The translations under genes and the position numbers were made by a program. The notes beneath the pieces are model-generated. The model was not told the origin of the DNA. It saw only the letters and a list, made by a program, of their open reading frames with translations, and made no database searches. Of a DNA stretch of 64,000 nt, positions 1-64,000 are shown piece by piece. The DNA is from Guillardia theta CCMP2712 (lineage: Eukaryota > Protista > Cryptophyta): positions 812,533 to 876,532 of the forward strand of contig NW_005434668.1 in assembly GCF_000315625.1 (NCBI RefSeq), read 5' to 3'. Position 1 is the stretch's first letter; every line of letters begins with the position of its first letter.

Positions 1-1071
1 TTTTGATGGTATGCCATGATATTTTGATGGTTGCAAACATTTATACGAGCGCAAGAAATGCGTCGAGGAGTTTGCCTTGGGCGACAGATTTATTCAAGTC
101 TTTGAGAAGATCTTTCTTCCTTTCGAACACGTTTCTCGAGGTCAGCAATATTGAGATTCGCAGTGGACCTCTGATAGCGTTGAATTGCCCTAGCATTGTA
201 CGAGCTCGTCAAAGGCGTGCGATCGAAGGAGAAAGGCGGCAAGCATTTCGAAAACTTCCTCAATCAACTTCATGCCCTCCATGTGGAGTCAGAGGAGGCG
301 TATCCTCTTAGGACACAGGTGATGCGATCGGGAAGGTGGGCGGAAGCTCAGTGGCTGCAGGTGGATGTGAGGGAGCACATCAACACATTTGTCGACTACC
401 TGTCTCTGGTTGCTCACTGCATGTATTGCCACTGTGTATGACGAGTATCCCCTGGTCAAGAGCACCAAGTACGAGGAGAGCGTCTCGAGCTACCTCAGGT
501 AAGGAAGTTGGTCAGCTGACATCTCCAATGTTCTGAGGCCTCAGCAGATACGCCGAGATTTCTCGAGTGGTCCAACAAGTCTCCAAGTTGGGAGATGAGC
601 TCAGTGGCAAAGAACTGGGCGATGAGGAGAAAATATTCGAAGAGAACGTCAACAAGGTGACTATGACATGTCTGGTGCTGCTGCTCCCTCAATCCAACAT
701 CAGGTGATTGTACTGATTGACAAACATTATGGAGACTACGTTGAGGACGCGAAGTCTTACACGCGCTTGTTTCATCTTGCCCTCCAGGTCATCCTTCCCT
801 TGTTCAAAGGTCATCGTGACAAGTATTGGCAGAAAATGATAGAGCGATGGTCGCCATCAGAGAGAGAAGACGTGGCTGGTCATCGACCTTGTGCTGTCAT
901 TTCTCCCTTGACAAGTTGACAGCCATCATCCTGCTTGGCTTCGAGCTGTTCTTTGCATCGGCAGCTGAATCCTGTGACGAGGAAGAACTGACGATCATGA
1001 CAAGAGAATATCTCAGCGAGATGGGGCTGGAAGATGAGATGGTGAGGGAAGTTGCTCTCCTCTATTCCTGA
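1..1071 (+). CDS. multi-exon hypothetical protein (5' partial)
   Basis: Chain of + strand ORFs (196-441, 668-919, 826-1071) separated by short GT..AG segments; no recognisable domain. Confidence 0.4.
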
Positions 1072-1496
1072 TGGTCCTGTGACCTCAGATCAACCTTGCA
1101 TGCGGCGACATCGCTTCTTTCTTCGTCGATAGGAGACGAGTTGCTGCTTGAAGTCAATGCCATCAGTTGTTTGTTAGTAAAACTTCATCTGAGCCTGCCG
1201 CTCATCGTCTGCCAATCCGATGCAAAAGTTGAAATGGAAGTGAGAAGGAAATTCATTCGCAAGCGCTCAAGTTCTCTTGTTGTTTCCTCTAATAAAGAAC
1301 ATCAACTACCTGAAAATATAAAAAAACCGAAAAAAATTCATTTGCAACGATTTCCATTCTGTCACTTGTCAATGTTTTTATCTGCGCTGGGGGCGAAAGT
1401 GGGAGAGCAGGTCAGCGAAAGAGATGGAGCGGAGGGAATGAGAGCGAGGAGGGACGCAGGAGAGCGTAGACGAGGAGAAGAGCAGGAGGAAGATGA

Positions 1497-2946
1497 TGTA
1501 TGTTGATGTCCGTGACAGGTGTTGTCCCAGGTGAGTCGTCAGGATGACGGAACTGCGGGTGGACGACCTGGACCCAGGTAGAACAATAGGAGGAAGGAGG
1601 GAGCAGGATGGACGAGGATGAAGGATGAAGGATGATGGAGGATGAAGGATGATGGAGGATGAACGAGGACAGACGATGACAGGTGTGATTGCAGAAGACA
1701 GGATGATCTTCGACAAGTCTCCCTTCATACAGAAGCGCTTAGAGGACTGGCATTTCCGTGAAGTCCTCAACTTCTTCCAGACCAGGTTCTGTACACCATT
1801 GCTAGCCCTTGTGACTTATCCACGTCGTAGCGTCACAAATGACAAGAAGTGCATTCGCACCATTGTGGAGAGAGAAGTGGACGGGAAGCTGCTGTCTAGC
1901 ATGAACGATGAAGAGATGGCTGCAGCTCTGAACATGTCCCTGGTGCATGTCAAGAAATTCAGGATAAAACTGAAGAGAATTCAAGAAGTTTTCAGGTTTC
2001 AAAGTTTGAGCACGATGGTCTCGGCTGAAACTGCCCAGTAAGGACATGGATGAAGAGGAAACAGAGCTCAAGTCATTCTTGAAAGACAACAGCCTCGGTC
2101 GTCCAACCACCAAGTTTCGACATCTCTCCTTATCTTGTTGTTCAGGACATCTCTTTAACAAGTTGACCATCAGCATGAATATAAGTCAGCTTCCCTGCCC
2201 ATTGCTGATGATGGAGGCTGAGGTTTCTGTACAGGATCAGTTGCGAAGTTGAAGGAAGTTGTAGACAACGAAACTTTGGACACCGCTTACCTGCGAATCA
2301 AGTTTGCGGAAGAAGTCAGGCAAGATGTCGCTTCCTGTGTGCCGTTCTTGACGCACGAGGCGTCAGATTGGTGAAGGCCTTGTCAAGCTTGAGCGAAGAG
2401 CATGCAGATGAAGTCTTTATCAACAAAGCCAAATACAAGGTTGCAGGTCAAAATCACTCAAGACATCAAGAGCTTCACAGTAACATCTGTTGTCGTTTAG
2501 TTTCAGGAGCACAAGCCGCTGGCTCGTTCGCCCCGGTACCCTCCTCCCCAGCCCTCCTCTCTTTGTCGTTGACAAGAGCTACAGATGCGAGACTCTGGTC
2601 CCGGTCAAGTTTTCATGTACAAAAGTGCAGATCAACCACGAGAGAAGTCGGGGAGGTTAGCGGAGAGAGGAAGCAGAGGGAGAGGAGCTGACTGGTGCTA
2701 CAGAAATTCAGAGACGCCGAAAGTCCTCAAATCTATCCCAAGCAGGAGAGTGTAAAAATGAAGAAACTTCTTTATCAATGTTCGCAGACCGAGAAATCCC
2801 TTCAGCGATCTACTCTGCTTCACTTTGCACTGAAAGTTTCTCTATTGAGCCTGTTAGTTGTGCAATAGGCTGAAAGATGCCGAGAGAAGCGCAGGACAGT
2901 CAGTAAGGAGAACGAGAATCTCACAGCACGCATCAAACCTCTGTAG
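1497..2946 (+). CDS. SAM-domain-containing protein, multi-exon
   Basis: ORF 1649-2041 contains LEDWHFREVLNFF...EREVDGKLLSSMNDEEMAAALNMSLVHVKKFRIKLKRI, a typical SAM pattern (W..V, vDG..L, H..K). Boundaries approximate. Confidence 0.6.
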
Positions 2947-2949
2947 AGT

Positions 2950-4167
2950 TATTGGTCACGCTCCCCAGCAACTGCAACACACGATCTTCACATCTCGGCG
3001 ACCGGTTGAAGGGAGCAAACTACCTCCATGACTGCGACGTGTCCTGCATTCTTAGCAAGCTGCAAGGGAGTACGGTCATCAATATCTCTCAGGTTGGTAT
3101 CGGCGCCCGCGTCTGAAGACTGTCATGCCATCACTGAGGGTTTATGAGGGCTTACTGAGTAATACTCTTGCACACTCCAAATGCCTGTGGGTACGAAGTG
3201 AGAGTCGACCTGATCCGCTAGTCCCTCCATCACCCTTGATCAGCAGCATAGTGGAGAGGAGTTCTACCGTGCCTAGTCACCTGCGAGATGTTCCCTCCTC
3301 TCTCAATCAGCGCTGGGCACAACATCAGGTTGCAGCTTCAGAGGAGCAGCATTGTCAACTTTGAACGGTGTCTGTCTTGCCCATCAAGCTCGCCCAGTGC
3401 AATGCAGCATAAAGACCAAACTCATCTGCCTTGTTCACCTGGCACGTGGAAGGGTGGGATGTCAGCACAGCCCACAGACCGCCTCTCGAGTTCCACCTGT
3501 GCTCCCTGCTGTTCAATCAATTCAATCACTTCCCATGTTCGCCCACGGCATGCGCTCTCGCGCATTCTTGTCGAGGGGTCCATCATGGCAGCTGTTGGTA
3601 CCACAGGAAACGGAGGATGATGCTTTGGGCCTGCGTCTTCCCGTCAGCGCTGATGCTGCTGCTCCTCACAAGCTACCCAAGTCCGAAGTTAAGTTCTCAG
3701 GATCCATGAAGTGCTTTGGGATGATAAGCTTCCACTTGGGGTTGCTTTCAGTGTACTCTGCTTCCTCGTCCTCTTCGTAGTACGTATCGATCTGGTCCCA
3801 CTCGTGAGTTGTACCCTCCTCTCCAGCCATCCCATATCACCTCCGCCAGAGTCTGGTTGAGAGTGACAAGGTCCTCATCGATTTGCTTTTCCTGCATCGA
3901 GATGTACTTCCTATCCTGTACAGTTTCCTCCCACGCTTTCTTCATCAGCTGTTCTGACCCTCCCCGAAGAGACAGGCGGGTGGAAGGGACTGAGAACGTA
4001 GGAGGAAGTTGGGACGAAGACGAAGAGGAGGGCTGAGGGAGAGGGAAGACACGCTGAGGAGGGCAGGAGCCGGAGGGAGAGATCAGAGAAGAGAGGAGAG
4101 GGAGGAGGAGAAGAACTAGCTGTGCAGGCCTCATCAGCCGCGCGGTTTGCTGCATGCGCCCGGACAT
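2950..4167 (-). CDS. ankyrin-repeat protein with signal peptide and LSLRGG leader, multi-exon
   Basis: Hydrophobic N-terminus LVLLLLPLLSSLIS, then LSLRGG (3958-3975). Downstream exons read ALHWASLMGKTDTV and GRTPLHYAADQG (ankyrin consensus). 3' end approximate. Confidence 0.65.
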
Positions 4168-4293
4168 GGGCAGGGAGTGCTTCACGGGGATGCCAGGGGG
4201 TGGGGTACTCAAAATTTAAAAAGGAGGGGTAGTTTTGCGAACAATGCAGGAGGATGGGAGAGCAGGAGGGCGGGCCACAGGAGGAGGGGCATC

Positions 4294-4373
4294 GGGAGGA
4301 GGAGGAGGAGGAGGAGGAGGAGGAGGAGGAGGAAGAGGAGGAGGAGGAGGATGAGGAGGAGGAGGAGGAGGAG
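4294..4373. repeat. (GGA)n microsatellite
   Basis: Read directly. Confidence 0.95.
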
Positions 4374-4567
4374 CAGTCGGCAGCATCTGCACTTCCTGTG
4401 CATTATGATGAACCACTCCATCTCGATGCCCAGGAAGTGCTCTGCACGAGATCTATCCACTGCTGGCCATGCATAGTTTGTTTAGGAACTAGCACAAGGA
4501 GGACGACTCCGACTTCTACGATTAGTTGTGGCTTTGCGTCGGATATGTTCATACATAACATGCATAC

Positions 4568-4667
4568 NNNNNNNNNNNNNNNNNNNNNNNNNNNNNNNNN
4601 NNNNNNNNNNNNNNNNNNNNNNNNNNNNNNNNNNNNNNNNNNNNNNNNNNNNNNNNNNNNNNNNNNN
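4568..4667. other. assembly gap (100 N)
   Basis: Run of N next to a long microsatellite. Confidence 1.
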
Positions 4668-5059
<392 letters not shown>

Positions 5060-5060
<1 letters not shown>

Positions 5061-8000
5061 GACCTGTACGAGGAGAGCTCGTTCTTCTCGGCTTCCAGCA
5101 TTCTTTCGAGGCCCGCAACCTTCCACTGAAGTTCTTCGACTGAGAGTGCTGGGGAAGAAGATGAGAACGAGAGAGAGGAGAGGGGAAGAGAGGAGAAGAG
5201 AGGGTAGGGTAGGGGAGGAGAGGAGCGGAGAGGAGAGAAGAGGAGAGGAGAGGAGAGGAGAGGAGAGGAGAGGAGAGGAGAGGGAGTTTGTCAGGGAAGG
5301 GCAGGAGAGGAGAGGAGAAGGGAGGAGGAGGTGGAAGGCACTGACGGGTGTTGGGGATTTCCAATCGTCTTGTGGCATCTCTCGTGTTTTCAAGAAGCAG
5401 CGCCGTCTCTCTTCATAGGATGTCATGGGAACAGAAACAGAGAGGAGAAAGAAATTGCAATGTTAACAAACAGTGAGAGCATGCAATGAAGCGAATTTGA
5501 TGGCAGATGTGATGAGACTACGAGTAAGCAGGAGAAGGATGTATCAAAACATACTGTTAGAAACAAGATCGTGACAGTTCAAAGGATGAAGGAAAACACT
5601 GGTGAGCAAGTGAAGATTAATAATGAGATTAATTCCATAGGCTACATCAATACACCCAGGGCAACATGGACAAGAGAAATACCTTGAGTCGACTAAACCA
5701 ACTTGATTCTTGTCCACAAACGACCACAAGATTTTTATCCTCCTCCTCCCCAAGTCGATACGGCCTGCCCCTCCAACGCCAAGGGCCCTAGCAAACATTT
5801 CCTCTGACATATTGCCGTGCTCGTCAACCTCCTGAAAGACTGAGCAAGACATGTCAGAGTGTTGTAGCGTCAACGTCGTGATTGCAAAACCTCTCAATAA
5901 TGAGATGTCTAGACTTGTTACTCTCTTCTGCAAGATGCGGATCACATCTTGAACGCTGGGGAAGTATCAGATGACTTTTCCTTCCATTCACACCTCACAA
6001 ACCTTTCTTTCTCATTCGGAAACACACATTTCGACAAAGATTCAACCAACAACTTCTGTTTTGCAAACACCTCCCACACATCTTCCTCATCTTGTCTTGT
6101 CCTCTCCTCTCCAGATGCTGCAAATATCTTCTATGTCAGTCCTTTGCACTCTCTTCGTCCTTCACCTCACTTGTACCGACCAACATGCACCAGAGGAGGC
6201 GGATTTTGTAAAGATTGACATCAAGCAGGAGAGGAGGATCATTCAAACACTGCAGAACATGTCATGATAATGATTGCTGAGCTTTCGCAACCTTGAAGAA
6301 CTCCTCCATGCCAATGGTGTCAGACTTGCGATCGAGATATCTGATGACGATACACATTCAGCGATGTTGAGTGTAGAGATGATCACAATTGTGAAGTTCA
6401 AAACAAAGAAGAAAGGTTCTCTCGTTGAGGATGCAGACATTATGACAATGAAATTCTTGTTATACCTCTCTACAATCTCAGAGAAGTGTTGATCTCCCTG
6501 CAACAATCGTCAGAGTCTTGCAGATCAAACATTGCACAACACTTTCACAAGCGAGTCACAAACATGCAAATCCATCTACATTCATCACCTTCCGCAATGT
6601 CCACTGAATACTCTCCACCAACTTTGAGATCTCAGCTGGACTCCACCACAGTTCTTTGACATCTAGACATCTCAACACGTTTTGAGGGTGTAAAACTTTG
6701 TCTCTGTTCTCAGATGCGTTTTGTGAGTCTTGAACTTCAGAATCTTCGACCTTGTCGTTGGACATGTGAGAGAGGTCTGCGTCGTTGGAAGGAGAAGGAG
6801 CTAGTTGATCGATCTGCGTGCTCAACGATGCGTTGATTGACGCGAGCTGTTCATTGCAAGCTTGCAGCTCGTATATGATGTTCTGTGGGAAGACACGGCT
6901 CAACAGAAACGAAACGAGTTGACTGCAATCATTCACCTTGAACTCAACCTCTATGGAAAGCATGGACTTGGATCCAACGGACTAAAACATGATTCATTAC
7001 CATAGAATATCATTGCGTTTTGATTCTTTCAATGTCAGCTGAAGCAGATTGCTTGAAATACTTACTTTTTTCCGGGTTGTAGTGAAAGATTCACTCTCTT
7101 CGTTGAGGTTTGCTCCCTGTTGCATTCAAGTCATTTCATGATAGGATGAGAAGATGGATCAACCTCGTTGGACAACCTCCTCTCCCGACCCTGTCATTTC
7201 TTGTTCAAACTTTGCAGAAACAACGGCACATCTCGATCATCGGAATAAAACAAACAAAAAGTGCGGGCAATGAATTTGATTGAGAAGCGGAGGTGATTAA
7301 CAAACGAATGAGTCGACAAGATTCAAACACGAGCACAATCTTCACAGATTCATAGCAGGAAATTCACATCTCTCATCAAAAAGCTTACATGCTCTGAATC
7401 TTTACTCTTTGAACCATCATGCCTCATGTCTTCAACCTCAAATGACGTGGCTTCAGATCTGCTCGCGTCTTCTGTTTCCTTTCCACCATCAACAACAACC
7501 CCAGCACCGACTTTAATTCCTTCTGAATGTACACCCTCTCCCCCTCCCTCTCCCCCTCCATCTCCCCCTCCCCCTCCTCCCTCTTCTGGTACCCCATTCC
7601 CAGCGCCCTCAGCCTGTGCCAAGGTTCCTCCTCTTGTTCCTCCTCTCTCCCTTTCTCCGTCTAAGGATGCTGTTGTTCCTTCATCAAGTTCCTCGAGTTC
7701 TTCTCCCCCCTCCTCCGCTGCTCCTGCTCCTGCTGCCGATGTTCCACTAGGGATGGCAGCTTCGTTCTCTTCCCCGCGCACCTGATCCGATGAAAACTCA
7801 GTTTTTGCAATGATGTACTGCTCCTACTCATCCATAGCAAACATGTCAACACATATCCAACAACGTGTACACACACATCATACCCACACGCATCGCAAAC
7901 CATGATAGGAATCCTTTGGAATTTCACAGCGGGCCACAAACAACAAGAAAAGCGAGTAAAGAGAGCAACATAACAATCGTGCACCCGAAACCATCATATC

Positions 8001-8383
8001 CCACGTGTACAGCATGACAAACACACTCACATCTCTTGTCGCTGTGACATCCTCCCCCGGCAAAGACCTGTTGCGATGGCCCATGTTGTTCAGAGCGCAT
8101 CATCTTCGAGTGTGAACTAAGGCATTACATCCCTGTATCCTGCCTCCTTGCTTCCTCCCCGGCATCCTGACCAGCGGCGGCTCCCTCCTGCATCTTCACC
8201 CATCACATCCTCTCATCTCGTCCTCCTCCAATGTTGAACCTGCTCGTCATGTGCTCGGCTCGCACCTCCACCATCACCAGCGGTTGCTGACGCCTTGCCG
8301 TCGTGCCGTTCAGATCCTTCAGGACAACAAGAGATCCATCTACCTGCTGCATACGAGACTTCCTGCTCTGCCCCGACCCCATC
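5060..8383 (-). CDS. large multi-exon hypothetical protein, possible N-myristoylated start
   Basis: Minus-strand exon ORFs (5544-5945, 6243-6506, 6556-6963, 7350-7781, 7878-8084); likely start MGSGQS. Could be more than one gene. Confidence 0.4.
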
Positions 8384-8669
8384 CTTGTCAAGGCCTTGTC
8401 ATAAATTAGTAGGAATCCTATTGAGACTGTCCTAACACATTCATGGATCTGGGTAGAATGTCTATGTATTCCATGCTTCTTCATCCTACTTTTTCTTGAT
8501 CTGTCTCCCTCCTATCTGCCTGCTTGCCTTTCCTGATCTCTTCTGCCGTTCCCCCATCTTCCCCCCTCTCTCCCCTCCCTTATGCTTCCTCTCCGTGTTC
8601 CCTTTCCTGGCCATGCGTTTCGGTCTCTTTGGAGAGCACAAGGTCCTCTGAGGCAGGTTTCTTCCCTTT

Positions 8670-8797
8670 ACTCAAAGTTAAGTTAAAGATCAGTACGAGG
8701 AAACTGAGTACGGTAGAAGGCGAGTCTCCCGGCGAGTAGTGATTGTCGGGCCGCGCGGTCCTCGTACTAATCTTGAACTCCCGGCTTAACTTTGAGT
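8670..8797. repeat. imperfect inverted repeat, MITE-like (~128 bp)
   Basis: ACTCAAAGTTAAG 8670-8682 pairs with CTTAACTTTGAGT 8785-8797; AAGATCAGTACGAGGA pairs with TCCTCGTACTAATCTT (1 mismatch). Confidence 0.7.
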
Positions 8798-9889
8798 CAC
8801 ACTGTTAGTAAAGGAACTTTCAAGTTTCTTGAAGTATCACCCCTGAAGTCATGGACATGGGAGAACAAGGGGTCTCAGTGATCAAAAGCAGAGGACTCCG
8901 CACTGCACTGCGGCACGAGACCACAGTGACCTCCAAGCATGACTCTAGAGGAGACACTGGGAGGACCTGTCAAGGTCAAGGGAGCAGCTATATCAACTTC
9001 ACAGAGAGCGTTGGATGGGAATCGAAGACCTCATGACGAGGTCATGTGGTGGGAATCGAAGACCTCGTCATGAGGTCTCATAAACTCCGAGGCGGACTCG
9101 CCTTTTACCGAGGCTTGGCCAAAATTGAAGTTCGGCGGGCTGTAGCGGCCAGGCATGTGACCCCATGCTGCCCGATCCGAAGCCCACTGGGCCAACTAAC
9201 TGTTCCCGCCAAAGGCCTTTCTTCCCATCAGCCATCGCCAGCACTGATTGAGCTTTGAGTAAAGATTGATACGCTGCCATCACTGATCGCGGGTGCATCG
9301 AGTAAAGTGCATCCCGGTATGCGTCTCATTCCTTCGGCGGCGGCCACAGCGACATCGCTGGCCCTGGCCGCGGGGGGGACTTGTCCTGCGCGCAGTTAAG
9401 TGAAGGTATCAGTTAAGTTTGGGGGACAGCAGTTGGCAGGATTAGGTTTGGTTCTCGCTGTCTTTTCTCTTCTCGCCGTTTGCGACAGTGTCAGGGTCAA
9501 TTTCCTGAACCCTGTTGGAATAATACTACTAGGTTTTTTACTCGATGCTGGAATTTCATGAGGGTGATGAAACGGAATGTGAGGGTGATGATGAGGGGTA
9601 TGAGGACGATGATGCTTGTGATGGAGGGCGATGAGATTGTAAATTCCAACGTAATCATTGGGGTAGGTACAGACTTCACGCAGGGTGGAAAACTCATTTG
9701 TAGTATGGTATACAGATATGACCAAAATCGTATGCTGCTAGGCCTATCTGATATGAAGGATTCAAAAGGTGGAATCAAGTATTACTTATTCCTTATTAAC
9801 AGTACAGCTACCTCTCCGCCTCAGGATAAATCTCTAATCATCCTGGCTATTTCCGGTAAGCTCTTCGGTACCAAGGTGGGGCCGCAACA

Positions 9890-12315
9890 ATGGATCGGGG
9901 GCCTGCGCAATCATTGTGCTTATTTGCTGAGGGATGCAAGGTACTTCCTGAGCACCTTGGAGTGTGTCCTCTAGAAGAGTGTAGTCAGTGTAAACGTGCT
10001 TTCCATGCAATCTGTGTGGGTAGCACGGAGGACTTTGAGCAGACAGGAAGGTGTGGACAATCGCAGTGTTCCATCATCACCAATGCTGCGCGCAGTGCCG
10101 CTGCCGCTATGGCAAGCCAGGAAGTCCGAGTTGCAGTCCCGGCAATCGCAGTCTCGGTAGCCAGTGACTCGTCTCCCGGACTGTCTCAGCGGTCAGCACT
10201 GTCACAGCCGCGGCGTCGGCGTCCCACGCTAGAAATGCTGCAACTGTCGATCTCAGAAATAGAACAATTACGTCGAGACACTGAAGATATTTTGAACAAC
10301 AATCTGGCTGACAGCACACGTACAATGTATCGTCAGCACATGACTAGGTTTCTTGAATGGTTCTTTGCAAACCAGCGAACATATGGTCTGATTACCCCAG
10401 CCTTTCTGCAAGACTTGGAGGCGGCAGAGGGCCGAAAAACACCCAATGGCTTACCGACAGCCCATTACTTAGAACATATTCTGTCCCAGAAGGATATTAT
10501 TCCCATCGACTTCGTAAGATTCAAAGCAGAGCATTTCATGCACTGGATCTCATTTCTGTTGAGAGAAAAACCAGATCTTGCCTTCTCGACATGTAGTTCG
10601 TACCGATCATCGTTAATGTACATCGTGCATCTTTACGATGTACCTGTTAAGCTCTTGAGAATAACGGTTTGCACGTCGGAGACTTAGGTGAATAGGGCTC
10701 ATTACACCGTAGTCATTCACAACTTGATTTGATGCTCCATACAGGCACACATAGTATCAGAAAAGGATCAGCGACATATACTTCGTCAGGAACTACCAGC
10801 GGACCAAGCATAAGTGCGATTTCTCTGCGAGCTGGTTGGAAAATGGGTACGATACATGACACGTATCTCAGATACGAGGCCGCTGGAGACCAGCAAGTAA
10901 GTTGAAAATACTGCGGCCAATATTTGACTTCAATTGAACCCCCACTAGGTAGGAAGAACATGTTGTGGGTTACCCACAGACAAACCTGAATTCGCGGCTC
11001 TACCGCCTATGTTCTGGTGTGAGACCAGTGAAACACGGCGAGAGATTAATGAGATCATGGACCAATTATATCCATGCATTCAGGGAAATGCACGGCTTAG
11101 GAGGCTTGTTGAACAATCTCTGGCGTCTGTCATCTACCACGAAAAATTTCTTCGTGATACAATGCCCATGAACCATCCTCTGTTTCAAACGGAATTGTTT
11201 ATTCACGAGGGATTCATAGATACGTTGAAGAAATTCGTTACAACTGAGGCGCACGGAAGAGTTGCGACGGGGATAACATCGCATACATGCCTGTTGAAAG
11301 AAATGGGAGAAATCAAAAGCGAAGTGGGAGAAATCAAAGGCGAAATGGCTGAAATGAAAGGCATGATTCGGAAACAGGAAGAACAGTCAAGAATGCCATG
11401 CCAGCGTTGTCACGACGTCGGGGGTGACGGCGATGGCACCGTCACATCAGTGACCGGCGGTTCTACCACTAGCGTTCAGCAAGGAGAGAGGGTGCCGGGC
11501 CGAAGTCACAGTGTGTATGACATGTGGGTCAGTGTAAGTGACAAACTGGATACCATCATTACCAGAACCGAGGACCGTGGGGTGCGCAGGCTGGTAAATC
11601 GTGATGAGGAGAACGATGGATTGGGTTCATCACAGGGACAGGATGTAAGTAATGCACGTCGTTCACGGAATGCGACCAGGAAGCCGCAGAAAGGTACATT
11701 CCCTTGGGCACAGATGACCACGAGATGCGCCTACATGTTGTATCACTTCGGACATGCGGAAACTCGAAAAGGTCCTTTCAAGCGCCTTAGAGGGATTGAC
11801 TTTCCCACCAAATATGACGGAAAGAGGCATTCTGATATGAAATATCTGTCGAAACGCATCAAGGAAGAGGCTGAAGCTCTTGACATCTACAAGGCTGATC
11901 CCAATCGCATTGAGGCAGGTTTCATGTTTGATCAATGCGAAAATTATCTTTTCGAGGAATATGAGAAGGTGACTAAGACAGAGACGAATGGTGACATGTC
12001 AAGATTTTCGCAGCTGTGTTGGATGACAGTAGTACGTGTGCTGAGAGGCAACAAGAAACGCCGGAAGGCTGTGAGATCCGAGACCTAAGTTAATGAATGT
12101 GATAAGAGTGAATCACATTGTCACGTGTTTGAACTTTGGAAACAAGTTCGATGGCCATCAGCCTGAAACGCAGGAAGGCTGTGAGATCCGAGACCTAAGT
12201 TAACTGATGAATGTAATAAGAGTGAATCACATTGTCACGTGTTTGAAACAAGTTCGAGGGCCACAGGAAGGCTGATCCCAATCTACAAGGCTGATCCCAA
12301 TCGCATTGAGGCAGG
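9890..12315 (+). mobile_element. Crypton-like tyrosine recombinase transposon, internally deleted
   Basis: Exon 10745-10896 reads GTHSIRKGSATYTSSGTTSGPSISAISLRAGWKMGTIHDTYLRYEAAGDQQ (HxxR, W, catalytic Y). Intron 10897-10948 joins in frame to VGRTCCGLPTDKPEFAALPPMF and ORF 11009-12088, whose C-terminus resembles the GCR1_C-like DNA-binding domain. ORF 9890-10687 has a Cys/His finger and an integrase N-terminal-like helix (STRTMYRQHMTRFLEWF). True element ends not resolved. Confidence 0.8.
12063..12263. repeat. ~95 bp tandem duplication spanning the recombinase ORF stop codon
   Basis: 12063-12157 vs 12173-12263 (GGAAGGCTGTGAGATCCGAGACCTAAGTTAA...TCACGTGTTTGAA). Confidence 0.9.
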
Positions 12316-12941
12316 CACCGTCGGCCACTCCCTGCAAGTACATTCAGTTTGATATAACCAAGTTGCAATATGCTTGATTTCATGACCTCCGTTCCAGCCA
12401 CCCACTCTCTATCTCTCCCTGCCATCTCGCTTTCCCAGTCCCTTCATCCGTCCCTTCTTCCCTCACTCACTTGCGCACTCTATCCATGCATTTGTCTCTC
12501 TACGACTTCCCTTCATCACTTATGATACATGCCTTCTCAGGAAGAATGCTGTACATTTCGATCTTAAGCAATGTCTAATAAGGTGCCAAATGATTAACAT
12601 ACTCATAATTATCAAATATGCAAGCATATTTCTTGACTGTTTAGTCCATATACTTGAGAAAGCGAGCATCAACCTGTCACATCCCGCCATCGCGCTACAC
12701 TTAGAAAAATTCTCAAATAGGAAACTTGAGTAAAGCTTTAGTCAAAAAAGGGTATAGATAAATTCCACTAGGGTGCGCCTATAGATAATTCAGTTCTGAC
12801 GACTGGTTCGAAAGTCACGGTCCCTCGAATCGACGCGGTCTGTTGAATCGTTTGTATCCCCTGCGAATCGATGTGGTTTGGCTTGCAACCCCCTCAGAGA
12901 GAGAAAAGGCTCGGAACAGTCGCCGCGCTCGCGTGCAGTCG

Positions 12942-13325
12942 ATGGCCAACGACAAAGTCATCGTGAACCCTAGACCTCGCGGAAAGCTCACCCGTTTCTG
13001 TCCTCCAGACCCAGTCGTCCTTGACGAGGCGAGTGTCAAATCGCTGTTTTATCTCCCGCAGCCTGAAGCTGCTCATCGAATCGGTATCTCTCTCTCTTCG
13101 CTCAAGGTAGCCTGCCGCCGCTTGAGGATAAAGCGATGGCCTTACACAACCAAGAGAGAGGCATTCTCAAATAGTTTTAAAGCTCAAGAACCTACAGCAC
13201 CTGAGAGCTGGAGCTCAGGTTGGATGGGCGATCGATTGATGGACCTCCTTGATGAGAGCCTGAGGCATGTATCAGGAACCATGCATGAGAATAAGGAGAA
13301 CAAGAAAGTCGAAGATTGCAAGTGA
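12942..13325 (+). CDS. RWP-RK domain transcription factor
   Basis: LFYLPQPEAAHRIGISLSSLKVACRRLRIKRWPY matches the RWP-RK consensus; ATG at 12942. Confidence 0.9.
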   Translation: MANDKVIVNPRPRGKLTRFCPPDPVVLDEASVKSLFYLPQPEAAHRIGISLSSLKVACRRLRIKRWPYTTKREAFSNSFKAQEPTAPESWSSGWMGDRLMDLLDESLRHVSGTMHENKENKKVEDCK

Positions 13326-14243
13326 GCACGACATCAGCTCTTGATGGATGTCAAATATTGTAGTTTGGATCAAGATGATTTTTTTGTGCGCGAAACATTT
13401 GGTGACGCGGTCTCCCTATCTTGACGTGTGAAGGACTAAGAAATGTCCTTCAAACACTTTAATGCTAAATGCTTATAGTAAACCAGAATGAAGAAGTAAA
13501 GAATCTTTTATTGAGCCATTCATAAGCAGACCGTCCCTGGTATCGTTTTCATTTGATAATTTCGTGATGTACCTATGCTTGAAACTCAAGACAACGAATT
13601 ATACTTAAATCAATCTCCATCACTCGTCTCAGACCGTCTCACTCCTGTTTGTCTACTCATGATTTCTTCGACATGTAAATGATTTTCGAAAACGATTCTG
13701 TCTACAGAAGTGTGCAATGCAAATTCACGGGAAAATTCTGCTTCACGAACTGCCTTCTTTGCCACAACACTCAGGCAAAACTACGAATCAAACCATAGTC
13801 AATGGCAAACACGGTTGATGAGAGCACAAATCTCTACAATGTGCTACATCAGAAATTCCTGTTGGCTGAGACGCAAATGTGGGCAGAACGCCATGAAACC
13901 AGACTCGTAGGTCGGGCATGGCCTGAGTGTCGAGTCACCCTTCACTGTTTCAGCACGGAAACTATCGTCACTCGATGAAGGTTCGTGGCTGCACGTGTGG
14001 TAATGTCGTTCCTGAAGGCCTTCGCTCTCTTCCGTACGCTCGTCTCCAGCGTCCACTGCCGGATCGGTTTCAATGTTGCTGCAAGTCTGCTGCAAGCGCT
14101 CATTTTGTCGGACAATCACATAACGGGTAGGTGGTAGTCCTTTTGATACCGGTGTTTTTATCTCAACTCCTCTGAGGATGTCCAGGGTGGGTCCATAATG
14201 CAAAAAGGGGTCAGGGGTAGTGGGGAATTGTTAGGGTGACGGC

Positions 14244-15217
14244 ATGCCGGCCTCCGTGATGCTCCTGTACGCGGCCTGCGCGTTGGCAGCTGCCTTACTT
14301 GTTGCACGTGTGAGAGAGAACTCGAGCGAGCAGGCAGGAAAGGCTGTCCTGGGCTCAGGGGAGATGTTTGATGCCATAGCTCCTCGATACGATGTGATCA
14401 ACACTGCCCTGTCCCTGGGAATGCACTCGCTCTGGAGACGGAAGATGGTGTCTTCCTTGGAGCTGAAGCCAGGTATGCAGTTACTTTGTGACGTCTCTTT
14501 CAACTTTGTTTGGTGCTCTCTTACCAGAGCTCAAGGAAGAAAAATGTTTTGAACGACCTCTTCCAGGCTTCAAAGTTCTTGACCTCGGGACCGGAACCGC
14601 CGACGTTGCACTAGCCATAGCAAAGGAGCTGGCAAAGCAGGGAGGTAGCAAAAATATCGGGAAAGAAGCCGTGATTGGACTAGATCCAAGTCAGAACATG
14701 CTGAGTCATGGCCGAAAGAAAGTTCACAAAGCCGGCTTCAGTGACAAGGCGGTCAAATTGATACACGGCGACGCATTAAATCTGACCGCAAGGTACCTCA
14801 GATATATCATACGCATTTGTTCTTTATCTGACATTTCCTCCAAGTTTTGCAGAAGAAGCTAATTTTGATGCTGTGACTATGGCGTTTGCGATCAGAAACA
14901 TCCCAGACCGGTTGAGGGTGTTGCAGGAGATCTTCAAGGTTCTCAAACATGGCGGAAAGGTGGCGATTCTAGAGCTAGGGGAGCCAACGTTCGCTCCTGC
15001 GCGCTGGTTTGTTCGCTACTGCGTGCCTTTCATCGGGTCACTTCTTAGCGGTGGAGCAAGACGAGAGTATGAGCATCTAGAGAAGAGCGTCATGGCCTTC
15101 GATAGCAAGCGCTTTGCACAGCAGATCTCTGACGCAGGTTTCCAACTCCAATCGATCACGGCGATGAATTTTGGGAGCGTAAATCTCTTTGTCGCAACCA
15201 AAGCAGAGGCTGCGTGA
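14244..15217 (+). CDS. menG: MenG/UbiE-family quinone C-methyltransferase, multi-exon
   Basis: MFDAIAPRYDVINTALSLGMHSLWR, VLDLGTGTADVA (SAM motif I), AFAIRNIPD..L.E..VLKHGG; hydrophobic N-terminus. The symbol could equally be ubiE/COQ5. Confidence 0.85.
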
Positions 15218-15288
15218 TGGCCGTCTTGAATTCCTAGGGACATTGTTTGTAAATATCTTTTCAAATACACTTTAGTTCATGTGACAAA

Positions 15289-15780
15289 CTACTTTGAGCT
15301 ACTCTGTTCAGACTTTCCCCCACGAAAACCGAACCAATTCCATGAGCCTCCTTGCGCCTTTTGTCTTGCCTCAGGCTTCTCAACCTCAATGTTGTTGAAT
15401 ATTCCACCAACATCCTCATTTTGAGCTGCATCCGGCACTACCAACGGCTTGAATTTCCAGACGTGTCCTTCTGTTGACTTGGTGCTAAGGGAGCGCATTT
15501 CTTCCAAAAATTGCTGAAAAAGAACACAATAGTAAGGGGCAAGTCAGGTGGTAATGACGAAAAACTCCACCTTCGCTTTCGGGGTTTCTTCTCTTGCATT
15601 CAGCTTTTCCCACCTCAATCTTAAACACAACTCGAGGTATCTTTGTTGGGCATTGCAATCATCAGTAACTCCATCACGGTAAAGTTTCTTGAGCTGACAA
15701 CCCGGTGCGAGGCAGAACCAAAATGCATCGAGCGCTGAAGAGCAGCTCGGCAGTTCTTGCTCCTCGTGTACACTATCCAT
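15289..15780 (-). CDS. EMI1/DUF3128 (C22orf39-like) small Cys protein, 2 exons
   Basis: SCSSALDAFWFC...LYRDG...DC...LELCLR, then HVWKFK in exon 2. Confidence 0.65.
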
Positions 15781-16382
15781 GGAAGCTCCTGCGAGGCAAA
15801 TTAATGTCAGTCTTAGCCAGCTCCGTTCCTTCAAGAATGTATCTGTACGTTCTCAAACATGCAGGGTTCGCTTCAACTCGCTGCTACTGTCCATCTCACA
15901 ACATCGCTCCCTGTGCTCCTAAGCCATAGATCTACGACCCGGTCGTGCGCTCGCTAATATCACTCAACAAAATCTAGTAGAGTTCACCCGGCGGGACCGG
16001 TGACCGGGCGGGGCGTCCCGGGCCTCCGATCACAGTGACCGGGCCGCGGGCACCGTGACTGCGGCATGAAGTGACTTCCGAACTTAGGCTTCCGAACTTC
16101 TCGCCGTGTGGTTGCCAAGTTGTGCTATCATGATCCGGCTCTCAGTCATAGTAGAAAGGCGTAACTGACTCCCGGAGTCCCAGACGGACCATGATCATCA
16201 TGGCATATCACTGAGTCAATCTTAGCTGCTACCATGAGCCTTCAAAGTTCTGCTCAAGATCGGACCGTGCGATCTTGATTTAAAGCTCACCGTCAAAACA
16301 AGGGCTGGTGATTCAATGATCGAGGAGCACATGAGAGATTAGGATGTGAAACCCAAGCATCCAGACATGAGAGCCTGGGACC

Positions 16383-16784
16383 TTAGCAAGCCATGATGCC
16401 TAGGAAGGCCTCCTCCTCTTCGTCGAACGTACTACATTGCCGCCTTGCAACTTGCCACGTATATACTGGCACGGCTGACGCTGGCATGCGATCCATCGTC
16501 GACTTGAACTGGCGCCCACTGAAGCATCCAGACACTGATGAGAAGAGACCGTAGTGCGACGGTTTGGACTTGAAGACCGAGGCTCGTCTTGTGGCGCCTC
16601 GAAAACCGTATAGCATGAGGGGTGTCTCGTTTACACTGAGGAGAGTTTTGTTTACTCGGCGAGCACGGCTGGCATGCGATCCATCATCAAAGCTTTGGTA
16701 CGGCCCGAGGCTCGAGCATCCTCTGAGTGCTTGACAACCGCCCGATCCCACCACCTGAGTCTTACCGTACTTGACTTGTATCAT
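16383..16784 (-). CDS. hypothetical protein
   Basis: 133-aa ATG-started ORF; no domain recognised. Confidence 0.3.
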   Translation of the reverse strand: MIQVKYGKTQVVGSGGCQALRGCSSLGPYQSFDDGSHASRARRVNKTLLSVNETPLMLYGFRGATRRASVFKSKPSHYGLFSSVSGCFSGRQFKSTMDRMPASAVPVYTWQVARRQCSTFDEEEEAFLGIMAC

Positions 16785-17659
16785 GGATTGAGCGCTCTCA
16801 GTTCTTACAGCATTGACTTTATAAAAACGACTTTCAATTCTGTGTGATGTGCTACCAAAAATTTGTCGACAACATGTTCATCAAGCTGCATATCGTTATC
16901 CTCCTTTTTCTGTTCCACAAGCAATCTAATTGAATGAACATGCTGAGTGAATCCGAAGGTAACCAAATTTTCAAGTTCTATTCATTCAACACTTCAAGTT
17001 TGAAAAATCTTGATAATCCTAATTACAGTACAAGTTCAGCTCTGCTGCGAGCTATTCTCTCTCACAAGTTTGTCACTCATGGCCTGCTCGCCTGTCGCTT
17101 ACAAGATTCATTACAGATGATGTCTTGCGCGAGCTCGTCACGTGGCCGGTTGACCAGGAAATTGCCGCTTGCGTCGATCGATCTCCTCGCCAGCATTCCA
17201 GTTGCCTCCAGCGCTTGAAAGTAGGTGCTGTCCTTCATCGCGACACCTTGCCAGGTGATGGAAGGGAAGATGGGAGAGGACTCAAGCAAACGGCTCACTC
17301 TCGCAGAAGGGGAAGTGGCTGAATCTTGTTCTGTTCTGTGCAGCGAACTATCTGAGATCTGCTGCTTGGCGCAAGTCATGATGGGGTTGTTGGAAACAAA
17401 AGGAAATGAAGGACAATATAACAGTTGCAGCAGGGAATCCACTTTGAATCCAAGATGTAGATGGGTATCTGAAAACTGGGCGGCAAGTGTGGAGGACTGA
17501 TACAACCAAGGATAGATCGCACCCCCACCCAATCGCTGCAATTTCAAGGCAGGACGGCGAAGCGACGTGATAATCCAGTCAGAGCTGACAAATCTCGAGC
17601 GGGAGCATTTATTTGAGACTTTACTGGCTCATTACGCACCGATTAGATGGGGATGGCAA

Positions 17660-18030
17660 CTAACCGTTGAACCGAGGCTCCGAGGCTCCGACTGAGCCCG
17701 TGGCCTCTCTACTCGAAGCTCCCCGTCGGAGGCTCAGGCCCGCCGCAGATCATATTTGTATCCGGGACGGAGTCCGGCGGACTCGGGCCAACTTAAGTCG
17801 CGATCCGGTGTCGGACCGTCCGACACTCCGAGGCGGCTCGGACTCCGGGAGCAGCCCGGCCGTCGGACGGTCCGGGCCGAGGCCGGGCCCCCGCCGGGCA
17901 CCGGGCCCCGCCGGGCACCGGGCCCCGCCGCTGGTGACGGCTGCAGTGTCACTGGCACCCACATGCTGCAGGCCGGCCGGTCGATGGCAGGGGGGGTACA
18001 AAGGAAGCCATGACCTGCCCGAGTGAGGAC
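17660..18030. promoter_or_regulatory. GC/CCGG-rich island with a 17-bp tandem repeat, upstream of the glycosyltransferase gene
   Basis: CCGGGCCCCGCCGGGCA about 2.8 times at 17883-17930, just 5' of ATG 18063. Regulatory role inferred. Confidence 0.45.
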
Positions 18031-18062
18031 GATGCCGCTGGGACTGCACAGAGTGAGCAGCC

Positions 18063-20504
18063 ATGATGAGGAGGATGAACTACAGACTAGGATGCTTCTT
18101 GCTCGTCCTGGCAACCCTCACACTGGTGACGTGCAGGAATCTAATCATAGGAGCCGAGTACAACATCAGAGCTGAGGAGCTCAGGATCTTTCTCGCCTCC
18201 CTCCGAGCATCCGGATGTACTGCAGAGGTTGTCCTATTCTCAGGAAGACATCAAGAGCACACGCAGCGACTGGCTGATCGATTCGGCGCCACAGTCATCA
18301 TGTACGATTTCCCGGAATTGAACAGGACGCACGGCCCTGTGGGAGTCCATCGCTTCAAACTCTACAGGCAGTTCTTGGAGAAGCGGATCGGGCAGTATGA
18401 GCATGTGCTGCATACCGACGTAAGAGATGTCATGTTTCAAGACGACCCCTTTGCTCGGATCGACAGCCATGGGGGCGGGGCTTTTTTCTTGGAGTCGAAC
18501 CACCTGCTGATAGGGACCTCTCCCACAAACAGGGGATGGATGACGGAGAACTGCTCGGTCTACAGGGCAGAGAACATGTTACAGAGAGTGTCTCACAGAC
18601 TTCGTTGCTGCTCCGGCAACATGTACGGGACTTCCCTCGCTGTATACTGGTACGCCAAACTGATGGAAGGTGTTGAAACAAGTGCTTGCACCCGGCTGTG
18701 CCTGATTGCTCCTCTTTCTTGTTGGCAGATGAGCAACAAAGGACAGCAACAGTCACGAGGGATGAAAATGGCAGTGTCATCTCCGGAGGATGGTGTGCTG
18801 ATCAGGCCGTACAGCAAGCGCTGCTGTGGACTGGGAGGTTCTCGCAGATGATGAATTTGACCACTTACTACAACGAGGACGGGCCCCTGTGTACGATGGG
18901 AGATGTTGTTTCTATCAGTGTCGATGATTTCGGTGAGGTGAGATGTGTGGTTCACTTCTGCGAGGATGCCGAGTGAATCAGTGCGGCAGGTCAGGAACAG
19001 CAAGGGAGAGTTGTACGCTGTCGTGCATCAGTATGACAGGCATAAGAGGGTCAAAGATTTGCTCGCTGCTCGGTACGACGAGGAGGACTCGCCTTCCCGG
19101 ATCAATCCCAACTTCGATCCGAACTATCAAGACCGCCTGCTCTACGGCAACCCCAACCTGATAGTCAGGCACCAAACTGCAGACGTGAGGATAGAGCCTG
19201 AAGGCGGGTTTGGGGATCCGTCGTCTATGCCGGGTGAGGAAGTCCAGGTGAAGCAGCAGCAGCAGGATGCGGGGGAGCAACCGGTGGCGACTTGTTCAAA
19301 GGGCGACACATGTTCAGAGGAGAGCAAGAAGTGGGAGGAGCTCGTGGCGGCCGCACCAGCCGGCGAGGCTGAGCATGTCGCGGCGATCGGCGCGATCCTG
19401 ACGGAGGAGAGCGAGTATCCGGAGGTGTTCGAGGGGAGAGGAGTGGTGATGGCAGCAGGGGGGAGAGTTCAGGTGGCAAACGCGTATGTGACGCTGAGGA
19501 TGCTGAGGAGGATCGGGTGCTCGCTTCCTGTGGAACTCTTCTATGCTGACGAGAGCGAGATGTCTGCCGAGGTCGTGGAGCTCCTTGAGGGGATGGGAGT
19601 GGTGTGCTATAACATCTATCACCTCCCCAACGTCTCCTCCTCCCTCCCCCTCCGCGGGTTCCAGATCAAGGCCTTTGCCGTCGTCTTCTCCAGCTTCGAA
19701 GAGGTGATCTGGCTGGACTCCGACGTTGTTCCCCTTCGCAATCCGCTGGAACTCTTCTCCTCCGCCCTCTACTCTGCTCATGGGAACGTCTTCTGGCAGG
19801 ACTGGAGCCGCGACCCTCACTGGATCAGCAGAGATTTCCTGGCGGCCTACGGGCTGCGGATGGAGGATGGGGAGAGGGAGTTGGAGGCAGGGCAGTTTGC
19901 TGTGAGCAAGAGGCGAGCATGGAGAGCCCTGCAGGTAGTCCTGTACATCAACTCGCATTTCATGCACTTCTACCGCAGGATGTACGGGGACAAAGATTCA
20001 TGGCGTCTCGCCTTCAAGCTCGCGCGCCTGCCGCTTGGCCGCGTCGCTCGAGCTGCTGACGCGGTGGGGCTCCTCGACCCCAGCGGCAGGTTCTGCGGCA
20101 ACACAATGATGCACTTCCTTGAGGACCAGCCCATGTTCCTTCACCGCACACTGCAGACGCTAGTCGCTCTTCCTACTCCGCTGCCGGGAGGCGACCAGGA
20201 GGGGCTGGAGGAGGTGCTGGCCAGGTACTCTTCCCGACGTGCATGGCAGCTCAGGACAGTGGGAGGACGGCAGGCTATAGCGCCAAGGCTGGACCCCCTT
20301 GCGGGAGGATGGAGGGTGGAGAAGGAGGAGGAAGATGAACAGGGGCACAAGCACTGGTGCCTCTACGTCGAAGGGGATGCGGATGTGGCCGTGGCTCCTG
20401 TGGAGGAAGAGATTTCACGCGCGGAGGAGCAGTTGAGAGACTTTCTGCTGGAGCTTCTCAAGACGAGGAGGCTAGAGACTCTCTCCTCCTCTTCCCTCTC
20501 GTGA
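18063..20504 (+). CDS. bifunctional glycosyltransferase: GT-A-like domain plus GT71 (Mnn2-like) alpha-mannosyltransferase
   Basis: Signal/TM anchor; VLHTDVRDVMFQDDPF; then RGVVMAAGG..LRMLRRIGCSLPVELF..IKAFAVVFSSFEEVIWLDSD..FWQD..YGDKDSWRLA. Two short introns (~18670-18730, ~18939-18989). Confidence 0.85.
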
Positions 20505-20594
20505 TCGATCTCATTATGATGTACATGAAATCAACACCAGGGTGAAGAACAGAGCCAAGCGCGCCCCTCCTGCTCCCTCTTCAACTCTGCCTGC

Positions 20595-23500
20595 TTAGAT
20601 CACTGCTCCTCTTCCTCCTTCTTCCTTCCCTTGACATCTTCTTGCTGTTCTCATGGCCGCTCGAAACCCCACTGTCCTCTCTCAGGGGTTGAGCATCCGG
20701 AGGGCAGGAAACTCGTCTGAGCGTCCGGTGAAACCCGGCGAACCTCCTCGTCCTCCTCATCCGAGGGAAGCGACTTGACTTTCTGTCCCTTCCCCTTCAT
20801 GTGCTCGTTGATGCTTCCAACGAGGTCGTCGAGCTCGCGTGCGAGGGTGTCGACCTTTACAGTGAGACTCTGCAGAAGAGTCAGAAGAGGAGAGGAAGGA
20901 GGAGGCGGATGGCAGGAGGCTGACGAGAAGAGAAGACACGAGATTGAGATGGAGAAAGGAGGAGGAAGAGGAGGAGGAAGAGGAGGAAGAGGAGGAGGAG
21001 GAGGAGGAGGAGGAGGAGGAGGAGGAGGAGGAGGAAGAGGAGGGGAGGACAGAGTAGAAGGACAGAGGAGACCTGGTTCTCCCGCTGCAGCTCTTCGATC
21101 ATCCGCCTGTCCTCTGCTGCTTTTCTTGCGAGCTCTTCGGCGCGTCTTGTCCTCGACTCGTTGGAGGAAATCTGAAGGCGCAGGAGGAGGAAGATGAGGA
21201 GGAGAGAGGGGGAATCAGGGAGAAGGAGATGAATGATAAGGGCCAGCATGGAGAGGATGGAGAGGACGGTGGATGGAGAAGATGGGAGGGGTAAGAGAAG
21301 AAAGAAGAGACGACAATGGTGGTGGAAGGGAGGGAGAGGGACGAGGTCAGAATTTCAACAGGCAAGCAAAGAATGTTTTGACTCACGAGTTCGCTTTCAC
21401 GCTTTGACAGCCTTCTGTTGTGTTGCTCAAGAGATGAGATTATTTCATCGCGTTTGTGAATCTCGTTGTTCAGAAATTTTTCGACTTCTTTCATTTCCTG
21501 ACAGAGACAATAAGGATAAGAATCAAGAGGAGATGCAAAGAACCTGTTTCAAGAGTCCAACTTGTCGTTCAGACTCTTGTAATCTTTCCCTTTGTTCAGA
21601 AATTTTTGAGTTTGCCTGAGATGAAACCGTAGTGGAATCGACCTTTTCCAGAACGATTCATTTGATCATGAAAGAGAACGACAAAAGTGTTCATCGCTCT
21701 CACCTTCTTCACCTTCTCCTTCAAATTTTCGACCTTGTCACGGAGCTTCGCTTCTGCTTGTTTGCTTCTTTCGAGGTCGGCGACCATCTTCTTTAACTCC
21801 TCTTGAACTTTCTCCTTCTCTACACGACATTCCTGCCAGGTGTGAAGCATAAACAAGTTCAGACATCTCATTTCATCCCTCACCTTCAAGCTCGACTTCA
21901 ATCTCTTGTTCTCGTCCTGTTCACTATCAGCACATCGAAACCCCTTCAAGACATCTCAACCTGCTGATCCTTTAAGTCATCTTCCAGCTCCTCATGTCTG
22001 TTCAGCAGCTCTTCATGCTGGCATTTGAGATCGGCGACGGACTCCTCCGACGACTTCAGGCAGCCTCTCAAGTTCTGTTCGTTTGCTCTAGCGCTCTTGG
22101 ATTCTGTCTTTGCATCCTTCAGCTCAGTCGTGAGCTCTTGAATCCTGTTCTCTCTTTCTTCAACCATCTTCTCCTTCTCCCTCAACTCCGATTCCAACCT
22201 CCGCGCTTCTTTCTGCTCCACCTTCCTTGCCGAGCAAACCTTGTCGTGCCTCGACTTCAGTTCCTTCAACTCCTCCTCCATCATCTCCATCTGCACGCTC
22301 ATCTTCTCAATTGACACCTCTTTGTGAGACAGATCCCTCGCCGATGCAGAAAATTTCTTTTCAGTCTGCTTCAGTTCCAGCTCCATCGACCTGATTGCCT
22401 GCTCCGCCTCTTCCAACATCTTCTGAGTGTTTTCCAGATTCTCCTTTTCCTCTTCCAACTTCCTCTCCAACTTTGCAGACCTGTTCTTCAGCTTCTCAGC
22501 CTCCTGTTCCAGCTGTTCGCACTTACGCCTTTCACTCTCCAAACTCGACGTCAGTTTTTCCATCTCCATCTCCATCTCCACCCTCGTCTCTTCCATTCTC
22601 TTCTTGGCGTTCAGCAACTCGGCAATGTCTGCATCTTTCCTCCCGACGACCTGCGAAACTTCTTTGTCCCTCTCCGAGCTCAATCTCTCCACGTCCACCA
22701 GCCTCCGCTCAACCGATTCCTTCTCAGCTCTCAGGGACGAGATTGCGTTTGACAGCTCCACTTTCTCCTTGGAAAGCTTCCGGACGTGCCTTGTCATGTT
22801 GAGGCAAGTCTCGCAGCGCTGAGGAGAAGAAGGCTTTGAACTCTTTGCGTGCAGTCTGTCAAATACCGTCTTCTTCTCCATCTCCTTCAGCTCATGTTCA
22901 AGTTGGAAAATCTTGGCTTCCCCGTCCTCCACCTTGCTCCTCATCATCAGGCACTCTGAGCAAACCTTCTCCCTTGAGTTCTTGTCCATGAGGCTGCGGG
23001 AAAGTCCTTTCAGCTCTTCCTTGAAGGAGAACACTTCCACCCGGAGGGAATTTCGTTCGGATATCAGCGCACTTTGCTCTCTCGATACCCTGTTGATCAG
23101 CGCCTCGCACTTTGCTTCTAGGAAGACCTTCTCACTCTTCAGCTTCTCAATCATCTCGATCGCCTCTCCGAACTTTGCCTTCAGCATCTCATGCTCCTCC
23201 CTCATACTCTCACCCGCCTCCTGCCTTGACACCTTCGTCCCGCCATCAAGATCTGAGCTCTTCAACCTCCCTCTCGAACTCCTCATGGAGGGACTGCTGT
23301 GTCGAACAGAATGACTGTATGCTTCCTCCTCATTGTTGGTGCTGACATCTTTACTTGACATGCCCACCTGAGTTCTCTCCCTGAACTTGCTTCTCCTTCC
23401 GTCTCCTTTCGCTGGTTTGCTGCCCATGCACACCCTGGCAAAATCCAGAGAGCACAGGGCAGAACGTGAATGTCGAGACGAGGACGAGAGAAGGACGAGC

Positions 23501-24516
23501 GCAGAAACAGATGAGACATGCTGCATGCTGTGACAGAAGTACTTGAAGAAGGATGAAGAGTAACCCAAGGGCCGGGCATCGTCCTCATCGTCCCCAAGAA
23601 TGTGCTCCAGCGCCTCCTCCGCGTCCCTGAACTTTCTCCTTGCCTTCATCATACCGATCACTCGTGAGACCATGTCAAAGTTACAGAGAGCGGCCCGGGA
23701 AGCGTCCTCACGGATCTGAAGCTCCACAAACGTCACGCTGGAGAGGATTTCTCTCGAGGAAGAGCCCGTTGTCTTCTCGAACGTGAGGTGGAGGATCAGA
23801 TCGTGGGATGTGCTCTCCCTCAAGGAAGCAGCAACCTTCTTCAACAGGGCCCTCACATCCTTCAAGCTTTCGGCTGCTCTGCGTGACAAGACAGTGGAAA
23901 ACTCCTTAGAGCTGAGAGATGAGTCGATCAGTGATCGCCGGTCGAAGAGGTCGCGACTCTCCATGTGGTCAGCCAGCATGGCCTGCAACCTCACTCTGAC
24001 TACACTCTTGGCCACCTGACTGCTGTCAACAACTTTGGTGATGAATCTCTCGATGAGGCCCATGTCAACAACGTCGTCGACGGTCCCAACAAGAGCGAAA
24101 GTCTTGCCCGCATGCTGGGAGCCTGCGACAACGACGCACGAACTTCTGCCCTCTAGCGCCTCGCTGACTAGGTGACTGCACACTCCCTGAAACACGAGGG
24201 CCTGCAAGAAGCCAGTCGGTCACTTCAGTTGCTGGACATGAGAAGCAACAAAGGAGTTCACCTGTGAAGAGTCTGCTGCGTACACGTTGCTGAACTGCAT
24301 GATCGTCCTCTCGTGGACTGCATGCTTGAGCTGTATGCTGTTCTCAAACGGAAGACACTTCACAAACTCGTCCCCGCGCGATCCCTCCTCCTTCTCCTCC
24401 TTCTCCTCCTTCTCCTCCTTCTCCTCTTCCTCCTCTTCCTCCTCGCCATCTTCATCGTCTCTGATCTTCACTGAGACCCTCACGTCTGTCTCTCGCGCTC
24501 TTCTCATACCGCCCAT
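20595..24516 (-). CDS. kinesin-like protein with degenerate motor domain and long coiled coil, multi-exon
   Basis: VRVSVKIR, FSNVYAADSSQ..VF, P-loop-like GSQHAGKTFAL, then >400 aa of heptad-rich coiled coil (ORF 21946-24207). Confidence 0.75.
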
Positions 24517-24688
24517 GTCATGGAGAAAGGGCTCTGTTTTAACGGACGCAGTCCAGTAACCCCCCATTTCATGCAGCTTAGTGACATGAATAAGGAGGTA
24601 GGGGTAGTCACTCCAAGAGTAGTCAATCAACCAAGAATGCGGGCTAACCTCAGAGCGTGAGGTTGTCGGGGAAAATGTTGGTGCCGGG

Positions 24689-26747
24689 ATGCTCAGACTG
24701 ACGCGGCGGGAGCGCTGGGAGGCCGAGGAAGCAGGAGACGAGGAGGAAGGCAAGGGGACGATGAGACCCATACCTGTGAGATGGAGGCAGGATGGCCTTG
24801 CCTTCATCTTGCTAGGAGGCATGACAGCAGTCTCTATGCTCACCACATTTCTGTTCGGGGTGGTGATCCTGCGACAGCAGAGTGAGAGGAGCGACTTGCA
24901 GGGGAGGAGAGCCATGGCAGGGGTGAATCAGCATCCTGAGTTCTTGATGAAGCACACAGCTCCCCTCTTGAAGTCTCCTCCTGCCCTTCAGGATCTTCCT
25001 CCATGCATGAACGCTTCAGACATCGGGACTTTGCTTCTGATATCTGGGGCCAATGTGTTTGATCCGACGCCGAGAGGGAGGATGGACATCTTGGTAGGAG
25101 GAGGGAAAGTCCTTAGAATGTTTGAAGGAGGAGGGTTCGATCCCGCGGAGTTAGAGCGGAAAGGCCTCTTGCGAGTCGTCGATGCTTCTGGTCTGATCGC
25201 GACTCCAGGGCTAGTGGACATGCACGTCCACCTGACAGGAGGAGGAGGAGAGGCAGGACCAGCGTCTCGTGTGCCCCAGCCGAGGCTCTCCGAGTTCATC
25301 CAAGGAGGACTGACCACGGTCGTCGGGCTCCTCGGGACCGACTCGATCTCGAGATCGCTGGAGTCGTTGTCGATGACGGTGGCAGGGCTGAACTTGCTCC
25401 CGATCTCTGCCTTCATGTACACTGGAGCCTACAAGTAGGAGCACCTCCACGTCTCTTGATCTCGCTGACCGGTCGGCAGGACTCTTCCGGAGAGTCCAAA
25501 CTTGCTTGGCTCGGTCATGAAGGACATAGCGCTGCTGGAGACGGTAGTCGGAGTGAAGGTATCTGCTCTGCCCTCTCAACCAGGCATCGCATCTGATCGC
25601 TCAGTGGAGGTTGCGATATCCGACTTCAGAGGGAGTCAACCCACCCTATCGCACATGGTGAACTTGGCGGCGGATGCCAAGGTGAGGGGACCGCCGGGTT
25701 TGGTCCACCTGTGCATGTTCTGATGGGATGACTCAGGTCGGGGGGATGCTGGGAGGGAAGTCCGGGATCGTGTACTTGCACATCGGGAGCAATGTAGAGA
25801 AGTTAGACATGCTGTGGGACATCGTGAGAGCTGAGACAACGAGCGTCTGTGGACATCACAACCCTTGCCCAGGTCAACATCACCGGTTTACCCAAGACCC
25901 AGGTTGTTCCCACGCACGTTGGACGAACTCCAGTGAGCGCTGGGAATCTAGGGAGGCAGGGAGGCAGAAAGTGGAGGAGGGAGGGAGGGAGGGAGGGAGG
26001 GAGGGAGGGAGGGAGGGTGGGTGGGTGGGTGGTTGGGTGGAGAGCGTTGTAACGTGAGTCAGGAACTGGCGCGAGCGTCTGCCATGTGGCTGAGAGATGG
26101 GGGAATTGTGGACGTGACAGCAAACTCCAAGGCAGCGGATGTTGTCGAGGCGTACATCAACGCCGGGTTGCCTTTGGAGAGAGTCTGTGTTAGCAGTGAC
26201 GTCTGAACAATCTCTTACCTCCTGTCGATGCTGAACTGAAGGTCTCAGGCCTTTGGATCTCTCCCCAAGTTCGACAGCAACAAGCAGCTCATTGGCTACT
26301 CCTACGCCAAACCGACGCGCCTGGTTAACTTCCTGAGAGGTCAGGGCAAGCGCTTCTCCTTCCTCCTCCCTCCTCCCTCCACAACCCATCTCTCTTTCCT
26401 CCCCTTCTACATTTCCCTCTCCCTTCTCTTATTCTCATGTCAGAAATGCTCGCCCGAGGTCACAACCTCGCTGAAATTCTCCCACTGGTGACGTACAACC
26501 CCTCGGCCACGCTCAAGCTCCCTCGAGGTAAACGTCCCCCTTTGAGGTGCAGCTGAAAACTCGCTGGGAAGGGAAAGGAAGGATAGTGGAGGGAGGAGAC
26601 GCAGACATAGCTCTGTGGAAACTCAACGACAAGGCAACGGAGGCGAAGGAGAATCTCGTCCTGAAAGGATTGTTTTCAAAGGGCATGACAGCTCTCTCAT
26701 CTACTTGTGTAGCCACCGACATGTTCGGGAGAATTCGATCTACGTGA
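24689..26747 (+). CDS. iadA: isoaspartyl dipeptidase (amidohydrolase), multi-exon, with N-terminal TM segment
   Basis: PGLVDMHVHLTGGGGEAGPASRVP, GLTTVVGLLGTD, GVKVAISDFRG, YLHIG, PTHVGR, SSD-AFGSLP, KGRIVEGGDADI. Confidence 0.9.
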
Positions 26748-26849
26748 AGGAGGAACAAAAAGCTAGCGTAAACGTCTAACAAGAGAACCAAGACTCTCAT
26801 GTCTTGTTCTGATCGACTTGATCGACCGTCATCCTTCTCCTTCGTTATG

Positions 26850-28928
26850 TCACTCGCGCTGATAGTCGATGAGACGGACGGTCCCGTCACCCGACGCGAT
26901 GGCCACCTGCTCAACCTCTCACGTCCACCACGTTTCCCAGCAGCCTCTACCTGACTCTTGGAGGGATGGAAGTCAACGCTGTACACGCCCTGAGCAAGCA
27001 GGTCAGGTGAAAGTTGCAACGGAGGAGAAGAAGGGACGGGCAGGAGCAGAGAGCGAGATGAGAAGAAAGCAGTCAACATTTGACTTGAGGGGGACGAGGC
27101 GTGTAACGCAAAAGGAAGAAGATGGTTACCTGTTTCATGCCGAGCACAACACCCACTTGCTCCCCACTTTCTCTTTTGTAGAGGCTGCGACCAGATCAGC
27201 ACTTCCTCCCCCTCTTTCCCAACAACCCCTTCAACCTCTCCTCCTCCTCGCCCTTCACCCTCCCTCTCACCGAGCCTCATTGGCCCCACTGCCACCAGCG
27301 ATGATGTAAGTAGCCCCGACGTCCTTGCTGAATTGCGTGCCATAGCTGGAGATTCTGCAGTTAGACGACGGTCGCGGATCGAGGAGGACGGGCTTACAGC
27401 AAACAAGGATGAGAGGCGTTGGTCCAGTTGTAGTTCTTTAGCAGAGTGCAAGTCCGAAGGTCCCACAACTGATTGAGATTAGCATCAGTAGGATAGGGGC
27501 ACGTTCGGGCCGTTGCAAGTGCACCTGGAGCTGATTCTCAGGGCGCCAAGATCCGCTGACGATATAGTTGTCGTAGAGATCGATGGAGTCGCCTGTTGCG
27601 GTCGTCACGTCCGAGCCGCTTCATGGAGGGTGGCGACCTGTGATGTGCGTGCCGAACACACTCCTGCATGGTACATCCATCCGGATGTCCCACACCTGCT
27701 CAATGCGCGATGAGCAAAGATCAGAAAAAGGAGCAAACCATGATCGGAATGAGAGACTGGAATGCTCTCAGATCGAAAGGGGGCCAGGTGCTGACCTGTA
27801 TTGTGTTGTCCCATCCAGCACTCAGCAGCAGGTTCTCATCATCCGTGCTGCTCAGGGGGTCAAAACTTTCAACTCCCTGCAGCTCTTGTACCTGAACTTG
27901 AGCGAGAAGACCCGATTCGAATGGCCAGCACGAGTTCGCCCATAACCGCCAGTCAATGTCGACTGTAACGTCTTGGTCGCCTCGTCATAGATGCGGACCT
28001 GCGAGAAGAAGGAAGTCAGAGTCTTACAGCATACTGAGCGATGTCGTCACCTGGTGGTCTTGCCCGGCTGTGGCGAACTTGAGCCCATCAGCTCGGTAGT
28101 CGAGGGCATAACACTGCAAGATGTTCACGTTCGGCTGCGGGACAAGAGTGGAAGTTGAACCTGATTAGGATCCTCGTTGATGGTGTGCAAACATTTCATT
28201 GATGTCATGTGCCAGTGCCTGGATTGAACGCAGTCTCAGGAAGAGGAAGGAGAGGACGTGAAGGTGGTGCGTCAGAGGCAAGTAGAGCAAGCGATAGACA
28301 CTGACTTGACTAGCCCGTTTGCGTTCACTGAAAGAAGGACGTTCTTGGTCTTAGAAGAGTTCTGACATAAAACTCCGTCAGTCTCGAGACCTTTCAAGGG
28401 AAAATCTTCGATATCACTGTGTTTGGACGGAAGCGAACGCAACAGGTAGGAGCTCCGTCAAATCCTTGTTGACCGGGAAGGAGGTATACCTTTCAAAAAT
28501 CGTTCGGATAAATGGACAATTGCTGTTATTCAATCTTCACCTTGTTGCCATTCACTGTCGAGTAAATGTCAATCTCGCCGTTCCCACGGGAAGCAGCGAT
28601 GAACTGAAACTGGTGGTCAACGGATTCAATCCTATAGCTGGCATATCCCACCTGTCCATCGGGGGAGTATCTGACACAGAACACTGCGAAGTATTCGTCA
28701 GAGATCCAGCAGCCTTTACGTCTGAGCATCTCAACAAACCTTCATGGCCCGTGGCAGACTTTTGACTGCTCGATACATCATGAACTTCTTGCTGAACAAC
28801 CTGAGGACGTAAAACGTCTCAGTTCCGCACCTTACCCTCACCATGGAACGAGTCACAACCTGCTCTCCGAGAACAAGAGTCGGGCTGAAGATCTTGCTCA
28901 TGAATCCTTTCTGTTGAGGCTGAGACAT
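26850..28928 (-). CDS. WD40-repeat protein, multi-exon
   Basis: VFCVRYSPDG..IAASRGNG, RVFSLKF, SAGWDNTIQ, GVYSVDFHP..VAIASGDGTVRLID. Confidence 0.8.
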
Positions 28929-29408
28929 GGAACCTTAGGGACTGTCAGGAAGAATGAAGGGCGGCAGGATTGGAAGTACTTATATCCATGCTACCATCTC
29001 CTGGTTGCGACATCTCCAAAACAGCTGGTCGATCTCCTGCAGTTAGGTATGAGGAAGAGGAGGATAGTCTATCACTACAGTCCCTCACTTCCTCCATCCT
29101 CCCCTTCCTCTGCTCTTATCCCGCAAGCGTTGCAACCATCTTTTTCCAACCACACAAGGATCCTCCCTCCCCCCGTCTCCCTCTAACCCCCTCCTCCTTC
29201 TCAGCTCTCTCCTTCCAACCTCTGCTCGTCTCCCCTTCCTCTCTCCTCCTCTCTCCTCCTCTCTTACCGTTGGCTCTCAGATCGTCGGCGACATTGCGGC
29301 TGCCATGTCTGGAGGGAAGCGCTTTATCCAAGTTAACCACCAATTCCGGCAGACCAGATATTTTGCGAACATCTTCCTGTCATGCAGCCTGTCATGGCGA
29401 AGACCGCC

Positions 29409-30297
29409 ATGGTGGGGAAGGGGATGAGCGACATGAGGAGAGTGGTCGTTATGCTGCTCTCATGTCTGGTGATGGTGGGAGAAGGAGCGATACAGGCAGA
29501 CCTCCGCTCCTCCTCCTGCTCTTGTTCCTCTCCATTCTCTGCTTCATCCCGCTCCTCTCCACCGTCCTCTCCTTCTGTGTGCTGGTATCGAGCGCCTGAC
29601 AACATCGTCCTTTCCTTGTCTCTGCGCGGAGGAGCGGATTCCGACGAGTTGGACGACTCTACAGAAGCCAAGCTGTCTCAGTTGAGGCAGCAGCGGATGA
29701 TGGAGTACATGCAAGAGGCGGATAAGCGGGAAACTGGAGAGGCTGAAAAGGAGGAAGAGATTTCTCAGAAAATCGTCGAAGATCTGCAGCGAGAGCAGAG
29801 AGGTTTCGAGCTTGGTTGATGTGACATGCTGTCAGTCACGTTTCCTGCTAGCACTGGAGAAGATGCGAGGTAACCTTGCCAAGCTCCTGGCTCAGGAGAA
29901 CGAGAATTCACTGGTCTTGTCGGTGAGAAGGAGTTCCGCAGTGTTCTGCCAACCTCTGTCTGACAACAAGCAGGAGCTGAAGCTTGTGCCGGATGGGAGG
30001 AACATCTACAAGAGCGTCGGCCCCCTTCTCTTCCTTCAGGCGACAACTATAGACCGGACACCCATCATGACTGACACCCCCCACAGGAACACGAGTCATC
30101 GGTCACAACCGTGAAGAAGAGGCTGAGCCTGATCAAGTCGCAGAGGTGAAACACTCTCCTCTCCTCCTTCCCGGTGTGCGCGTGACGGGAGGTTCAACAG
30201 CAAACAGCTGCAGAGCAGGATCAAAGAGGCGGAGACGTCGTTGCAGAAGAGCTACGAGAAATTCAAGGGCAGGGTGCAGCAGCAGGATGAAGAATGA
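29409..30297 (+). CDS. prefoldin beta (subunit 6-like) protein with signal peptide and LSLRGG leader
   Basis: MRRVVVMLLSCLVMVGEGA, LSLRGG, then LLAQENENSLV..ELKLVPDGRNIYKSVGPLLFLQ..TVKKRLSLIK (prefoldin-6 pattern). Confidence 0.75.
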
Positions 30298-30319
30298 GGG
30301 GAGGGAGGACGAAGTTCAA

Positions 30320-33300
30320 ACAGACTTGTCCATCTGCTGAGGCCTTGCTGATCCTCCAGGCCTTCAGGCGGGCGGGTCCCCGGCCTTCTTCTCCTCCCAT
30401 GAAGTGTTGAGAGCGTCCTGCAGAGTGCGGTTATCAGCTCGGAGGACAGGAGGGAGCACAAGAGAGGAGGAGGAAGAGGGAGCTAGAGGAGGCAGAAGGA
30501 GGGCAGCATCTGGAGACCTTGGCGGCAACGACCACAGACTTGAGGGTGAGATATCCCTGGCTCCGAGACAAGTTTATCTCGCTGAGCTCCTGGTGGCGTT
30601 GGAGATCAATGCCCCCTATCTGCACAAGGAAGCAAGGAACCTTGGTCAGGAGCTCAATCTGCCGCTGCTGCTCTCTCGATCGCTCCAGCGAGTCTTGAAG
30701 GGCCTGCTGTGTCAAGTCAGAGGGGAGGAGGGGAGGGGAGAGTGGGCCGCTCCTGTTCGTATCTCCTCCTCTCCGCCGCTCCCTCCTCCACCAGCGCGTG
30801 AAGGTCCTGGATGGTCTGATCGAGCTGCGAATTCTCCTCCTGGAGCTCCTGGTGGCAGGTGAGGAGGAGGGACGGGTTGACGCCTGGACCTTCTTCTTGG
30901 TTTTCAGCTCGTCGATCCTACTCTCCCTGATGACAGAGGCAGCGCTCAGGAACAGGACGGTACAAGTTGTCTGAGTACAAGAAGATATAGTCTTCGAGCA
31001 TATGATGTGACATAATCCATTGCTCCTCCGACAAGGCTGCAAGTTCCCTCGCGAGCTCCTCGACATCTCTGCTCCATCCCTTTCACGCTCGAGGATCCGA
31101 GAAATCAAACAACACCTGAGCAGGCGTCCCTTCTCCGCCTCACGCGCTTCCACATCCTGCATGCCCATCCTATTTGAGACCCAACTACTCTCTCACCAAG
31201 CTGCGTCCTCCTCTCGCGCCCCCCTGCCCCTCTTCTCCTATTCCTCCTCCACCTTCTCCTCCTCCCCCTGCCCTTCCTCTTTCTCCCCTCATTATCCTTC
31301 TTCAGTCCCCTCTCCCTCCTCTCTCCTTCGTGATCTCCTCTTTCCCACCTGCTCCTCTGCCTTGGCCATTTTCTTGATCCAATTCTGCCGCCATCCCGTC
31401 AGCCCCTCAGCCCGTCTCTCCTTCCTTGCTCCACCTCTCCGCATGACTTGAGGTGGCTGGACAACTTCGTCAGCCACTCCTCCCCCGTCTGATTCTCGAT
31501 CTCCTCCTCCTTGAGGAAGGAAAGGGTTTCTATCCCCTCCACCTCCCCGAGCACGAAGATGACGGCTTTCAGCAGCTCCCCTGTTGCGTTGGAGATCCAT
31601 CCTGATGGAGTTGACAAGGGTCATGAATGAAAAGGGGGACAAGCGGGAGTGAAGGACCTTGATCGCTTGCGTCGTAGTTGATCTGCCAAGAAGTCAGTCT
31701 ACATTGTCATCAGCATGATGGTCATCACGGTGAGGAGGCGAAGGAGGAGAAGAACGTGGTGGTGGTGGTGGTGGTGGTGAGGGAGGGAGGGAGGAAGAGG
31801 AGGTAGATGTTGAGGTGGAGAAAGAGGAGGAGATGGTGTTGGAAGAGGTGGGAGTTTAAGGAGGAAGATGATGACGAAGGAAGAGGAGAGGTCAAGGACT
31901 AGCGATCCTCTCACTTTCGGAAGAGGCGGTAAGGCAGAAGCTTTTGGAGATTCTTTCGGCGGAGGAGATGAGACTTTCTTGTTTTTCTGATGGAGAGGAA
32001 ATTTAGAAGCTCTCAGACAAGAACGACCATTGACCTCCAGCTGTTTGACTTGTTCTCTGAGATGTTGCAGCTCCTCGCCTTTGATTGATCGTCATCATCA
32101 TCATCATCAACAACAACAACATCATCGTCATCATCATCGTCGTCGTCGTCATCATCATCATCATCATCGTCATCATCAGGAGCCTTCTTACTCAGTGATA
32201 CAGTTTGTGAAACTCTGGTTTCCCAGTCTTCAAACCATTCTTTCGTCTGATCCAGCATGTCAAACCATCAAGTCGCTGCGACCAGGGACAAACTCACTCC
32301 CCGCAGGGTCGTCAAGCTGTAAAAGCTCATGCTCTCAGCCGCTGAGTCTTTAGTGAGCGACAAGCTTCGATGCCCGACAAGCTCTACCGCACGACAGATC
32401 CCGTCGGGCGAATCGAAGAGAGACGGGAGAGCCAGCTGGTCCATTCAGCAAGTCCTGGAAGGAGGAACGTGAGGAGGACAAAGAAAGATTGACATCAAGG
32501 AGATGAAGACTGAGATGAGGAAAACATGAAGATGTTGGAAGAACGAAGATGAAGATGGAGAGAGAGGAGGAGAAGATGTGTCAACTTGAACGTCGTCGGT
32601 GCCTGAGGGGTCGACGTCGACGTTGTTGATGGCTAAGAAAGCTCTTGCGTGACTTTTGTCCGACCACCATCAACTCAAGACTACCAATCAACATGTCTCC
32701 GATCTTTTAGTCGACAAGTCAGGACACAAACGACTGTTCTTTTCCCTCACCTCAACCCGCCCACTCTTCTGCAGTCCGCAACCTGTCGGACAACTTCACC
32801 TTCTAGCAAAAGAACGAGATTGCAGTGCCGTGATAGATGTGGCTGACGAAGAAGCCAGGAAGAGGATGGTCCTGCAGATAGTGTAGACATCACGACAGCA
32901 AGATGTCGGCAACATCTCAACACTACTCTCTTCTCCATTCTTGCGCCGATACCCATGATCTGGTTCTGATCTACATTCCCGCAGTAGTTGTCCGATGACT
33001 GCGAAACAAACTCAGTGAGACTAAATGTCAGCCTGAAGGCATACGGGAATTGACAGTTTGAGGGTTTTCTGCTTCTTTACTTCCGGCTTGTGCAGGGCTG
33101 GAGCAGGATCCGCTGGTGGAGGATCAGCAGACGCTGAAGACTTTGACGATCTTGTGGACTTGGATGTAGGCTTTGAAACGTTGGCATGCTACGTGAAACA
33201 ATCAAGGTAAGAATAAAAAGCCATGCAAGAACAACATTCTTGCTCGATCGTTGTTTGTTGTGCTTGTCGATCAATGATTTTCGATAGTTGTCATCAAACG

Positions 33301-34864
33301 AGAGGAGGTAGGATGCTCGCGGGATGATCTTGTACTCTTTCTCTGCCATTGCAGCAGATCATCTCAGCTATGTCACAAGTACGACAAGTCATAGTGTCTC
33401 AGACCTGACTCAGATTGGCGAAAAGAACCTTTATCTGCTTCCGCCTCTTTATGCTTCTGATGACTTGTCTTACCCTTCTTGCCTTTGCTGGATTCTGGTG
33501 CCAGAATCTCCTTACAAGGTGGAGATGAGGGGCGTGAAGAGCGAGGAGGAGGAGAGGGTAGAGGAGGAGGAGTAGGTGGAGGAGGAGAAGTGGGTGGAGG
33601 AGGAGAAGTGGAAGGGGGAGGAGAAGTGGAAGGAGGAGGAGAGGAAGAGGGTGGTGGAGAAGAGGGTGGCAGAGAGGAGGGAAATCGGATAGGAGAATTT
33701 TTCATGTCTTGTTCAGATTGTTGTGTGATGTTTTCGTTTGCTTCTTGTTTTCCACTGTCACTGACATTTGTTGTGGCATCCTGTACTCTCTGATCGCTAG
33801 AGTTGCCATCCATAGAATTTTCCGAGTGAGGGATGCTTGAGATGTTCTGCAGGTCATTCAGAGTATCATCCTCCTCCTGACTAGAGTTCGATCTGTCTTG
33901 TTCCTGCGTGTTCGACAGACTGCTGATGTCCGTATTTCCTTGCAACATCAGGTGCGGGCTCGACCTCTGCATTTTACAGCATTCACGTCACAACCCGATC
34001 ATGTTGGAGACGGGAAAACAATCTCCTCTCACCTCCTCCAACGAGTCCAACGAGTCTTCCAACTCTGGATCTGGGCTGATACAAGACAATCACAAAAATG
34101 ACATCCTTGAAGAGCAAATTCCTCACAAGATTGGCAGAGGGATGTCACTGCTCAAACTCGCTCCCGGCACTTCCTGTACGACCCACTCTGTCGACCTCTG
34201 GGAGGCGTTTGGATTGCCGTTGTTCCTCAGTGCAAGAATTTCTCGTAGGTGCCTGGCGGTCCTGGCGGACACGTTGTTTTGCGCCACGTCGATCTCTCTC
34301 ACGAAGGGGTTGTTCAAGAGCGCGGAGGTGAAGCTCCTGCCCCCCACGTCCGTCATCTCGTTGTCACTGACGTTGAGGCTCAGCAGCCGCTGGTTCCTCT
34401 CCAACGCCAACCCGAGCTGCGTCGCACCCTCGTCCTTGATCTGCCCGGGATGACGTCAGCGGAGGTCAGCAGCCCCTCCCGCTCACCTTGTTCTTCCCCA
34501 GGTTGACGATCTCCAGCTTCGACGCGTTGAGGATGCGGGCGAGCCGACCGGCCCCGTCGGGCCCGATCTCGTTGTTCCAGAGGTTGAGGTGCTTCAGCGG
34601 GCTCCTGCTCGTGCTGATCCAGTCGCAGAGCGTTCCCATTCCCCGGTCGCGGATCTCGTTGCTTCTTAGCTCCAACCTCTGCAGGTGGTGGAGGGGGCGA
34701 AGCTCTTGAAACCGATGGGTCACCATGACAACCCCCTCATCCCTCAGCGCCATGTTGTTTAGCCGCAGGTTGCTCCTGCCCGACCACCTGCCCAGCAGGC
34801 TGGACAGCCTGTCGTACTTGGCGCGCTTGTCTTCCTCGGGAGAGTCCCATGGCACCGAAATCAT
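30320..34864 (-). CDS. RI-like leucine-rich repeat protein with low-complexity and coiled-coil C-terminus, multi-exon
   Basis: LQRLELRSNEIRDRG, LKHLNLWNNEIGPDGA, LLSLNVSDNEMTDVG. 3' part and single-gene status uncertain. Confidence 0.65.
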
Positions 34865-34956
34865 GTCGGAGCAGCTGCTGAAGGATATGAGCAAAGAGAA
34901 GTGAGATGTGAGAAGAGCAGGCGCAAAGGGAGAAAAAGTCAGAGTGGAGGAGGGAA

Positions 34957-35023
<67 letters not shown>

Positions 35024-35054
35024 TCGAGGACGAGGTCGAGGACGAGGACGAGGT

Positions 35055-35108
<54 letters not shown>
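34957..35108. repeat. (GACGAG)n microsatellite between divergent genes
   Basis: Read directly. Confidence 0.95.
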
Positions 35109-35109
<1 letters not shown>

Positions 35110-35397
35110 GAAGAAAAGGATCTCTTCAGCACAAGAACGCGCTCACATGAAATTTTCGAACTTGCGTTTTTTTTTGTTGACTAGTCTTGTCAGAAAGAAT
35201 CGGAACAAAGTAGGGCTGGAGTAAAAAAACTCTGCAACGGAAGAGCGGGGCTGAGGGAGCAGGGAGGGAGCGGGGAGGGAGAGGGGAGAGGCAGGAGGAA
35301 GAGGAAGCGAGAGGAAGGAGAAACGAGCAGGAGACATGAGGCGGAAGAGGTAGTCGCCCGCTAGCTATCGTCTCTTCGCCAACAGAATTCCACAAGC

Positions 35398-38217
35398 ATG
35401 ATCGGCACGTCCGAACAGGAAGCCCGGCTCAGCATGAAGAGCTTGGAACGGGATCTCATCAGCCTGACAGCCAAGAACGAGGATCTCCGGGAGAGGATCC
35501 GGAGTCTGTCTAGCATACGGCGACCAGAAGCCCCTGCTGCTCCTTCTTCCTCCGTCAGGGAGCAGCAGAACGATCTGCCATGGAAGCTTCAAGCCAGGTT
35601 CAGTTCTGTGCTCAAGGAGCTCTACGAGTGCTCGGGGGACTGCCAGCGGAGCAAGGAGCTTGAGAACGAGCTGCAGATCGCCCTTGGCATTGACAAGGTG
35701 CTCGCAGTGGATGGAAAGGAGTCGTACGAGGAGTACGAGGTCAGGGTTGCGAGACAGTGGGAGGTCGCACAGAAGATGATCAGCCTGTCAGACCTTGGGA
35801 TCCTGCGGGTCATAGCAGAGTGCATCCCAGGAGGAGGAGCTGAAGATCCTCTTGCTGGGCTGCAAGGCATGACGGCAAGTACTCGTGCGGAGCTGTGCCA
35901 TGGGATGTTGGCAGCGAAGCTTGCGGAAAGCCTGGAGAAGGTTTCGGCTCCCCGCGGGAAGGGAGGAGAGTTTGTTGAGCTGCCTTGCAACAGCAAGTTC
36001 TCCCTCAACGAGTCAGCTCCTTCGGGTCACAGCAGTGAGGCTGTCTACGGGAAGCTCGAGGAGTTCCATGGCGGACTGATCGATCGCATCGGTCTGCCGC
36101 ATGTGAACCTGTACAAGGGCCTCGAGGACGACCACTGCGGAGGGAAAGATGCCAGGTACCAGTTCACCACGGGCAACTACAAGATCCAGACCACGACCCT
36201 GGACGAGTGGAAGGCTTTGACCGACCCTGAGGTGAGAAGAAAACTGTCACAGGGCCCGAGGGAGATCCGAGACGTTGAAGAGCTCCTTCGCCATCCCCTG
36301 GCTGTCAAGGCTCAGCTGCTCAGGGAGGAAATTCTTGCCTTGCAGCTCTACACAGGTGACAGGCACGGAGTCTGACGAGGCACTGAAGTTCTCACTCTTT
36401 CCACAGGCCCCATGTACTACAAGTACAACGCTGTTCTTCGGAATCCGAGCAGCTCAAACAACAAGTTCGCCACTACCATTCACTGCATTGTCAGCGGGCT
36501 CGTCAAGTTGTCTCGGTTCACACCCCTGACAGAAAATCGGCGAGTGCTCAGAGGGTTGAAGGGGCTCAGGTTGCCCGAGAACTTCCTGAAAGAGGACGAG
36601 TATGGAGTATCGGGAGGGGTCGAGTATGGGCTCTTGAGCACGACCACAGACATCATGACGGCTATCCAGTATGCTGGGGATGGGGATCCTATCATCTTCG
36701 AGATCAACTGTGGGGCCATTGACCGTGGCGCAAGCTTGGAGTTCCTGTCTCAGTATCCCGGAGAGAAGGAGATCTTGTATCCTCCGCTGTCATACCTGGA
36801 GGTGATCAAGCAGCCGCGCTACACAGAGGTGCAGGGGAGGCGAGTGACGGTGCTGGAGCTGAAGATCAACTCGAACATGACCAGCATGAAGATCGAAGAC
36901 TTTGTCGGGAAGCGAAAGCAACTTTACACAGCGCTGATGGCGAACATAGCCAAAGAGGTCGAAAGAGATCTGAGGGAGTGGAAGCCAAGGATCAACGAGC
37001 GCTTGAAGAGCGCGCCATATGATTTCATGTACATGACTTACAAGAGCCTCAAGAAGTCAATCACCTCTGAATGTAGAAAGATCCTCAAGAAATGGATGGC
37101 CCAGACGGCTGAATGGTACAACGAGGAGAACAACTACAAGGAGGCGATAGAGGAGGCCATGATGACAAAGGAGATGGCAATGAATAAGATGAGGTACTGG
37201 ATCGAAGATACCACGGGGGACTGCCAGTGTGCACCCCTCATCTCAGAGAAAATCAAGTCTGTGTACTGGATGACGATGGCGGACTTGCACAACAGACTGA
37301 GCAGCAAAGCCTTGAAAGAGGAGGAGCGACTGGAGCTTAGCAAGCGCTTGTGTGAGATGCACGGCACCTCGATCACCAGTGGAGAAAGCAAGGGCGAGCC
37401 TCCCATAGTCCTGGCGGTCCTCCGAGGGCAGAGAGAGTTGATACCTCTGCTCAGGGCCGCAGGATGCGACATGAACGCCCGGTTGGCTGATGGACGGACA
37501 GCATTGCACCTAGGGGCCATGCTGGGCATGCAAGGATGCGTCAAGGACCTGGTCGAGGCAGGAGCTAATTGCATGATAAGCGATAAGCTCGGCAGGACCT
37601 GCGCCCACTTCGCGAGCTCAGGGGGCAAACTAGAGATGCTACAGCACCTGCAGGGCGTGTGCGAGGAAGGGCTCCTACTAGTGGAGGATAAGCAGAAGCA
37701 GACATGTGCGCACGAGGCAAGTAAAACGGGGCAGGTGGAGGTTCTGAGGTACTTGAACGACACATGTGGACAAGAGCTCCTGCTCAGGAAGGACTTTGAA
37801 GGGATGGCTTGTACAAACCTTGCATGCTATTATGGCCATCTAGATGTGATCAAGTACTTCAAGGATACCTTTGGTCAAGAGGCACTCCTGAACGTCAATA
37901 ATGAAGATGAGACCTGTGCAGTGACTGCTTGCTCAAGGGGATATTTGGTACTGGTGAGGTATCTATATGAGACGTGCGGACTGGAATTCATAAAGAGGAA
38001 AAGCCAGCGGGGGCTGACTTGTGCGCATGTTGCGAGTTCCGGCGGGCACCTTGAGGTGTTGGAGTACTTAGAGGAGATCTGTGGACGAGAGTTCTTCTTC
38101 GAGCGAGACAATGAGGGGAATAATTGTGGGTTGTATACGACAAAACAGAGTGTCCATGATTTCTTCGACAAGGTATGTGGCACAGACTTTAACAACGTTC
38201 GAATTGTAAATTCTTGA
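35398..38217 (+). CDS. mono-ADP-ribosyltransferase (R-S-E type) with C-terminal ankyrin repeats, 2 exons
   Basis: Intron ~36356-36407 gives LQLYTGPMYYKYNAVLR; then VLRG, LLSTT, SQYPGEKEILYPP; ankyrin repeats DGRTALHLGA, GRTCAHFAS, GLTCAHVAS. Confidence 0.85.
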
Positions 38218-38386
38218 TGCAATGAAATCTAGACATCAATGATTCAAAGAGTGAGGGTATAGCAGAGTCGAAAGGAGATGCGTGGGAGAGGATCAATAAG
38301 ATTCTTTCCACAGCACTCCAGATATGTCAGACAAATCGACAGAGATATTCTTGTTGTTTTACAAGCTTCTAGATTAGAAACTATTG

Positions 38387-39409
38387 TCACACGTATACTG
38401 CTGTTGACAGCGGGTAAGCAGTTCCATCCCCTCGGGCCCGCCATGAGTCACAAAGATGCTCATCAATCATCTTGTGGAGATGCACATCAAGATCGTCGAT
38501 GTCGGAATCCGAAAGGAGCTCGCATGTTTCGGTCAGACCGTCTTCCAACTGAACATGACTCAGGTCCCTCCCGTCTGCGATCGGCCATGACATCTCGTCA
38601 TAAATCGAGTGTTCATCCAAATCGACAAGATCGATGTTCGCAGTATCATTCCTCTTGCTCTCGCAGTATTCCTTCTTGTGCGTTACATGTGAAACGCATT
38701 CTTCAGCCAGAAACAAGCTTGCAATGAGCTCTCGCTCATTAAGATCGTGGAAGTTTATGTCAGGTTCGGACCATCCGATCTCTGATTGCTTTTCTCGCGG
38801 GAGATCACGGTTGTGAGGTTTCTCTGCATGATGAACATCTTCTTGTAGGCTGAATATGCTTCGCTCGACAAAGGTAGGATCATTCCAGGCTTGACCTGGC
38901 CACATATCCTTCGCAGTCTGCTCCATCCTCACCGGAGGACCCTCGCCCCGGTCATCCGACTCGTCATTGCAGGTAACGATAGGTCGAGTTGTTGGCTCGA
39001 GATCAGAGATGGTAGGTTCTGGTTGACACGCTGGAGAATGAAGAGATGCGACATGCGGTCTGATTGAAACCATCCGGGATCTGTCGCTCGAATCGCTTGA
39101 TTGTTTCGAACACGTTTCTGTGTCACCATCCGAAGTTAACGATGTATCTTGTATTTGTAATAGATGAGCATCATGTTGACAGTTCTCAGATGTCCAGTAA
39201 GAATGAACTACTTGCTCGTTGTCTTTCGTGTCTGGAGTGACGATTGGATCCCAAATCTTGTCGGGGAGCATAAATCGCGTACCTCCCATGGAATCTGGTA
39301 AAACCAACAAGGCAGCGTCTTTGTCCTTTCCGCTCTCATGGATGGATGAGTCGTCCTTGCCTGACTTCGCCTTGCGACTGTGGAACTTCGGCCAAAGACA
39401 ATTCCACAT
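38387..39409 (-). CDS. acidic hypothetical protein (340 aa)
   Basis: Long uninterrupted ATG-started ORF; no domain recognised. Confidence 0.55.
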   Translation of the reverse strand: MWNCLWPKFHSRKAKSGKDDSSIHESGKDKDAALLVLPDSMGGTRFMLPDKIWDPIVTPDTKDNEQVVHSYWTSENCQHDAHLLQIQDTSLTSDGDTETCSKQSSDSSDRSRMVSIRPHVASLHSPACQPEPTISDLEPTTRPIVTCNDESDDRGEGPPVRMEQTAKDMWPGQAWNDPTFVERSIFSLQEDVHHAEKPHNRDLPREKQSEIGWSEPDINFHDLNERELIASLFLAEECVSHVTHKKEYCESKRNDTANIDLVDLDEHSIYDEMSWPIADGRDLSHVQLEDGLTETCELLSDSDIDDLDVHLHKMIDEHLCDSWRARGDGTAYPLSTAVYV

Positions 39410-40783
39410 ACCTTGAACTGTTGTAGTTCTCTTTAGATGGACAATACAGGACCAGCACTTTAAGTTGCTACGACGAAGAAACTTCTGTCTCTCTCCTCCC
39501 CGATTCTTCGTACAGTCTTTCTCCTCCTCCCTCTCTCTTCACTTCCTTCCTGTTCGTCTACTTACTTCCGCACTATTCCTCTCACTCCCGCATGGATTGA
39601 CAAGAGGCAAGGCCGCACCTTTGGGTCACCCCACCCCACCCCACCCCCACCCCCACCCCCACCCCTTCTGACCCCTACCGATCTTGTTTTACTTTCAGCG
39701 AAAGATACCCCTGTACCTGACCAGAAGAGGCCAGCTCAGCACCAACACGGTACCGACCCCTACCCCATGAAATCTCCGACATGTACCCGGCCGAAAAAGA
39801 AATTTGCTACTCATCGTCCCGAGTCCGAGGTTTACCACCCCTACATTTCCGCAAAATAGCACCCGTTATGATGACCCCTTCCCCCCTGTGACCCCACCGA
39901 TTCCCGGCATTTCCGCACGATACAGTGACCCCTCCCGCTCCCCAAGAAAGATTTTGAAACTTATATCAAACTCCATTCAAATATTTAAATTATTGAACAG
40001 ACAATTCCCGTAATACGAAAAGTCAAGATGACCCTACATACTTGAATTAACTTTGAGTAAAAGCAGTACCGCCACCCCAGAGTCACAAGTTTGGTAACCG
40101 GCCCGGTGAAGTTTCGGCGTGCAAAAGTCATCCGGGTGGCTCCAGACCCGGCGCCTGACAATCATGGGCCCGGGGGCCTAGGACTCCAGTGACTGTGACT
40201 TTGAGTAAACCGTGACTAACTACTGATTGAAGATTTGTTCCTTCTGCAGAACTTCCCCTTACGCCCGCAATGCTGACCGTCAGCATGCTCAGGACCTCGA
40301 AGCATCGCGTGCCCGCACCCCCCTCACATCCTCCTCCTCCTCCTCCTCCTTCCCCCTTATCACCATCCTCCTCCTCCTTCCCCCTTATCATCCTCCTATT
40401 CTTCCTTCTGCTCTCTCCTCTTGCCTCCAGCCTGCTATCGCTGCTCTTGATCCCATAGCCTTCCCTCTATTCCCCAATTCCCCTAGTTTCCGCTCCTGCC
40501 GCGTCCTTCTTGTTCTACTTTATGACATGCAACCTTTTTCGTTTCCCTGTTTCGACTGCATTTGAACCTGCATAATCCACTTGTCTCCCTCCCCTTCCTG
40601 CGGCATGCAGAATTGTAGTGTTTCCTCACACGACTCTGTTTTGATTGAGATCGTCTCTTCAACGTCTTCACCGTGATCTTGGACTCGATAACGAAAACTT
40701 TTGATACTCAACTCCTGACAGCTCTGCCCCGACAGGTCTGCAGCATTCTACGTTGCTATCAGAGGTCTTCGAGATTCTCCACT

Positions 40784-41287
40784 ATGGCCGACAACTCATT
40801 GAATCCTAAGCTGACTCCGCTCAAGTGGATCCTTGGGTCATGGAAAGGGGATGGGGAGGGAGGGTATCCTGGATCGAAAGATAAAGACCCCCTCCACTTC
40901 CTCTACACCGAGATGTTGACATTCAGCGCTCCCAACTCTGCCAAGCCCGTCATCGCTTACGATCAGAAAACGATCAGTCGGGACGGGACCAAGAAAATGC
41001 ACGCGGAGTGCGGGTTCTACAGGGTGACAGGAGACGATGGCCAGATCGAAGCGAACATCGCCCAGTCCACCGGGATTGCTGAAGTACAGAAGGGAAGCGT
41101 GAAGGACGACGGCAAAACTTTGCTGCTGGAGAGCACTGTGGTGGCGAATGCTGAGAAGGTCAAGGCAATTCACAGGTCGCTCAAGTATGATGCTGCGAAT
41201 GACCAGTTGGTCATCTTGACCAGCATGGAGGCGTCAGGACATCCGATGACGCAGCATCTCTCAACGGTCCTGAAGCGAGTCTCTTGA
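40784..41287 (+). CDS. nitrobindin / THAP4-like heme-binding beta-barrel (DUF1794)
   Basis: LTPLKWILGSWKGDGEGGYP, MHAECGFYR, HLSTVLKRV. Confidence 0.9.
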   Translation: MADNSLNPKLTPLKWILGSWKGDGEGGYPGSKDKDPLHFLYTEMLTFSAPNSAKPVIAYDQKTISRDGTKKMHAECGFYRVTGDDGQIEANIAQSTGIAEVQKGSVKDDGKTLLLESTVVANAEKVKAIHRSLKYDAANDQLVILTSMEASGHPMTQHLSTVLKRVS

Positions 41288-41490
41288 TGGCCCTGACAAC
41301 TTGGCGAGTACTAATAAAGGCGATGAGACATGGTGGGAATCTCTCTGTGGATGAAGAATATAACAGTTCTGGTCAGCACAGGGATGAACCATTCATTCAA
41401 TACACAACTAGAATAATACACGACCAGGGAGGAATTCGAATGTCCCTGTCTACTTACATACGATTGTGTCTTCTACCAAAAGTCAAATCT

Positions 41491-43971
41491 TCACTCCAAT
41501 GCGGGAACTTCGGAAGCGACCATATCTGGGTCGGGGAATTGGCATTTATGGTTGAATCTGATCTCGCAAAGAAGAACTCTCAGCCTGCTCCTTCTTTGTC
41601 TTCCTGAGAACTTTGAGTGTCAAAACATTCCAAACTGTTGGCAAAGATGTTCGACCGCTTGTTGGGCTGTTTGGCTTGCAGACCATTGCGAATCTCTTGT
41701 TTCATCTCTTCAAGTTGTTCCTACAACAAGATCAGACAAAAGGACTCGTCATCAACAGGTGCAAAGACCTCAGGGATTTCGAGATCTTCAACCTTAATCA
41801 AACTGGCGTGAAGCAGAAGTCAACTCCATTGATTCAACACAAAGCAAACAGCCCCGATAGCTCTGCTGTACCTTTGAGGACGATTGTGATAGCGGCTACC
41901 AAGACAGGCTCCTGCCTTTGGAAGAATTCTCTCTATTGAAGGAGGAAGCATGAGCCCAAACTGATCGACAGACAAAGATCTTTCAACAACCTTTGATAAT
42001 CTTTTCAACCCTGTCCTCGTGCACTTCGTCTTTATGAGTTCGCTGGCAATGAAGGTCATAAACACGGCATATTGTTCATATCCTCCCTCACCTCCCAATG
42101 TAATCTGCACTGCCGCGGAGTCCTGCCCGGAAAAGACTGCAAAACGATTCCAACATCAGAAACTAGACCTGCCCCCCTTGACAATCACTACAGTGGCTAT
42201 CTGTGCCCATCTGAGAACAGGTATCAGCCAGCGAGACAAGCAGAGCATGAAGGACAGACCTTCCAACTCCATACTCCTTGACCAAGTCTTCGAGCTGATC
42301 AGACTCAAGTCACCATGCCGTCCGAGGCACACATGGTACAGTCAACACACCATTGCATGCTCCTCTGCCTTCCACGGGCGAGCTTGCTGTCACGGGAATG
42401 AACCGATGAGATAGGAGGGGCAGACAGACAGACCTGACGACGATAAGGATGCTTCTGGATCCAGTGATCCCTGACCTGGTCAGCCCTCCTGCTCTCACCG
42501 ATCTCCATCAGCCCTCCACCTGGGATCCTCCTCTCGACTTCACCTCCCTGGAACCAACTTGGCGATTTCGATCCACGGCATGCTCTTGGAGAGCTCTCGA
42601 GGGTCGCGAAGTTCCCCGTCCTCGTCCCTGGAGGACGCCCAGGGCGCAAGAGACTTAACTGCTTGCTGCAGAACTTCGTCTTCCTCTGCTTGTAAGTCAG
42701 GAGCAGGCGGCGCTCGTCGGATCCGATGCAACCTGGGGACCAGGGACCTTTCTTCAGGTCGGGGTTGATCCGCTTCCACCGCTGCAGGCACTGCTGTTCG
42801 TTCCTGTTGCATCCTCGCTCCTGCTCATCGGGTTGGAGGTGAACGAGGAAAGACTACCTTCCTCCCTAGTCACCTGGATGTATCTTGCAACTCCTACCCA
42901 ATCATTCTCCGCAATGGTTTTCATGGCCTGCGGGAAGCCTCAAGGCAAGTCACAATGGGGGGAGCCAAAGTCCAATACCATCACGAGAACTTCGTCTTCT
43001 TCTTTCGTCCAGTTTCCCGTCCTCACGAGGTTCCCATTGTGCACCCGTTGATAGTAGGTGAAGAGATCGACAGGAGGTCGATAGACTTGAAGCTTCTCCT
43101 CCATCTTTCGTCCTATCTCGGCCCATGACAGCCCAGATTTTACTGAGGAAACAAGGAGCTTCTCCTGCTCCTTGCTCCACTCCTTCCTTGTTATCTTCGG
43201 ATCATCGACATTCGTAAATTGTACAAAACTTTCCTCACTCCCCCGTTTGAGCTTCCTCCACATGATCTTCCCTACCTCTTCCCACAACTTGGGATCTTGG
43301 AGCACTTTCCTGCACGGTTCAGACAAGAGAACTTCATGCTTCCTCGCTGATAGCAGCTGGTCCCCCTGTCCTTGCAAGAACAGCATCTTCGTGCAGCAGT
43401 TCGCAACCTCATTGACCAGCACTCTTCGTTCAGACAGTCGCCACCCTGCGACGCTGTGTTCAACCGGGGTGATGGCTTTGTCAGGGTGACGATCTAGAAG
43501 GTTGATCCCAAAGAAGGACTCGCTGTCATCCTTCCTCGCCGCCAACTCATGCCGGCCCTCTCGCCACCGACCCCTCCTGAACTTCTCTACCTTCCTGCCG
43601 TCGATGATCCTCATGAGGTCCTCTCGCTGAGCCTGCATGTCCTTCCACTTGTCTCGGTTCCTCTCCTTCATCTTTTCGATGTCTTTCAGCATGTCGAGGA
43701 TGGTGCCATGCAGCGCTCTGTTCTTCTCCAGCGTCTCTTTCCTCAGCCTCTCCCTGCCTTCACTGCTTCCCCCCTGTGCTCCTGCCGCTCCCTCGTTGCG
43801 CTCCAGTAGGTGATGCTCTTGGTTGCTCTGAGCCCATTGCAACAACGATGGCAGGACTTCCCCACCTCCCTCCTCCTCCTCCTCCCCAGAGTCATCACAG
43901 GAGTCGAGAAACTCGTCCATGTCATCCTCCTCCTCCATGCCATCCGCCTCATCGGCCCACAACCCCTGCAT
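41491..43971 (-). CDS. multi-repeat Myb/SANT protein (SNAPC4-like), multi-exon
   Basis: EWSKEQEKLL..SWAEIG, GNWTKEEDEVL, DWVGVARYI..QCLQRW, PWIEIAKLVPGR. 3' end approximate. Confidence 0.75.
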
Positions 43972-44232
43972 GCTGCCCTGCTGCAAGAGAAGAGGCGGTA
44001 CCCCTCGAGCTTTTCCTGCAGGGAAGGGCGGGAGGAGGAGTGGGGCAGCGGGCGCAGGCGAAGATTGGGGGCGGATGCTGGGGCGGATGGGGGAGGGGAT
44101 GGAAGGGAAGGGAAGGGGATATTTTGCAAGGAGTGGAATCGGGGGGAAACGGGGCGGGCAGGGAAGAAGGGCCTGCGGTTTTGGGGCGCAATGGTACGAG
44201 TGCGGTAGGGTGAGCATGCGCAGGACTAGCGC

Positions 44233-47200
44233 ATGTCCCTCCTTCTCCTCCTCCTCCTCCTCCTCAGTCTCGATGTTAGGATGCTGTGCTCCTGCCCAAC
44301 CATGACCTGCTCTCCCGCCTGTTCGGTTCCATTGAGGATCCGAGGAGGATGTGCGGACGGGAACATGCCACAGCCGTCGGCCATGCAGCAAGCGAGCGGA
44401 GGGGAGGGAGCAGGAGCATGCGTGAGGCGGGACAGGAGCGAGCAGCCCGACGATCCCTTGCTGAAGCTCGCCAACTCCTCCCTTCCGCGATCCCGACTGA
44501 AGCGACTGAGCATAAAGACCCTGGTCGCTATCCTGAGGCTGAGATCAAACACAACTCTAGGTAGCTAGTGCAGCTGATCGCCATGTTCCCCTTACACGTG
44601 GTCGTTAAGGACAAGAGGAGCTAGCAGACAAGGATGGGATCATCGAGAGGTACTGCTTGTGCCTTGCATCTCACCCTACTCCCTGAGCTCCTGCAAGGTT
44701 GCTGGAGCTGAAAGCTTCTCCGAAGAAACCAGGGAAGCCGAGGAACGGGGCGAGGAAGGAGCCAGAAGTTGCGGAGGGCGGCGACAGGAGAGCCTGTCAA
44801 GATCCTCCCGCATCGAACGCGATGGCGAAGGCGCTGGAGGGGATGCGCAGTCAGATACTGTCGGTGGTGCAGCAGAGGATGTGGCTAGAGGCGAGCTTGA
44901 AGGTGAGGAGGAGGAGGAGGAGGAGGAGGAGGAGGAGGAGGAGGAGGAGGAGGAGGAGGAGGGATGCAGCGTGTGATGGAGATCTCTTTAGGCTCAACGG
45001 ACTCTGGAGGACTCGCTGCTGAAGACTTACAAGGAGATGGCTGGCGAGCCGTTCGAGGTGCCATTGAGCCACAACCTAGTCGGAGAGCCGGAGGAAGCGA
45101 TTGGCCTGAAGGGCACAAACTCCTCGTGGTTGAAGATGACGGAAATGTTGTGATACTTACGATGTGCGCGCGCCTGATGTGAAGACTTCAGGGCTGCGGG
45201 CGAGACATCAGCTTCACCCAGGGCGCCTGCTAGGGCAAGGGCTGCTGCCATGTCAACTGCCCCTAACGAGGGCGCTGCGAGCCTGGTCTGCGCAAGTGGG
45301 GTGCCGTATGAAACGTCGGAGCCTCAGGTGAAGCGGCTGAGAGCCGCTGAGGAACTGCGGGCGCTAGAACAGCTCAGAAATTCCGGGATGTCGTCGCAGC
45401 CATCGCCTCTTGCCGAGCGGAGGGCGAGAAGTTCCAACGTGGACGAGGAGCCAGAGGGTAAGGCGGGTGTTGGTTGGGCATGCAAGGTGAGAGGCTGTGT
45501 AGAATCGTTCTCCGACCGGACGTTCGGAAACGCGGCGGTCCCGTCGCTCCAAGAGTGGAGGAGGCAGTTCCCATGGACCCTCCAGGTCAACCAGGTGAGT
45601 TGGAGTTGGCCAACTCGAAGATGTTCAGCATGTGATGGGAACGTTGCCAGGTTTTGAAAGACATCTTCAACCTCTCTTCCTTCCGTCCTCTCCAGCTCGA
45701 GATCATCAACGCGTTCCTCGCCAAGAAGGATGTGTTCGTGCTGCTCCCGACGGGGGGAGGGAAGAGCCTCTGCTACCAGCTCCCTGCCATCATCATCCCA
45801 GGCATCATGGTGGTGATCTCCCCGCTCCTGTCTCTCATGCAGGACCAAGTGGAGCAGCTTCGAGCGCTGGGGGTCGAGTGCATGATGCTGAGCTCGGCAA
45901 CGAGCAAGGAGGAGATGAGGGAGGTGCTGGGTGCGATGACCAAGGGATCATGTAAACTGAAGCTCCTCTACGTCACGCCCGAGCGGATCTCCAAGAGCAG
46001 GCTGTTTCTGTCCAAGCTCGAGCAGGCGCACGACATGCAGAGGATCTCCTCCTTTGTGATCGACGAGGCTCACTGCTGCTCCCAGTGGGGCCATGACTTC
46101 CGCCCCGACTACCTCAAGCTTGGGATCCTCAGGAGGCAGTTCCCTCGCGTGCCCATCATGGCGTTGACAGCGACAGCGACAGACAAGGTGCAGGAGGACG
46201 TCTCCAAGATGCTTGGGATAGAAAGGAGCGTCGTCTTCAGGGGCAGCGTGAATCGTCCGAATCTTGTCTACAGGGTCGAGGAGAAGCCGTACGCGTCCAA
46301 GGACGTCTTGACAATGATACTGTCAGTTATCAAGCAGAACTTCTCTGGGAAGAGCGGCATCGTCTACTGCCTTTCTCGTCGGGATGCAGAGGACGTGGCT
46401 AAGTTCCTGGCAGAGAACGGCCTGCGGGCGCTGCCCTACCATGCGGATCTCAGCGACGAGTACAGGACCAGGGTGCACCAGCAGTGGACCAAGGGGATCG
46501 TACACATCATGGTAGCGACCATCGCGTTCGGGATGGGGATCAACAAGCCCGACGGTGAGGAGGAAGGACAGGACTGAAGCGATCGCTGACTGCCTGCCAG
46601 TCCGTTTCGTCATCCATCATTCCATGTCCAAGTCCCTGGCCGCCTACTACCAGGAGAGCGGGAGGGGAGGGAGGGACGGTGACAGGGCTGTCTGTATCCT
46701 CTACTACCGCCCCGGGGACCTGACGAGGCTTTCCACCATGTCATTCCACGACAGGAACGGCCTGAAAGGTCTCCATGCTGCTTCTACCCCCCCTGCCTGA
46801 TCCGAACCCGCAGGCATCTACGAGATCGTAAGGTACTGTGAAGCAAGCTCCTGCAGGAGGCAGATCATCCTCTCCCACTTCGGTGATCAGGCCGCGGGCC
46901 TTGAGCGATGCCCTTCTGGAGCCGAAGAGTGCGACTGCTGCTCCCGGCAGGGTCAGGGGAGTCAGCAGGCAACTGACATCACAGAGCATGCCAAGACCGT
47001 GCTGTCAATCATCTCCCAGGAGAAGAAATCCATGACGCTCAACAAGATCGTGGAGGTTTGGCGGGCAGGGACCAAGACCTCTCCAGGTACCCGCTGATCT
47101 CCTCTCCTCTCCTCGCTGCTCCCTGCTCTGCTGCCTCTCCTTGCTCTCATCTCATCTCCTCGCTGCTCCCTGCTGAATCTTCTACTCTCCCAAGGGCAAA

Positions 47201-47450
47201 GTGTCAGGTGTCCTCCTAACTTCAAGAGGATCCACAACGAGCGCATCCTCGTTCACATGCTCCTGGAAGGCGTCCTCAAGCAGAAGTTCCGGTCGACTGC
47301 CTACGGAACCAACAGGTCCCTCATGCTGGGCAGGCTGCTGGGAGCGCCGCTGACCTTGTCTTCAGCTACATCATGGCCGGGCCGCAGGCGAACTCGCTGC
47401 TAACGGGGAAGAAGAGGATATGGGCGGAGATGGGGGCGGCGTCAAGCTAA
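44233..47450 (+). CDS. RecQ-family DNA helicase, probably with N-terminal signal peptide, LRIRGG and SAP-like motif
   Basis: Helicase core: [76 protein letters not shown] Cys motif. Upstream exons join in frame via introns at 44561-, 44650-44697, ~44903-44991 and 45150-45191. If that splicing is wrong the helicase starts near 45250. Confidence 0.85.
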
Positions 47451-47526
47451 GACGAGGGCAAGGGGAGAGCAGGGGGGGAGGGCAATTGAGATGCTGTCAT
47501 GTGAATGGGATGTAAATTTCTTGGTG

Positions 47527-49345
47527 TCAGTAAAATCTTTTCTCGTACTTGGACCTGCAGCAGGGGCAGAGGCTGTCGACCTCCGCCATGGCCGACGAGA
47601 ACCGCTCGAACGACTCGAGGCAGTTGGCATGGAAGAGGTGCGAGCAAGAAGTCAAGACTTTCTTCTTCGACGGCCCCCCCAGGTCGCAGAGGCAGATCGC
47701 ACAGTCCTGCTCGTCTCTCTGGAGAGCTCTCGCCTCCACCATTTCCCAGTCGACCTCCTCTCCTCGTCGCCGTTCTCCAACTCCTCCGCATCCTGTGAAG
47801 CAAACATGCTTGTGAGAAGGCAGCGCAAGCAGAGTAGACAGTGACAAAGGAGGGAGGGGAGGAAGAGAAGGAGAGGAGGAAGAGGAGAGGAAGCGATTTG
47901 ACTGAGGAAAGGAGACTGCAAAATGGTAGAAGCAAAGAGGGGAATCAGAAATGGGAGGACAGGTGGACGGGGGGAGGACAACAGGGGGGAGGACAGGGAG
48001 GTGAAGCAAGTGGTAGAGGCGTTCGACCAGCTCCGGCTGAATGTCCGAAGACGCCTCGACTGAACTGTAGGGCTAGCTCAGACTCTCTGAACAGGTCGTC
48101 AAGGTCTTGATCCCCTGCCATGCTGTCAGCACCGACAGCTGCCAGCTCTGACTCTCACGCTCGGCATCGAGTGCGCTGAAGAGCCTGGCTGAAAGCTTCT
48201 CCATCCTCTTGTAGTAGAACTGCCTCCTCTTCTCGGGATCCGTTGGCACAACCTATCTCGCCAGCGTCACTTATAACCGCAGTAGCGGCGGCGGCGGCGG
48301 CGCAACAACTACAACAATCAAGGTGCTCACAGTTTCAACAAGATGGTTGAAGATCTTCCTTCCCGCATGCCCTCTCCACACTGCTTGCAGCTTGACGGCA
48401 CAGACCTTCTCCCAGTTCCTGGTGGACAGGTCAAGAGGAGCTGAGCCAAGTGTCCTGACTCATTCCCACCTCCTCCCGTCTTCAAACAAGCGCTTCTCGT
48501 AGTTCTTCATCCTGCACAGCGGGCAGGACTTCGCCCCTGCGAACCTGAGCTCCAGTCAGACAGGAGCTGCCTACGACAACAGCAGCATCTGCGTGCTCAC
48601 CGCTCGAAGGATGCGAGACAATCTTGATGGAATACGTGGCTACAGGACAGGATAACCTGACTCTGGTTCAGCATTCAAAAACCTCCACGAGCCTGGTACA
48701 CCTGAGCGTCCGCACGGAAAGACTCTCTGCAGATCGCACAATCATTGCAGCTGTCCTGACGGCCTCTGCGCAACAAAAGCTTCAGCTCGCGACCCGACAG
48801 TAAGACTCCGGCTCCTTGCCTGGATCTCTCAGCTACCGACATCCATTCTTCCCTGGTCAACTTGGAGGGCGGAGCAGGGACAAGGCCCAGCTTCTGTGCA
48901 AGAGACAGGTCTTCCTTGTCTGCTTTGTCTTGCTTGTCGTCCATGAGCGAGCACAACTCCTCCTGCTTCTTGACTTTGGGCTTCCTAGTCCGAATCCTCC
49001 CTGACGCGCTGATGTCTACTTTCAAGCTTCTCATAAAGTGATCCTGCAGCAGCAGGCTCTCAGTGAACGCTCATGGCAAGTACAAGCTGATCTGTGAGAC
49101 GCCCTTCCTCAATCCTTCATCCTTACACTCTTACATCCCGGATCGCTCTTGCACGGTGTCGACATCATACCCAAGAGGAAATCTTGGCGAAATATTCCCT
49201 TTTCCATGCTACTGGAGGTACACATCTTCTGTTTCAACTACATATGTGTTCTACTTGCTTTCATCTCGCTTCTCTCATCTCATAGTTGTGTCTTCACCTG
49301 CATCGCAGCCGCCATCAGCGAGGCGCTTTTCTCCCTTGCTGCCAT
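47527..49345 (-). CDS. RNF32-like protein (two RING-H2 fingers and IQ motif), multi-exon
   Basis: LSLAQKLGLV, CAICRESF..LSCSHVFH..CPLCR, LQAVWRG, CAICLCDL..SCSHLFHANC..CPCCR. Confidence 0.8.
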
Positions 49346-49681
49346 GTCCAACGGCCGGTGTGCTTTCAGGTGAAAAGTTTGTTGTTTTATCTTGAAAGGT
49401 TTTAATTTAGCTGAAGAGTTCTCTAATTTACAATAAAGTGATTAAATTTAACATTATATTGTTTAATTTAACCCAGAGAGGGCCAACTCAACTCAAATTG
49501 GCTTATTTTCTCCAATCAGCAACTACTCTCAAATGCATACTCCTTCCATGGTTTGCAGGGGTTGCTGAACAGCGACAGGAGCAGAGGAGGAAGAGGAGAG
49601 AGGAGAGGAGAGCGAGAGAGCAAGGGGACTGAGAGGAGAAGCGTGTCAGGTGCGTCCTTTGCTGCTGGCAATGTCGCCACC

Positions 49682-50503
49682 ATGGACTTTTCTGACTTGA
49701 TCTTGGCGGTGACAGGCGGAGTGCCGGCCATGAACAATTTGCCCGTTCGGTCGGCGTACAGCATCGCAACACAACTGAAGTCGATCCGATCTCTGTGGAT
49801 CAACGACATGAAGATCCAGAGGAGATGCACTAGGACGGGTTTCGTTGGTATGTTTGATAGAATGATGGGCAAGAAGATGGTGGGCAAGGTGATCCTAGAC
49901 ACACCATTTCTTTGCTCAGGCCCAATGCTCGTCCCGTACTCAGCTCAAATTTTGTGCGCAGGACAGGGACGGCAACACGTACTGGGAGATATGGAACCCC
50001 CATGGGAAGTTTAACCCTCGGCGAGAGATTCGATATGCGAAACCACTGGTGCTGTGTTGCTCAGGTTGTTTTGAATGACCAAGGGCTGACATGCAAGTGC
50101 AGGAGGACGTCGAATTCCACGAGGTGATACCTGAGTGGAGACTCTGGTTGAGGTAGAACTCTTGTTTGCCGAAGAGGAGCCTTCAGGTTTGACTGCCTCC
50201 CGAAAAGGCACATCAAGAAATTCCCTCCCACTGATGAAGAGATCGAGAGGGGGGAGAGGGAGCGAGCGGAAACTCTGAGAAAAGCAAGGTCATCATGCCT
50301 GGAAGAATCTCTCTCCCTTCTCCTTGACGCCATCGCAGGGAGATAGAAGCAGAAGACGCAAGGCTCGAGTCCCTGTGGGAGCTCAGGAGTACGATTCGTC
50401 CCTTGCTTGCTCCCTACCTTCACTGATGCCTCTCTGTTGCGTCAGACCCCGACTACCAACCATCAAGCAGCAGGAAGTCAGGTTTCTCCTCGCCTGCATC
50501 TGA
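49682..50503 (+). CDS. hypothetical protein, multi-exon
   Basis: ATG at 49682 followed by short exons; no domain recognised. Confidence 0.4.
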
Positions 50504-51320
50504 TGGGAGGATCTCGTTGACGTCTCGCAGGACTTGACAGGTTGCTGGAACACCACCGTTCAAGGCACCAGCCCAACGCAGCCAGCGGGCCCGGCAAGGG
50601 CGTACGCTATGTCGAGGAGTACGATCCTTTCTCTTGATACAGTAGAATCGTTCAAAGTTTGACAAGAAACATTACAAGCTAGGGGAGTTGTTCCTCTTGA
50701 TTCATCGTGACTTGCGACCGTCCACTGTCCGGGATCGGACTTGGAGCCTCAATCAGTGGCGACCCCGGGGCCCGGTAGTACCGTACTACCGTAGACTCGG
50801 TGAACCGTGAACTTGAGGCCAGTGGCTAGTTCGGACAGGGTCTGGCAGGGTCCACTCGACAGTGCCCGGCCTCAGGCTGGATAGATATTCACAGTCATTA
50901 ACAGTAACGGAAGTTCCGAGTCATCACTATGACATCCTAGCATACAGTCGCCTACCCTGCCAAAGCAACATGGTACAAGTCTAAAAAACTCATACTTCGT
51001 CAAGCCACCGACGCCCTCCGGGAGGGCCAGCGACTCAGACGGACAGAGCCGGGCCCGGCCGCCGGGCGGCCCGGCCGCTCAGTGCCAAGGCTCGGCGTCA
51101 ACTGCACGATACAGATCTGAAACGTAGAATCCCCGACATGCCAGGAACGGTCGGAGATCGCTCGGGAGGAAGAGACAAAGAGGAGGAGGAGGAGGAGGAG
51201 CAAGAGTGATGAAAGTCGCGGACAACATAGCCGATAAAGCCGTCCTCAAAAGGAACAGGAACAGGAATAGGAAAGAGCGAATGGCTGGAATGTGGACTTG
51301 ATTCGCACATTTGTCACAGT

Positions 51321-53843
51321 ATGAGGTGGTTAGGAACAGCATGCCTCATCGTCCTTTGCTGCTGGACCCCAGCGATGAGTGGGAAGATCGAGATCCTCTC
51401 ACCGAAGGATGGGGCCCGCATCGACAAGTCCGATCCCAAGGGGTTCGCTCTGCATGTCAGAGTACACGACTTCAGCATCCCAGCCGAAGGTCACGGCAAG
51501 ATCTTCCTGGATGACGAGATGATCGCCGTGATGGAGGAGTCCGAGGTGCGTCAGATAGACCCCAGTGCGCTCCTCCGTGCTGTTCGAGTGATGCTGCTTC
51601 ATCCTTGCAGGCGTACTTCGAGGTTGGGAACCTGAGGGAGATAGAGGCGGGGGTCCATGCTATCACCTTGAGGCTGTACGACCTGGATGAGAACATGGTG
51701 GGGATAGAGTCAAGCTCCAAGTTTGAGCTGATCTCGCATGGAGGAGAAGATCCGCTCAAACCTGCAGACGATCCGAAGAGAGGAAGGGGCGATGGGGTCA
51801 GGCAGCAGAGCACGAGGGAGGAGGATCCTTGCGCCATGGACCTGTCCAAGACGACAGTCTCTGGTGTCTGCTGTCTCCCGACCCTCTCGTTCGCCCCTGA
51901 TCGGCACGTTCAGGATTGGATCGAGCTTCTGCTGGCATCAGCAATGAGTTCACCATCTTCCCACGCAACAGGCGGGGGTTGCTGATCCACCCGGAAAAGT
52001 GCAAGAGACCGTTGGAACTGACGGTGAGGCGAAAAGGACAAGGGACGAGCGTGTATGACGAGTTTTGCCAGGTTGTTGTGATACCCGCTCCTCTAGACCA
52101 CAGGATGATTCGGGATGAGGAGGGTAGGTACGTGTGCTCGTGGACCTCAGAGTATGCAGGAACCGTGAAGGTGAACTGAACATTCCACCTTGTATCTAGA
52201 AGTGCACGCTGACGAAGATCTCAGGTGGAGATCAAGTACGGCAAGGACGGGAGCCGATCAGAACACGTTCAGGGGAGTCCCTTCACTGTTGAGGTCCGGC
52301 AGATGTATACAGTGTGAGAGTACTTGAGCGACCATGGATGGTCCAGTGAGATTTGAAAACAGGTTCGCTGAAGGTCCGATCAACCCCAAGCCCTCGCCTT
52401 ACAATGGACACTATCTTCATTCCTCCAGGGAGCGTCATCATCACATACCTGAAGTTGCGAGAGGGGATCCACTGGTAACGAATGCTTCCCGTCTCTCGGA
52501 CCTGAGATGGACAACAGGTGGAAGGGGGAGACAAGAAAGGAATCGATGAGCTCTGCTCTGGCAGGCCACAGAATGGCCTAATGGGTCGATGTGCTTTTGT
52601 TACCATGATCTCTTCGGATTCGTACTTGTCAGGTATGCATATTTGGCGCAATGAGCTATCAGCAGAATCGAGGGCAAACGACCACTGAATGATTTCCAGG
52701 AGCCTTGACTCTCTTGTATAGCATTCGCCGGACAGGGAGCAAGATTGATTTTGTTGGGATGGTAACAAAAGACGGCATCTCGCCACACACATTGAATTCA
52801 TTAGAGGTAATCATTGTCAACAGTACTTTTGTTGAGGAGTTCTGACACCAAACCCACAGAAAGCAGGGATGATTTTGATCACAGTGGGGAGAATGAAAAA
52901 ACAGAACATCCAGGACATGAGTGAGGTGATTTGAAACAGAAAAATGAGCAAACGTTGTTGTTATCAACAAGGGATGTTGGCAGGAGCGATGGAATGACAA
53001 CTACACCAAGTTGAGGCTGTGGCAGCTTCCATTTGAGCGACTTGTGTTCTTGGATTGCGATATGATAGTCCTTCAGGTGCGATGAATTGAGTTCTGTTGG
53101 GGATCTTGTCTCAATTTTGGCAATCACTTCATCACAGCCACTGGACCACCTGTTTGCCTTGAAAGCAAACTTCGCCGCTGTTCCCGATGCATTTCATCCC
53201 TGTTATCTCAACACAGGTAAAGCTTTCTTCTATCCTTTGAATGCTCATTGTCTTGGTACAGGGTTTATGTTCATCAGACCTCACAACGACACTTTCCATG
53301 CGATGGCTACTCTCATCGATGAAGTCAGCAGTGAGGAAAGCGAACAGACGCTGGTCAATCATTACTACCTTGACAGGTCAGGGATAGCAAGCTCCCCGCC
53401 CTCCTCATGACAAGTGATGGTTACAGGTACCACGTCTTGCACTATACCTACAACTTCGCGAAGCACAATGTTATGTCGCCAACAAGATTTCAGATCTACG
53501 TCGAGGTTCGTGCGTCCTTCCATGTGTTCCGCTTCTCTCAACCTACTCCTTGCAGAGGTACATGGACACTGTGAAAGTCGTTCACTTCCTCGGAGTCAAG
53601 GTACAGCGCGTCCTTCTTGTTCTTACAGCCTCTGATCTCCCCCTCCTCCCATCAGCCCTGGATGTGCTCAAGAGACCACGACTGCATGCGACATGTCTCC
53701 TGGTACGGCGGTCAGAGCAACATGTACTTGTACGACTTGTGGGTATCGACTCGTCGATTGTTCTCCCTCTTAATTCCTTGCCTAGGTGGTGGTCCATGTT
53801 CGAGGAAATGTGCGAGCTGGAGAATGTAGTCTGCATGAACTGA
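51321..53843 (+). CDS. GT8 (glycogenin-like) glycosyltransferase with signal peptide and filamin/Ig-like domain, multi-exon
   Basis: Filamin-like GRYVCSW..AGTVK..HVQGSPFTVEV; AFVTMISSDSY, NYTKLRLWQL..LVFLDCD, LNTG, EQTLVNHYY, VVHFLG.K.PW. Confidence 0.8.
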
Positions 53844-53917
53844 TTAACCGAAGCTCAAGAAGTTTTGAGATGACTTTGTTGTACATCACCACACTCTGGC
53901 ATCTTAGGATCAAGTTG

Positions 53918-54591
53918 TCAGTCTGCCTCTACAACACGAGACATCAGCTGCTTCTCTCCTAACTTTGCGCACTGCAAATCTGCCTCCTCTTTGTCTGTTG
54001 TGTTGCAGACAGCAAATCCAGTCGAATGAGCTGTCTGCATGATGTTGTAAGCCTTCGACTTAGAATGCCCGAACACTTCGCACAGCACTTGACAGACATA
54101 CTCCTTGGTGTTGACGGGCTGCATCATCAGACCGTCAGTATCCATCACATCGACACACAACAGCAATGGTGAACGAAACATAAGAGCAAGAAAGAACTCA
54201 CATCATTGAACAACAAGACGTGGTAAGGCTTGCCGGGGGTCTGCTCAGGAGTACCCTGTGGAGCGACGATGACTTCTGGCTTCTTCTCCAGCACAGCTCC
54301 TCCACTCCCGCTGACCATCGTCAACGAGCTCCTGCTGACGACAGGAGCAGCTCGAAGTAGGCGAACCGAGGGCATAGAACTGCCAGCCTTTCGCAGCAAT
54401 GGGGACATGCCGGACATACCAAAGGCAAGAGGCATACGAGGCGACGAGGAGGCGTGAGAGGAGACGAGAGGTTGGGAGATGGCATGGGATGGGCCGGTAG
54501 TGGGAGATTCAAGTGGGGAAGCAAGAGCAAGCGACATTGTCGCAGCCATGGCGACGGCCAGCATGATCTCTTTCGCACCCACCGGCGCCAT
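53918..54591 (-). CDS. clpS: Clp protease adaptor ClpS, plastid-targeted, 2 exons
   Basis: YHVLLFND|PVNTKEYVCQVL..AYNIMQTAHSTGFAVC; signal peptide followed by a Ser/Arg-rich transit-like region. Confidence 0.88.
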
Positions 54592-54887
54592 GTTTGTGCG
54601 GATGAGGACCCCACCCCCTCCCTCCACCCGATCTTCACGAAGTTTGACCTGTAAAGTACTCACGGGGGAGGGGTGGGCGGATACCGGAGGCCCTCATACC
54701 GTCGTGTTGAAAACCCCTGGTTGGACCCCCACCACAGTCTTGATCACCCCACTACCCCTTCCCACCTAAGTTCAATTTTCACCCCTATTATCACGATCGC
54801 AAGCAGGGGTACTATGTAAATTCAAAGTACCCCTACCCCCAAATATGATACACCCATCTCAGGTGTGGATTCTTGGTGGTTTTCTTC

Positions 54888-57189
54888 ATGGCGAAGCAGG
54901 CGGGGCAGGGAGGAGGGGGAGGTGGGCGCGGGAAAGCATCTTCCTCGTCGTCTTCAGGAGCAACAGCGACAACAGCAGGAGGATCGGGCTCGGGTGCAGG
55001 GTCGACGGGTGAAAGGCACATTCCCTTGATGAACAATGTCTTCGATAGCATACCTGATGTCGACATTGTTTTCAACAGACCAAAGAGACCGAGACATGAA
55101 AAGCGATCTAAGAAAGACGGTGAGCAGTCAGAGGCCAGGAGATCCGAATCCAATTCCTTGCCGAGTCAACACCAGGACAAAGCAGCCAAGGGAGAAGGGA
55201 AGGTGAAAGATGTGAAGAAGTCCAACCCCGGAGTGGAATCGAAGAAAAGGAAAGCAGAGACTGGCGTGAAGCTCGAAATGTCACCTGATGTCGTAGTCCC
55301 AGACTTGCAGGAAGTTGCTTCACAGGAAGTGAAGAAACCAAAACTAACTCATGAAATTTTATCATCCTCGACGGATGCCACAACTAAAGACGAGCGGGCA
55401 TCAAGGCAGCACGAAAATCTTGAAAACGAGCAGAAACCAAAGGACATTGTATTCACAGCCTCAGTATCATCGACAAACTTTGAAAATGAAGTCAGGACAA
55501 GACTGCCTGAGACAACACCCTTGAAGAATTCGGAGATCAGTGATAAGACAGCTGAGAACGCCAATAACAAGGAGCAACATTCCACAGAACAAACGACTGA
55601 GTATCAAGGAGCAGCCGAATCTTCGGATCGAGATACTCAGTTAGAGGGTCTCTGCAATGAGACGGAAAGGCACATAGATGGTTTGCTGGAGGATCAGTTC
55701 AAGGAGATACAGAGCATGCTGTGCGATTATGACAAGGACCTCAGCATTGACAAGACTCGGGACGTGATGAAGCTTCTCAAGTTTCAGCACCTCTCTGTGG
55801 ATCAGACCTCCATGCTGATCCAAAACTTGTGGAAACTGACTGAACTGTTCATCGAGCTCGAGAAGTTCAAGGAGGCGGTCGACTGTCAGCTCGTGAGCTC
55901 CGTGCTAGGGTCTAAGGCAGACGATGACCTAGAAGGTGGTGTAGAGGAGAGCAGCCAAGAGATGGAGGAGGGTGAGTTGCAAGCAAGCCAGTCAGACCGC
56001 CAAGACACAGTTGTCGAGATCAACAGAAGGAGGGAGGGAGATGTCCCTAACACGAACTCTCTCAGTTTGCAGACACGGATCGACTTGAAGGAGAAAGGGT
56101 ACTTGCCTGAACGAGATTATACATGCGACATCGTGATCAACAGCACGAACATGGAAGAATGGCAGGCTTTCGTGACGTTAAAGATATTCAAGCTGGGATT
56201 GAGCTTTGAGGCGAAAAGTTCAAATGAAGCTTCGAGGGATGCGGCGAAAAAAGGCGCATTTGAAAACCTAGAAGCTCGTATACACGAGAGGGCCTCTGAC
56301 CTCAAGCCCAACCATGAGACTCTAAAGAGAAGCAAGAGTGAGTTGTTTGAGCCGGTCACTTGGGAAGGAGTCATCCAGATCCAGGTTGGGAAAGAGGAAA
56401 ATTTGAACAAATGTGACATTGATCATGATGATAGGAACGTCATCACCAGTTTCAGGCAGGAAATTACAAGGCCCAGTTGAAAAGTGGACCAGCATCCGAT
56501 TTGATCAAGTCATGGCCAGGGTAAGGTATTGTCTCCTCTACGGATCTGAATCGTCCACTCAACAGAGAGTTTGCTTTGAGATTGCGGATGCTGAGCACTG
56601 CAAGAAGCTGATCAAGAACAGGTGCGTGAAGTACCATGTTTCCCTATTCCGCCCTATCCTGATTATCTCTCACGTCAGGCCTTCGAAGTGCAAAGTCTCT
56701 GTAGTCGAAGTAACGCCGATGGATCGCATCAACAGCCACCAGGATAAGCTCATGCAGCTCTTGAAGGCATGATGGGAGCCTTGTTAGTGAGATAGAATCG
56801 TCTTACGATGTTTGCAGAGTGGAAAAGCAGGATGCTTGAAATCAACACGCAACCTCTACTGCTACAAGGCCTATCTTTTTGGGTCTAACAGCCAGGTATG
56901 ATTGCACACAGGGACTTGCATCCCTTTTTTTCGACCCTCTCTGTACGAATTTCTTGACGTTTAATTCGCTGCGCAGATTCAGAAGAGGCAAGGGACCCCT
57001 CAGGATTCGTTTGTTTGTTTCATAATATCGGATGAGACTTCAAAGACCCTGCAGGATCAAACTATCCGTTGCAAGCAGTGCCACCAAAATTTTGTTTTGA
57101 CAGTGGGAGAGCAAGAGTTCTTCTTGGTAAGAAATCTCATCCTGCCATTTCGATGTCGAGAATGCAGGAAGAAGCGCAAAGAGAAATGA
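54888..57189 (+). CDS. hypothetical protein with possible dsRBD-like region and C-terminal zinc ribbon (zf-trcl-like), multi-exon
   Basis: 535-aa first exon; terminal IRCKQCHQNFVLTVGEQEFF..PFRCRECRK matches the CxxC..F...EQ.F..P.RC..CR zinc-ribbon pattern. Confidence 0.6.
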
Positions 57190-57340
57190 TGGACAATCCC
57201 AGAGCGTTGAGCTCCTTTCAAAGTCTGTAAGTTAGTGTATTCTACATACGAGTTTGGTACACTCTTTTCACGCATGTTCACCAGAAGATCATGAAAGAGA
57301 GAATGTATTTACACACGTTCCAATATAGCTCTTAGAACCC

Positions 57341-58447
57341 TCACAAAGTTACTGCAGCCGATCTCTGGAGCGCCTCATCAACAGTATCAAACATCACATT
57401 CGGCTTTCTGAAGAGAGTCTCGATATGCTTGTTGTCAGTGTGCTTAATTGTGGTCCGGATCCCGAACCCCTTGCAGTCTTGGATGCATCTCTCCACATCC
57501 TCGGGGTTGAGATAGGGATCATGGGGGTTGTACATGAAGATGCACTCCTTCAAACCGGTGGACGGAGTATTGAACACCGTGGCGATATGAACTGACGTCA
57601 TGTTGTCATACCTGTTCAGCATCGCTGTATGGCTGGCCCACCTTGTCCACTCTTCAAAGTCCTCGACCGTATCCTCAGGCAACTTTCCGATGGTGCGCAG
57701 CTTCTTGTCAGTGCGCCACTTGTGCTTGGCTCGCACGTAAGCGCCTCCCAAGCTCCACCTTGTCGTCTGGAAAGCCGTATGAACAGGTTCAGGAAGAACT
57801 TTGTTGACGAGCTCCAGCCCATGATCTTGCATGTACGCACGAGCAAAGCGGACGAAGGCCTTGGGCTGAGGCATGATCGGCGTGCTGTCCAGAACCAAGC
57901 ACTTGAAGGAGAAAGGAGCCCCCGCTGCTTCCATGCCCATGATCACAAGGCCGAGGTTCAGAAAACCACCAGACATGCAGTGGACAATATCAAAGTTCTG
58001 GCTTAGCTTCTCTCTCAAGTCCTTTGCTTCGTTGGTCTCTCCGAGGAAGCGCTGATACGTACGATACCATCCTCGCGGGGTAGCTATCTCTTTGACCAGG
58101 CTCTCTTGGATCACCACGTTGGTATATCCCTTCCGCTTGTAGATCCGCTTCACCAATTCAAGCTCCTTTGGAGCTGCATAGAACCAAGTCAACACGAGAG
58201 CACTTTTCCCTTCCTTGGGACTCCCAGCTTCTCCATCAGCGCTCTCTTCAACCATTCTGGCTCCTCGGACAGACTTGCGGTCGTACACACCTGGTCGGTG
58301 AATGTGCATATTTTTGAATGAAGAGAAGCGTATAGAAGTGTGGGAAGAAGAGATCAAAGTGGAAGGATGGACGAGAAACGCTGAAGAGCTCTGCATGACT
58401 GCCAGGAGCAGAGCCATAAGCGTGAGGCCGCATAGCCGAACCAGCAT
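57341..58447 (-). CDS. DUF829/TMEM53-like alpha/beta-hydrolase-fold protein, plastid-targeted
   Basis: Intronless; signal peptide ending SSA-F; VHCMSGG, LVLDSTP, MYNPHD, KH. Confidence 0.65.
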   Translation of the reverse strand: MLVRLCGLTLMALLLAVMQSSSAFLVHPSTLISSSHTSIRFSSFKNMHIHRPGVYDRKSVRGARMVEESADGEAGSPKEGKSALVLTWFYAAPKELELVKRIYKRKGYTNVVIQESLVKEIATPRGWYRTYQRFLGETNEAKDLREKLSQNFDIVHCMSGGFLNLGLVIMGMEAAGAPFSFKCLVLDSTPIMPQPKAFVRFARAYMQDHGLELVNKVLPEPVHTAFQTTRWSLGGAYVRAKHKWRTDKKLRTIGKLPEDTVEDFEEWTRWASHTAMLNRYDNMTSVHIATVFNTPSTGLKECIFMYNPHDPYLNPEDVERCIQDCKGFGIRTTIKHTDNKHIETLFRKPNVMFDTVDEALQRSAAVTL

Positions 58448-58966
58448 GGCGCTCGAGCCCTTAATTGGGGGCTGTGGGTCGGGGTCATCAACGCCTTCAA
58501 ACGAGAGGGGTGGCCGAGTTAAGTGCATTCTGAAAGAGGGGTAGGGGTGGAGATAATGAAGGGATCGTGGGATGTAATGTCAAATTACTTAAAGACTATC
58601 ATATAAAAATTGAAATTCATACTGCTAATGTGATCAGTCTTGATCCAAAAGGGGTGGGTATCCAAGGTACACGATCGGTCACGGGGTGGTAATAAATGCC
58701 AAGGGTGGGGTGAACAATGTACCCCACCTCTCCGAGAGCAAAATTGCGATACAGGAGGGGTAGGGTAGATTGTTCAGTCACATATAAGAGGGGTGACACA
58801 CTATGACCAATGGTGACCCAAAAATTCAAGAATCTCAAAAAAAACGTCGAAATCGCGGTGTGGTGCAAACCCCGAACGGTAAAACAACAAAGGAGCAACG
58901 AGAATATAGTATGTTGTGATTAAAAAAAGAACATCCCTGCAAATCCACCTGTACAAATCAATTCTT

Positions 58967-59148
58967 CCGAAGTCTAAACACCCGTCTGTTTATCTATCAA
59001 AGTAGAAGTAGGGGTGGGTACCAGGTTTGTGGCTCAACAAACTTCGAATATTTCCCGCCTTCCGAAGTTCCCGCCTTCATCCGAAGTCTAACTACCCGTT
59101 TGTTTATCTGTCGAACTTGAGTAGGGGTGGGTACCAGGTTTGTGGCTC
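58967..59148. repeat. two 68-69 bp direct repeats upstream of Fanzor
   Basis: 58967-59035 and 59081-59148 share CCGAAGTCTAA..ACCCGT.TGTTTATCT..AGTAGGGGTGGGTACCAGGTTTGTGGCTC (last 29 nt identical). Confidence 0.92.
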
Positions 59149-59290
59149 TGTAAAGATTTCCCCGCCCTCCCGCCTTCTCTCCCTCCCTCCCATCCTCCCT
59201 CCCGCCTTCCATCACTCCCTTCTTCCCGCCCTCCCTCCCTCCCTCCCTCATTCCCGCCTTCCGAAGCTCCCGCGTTCACCCTGATCAAAT

Positions 59291-61225
59291 ATGGGGAAAA
59301 GGAAAAGAGGAAAACAAAGAAAGTCTTGTTCTGATTCACAGACGACTGTCAAGATGTGTTTGAAAAAACATCTCAAACAACACACAATGATCGGTGTGAT
59401 TGATGATTGGGTGAAACACATAAGCAAAATAAGCCATCGAGGTAGCATCATCTTCAATCATCTATTGTTATGGTGTTTTGAGAAGGATTCAATGCAAGGT
59501 GATGATACGTACATTACACGGCTGTTTGATCAGATATACAATCGTACTAGAAAAGTAACAGACAAAGAAAAAGAAGAAGGGATGCAAGAAGAAACGGTCA
59601 AGACCAATGGTGGAGAGAAAGTTTTCTTTCGGACCTGTTTTCTGATGGGTGAAAAACGCAGAGGTAATGCAATTCAGTTTGATATTTTAGACGAGTTTTG
59701 GCAAGAAAAAGGGAACGAGTATCTACCAATACAACGCAGGAAAGAAGGGGATATTCGAGTACTGTACTATTCTGCTGATCAATATGCAACAAATTTCCAA
59801 AATTACATATTCTATACGATGGGACAAAAACAGACTAGATACATAAAGGAATGGGGAAAGCTCAATGGGATTTCTTCAGAAAAGGAGATACAGGATATAC
59901 GGAATGCAGTAAACGGATGGAGCTTTCCACCAAAAACTCGTGTTCTCGAAAGACAGGATGTCATTGATTTCATAAGGGAACAAAAAGAGATCATTGGATG
60001 GGACAATCATTATAACTTGTCATGGGCCCGTGACAAAATCAAGAAAAACCCTGAGCAGCAAAAATGGATGCAATTACACATGCCAAATCTTGTCAAGTAC
60101 CATTTTTCGGTTCTGAGGTTTTTGGAGATTCATGATATATCTGATCGATACACGATCGCTCCGATTTTTCAGATACGCAAACAATTTATTCGCGTAGACA
60201 TTTGGGGTTTATTCTACATTATGGATCAATCTGGTCTGTTGCAATATTCAAAGGGTGGGAAAAGCAAATGCATGAAAAAGTTCACACAACAAAAACATAA
60301 GCGATTCTTGTCGGTATTGAAGCTACAATCAAATTTGAGAAAGAAAGGGACAGTTGATAGCATACAGACTGACGGAGTCGCACTCTGTGTGACGTTCAAG
60401 AAGAGAATACACAATGAGACAGACCGTGATGATACTACTACAAAGAAAAGCAAAACAAGAGATTGTGATGTGTCCTCAAGACGAGTTATTGCAATCGATC
60501 CTGGTCGCAATGTACTGATATGCGGTGTCGAGCAAATACCTGGTCAAGAAAAACCAAAGCAGTATCGATATACTCGAAGGCAGTACTATCATGAGTCTCA
60601 TATTACTCGGAATAACGCCAAGTTAGAAAAATGGAGACAAGGCATAACAGAGGAATCAAACGATATTGCAAGAGTGTCAGCAAAAACGTCTCGGTTGGAT
60701 CACTTTGAAAGATACATCGACACCGTGGTGAGACTAAGCGAGATCCTGTTCGAACACAATTGTCAAAACAAGTTCGCACGCCTGAAGATGGATAACTACA
60801 TCCACAAACACAAGGCGATTGATACGTTCTTCAAGAAGATGAAAGGTAATGGGACAGATCAAAATCCAATAATTGCATACGGTGATGCATCATTCGGTTG
60901 TACTGGGCGTGGAGAGAAGTCAGTGCCTGTAAAATGGATCAAAAGGCGATGTCAGAACTTCTTCGAGGTGACGGTAGTTGATGAATACAGAACGACAAAA
61001 TGTTGCAATCAATGTCATCAAGAATTGTATGATTTGAGACGCAAACAAATCAACAAGAATGGTATACTTGCTGACGAAGTGTCAGTGGTGCGGGGTTTGA
61101 AATGGTGCAGATCCACCAATTGTGTTCAAAACCGTATCAAGTCTCGTGATGTCAATGCTGCTATGAATATTCTATTGTGCTACATGTCTCTACCAGCACG
61201 ACCAGATTTTCTGAAACGGCCTTGA
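59291..61225 (+). CDS. Fanzor1 (eukaryotic TnpB-like RNA-guided RuvC endonuclease), 644 aa
   Basis: RuvC-I VIAIDPGR (D403), IAYGDASF, rearranged RuvC-II VDEYRTTK (E565), Zn finger C572/C575/C606/C611, RuvC-III RDVNAAMNI (D620). N-terminal NLS-like KRKRGK and TVKMCLKKHL. Intronless and AT-rich. Confidence 0.92.
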   Translation: MGKRKRGKQRKSCSDSQTTVKMCLKKHLKQHTMIGVIDDWVKHISKISHRGSIIFNHLLLWCFEKDSMQGDDTYITRLFDQIYNRTRKVTDKEKEEGMQEETVKTNGGEKVFFRTCFLMGEKRRGNAIQFDILDEFWQEKGNEYLPIQRRKEGDIRVLYYSADQYATNFQNYIFYTMGQKQTRYIKEWGKLNGISSEKEIQDIRNAVNGWSFPPKTRVLERQDVIDFIREQKEIIGWDNHYNLSWARDKIKKNPEQQKWMQLHMPNLVKYHFSVLRFLEIHDISDRYTIAPIFQIRKQFIRVDIWGLFYIMDQSGLLQYSKGGKSKCMKKFTQQKHKRFLSVLKLQSNLRKKGTVDSIQTDGVALCVTFKKRIHNETDRDDTTTKKSKTRDCDVSSRRVIAIDPGRNVLICGVEQIPGQEKPKQYRYTRRQYYHESHITRNNAKLEKWRQGITEESNDIARVSAKTSRLDHFERYIDTVVRLSEILFEHNCQNKFARLKMDNYIHKHKAIDTFFKKMKGNGTDQNPIIAYGDASFGCTGRGEKSVPVKWIKRRCQNFFEVTVVDEYRTTKCCNQCHQELYDLRRKQINKNGILADEVSVVRGLKWCRSTNCVQNRIKSRDVNAAMNILLCYMSLPARPDFLKRP

Positions 61226-61400
61226 ATCACACATGGGTCTGGTTATACTTCAACCTGTTCTTCATAGAAAGGATGAAGTACGAGTCAGACACAAGGAAAT
61301 ATTGGCGTGTGGGTCTTCAATGATCCATAATTTCGACGGAAAATTTAGAATTTTGAAATTTTATGTTTTGTGTCGTTTAGCTAATATAAGAGGCTTCACC
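61226..61400 (+). ncRNA. candidate omegaRNA (scaffold plus guide)
   Basis: Long hairpin 61237-61290 and second hairpin 61308-61329 directly after the Fanzor stop codon. Ends inferred. Confidence 0.6.
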
Positions 61401-61509
61401 CTTAATAATTTGAAGCCAACATTTATTCCGCAACTTTTCAAGCATTTCAATCTTTCTGCCCAGTAGATTCCGTCAAATTTCAGAAGAAACACCCCTGGAG
61501 CAAAAATAC

Positions 61510-62916
61510 ATGGCGTCCGAAGCAAGTCAAGAAGTCCGGTGTGCACCTCTTCGCACTCTTTTTTTAATGTTGACGATGATGTTGATCAGGCGGTGTTACA
61601 TTCCGTTCCTCTCTCAACAAGCACGTTTCGTCTCGCCCATTCCCCCAATCCACGAAGTTGAATACATTTCGACCACTCTCTCGACCAGCCTTCCGAGCGG
61701 GCTACGGCAGATTCTGCTCATCCGGTGCAGGTAGTGACGATGCAGCACGAGACCAGATCTTGGTTATCGTTGAGTCTCCTTCAAAAGCCAAGATCATTCA
61801 AAGTTTCCTCGACTCCCTCTACGTCGTTGAGTCGTGCATGGGTCATGTTCGCGATCTCCCCCAGAGTGCCAAGTCTGTTCCTCCTGAATTGAAAGCTCGC
61901 TTCGGGAAGGTGGTTGGTGTGGATCCTGACAATCACTTCGAGCCCCTCTACGTCACTCTTCCTGGCAAAGAGTCAGTGATCAAAAAGCTGGAGGGGATCC
62001 AGCGCAAAGCAAAGGAAGTCATCCTTGCGACCGATGAAGACAGAGAAGCCTGGGAAGCAATCAGTTGGCATCTGCTCGAGCTGCTGAAGCCTAAAGTTTC
62101 TCACTCACGTCTCTTGTCGCTGCTTAGCTTGTTGTAGGTGCCGGTGAAGCGAGCTGTCTTCCACGAGATCACCAAGGATGCCATCACTCGCTCGTTCCAG
62201 TCGTTGCGATCCATCGATCTCAACCTTGTCCATGCACAGGAGACGCGGCGAATTCTGGATCGTCTTGCCGGGTTCACCATGTCGCCGCTGCTGTGGAAGA
62301 AGATAGCTCGCGGGTGAAGAGAAGCACTGTGAGCGCTTGCCACTGACTTGTCGCAGGCTTTCTGCTGGGCGAGTACAGAGTGTGGGGATGGCAATCATAG
62401 TGCGACGAGAGCTGGAGAGACTATCGTTTGTTCCTGCTGCTTACGAAGTTCGACTTGCGAGCAAACCTCTCAGCGGTAGAAGGCAGCGATGCCAGGCACT
62501 TCAGCGCCATGGTAGTTGAGGTGGAAGGGAAGGGGAAAGTAGCAACAGGAAGGGACTTCGACGCGAAAGGGCAGCTCCACGAGAGCTCAGGGAGAGGAAA
62601 ATTGATCCACCTTGACAAGGAGTCCGCGAACAGCCTCATGGAAGGACTGAAGCAGCAGGGAGCTAGCTGGAAGGTGAAGAAAGTCGAAAAGCGGGCACAG
62701 CGGCGCAAGCCTCCTCCTCCTTTCATCACCTCTACTCTGCAGCAGGAGGCCAACAGAAAGTTGTCGCTTAGCAGCAAGGAGTGCATGAGGACGGCGCAGA
62801 GGCTGTACGAGTCAGGCCTGATCACCTACATGAGGACAGACAACCCCACAAGCTTCGAAGATGAGACTTTTAAAACTTTGAAACGTCTTGAAGACATCAA
62901 CGTTTCAAAACTATAA
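61510..62916 (+). pseudogene. topA: bacterial-type DNA topoisomerase IA, organellar-like leader, disrupted and truncated
   Basis: LVIVESPSKAK, GHVRDLP, LATDEDRE, FHEIT, SAGRVQS, PFITSTLQQEA, AQRLYESGLITYMRTD. Insertion in the TOPRIM motif, frameshift at ~62445, and homology ends at ~62850. Confidence 0.8.
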
Positions 62917-63633
62917 AGTTTCAAACTTTCAAAAAAGTATTGTAAAACTAAAATAATATACATCTTCTTATTTAGTATCTTCAAGTCGCCCTCAGAGTTA
63001 CTTGAGATAAATGGTGAGGACAGCGGATTTGAATGGCCCTCGAAGTATGACAACTTCTGATTCATATCTCAAGGAATGCTGCGAAGCGACATGAAGCCAA
63101 GATAGGAACAGGGTGACATCAGGAACAGCACTGGCAACTTCAGCTCCCTTTTCCCTCTCTCTCACCATGCTGAAAATATCGCCTCCCAACTTGCGGGATG
63201 TTCTTGCGATCTCCTTCTCTCTTGCCGTTTGCCTGTTGCTTTATGTGGGAGCGCACAGGAATGTCGGACAGCATGCCCTCTTGCAGTCTGCATCAAGGAT
63301 AGGATACGCTGGAATTGTTCCCTACGTGCGGGAAAAACCGAGAAGAGTACAAGCGGTGACATGTGGAGGAGGTTCATCTGTAAGAGTAAAATCATGCTGC
63401 GCTCCTGCATTAACCTCCGACGACAGGTGGGCTGTGTTGTGCAATCCCTATCGAAGAGCATCAGGAACACATTCAGTGCCCCTGAAAAGAAGAGCAGGGG
63501 TAGGATTGCTGTGGAGAAAGCGGCGAGGGGACTGGGGTTCTCGCCCTGGCAAGTGGGCAAGCAAACAACTCGGCAAAGAGCGCACATACAGAAGAAGCTC
63601 GAGTCGACGAGCAACTGTAGGTCACACGGACAA

Positions 63634-63740
63634 TGCCTCCTTGTATTTGCTTCCTCCTTGTGGTGTTTGCTTCCTCCTTGCGTTTGCTTCCTCCTTGCGT
63701 TTGCCTCCTTGGGTTTGCTTCCTCCTTGCGTTTGCCCTTG
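63634..63740. repeat. ~17-bp minisatellite (GTTTGCTTCCTCCTTGC)
   Basis: About 6 imperfect tandem units. Confidence 0.9.
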
Positions 63741-64000
63741 TCTGACGATAGGATGGTTGCTCAGCGGGGTTCGGATTTCTTCGGAACATCGTGAATGGGT
63801 ATGAGAACCTTGATCACGAGATCGACTATGGCGGGAAGGAGTTGCCAGAGGTTGCCCATACAAGCTGCAGCCTTGATCGAGCTTCTACTGACGAATCGAC
63901 ATGAATGCAGCGGGGAAGCAAGCGTTTCAAAGCGCATCAAGCGATCTCGGAAACGGTAACGAAACATTTATGCCCAGAAGATTGTTATGTGACACTGGAG

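Follow-up and report, generated by a model that had tools for sequence, protein, structure and literature searches.

Two questions are raised by an open reading frame of 644 codons in the genome of the cryptophyte Guillardia theta: whether it encodes a Fanzor1 nuclease other than GtFz1, the one already characterised from this organism, and how a gene with no transposase beside it could be carried and spread. The frame lies in the window analysed here, a stretch of 64,000 nucleotides at C6:812533-876532. The explanation that best accounts for the data, and that is held to be probable, is that the frame encodes an intact Fanzor1 nuclease of a family distinct from GtFz1, residing on a young, multi-copy, non-autonomous transposon of about 2.6 kb that is proposed to use a homing mechanism. 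Whereas Fanzor1 is a known kind of system, this member of it is uncharacterised and clearly unlike GtFz1. Few Fanzor1 nucleases have been characterised so far; one of them, GtFz1, failed to edit human cells, and its catalytic site is unusual in having N in place of D. The window Fanzor1 is a ready candidate for biochemical work, with its canonical triad, seven near-identical copies, a defined right end and a TAM prediction. The general picture of Fanzors is unchanged by it. Table 1 gives the features of the window copy.

Table 1. Features of the window copy of the Fanzor1 element (positions within the window)
Feature	Position	Strand	Basis
5' target-site duplication ATAT, preceded by C58781; predicted part of the TAM	58782..58785	+	7 other left ends
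Damaged left terminus, AAGAGGG in place of the TGGTTAA of all other copies	58786..58792	+	Left ends of 7 other copies
Left arm and 5' region, starting GTGACACACTATGACC	58793..59290	+	BLAST boundary at 58793
Fanzor1-family nuclease gene, intact, 644 aa	59291..61225	+	ORF reading, family profile, AF2 model
Candidate omegaRNA scaffold, stop codon to right terminus (...GTGTCGTTTAGCTA, 61383) and ATAT	61226..61387	+	Conservation, fold
Predicted guide-encoding flank AAGAGGCTTCACCCTTAATA..., unique to the window copy	61388..61407	+	Inferred from Fanzor/TnpB architecture

The nuclease and its relation to GtFz1

The gene begins with ATG and contains no internal stop codon, and its GC content (0.38-0.43) is lower than that of the flanks (about 0.5); an earlier note on this DNA had described just such an uninterrupted, low-GC frame. 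That note had also named three catalytic residues, the cysteines of a zinc finger and a basic N-terminus, all of which were recovered. A scripted residue check placed the catalytic positions at D403 (IDPGR), E565 (VDEYRT) and D620 (RDVNAAMNIL) and cysteines at 571, 572, 575, 606 and 611, with C572/C575 and C606/C611 making up the TNB/OrfB zinc ribbon within RuvC. The N-terminus carries the basic patch MGKRKRGKQRKS.

Homologues were collected by an exhaustive HMMER search in which cluster representatives were counted. The search returned 1862 representatives at E<=1e-3, and 169 at E<=1e-30, counts that place the feature far beyond chance. An alignment of 50 of these representatives served as the family profile, and the AF2 model was built on the same alignment. 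Six positions are invariant in it (D403, P404, G405, E565, R619 and D620), and each of the cysteines C572, C575, C606 and C611 is kept in 35-46 of the 50 members. Against PDB sequences the profile matched SpuFz1 (8gkh, E 7.5e-30), PpFz1 (9cf0, 1.9e-27) and GtFz1 (9cer, 7.8e-20). D403, E565 and D620 fall on the catalytic motifs of SpuFz1 and GtFz1. Pfam assigned the Cas12f1-like TNB domain (PF07282) to residues 559-627 of the window protein with an E value of 2e-4, at 21.9 bits and thus below the cut-off of 26.3; the same domain is matched by 40 of the 50 relatives, with a best E of 9.6e-11. Single-sequence searches with the window protein (phmmer against PDB; NCBIfam) returned no matches, not even to 9cer.

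The AF2 model (pLDDT 90.1, pTM 0.89) was compared with PDB folds by Foldseek. The top seven matches were all Fanzor1 structures (SpuFz, PpFz and GtFz; E 1e-20 to 1e-17, TMq 0.53-0.68), with alignments of 670-800 columns that span the full length of the model and take in the WED, enlarged REC, RuvC and TNB parts of the Fanzor1 fold, whereas Cas12f, Fanzor2 and TnpB lay far behind (E 1e-6 to 1e-4). The Fanzor1 identity claimed in the earlier note, which proposed an HMM and structure comparison as a check, is thereby borne out in two independent tests, the profile against PDB sequences and the model against PDB folds. Judged by the model, the window protein is a Fanzor1 with SpuFz1 as its structurally nearest relative.

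SpuFz1 (PDB 8gkh, 9ceu-9cez), from the fungus Spizellomyces punctatus, is the best match by both structure and profile (Foldseek E 1e-20, TM 0.66-0.72), at a structure-based sequence identity of about 16-17%. The two proteins have in common the D-E-D triad, the TNB zinc ribbon and a basic N-terminus, and each is encoded by a single ORF on a transposable element with a 3' omegaRNA, a candidate one in the window. The SpuFz1 TAM, CATA, also resembles the (Y)ATA at the left flank of the window element. The carriers differ: SPu-1, which bears SpuFz1, has 33-bp TIRs and a TA duplication (PMC3627910), whereas the window element has weakly inverted ends and a 4-bp ATAN duplication, and the 3' RNA region measures 89 nt in SpuFz1 as against some 160 nt for the candidate here.

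The earlier note could not say whether the window protein is GtFz1 (XP_005840014.1; PDB 9cer/9ces/9cet). It is a different protein, a conclusion that follows from the low identity, the separate locus and the third catalytic residue. The two do share a genome, the Fanzor1 fold (Foldseek E 1.5e-18) and the order of RuvC motifs, and their three catalytic motifs are collinear. However, pairwise alignment of the 690-aa GtFz1 with the 644-aa window protein, by which their identity was rejected, gave only 22% over 321 aligned columns (aa 356-628, E 8e-6), and what aligns of the N-terminal halves is confined to short, weak segments. The window protein has the canonical D620 where GtFz1 has N658, a non-canonical catalytic residue (PMC11423790). 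The GtFz1 gene start, as given by Saito et al. 2023 in their Supplementary Data 3 (PMC10432273), falls at C7:894431, the coordinate printed there for NW_005434667, which identifies the genome as that of G. theta CCMP2712. The G. theta locus file of the same study lists two loci, on scaffold_7 and scaffold_348 (PMC10432273). Contig C345 matches the GtFz1 start with one mismatch, which suggests that the second locus is also of GtFz1 type, and the N-terminus of the window protein is absent from the locus file and the other supplements searched. GtFz1 is present in two copies and has a broken DDE_3 transposase upstream, whereas the window family has at least 7 intact copies and its element in the window has no transposase. 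That the window protein is nonetheless GtFz1 or a near-identical paralogue, with nothing new about it, is hard to credit: shared organism and protein class would speak for it, as would the GtFz1 TAM of TTAAN (PMC10432273), which recalls the TTAA within the left terminus of the window element, but these are outweighed by the sequence and locus differences above and by the failure of single-sequence phmmer to find 9cer in PDB.

The carrier element and its ends

The window gene is the sole gene of an element of about 2.6 kb, here called family 1. Seven full-length ORFs, 99-100% identical, and at least 15 partial copies, many of them 5'-truncated, were found in the genome. Since dS between copies is only 0-0.02, the family must be very young, and dN/dS says little. 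The earlier note had reported no adjacent transposase, and indeed the element contains no transposase ORF; in the window it is flanked by a topoisomerase fragment and, on the minus strand, by a DUF829-like gene. Two further Fanzor families occur in the same genome. Family 2 (C72, C201) is about 42% identical, and its ends are unrelated to those of family 1. Family 3, a sister family (at least 10 copies, e.g. C23:691012-694698), is about 47% identical to the window protein in the RuvC half and about 26% in the N-terminal half. Like family 1, it is multi-copy, about 2.66 kb long and without a transposase. Its gene has an intron near the 3' end, whereas the window gene has none.

BLAST of the other copies against the window gave common boundaries at 58793 and 61386. 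The right end of family 1, ...TGTGTCGTTTAGCTAATA, is sharp in 20 loci, with unrelated DNA beyond each. At the left, seven other copies read Y-ATA-N-TGGTTAA-GTGACACAC, in which only N varies, and in five of seven paired copies this N equals the base after the ATA of the right end. Family 3 behaves in the same way: its left end is T-TA-N/CCTTTAATCGAC and its right end ...GTGGCGTTTATCTA/TTAN (slashes mark the boundaries), with equal N in 3/3 copies. By a binomial estimate, eight matches in ten over the two families would arise by chance with a probability of about 0.002. A Tc1/mariner model with a TA duplication was rejected, as the base after TA varies. The simplest reading of the ends is a 4-bp target-site duplication, ATAN in family 1 (ATAA, ATAT, ATAG and ATAC were seen) and TTAW in family 3 (TTAT/TTAA), each with a central TA; TTAA itself was not seen in family 1. 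With this reading, the family-1 element proper is TGGTTAAGTGACAC...GTGTCGTTTAGCTA. Its ends are weak inverted repeats, TGGTTAAGTGACACA and TAGCTAAACGACACA matching at 11 of 15 positions, and its right terminus resembles that of family 3 (GTGTCGTTTAGCTA and GTGGCGTTTATCTA). The left arm of the window copy contains two repeats of about 113 nt (58962-59148), whose number is not the same in all copies; immediately ahead of the ATG lies a (CCCT)n tract (59161-59249).

An empty site was sought in several ways. One DNA run held no read joint skipping the element, metagenome contigs contained neither the reconstructed empty-site 34-mer nor the left-end 22-mer, and no paralogue of the left flank of the window element was found.

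As for the enzyme that moves family 1, the termini resemble those of piggyBac-like elements of the same genome, in which the PF13843 profile finds 15 piggyBac-type transposase matches. One such element with a transposase, on C8, has TTAT/CCTTTAATCGACAAAC at one boundary and, on the opposite strand, TTAT/CCTTTAAACGACAAAATT at the other. The left end of family 3 is identical to this C8 TIR over its first 15 nt. The family-1 right end has TAAACGACA.AAA in common with it and differs in the outer 3-4 nt; taken as the reverse complement, TAGCTAAACGACACAAAA, it agrees with CCTTTAAACGACAAAATT in 12 of 18 positions, and for the left end the agreement is 10 of 16. Fanzors in piggyBac elements are listed in Repbase, as cited by PMC13565253. 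In family 1, ATAN stands in place of the TTAA duplication typical of piggyBac. A search for an element that combines a transposase with family-1 ends found none, the solo ends on C191 and C131 (L055, L056, L066) included. Given the resemblance of the termini, the most likely mover of family 1 is a piggyBac-like transposase that is encoded at another locus and acts in trans.

Candidate omegaRNA and predicted guide and TAM

Eight copies agree at every one of the 161 nt of 61226-61386, a stretch with a strong computed fold. In the sense orientation the minimum free energy is -49.8 kcal/mol (z = -5.4), and none of 200 shuffled sequences folds as well; the antisense strand reaches -33.1 kcal/mol (z = -3.6). 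The stronger sense fold points to an RNA structure of the sense strand, the 5' limit of which may reach into the coding sequence. The 3' region of family 3 also folds strongly (z -5.65). Ten variants of the 3' region contained no compensatory double changes; the changes seen are one-sided and compatible with pairing (G.U to A-U, U.G to C-G, U-A to U.G), and two insertions fall at unpaired positions. Rfam gave no match to the region.

RNA reads at the right end, taken from about 6% of one raw run, are mostly antisense, polyadenylated and derived from other copies, with a truncated copy on C82 supplying more than half of them. They pile up at 61344-61386, with poly-T before 61344, and run into the flanks of those other copies. 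Most simply, they are antisense host transcripts polyadenylated inside the right end. No sense small-RNA reads from the 3' region were seen in that 6% of the run. Low-depth contigs of what are probably RNA runs cover 60258-61343 and carry variants of copies other than that in the window; family 1 is probably transcribed.

In Fanzor and TnpB systems, the DNA immediately beyond the right end supplies the guide (PMC10432273, PMC13565253), and in solved Fanzors the 5' target-site duplication is part of the TAM while the 3' duplication lies within the omegaRNA scaffold (PMC13565253). The right flank differs in every family-1 copy. The base before ATA is C or T in all eight left flanks and A at the right end (AATA). 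By analogy with the solved systems, the TAM of the window Fanzor1 is predicted to be (Y)ATAN, and the A at the right end could spare filled sites from self-cleavage. What the data show directly is the protein family with its fold and triad, the number of copies, the element ends with their duplication and a conserved 3' region able to fold; the omegaRNA, guide, TAM, nuclease activity and mobilising transposase of family 1 are inferred. The catalytic competence, programmability and separate TAM proposed in the earlier note fit the intact triad and the conserved, structured 3' region.

The proposed mechanism would run as follows. The structured stretch of about 160 nt between the stop codon and the right end would be transcribed as an omegaRNA that runs into the flank, with a scaffold ending in ...GCUA-AUAN and a guide starting at 61388. 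Excision of the piggyBac type would restore the donor site exactly, and the Fanzor-omegaRNA complex would recognise this empty site, with (Y)ATAN of the 5' duplication serving as its TAM and the right flank being the target. The complex would then cut the empty site, and homologous repair from a filled copy would return the element ('restorative homing'); re-cutting would thus benefit the element as TnpB benefits IS605. Restorative homing would suit this vehicle especially well, since piggyBac-type excision is scarless, and the combination of scarless excision with a homing nuclease offers a testable rationale for the retention of Fanzors by DDE transposons.

The closest parallel is the TnpB-omegaRNA homing of ISDra2, an IS200/IS605 element. 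Its TnpB shares the RuvC/TNB core and is presumed to re-cut the scarlessly restored donor site; its guide RNA is encoded at the right end and reads into the flank, as would that of the window element, and its TAM is the target motif of the transposon, as is predicted here. There are also clear differences. The TnpB fold matches the window model weakly (Foldseek E 2.9e-4, TM about 0.2-0.3) and has neither the enlarged REC domain nor the RuvC insertions seen in Fanzor1, and ISDra2 is bacterial, is moved by a Y1 HUH transposase and has neither TSD nor TIR.

The window copy and competing explanations

The window copy itself is damaged at the left. The first six bases of the altered terminus, AAGAGG, copy the right flank at 61388-61393, so that the left end looks like the product of a deletion with templated insertion, as by microhomology-mediated end joining. 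Lacking the outer 7 nt of its left terminus, this copy is probably no longer mobile. The nuclease gene and the 3' region are intact, and the 3' duplication ATAT is found at 61384-61387. Farther to the right, 61416-62848 reproduces C6:703953-705375 at 98.8% identity. The copied stretch is the 5' portion of a topoisomerase IA gene (Toprim, Topoisom_bac); in the window it starts 28 nt past the 3' duplication and 32 nt past the right terminus, and ends mid-exon. The loose end at 61416 was considered as an empty allele and rejected, as it is the paralogous duplicate of C6:703953.

The damage bears on how the ends are read. An IS605-style alternative would have the element start at GTGACAC, with TGGTTAA as flanking target, TTAA(N) as TAM, no duplication and no DDE transposase. 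It draws on the homology boundary that BLAST against the window copy sets at GTGACAC, on the TTAA directly before GTGACAC in 7 copies and on the TTAAN TAM of GtFz1. That boundary, however, is peculiar to the damaged window copy. The alternative would also demand a target conserved at 11 of 12 nt (YATA-N-TGGTTAA) at seven unrelated sites, and it leaves aside the matching of N across the two ends in both families. Moreover, TGGTTAAGTGACACA and the right terminus form an inverted repeat, and CCTTTAA.CGACA also occurs inside the TIR of the piggyBac-like elements. On target conservation, N matching, inverted-repeat pairing and the piggyBac-like TIR, the TTAA-flank model was rejected and is regarded as quite improbable. 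Still less probable is a domesticated host gene with a cellular role, no longer part of a mobile element. Saito et al. raise non-transposon roles for Fanzor loci without IRs and transposase (PMC10432273), but the copies here are dispersed, near-identical and often truncated, with defined ends and duplications, and their base composition is unlike that of host genes.

More weight, though still well short of an even chance, is given to the possibility that the window copy is an inert relic, immobile, with a dead nuclease or RNA and a frame that is open only through youth. Besides the missing terminal 7 nt, its protein carries changes not found in other copies (K143E, an extra D378-R379, N381D and A562V), the part of the RNA run that was read held no reads assignable to its flanks, and dS is so low that an open frame would be expected even without selection. 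Yet the triad and the zinc ribbon are intact, the private changes affect either columns that vary in the alignment or the loop 378-388, where model confidence is low, and seven other copies have exactly the same 3' region. A nuclease acts in trans, and a damaged end leaves it unharmed. That the family has been preserved over the long term is shown by its seven intact copies and by the relatives that other cryptophytes possess (Hanusia phi, 41% identity). An intact nuclease of a family distinct from GtFz1, on a transposon with a proposed homing mechanism, is thus preferred over all these alternatives.

A further-reaching version of this preferred explanation is put forward only tentatively. Family 1 would have evolved together with a piggyBac-like vehicle that changed its target from TTAA to ATAN, with (Y)ATAN as TAM and AATA as the protective form, and the window copy would bear the scars of cutting in vivo. 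Two such scars may be read from its sequence: the left terminus (7 nt) replaced by a templated copy of the right flank, and the capture of the 1.43-kb gene fragment, whose origin lies 170 kb away, at a point 28 nt inside the flank that the predicted guide would match.

Truncated, possibly recombined and partly deleted copies of the element

Across the whole genome assembly, matches to the right end of the family-1 element outnumber those to its left end (23 versus 11), and many copies are therefore 5'-truncated or persist as solo right ends. The latter could serve as additional putative guide RNA loci, a role suggested by analogy with the "ghost" loci of S. punctatus, to which the solo right ends of G. 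theta are likened. Such "ghost" loci have reportedly been described for S. punctatus. A solo left end of 41 nt that includes the terminal TGGTTAA lies at C191:90008, where it adjoins unrelated DNA.

Only two family-1 copies, those on contigs C14 (L003/L038/L059) and C78 (L006/L034/L058), carry unequal duplications. The mismatch is reciprocal, with ATAC...ATAA around the C14 copy versus ATAA...ATAC around the C78 copy. Ectopic recombination between two copies would give this pattern, as would a swap during assembly.

In some family members, the candidate omegaRNA region is almost entirely deleted: about 147 nt are missing after the end of the CDS, and of the right end just the final ~40 nt remain. 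The table includes two cases.

Coordinates of features in and around the Fanzor1 element and the GtFz1 locus
Feature	Coordinates	Strand	Context
Broken DDE_3 transposase, two ORF pieces	L033:1129-2019 (G000:C7:893559-894449)	GtFz1 CDS strand	PF13358
Topoisomerase IA gene fragment	window 61416-62848 (1433 nt)		duplicate of C6:703953-705375, 98.8% identity
Two direct repeats, ~113 nt each	window 58962-59148		5' region of the element
(CCCT)n tract	window 59161-59249		3' of the ~113-nt repeats, immediately upstream of the ATG
Deletion of candidate omegaRNA region	L073:1900-2047		90%-identical contig, JGI metagenome or metatranscriptome
Deletion of candidate omegaRNA region	window joint 61202 to 61350		G. 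theta DNA contig, run X3

The 5' region and RNA reads at the right end

The direct repeats upstream of the Fanzor1 gene contain a perfect 29-mer, AGTAGGGGTGGGTACCAGGTTTGTGGCTC, and their number varies among copies of the element. Together with the (CCCT)n tract, they may represent promoter or 5'UTR features.

At the opposite end, reads of other copies from the raw RNA-seq run map to window positions 61344-61386, and 37 of them carry a non-templated poly-T stretch ahead of 61344. These reads resemble antisense transcripts of host origin whose polyadenylation site lies about 43 nt within the right end of the element. A G>A change at 61365, which marks the truncated copy on C82, is present in 63 of 110 reads, and further RNA-seq reads extend past the right end into differing flanks.

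Neighbouring genes and relatives

The topoisomerase fragment beside the element starts 28 nt past the 3' ATAT duplication (32 nt past the right terminus). It duplicates the 5' portion of a gene for topoisomerase IA, in which Toprim and Topoisom_bac domains are encoded. Sequence upstream of the C6:703953-705375 locus is present in RNA contigs, which identifies that locus as the expressed topoisomerase gene; the window copy stops mid-exon and is thus a gene fragment.

At the locus of GtFz1, the characterised G. theta Fanzor1, the DDE_3 pieces (IS630/Tc1-mariner type; E-values of 3.4e-6 and 2.3e-13) lie directly upstream of the published CDS, and the second overlaps the Fanzor start codon.

Outside the reference assembly, a 98%-identical copy of the element is found on the ENA metagenome contig ERZ930071 (L072, 3405 nt), at an insertion site absent from the reference and with ATAA directly after the right end. 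The nearest relative beyond the family is P0006, a protein of the cryptophyte Hanusia phi (EukProt), at 41% identity.
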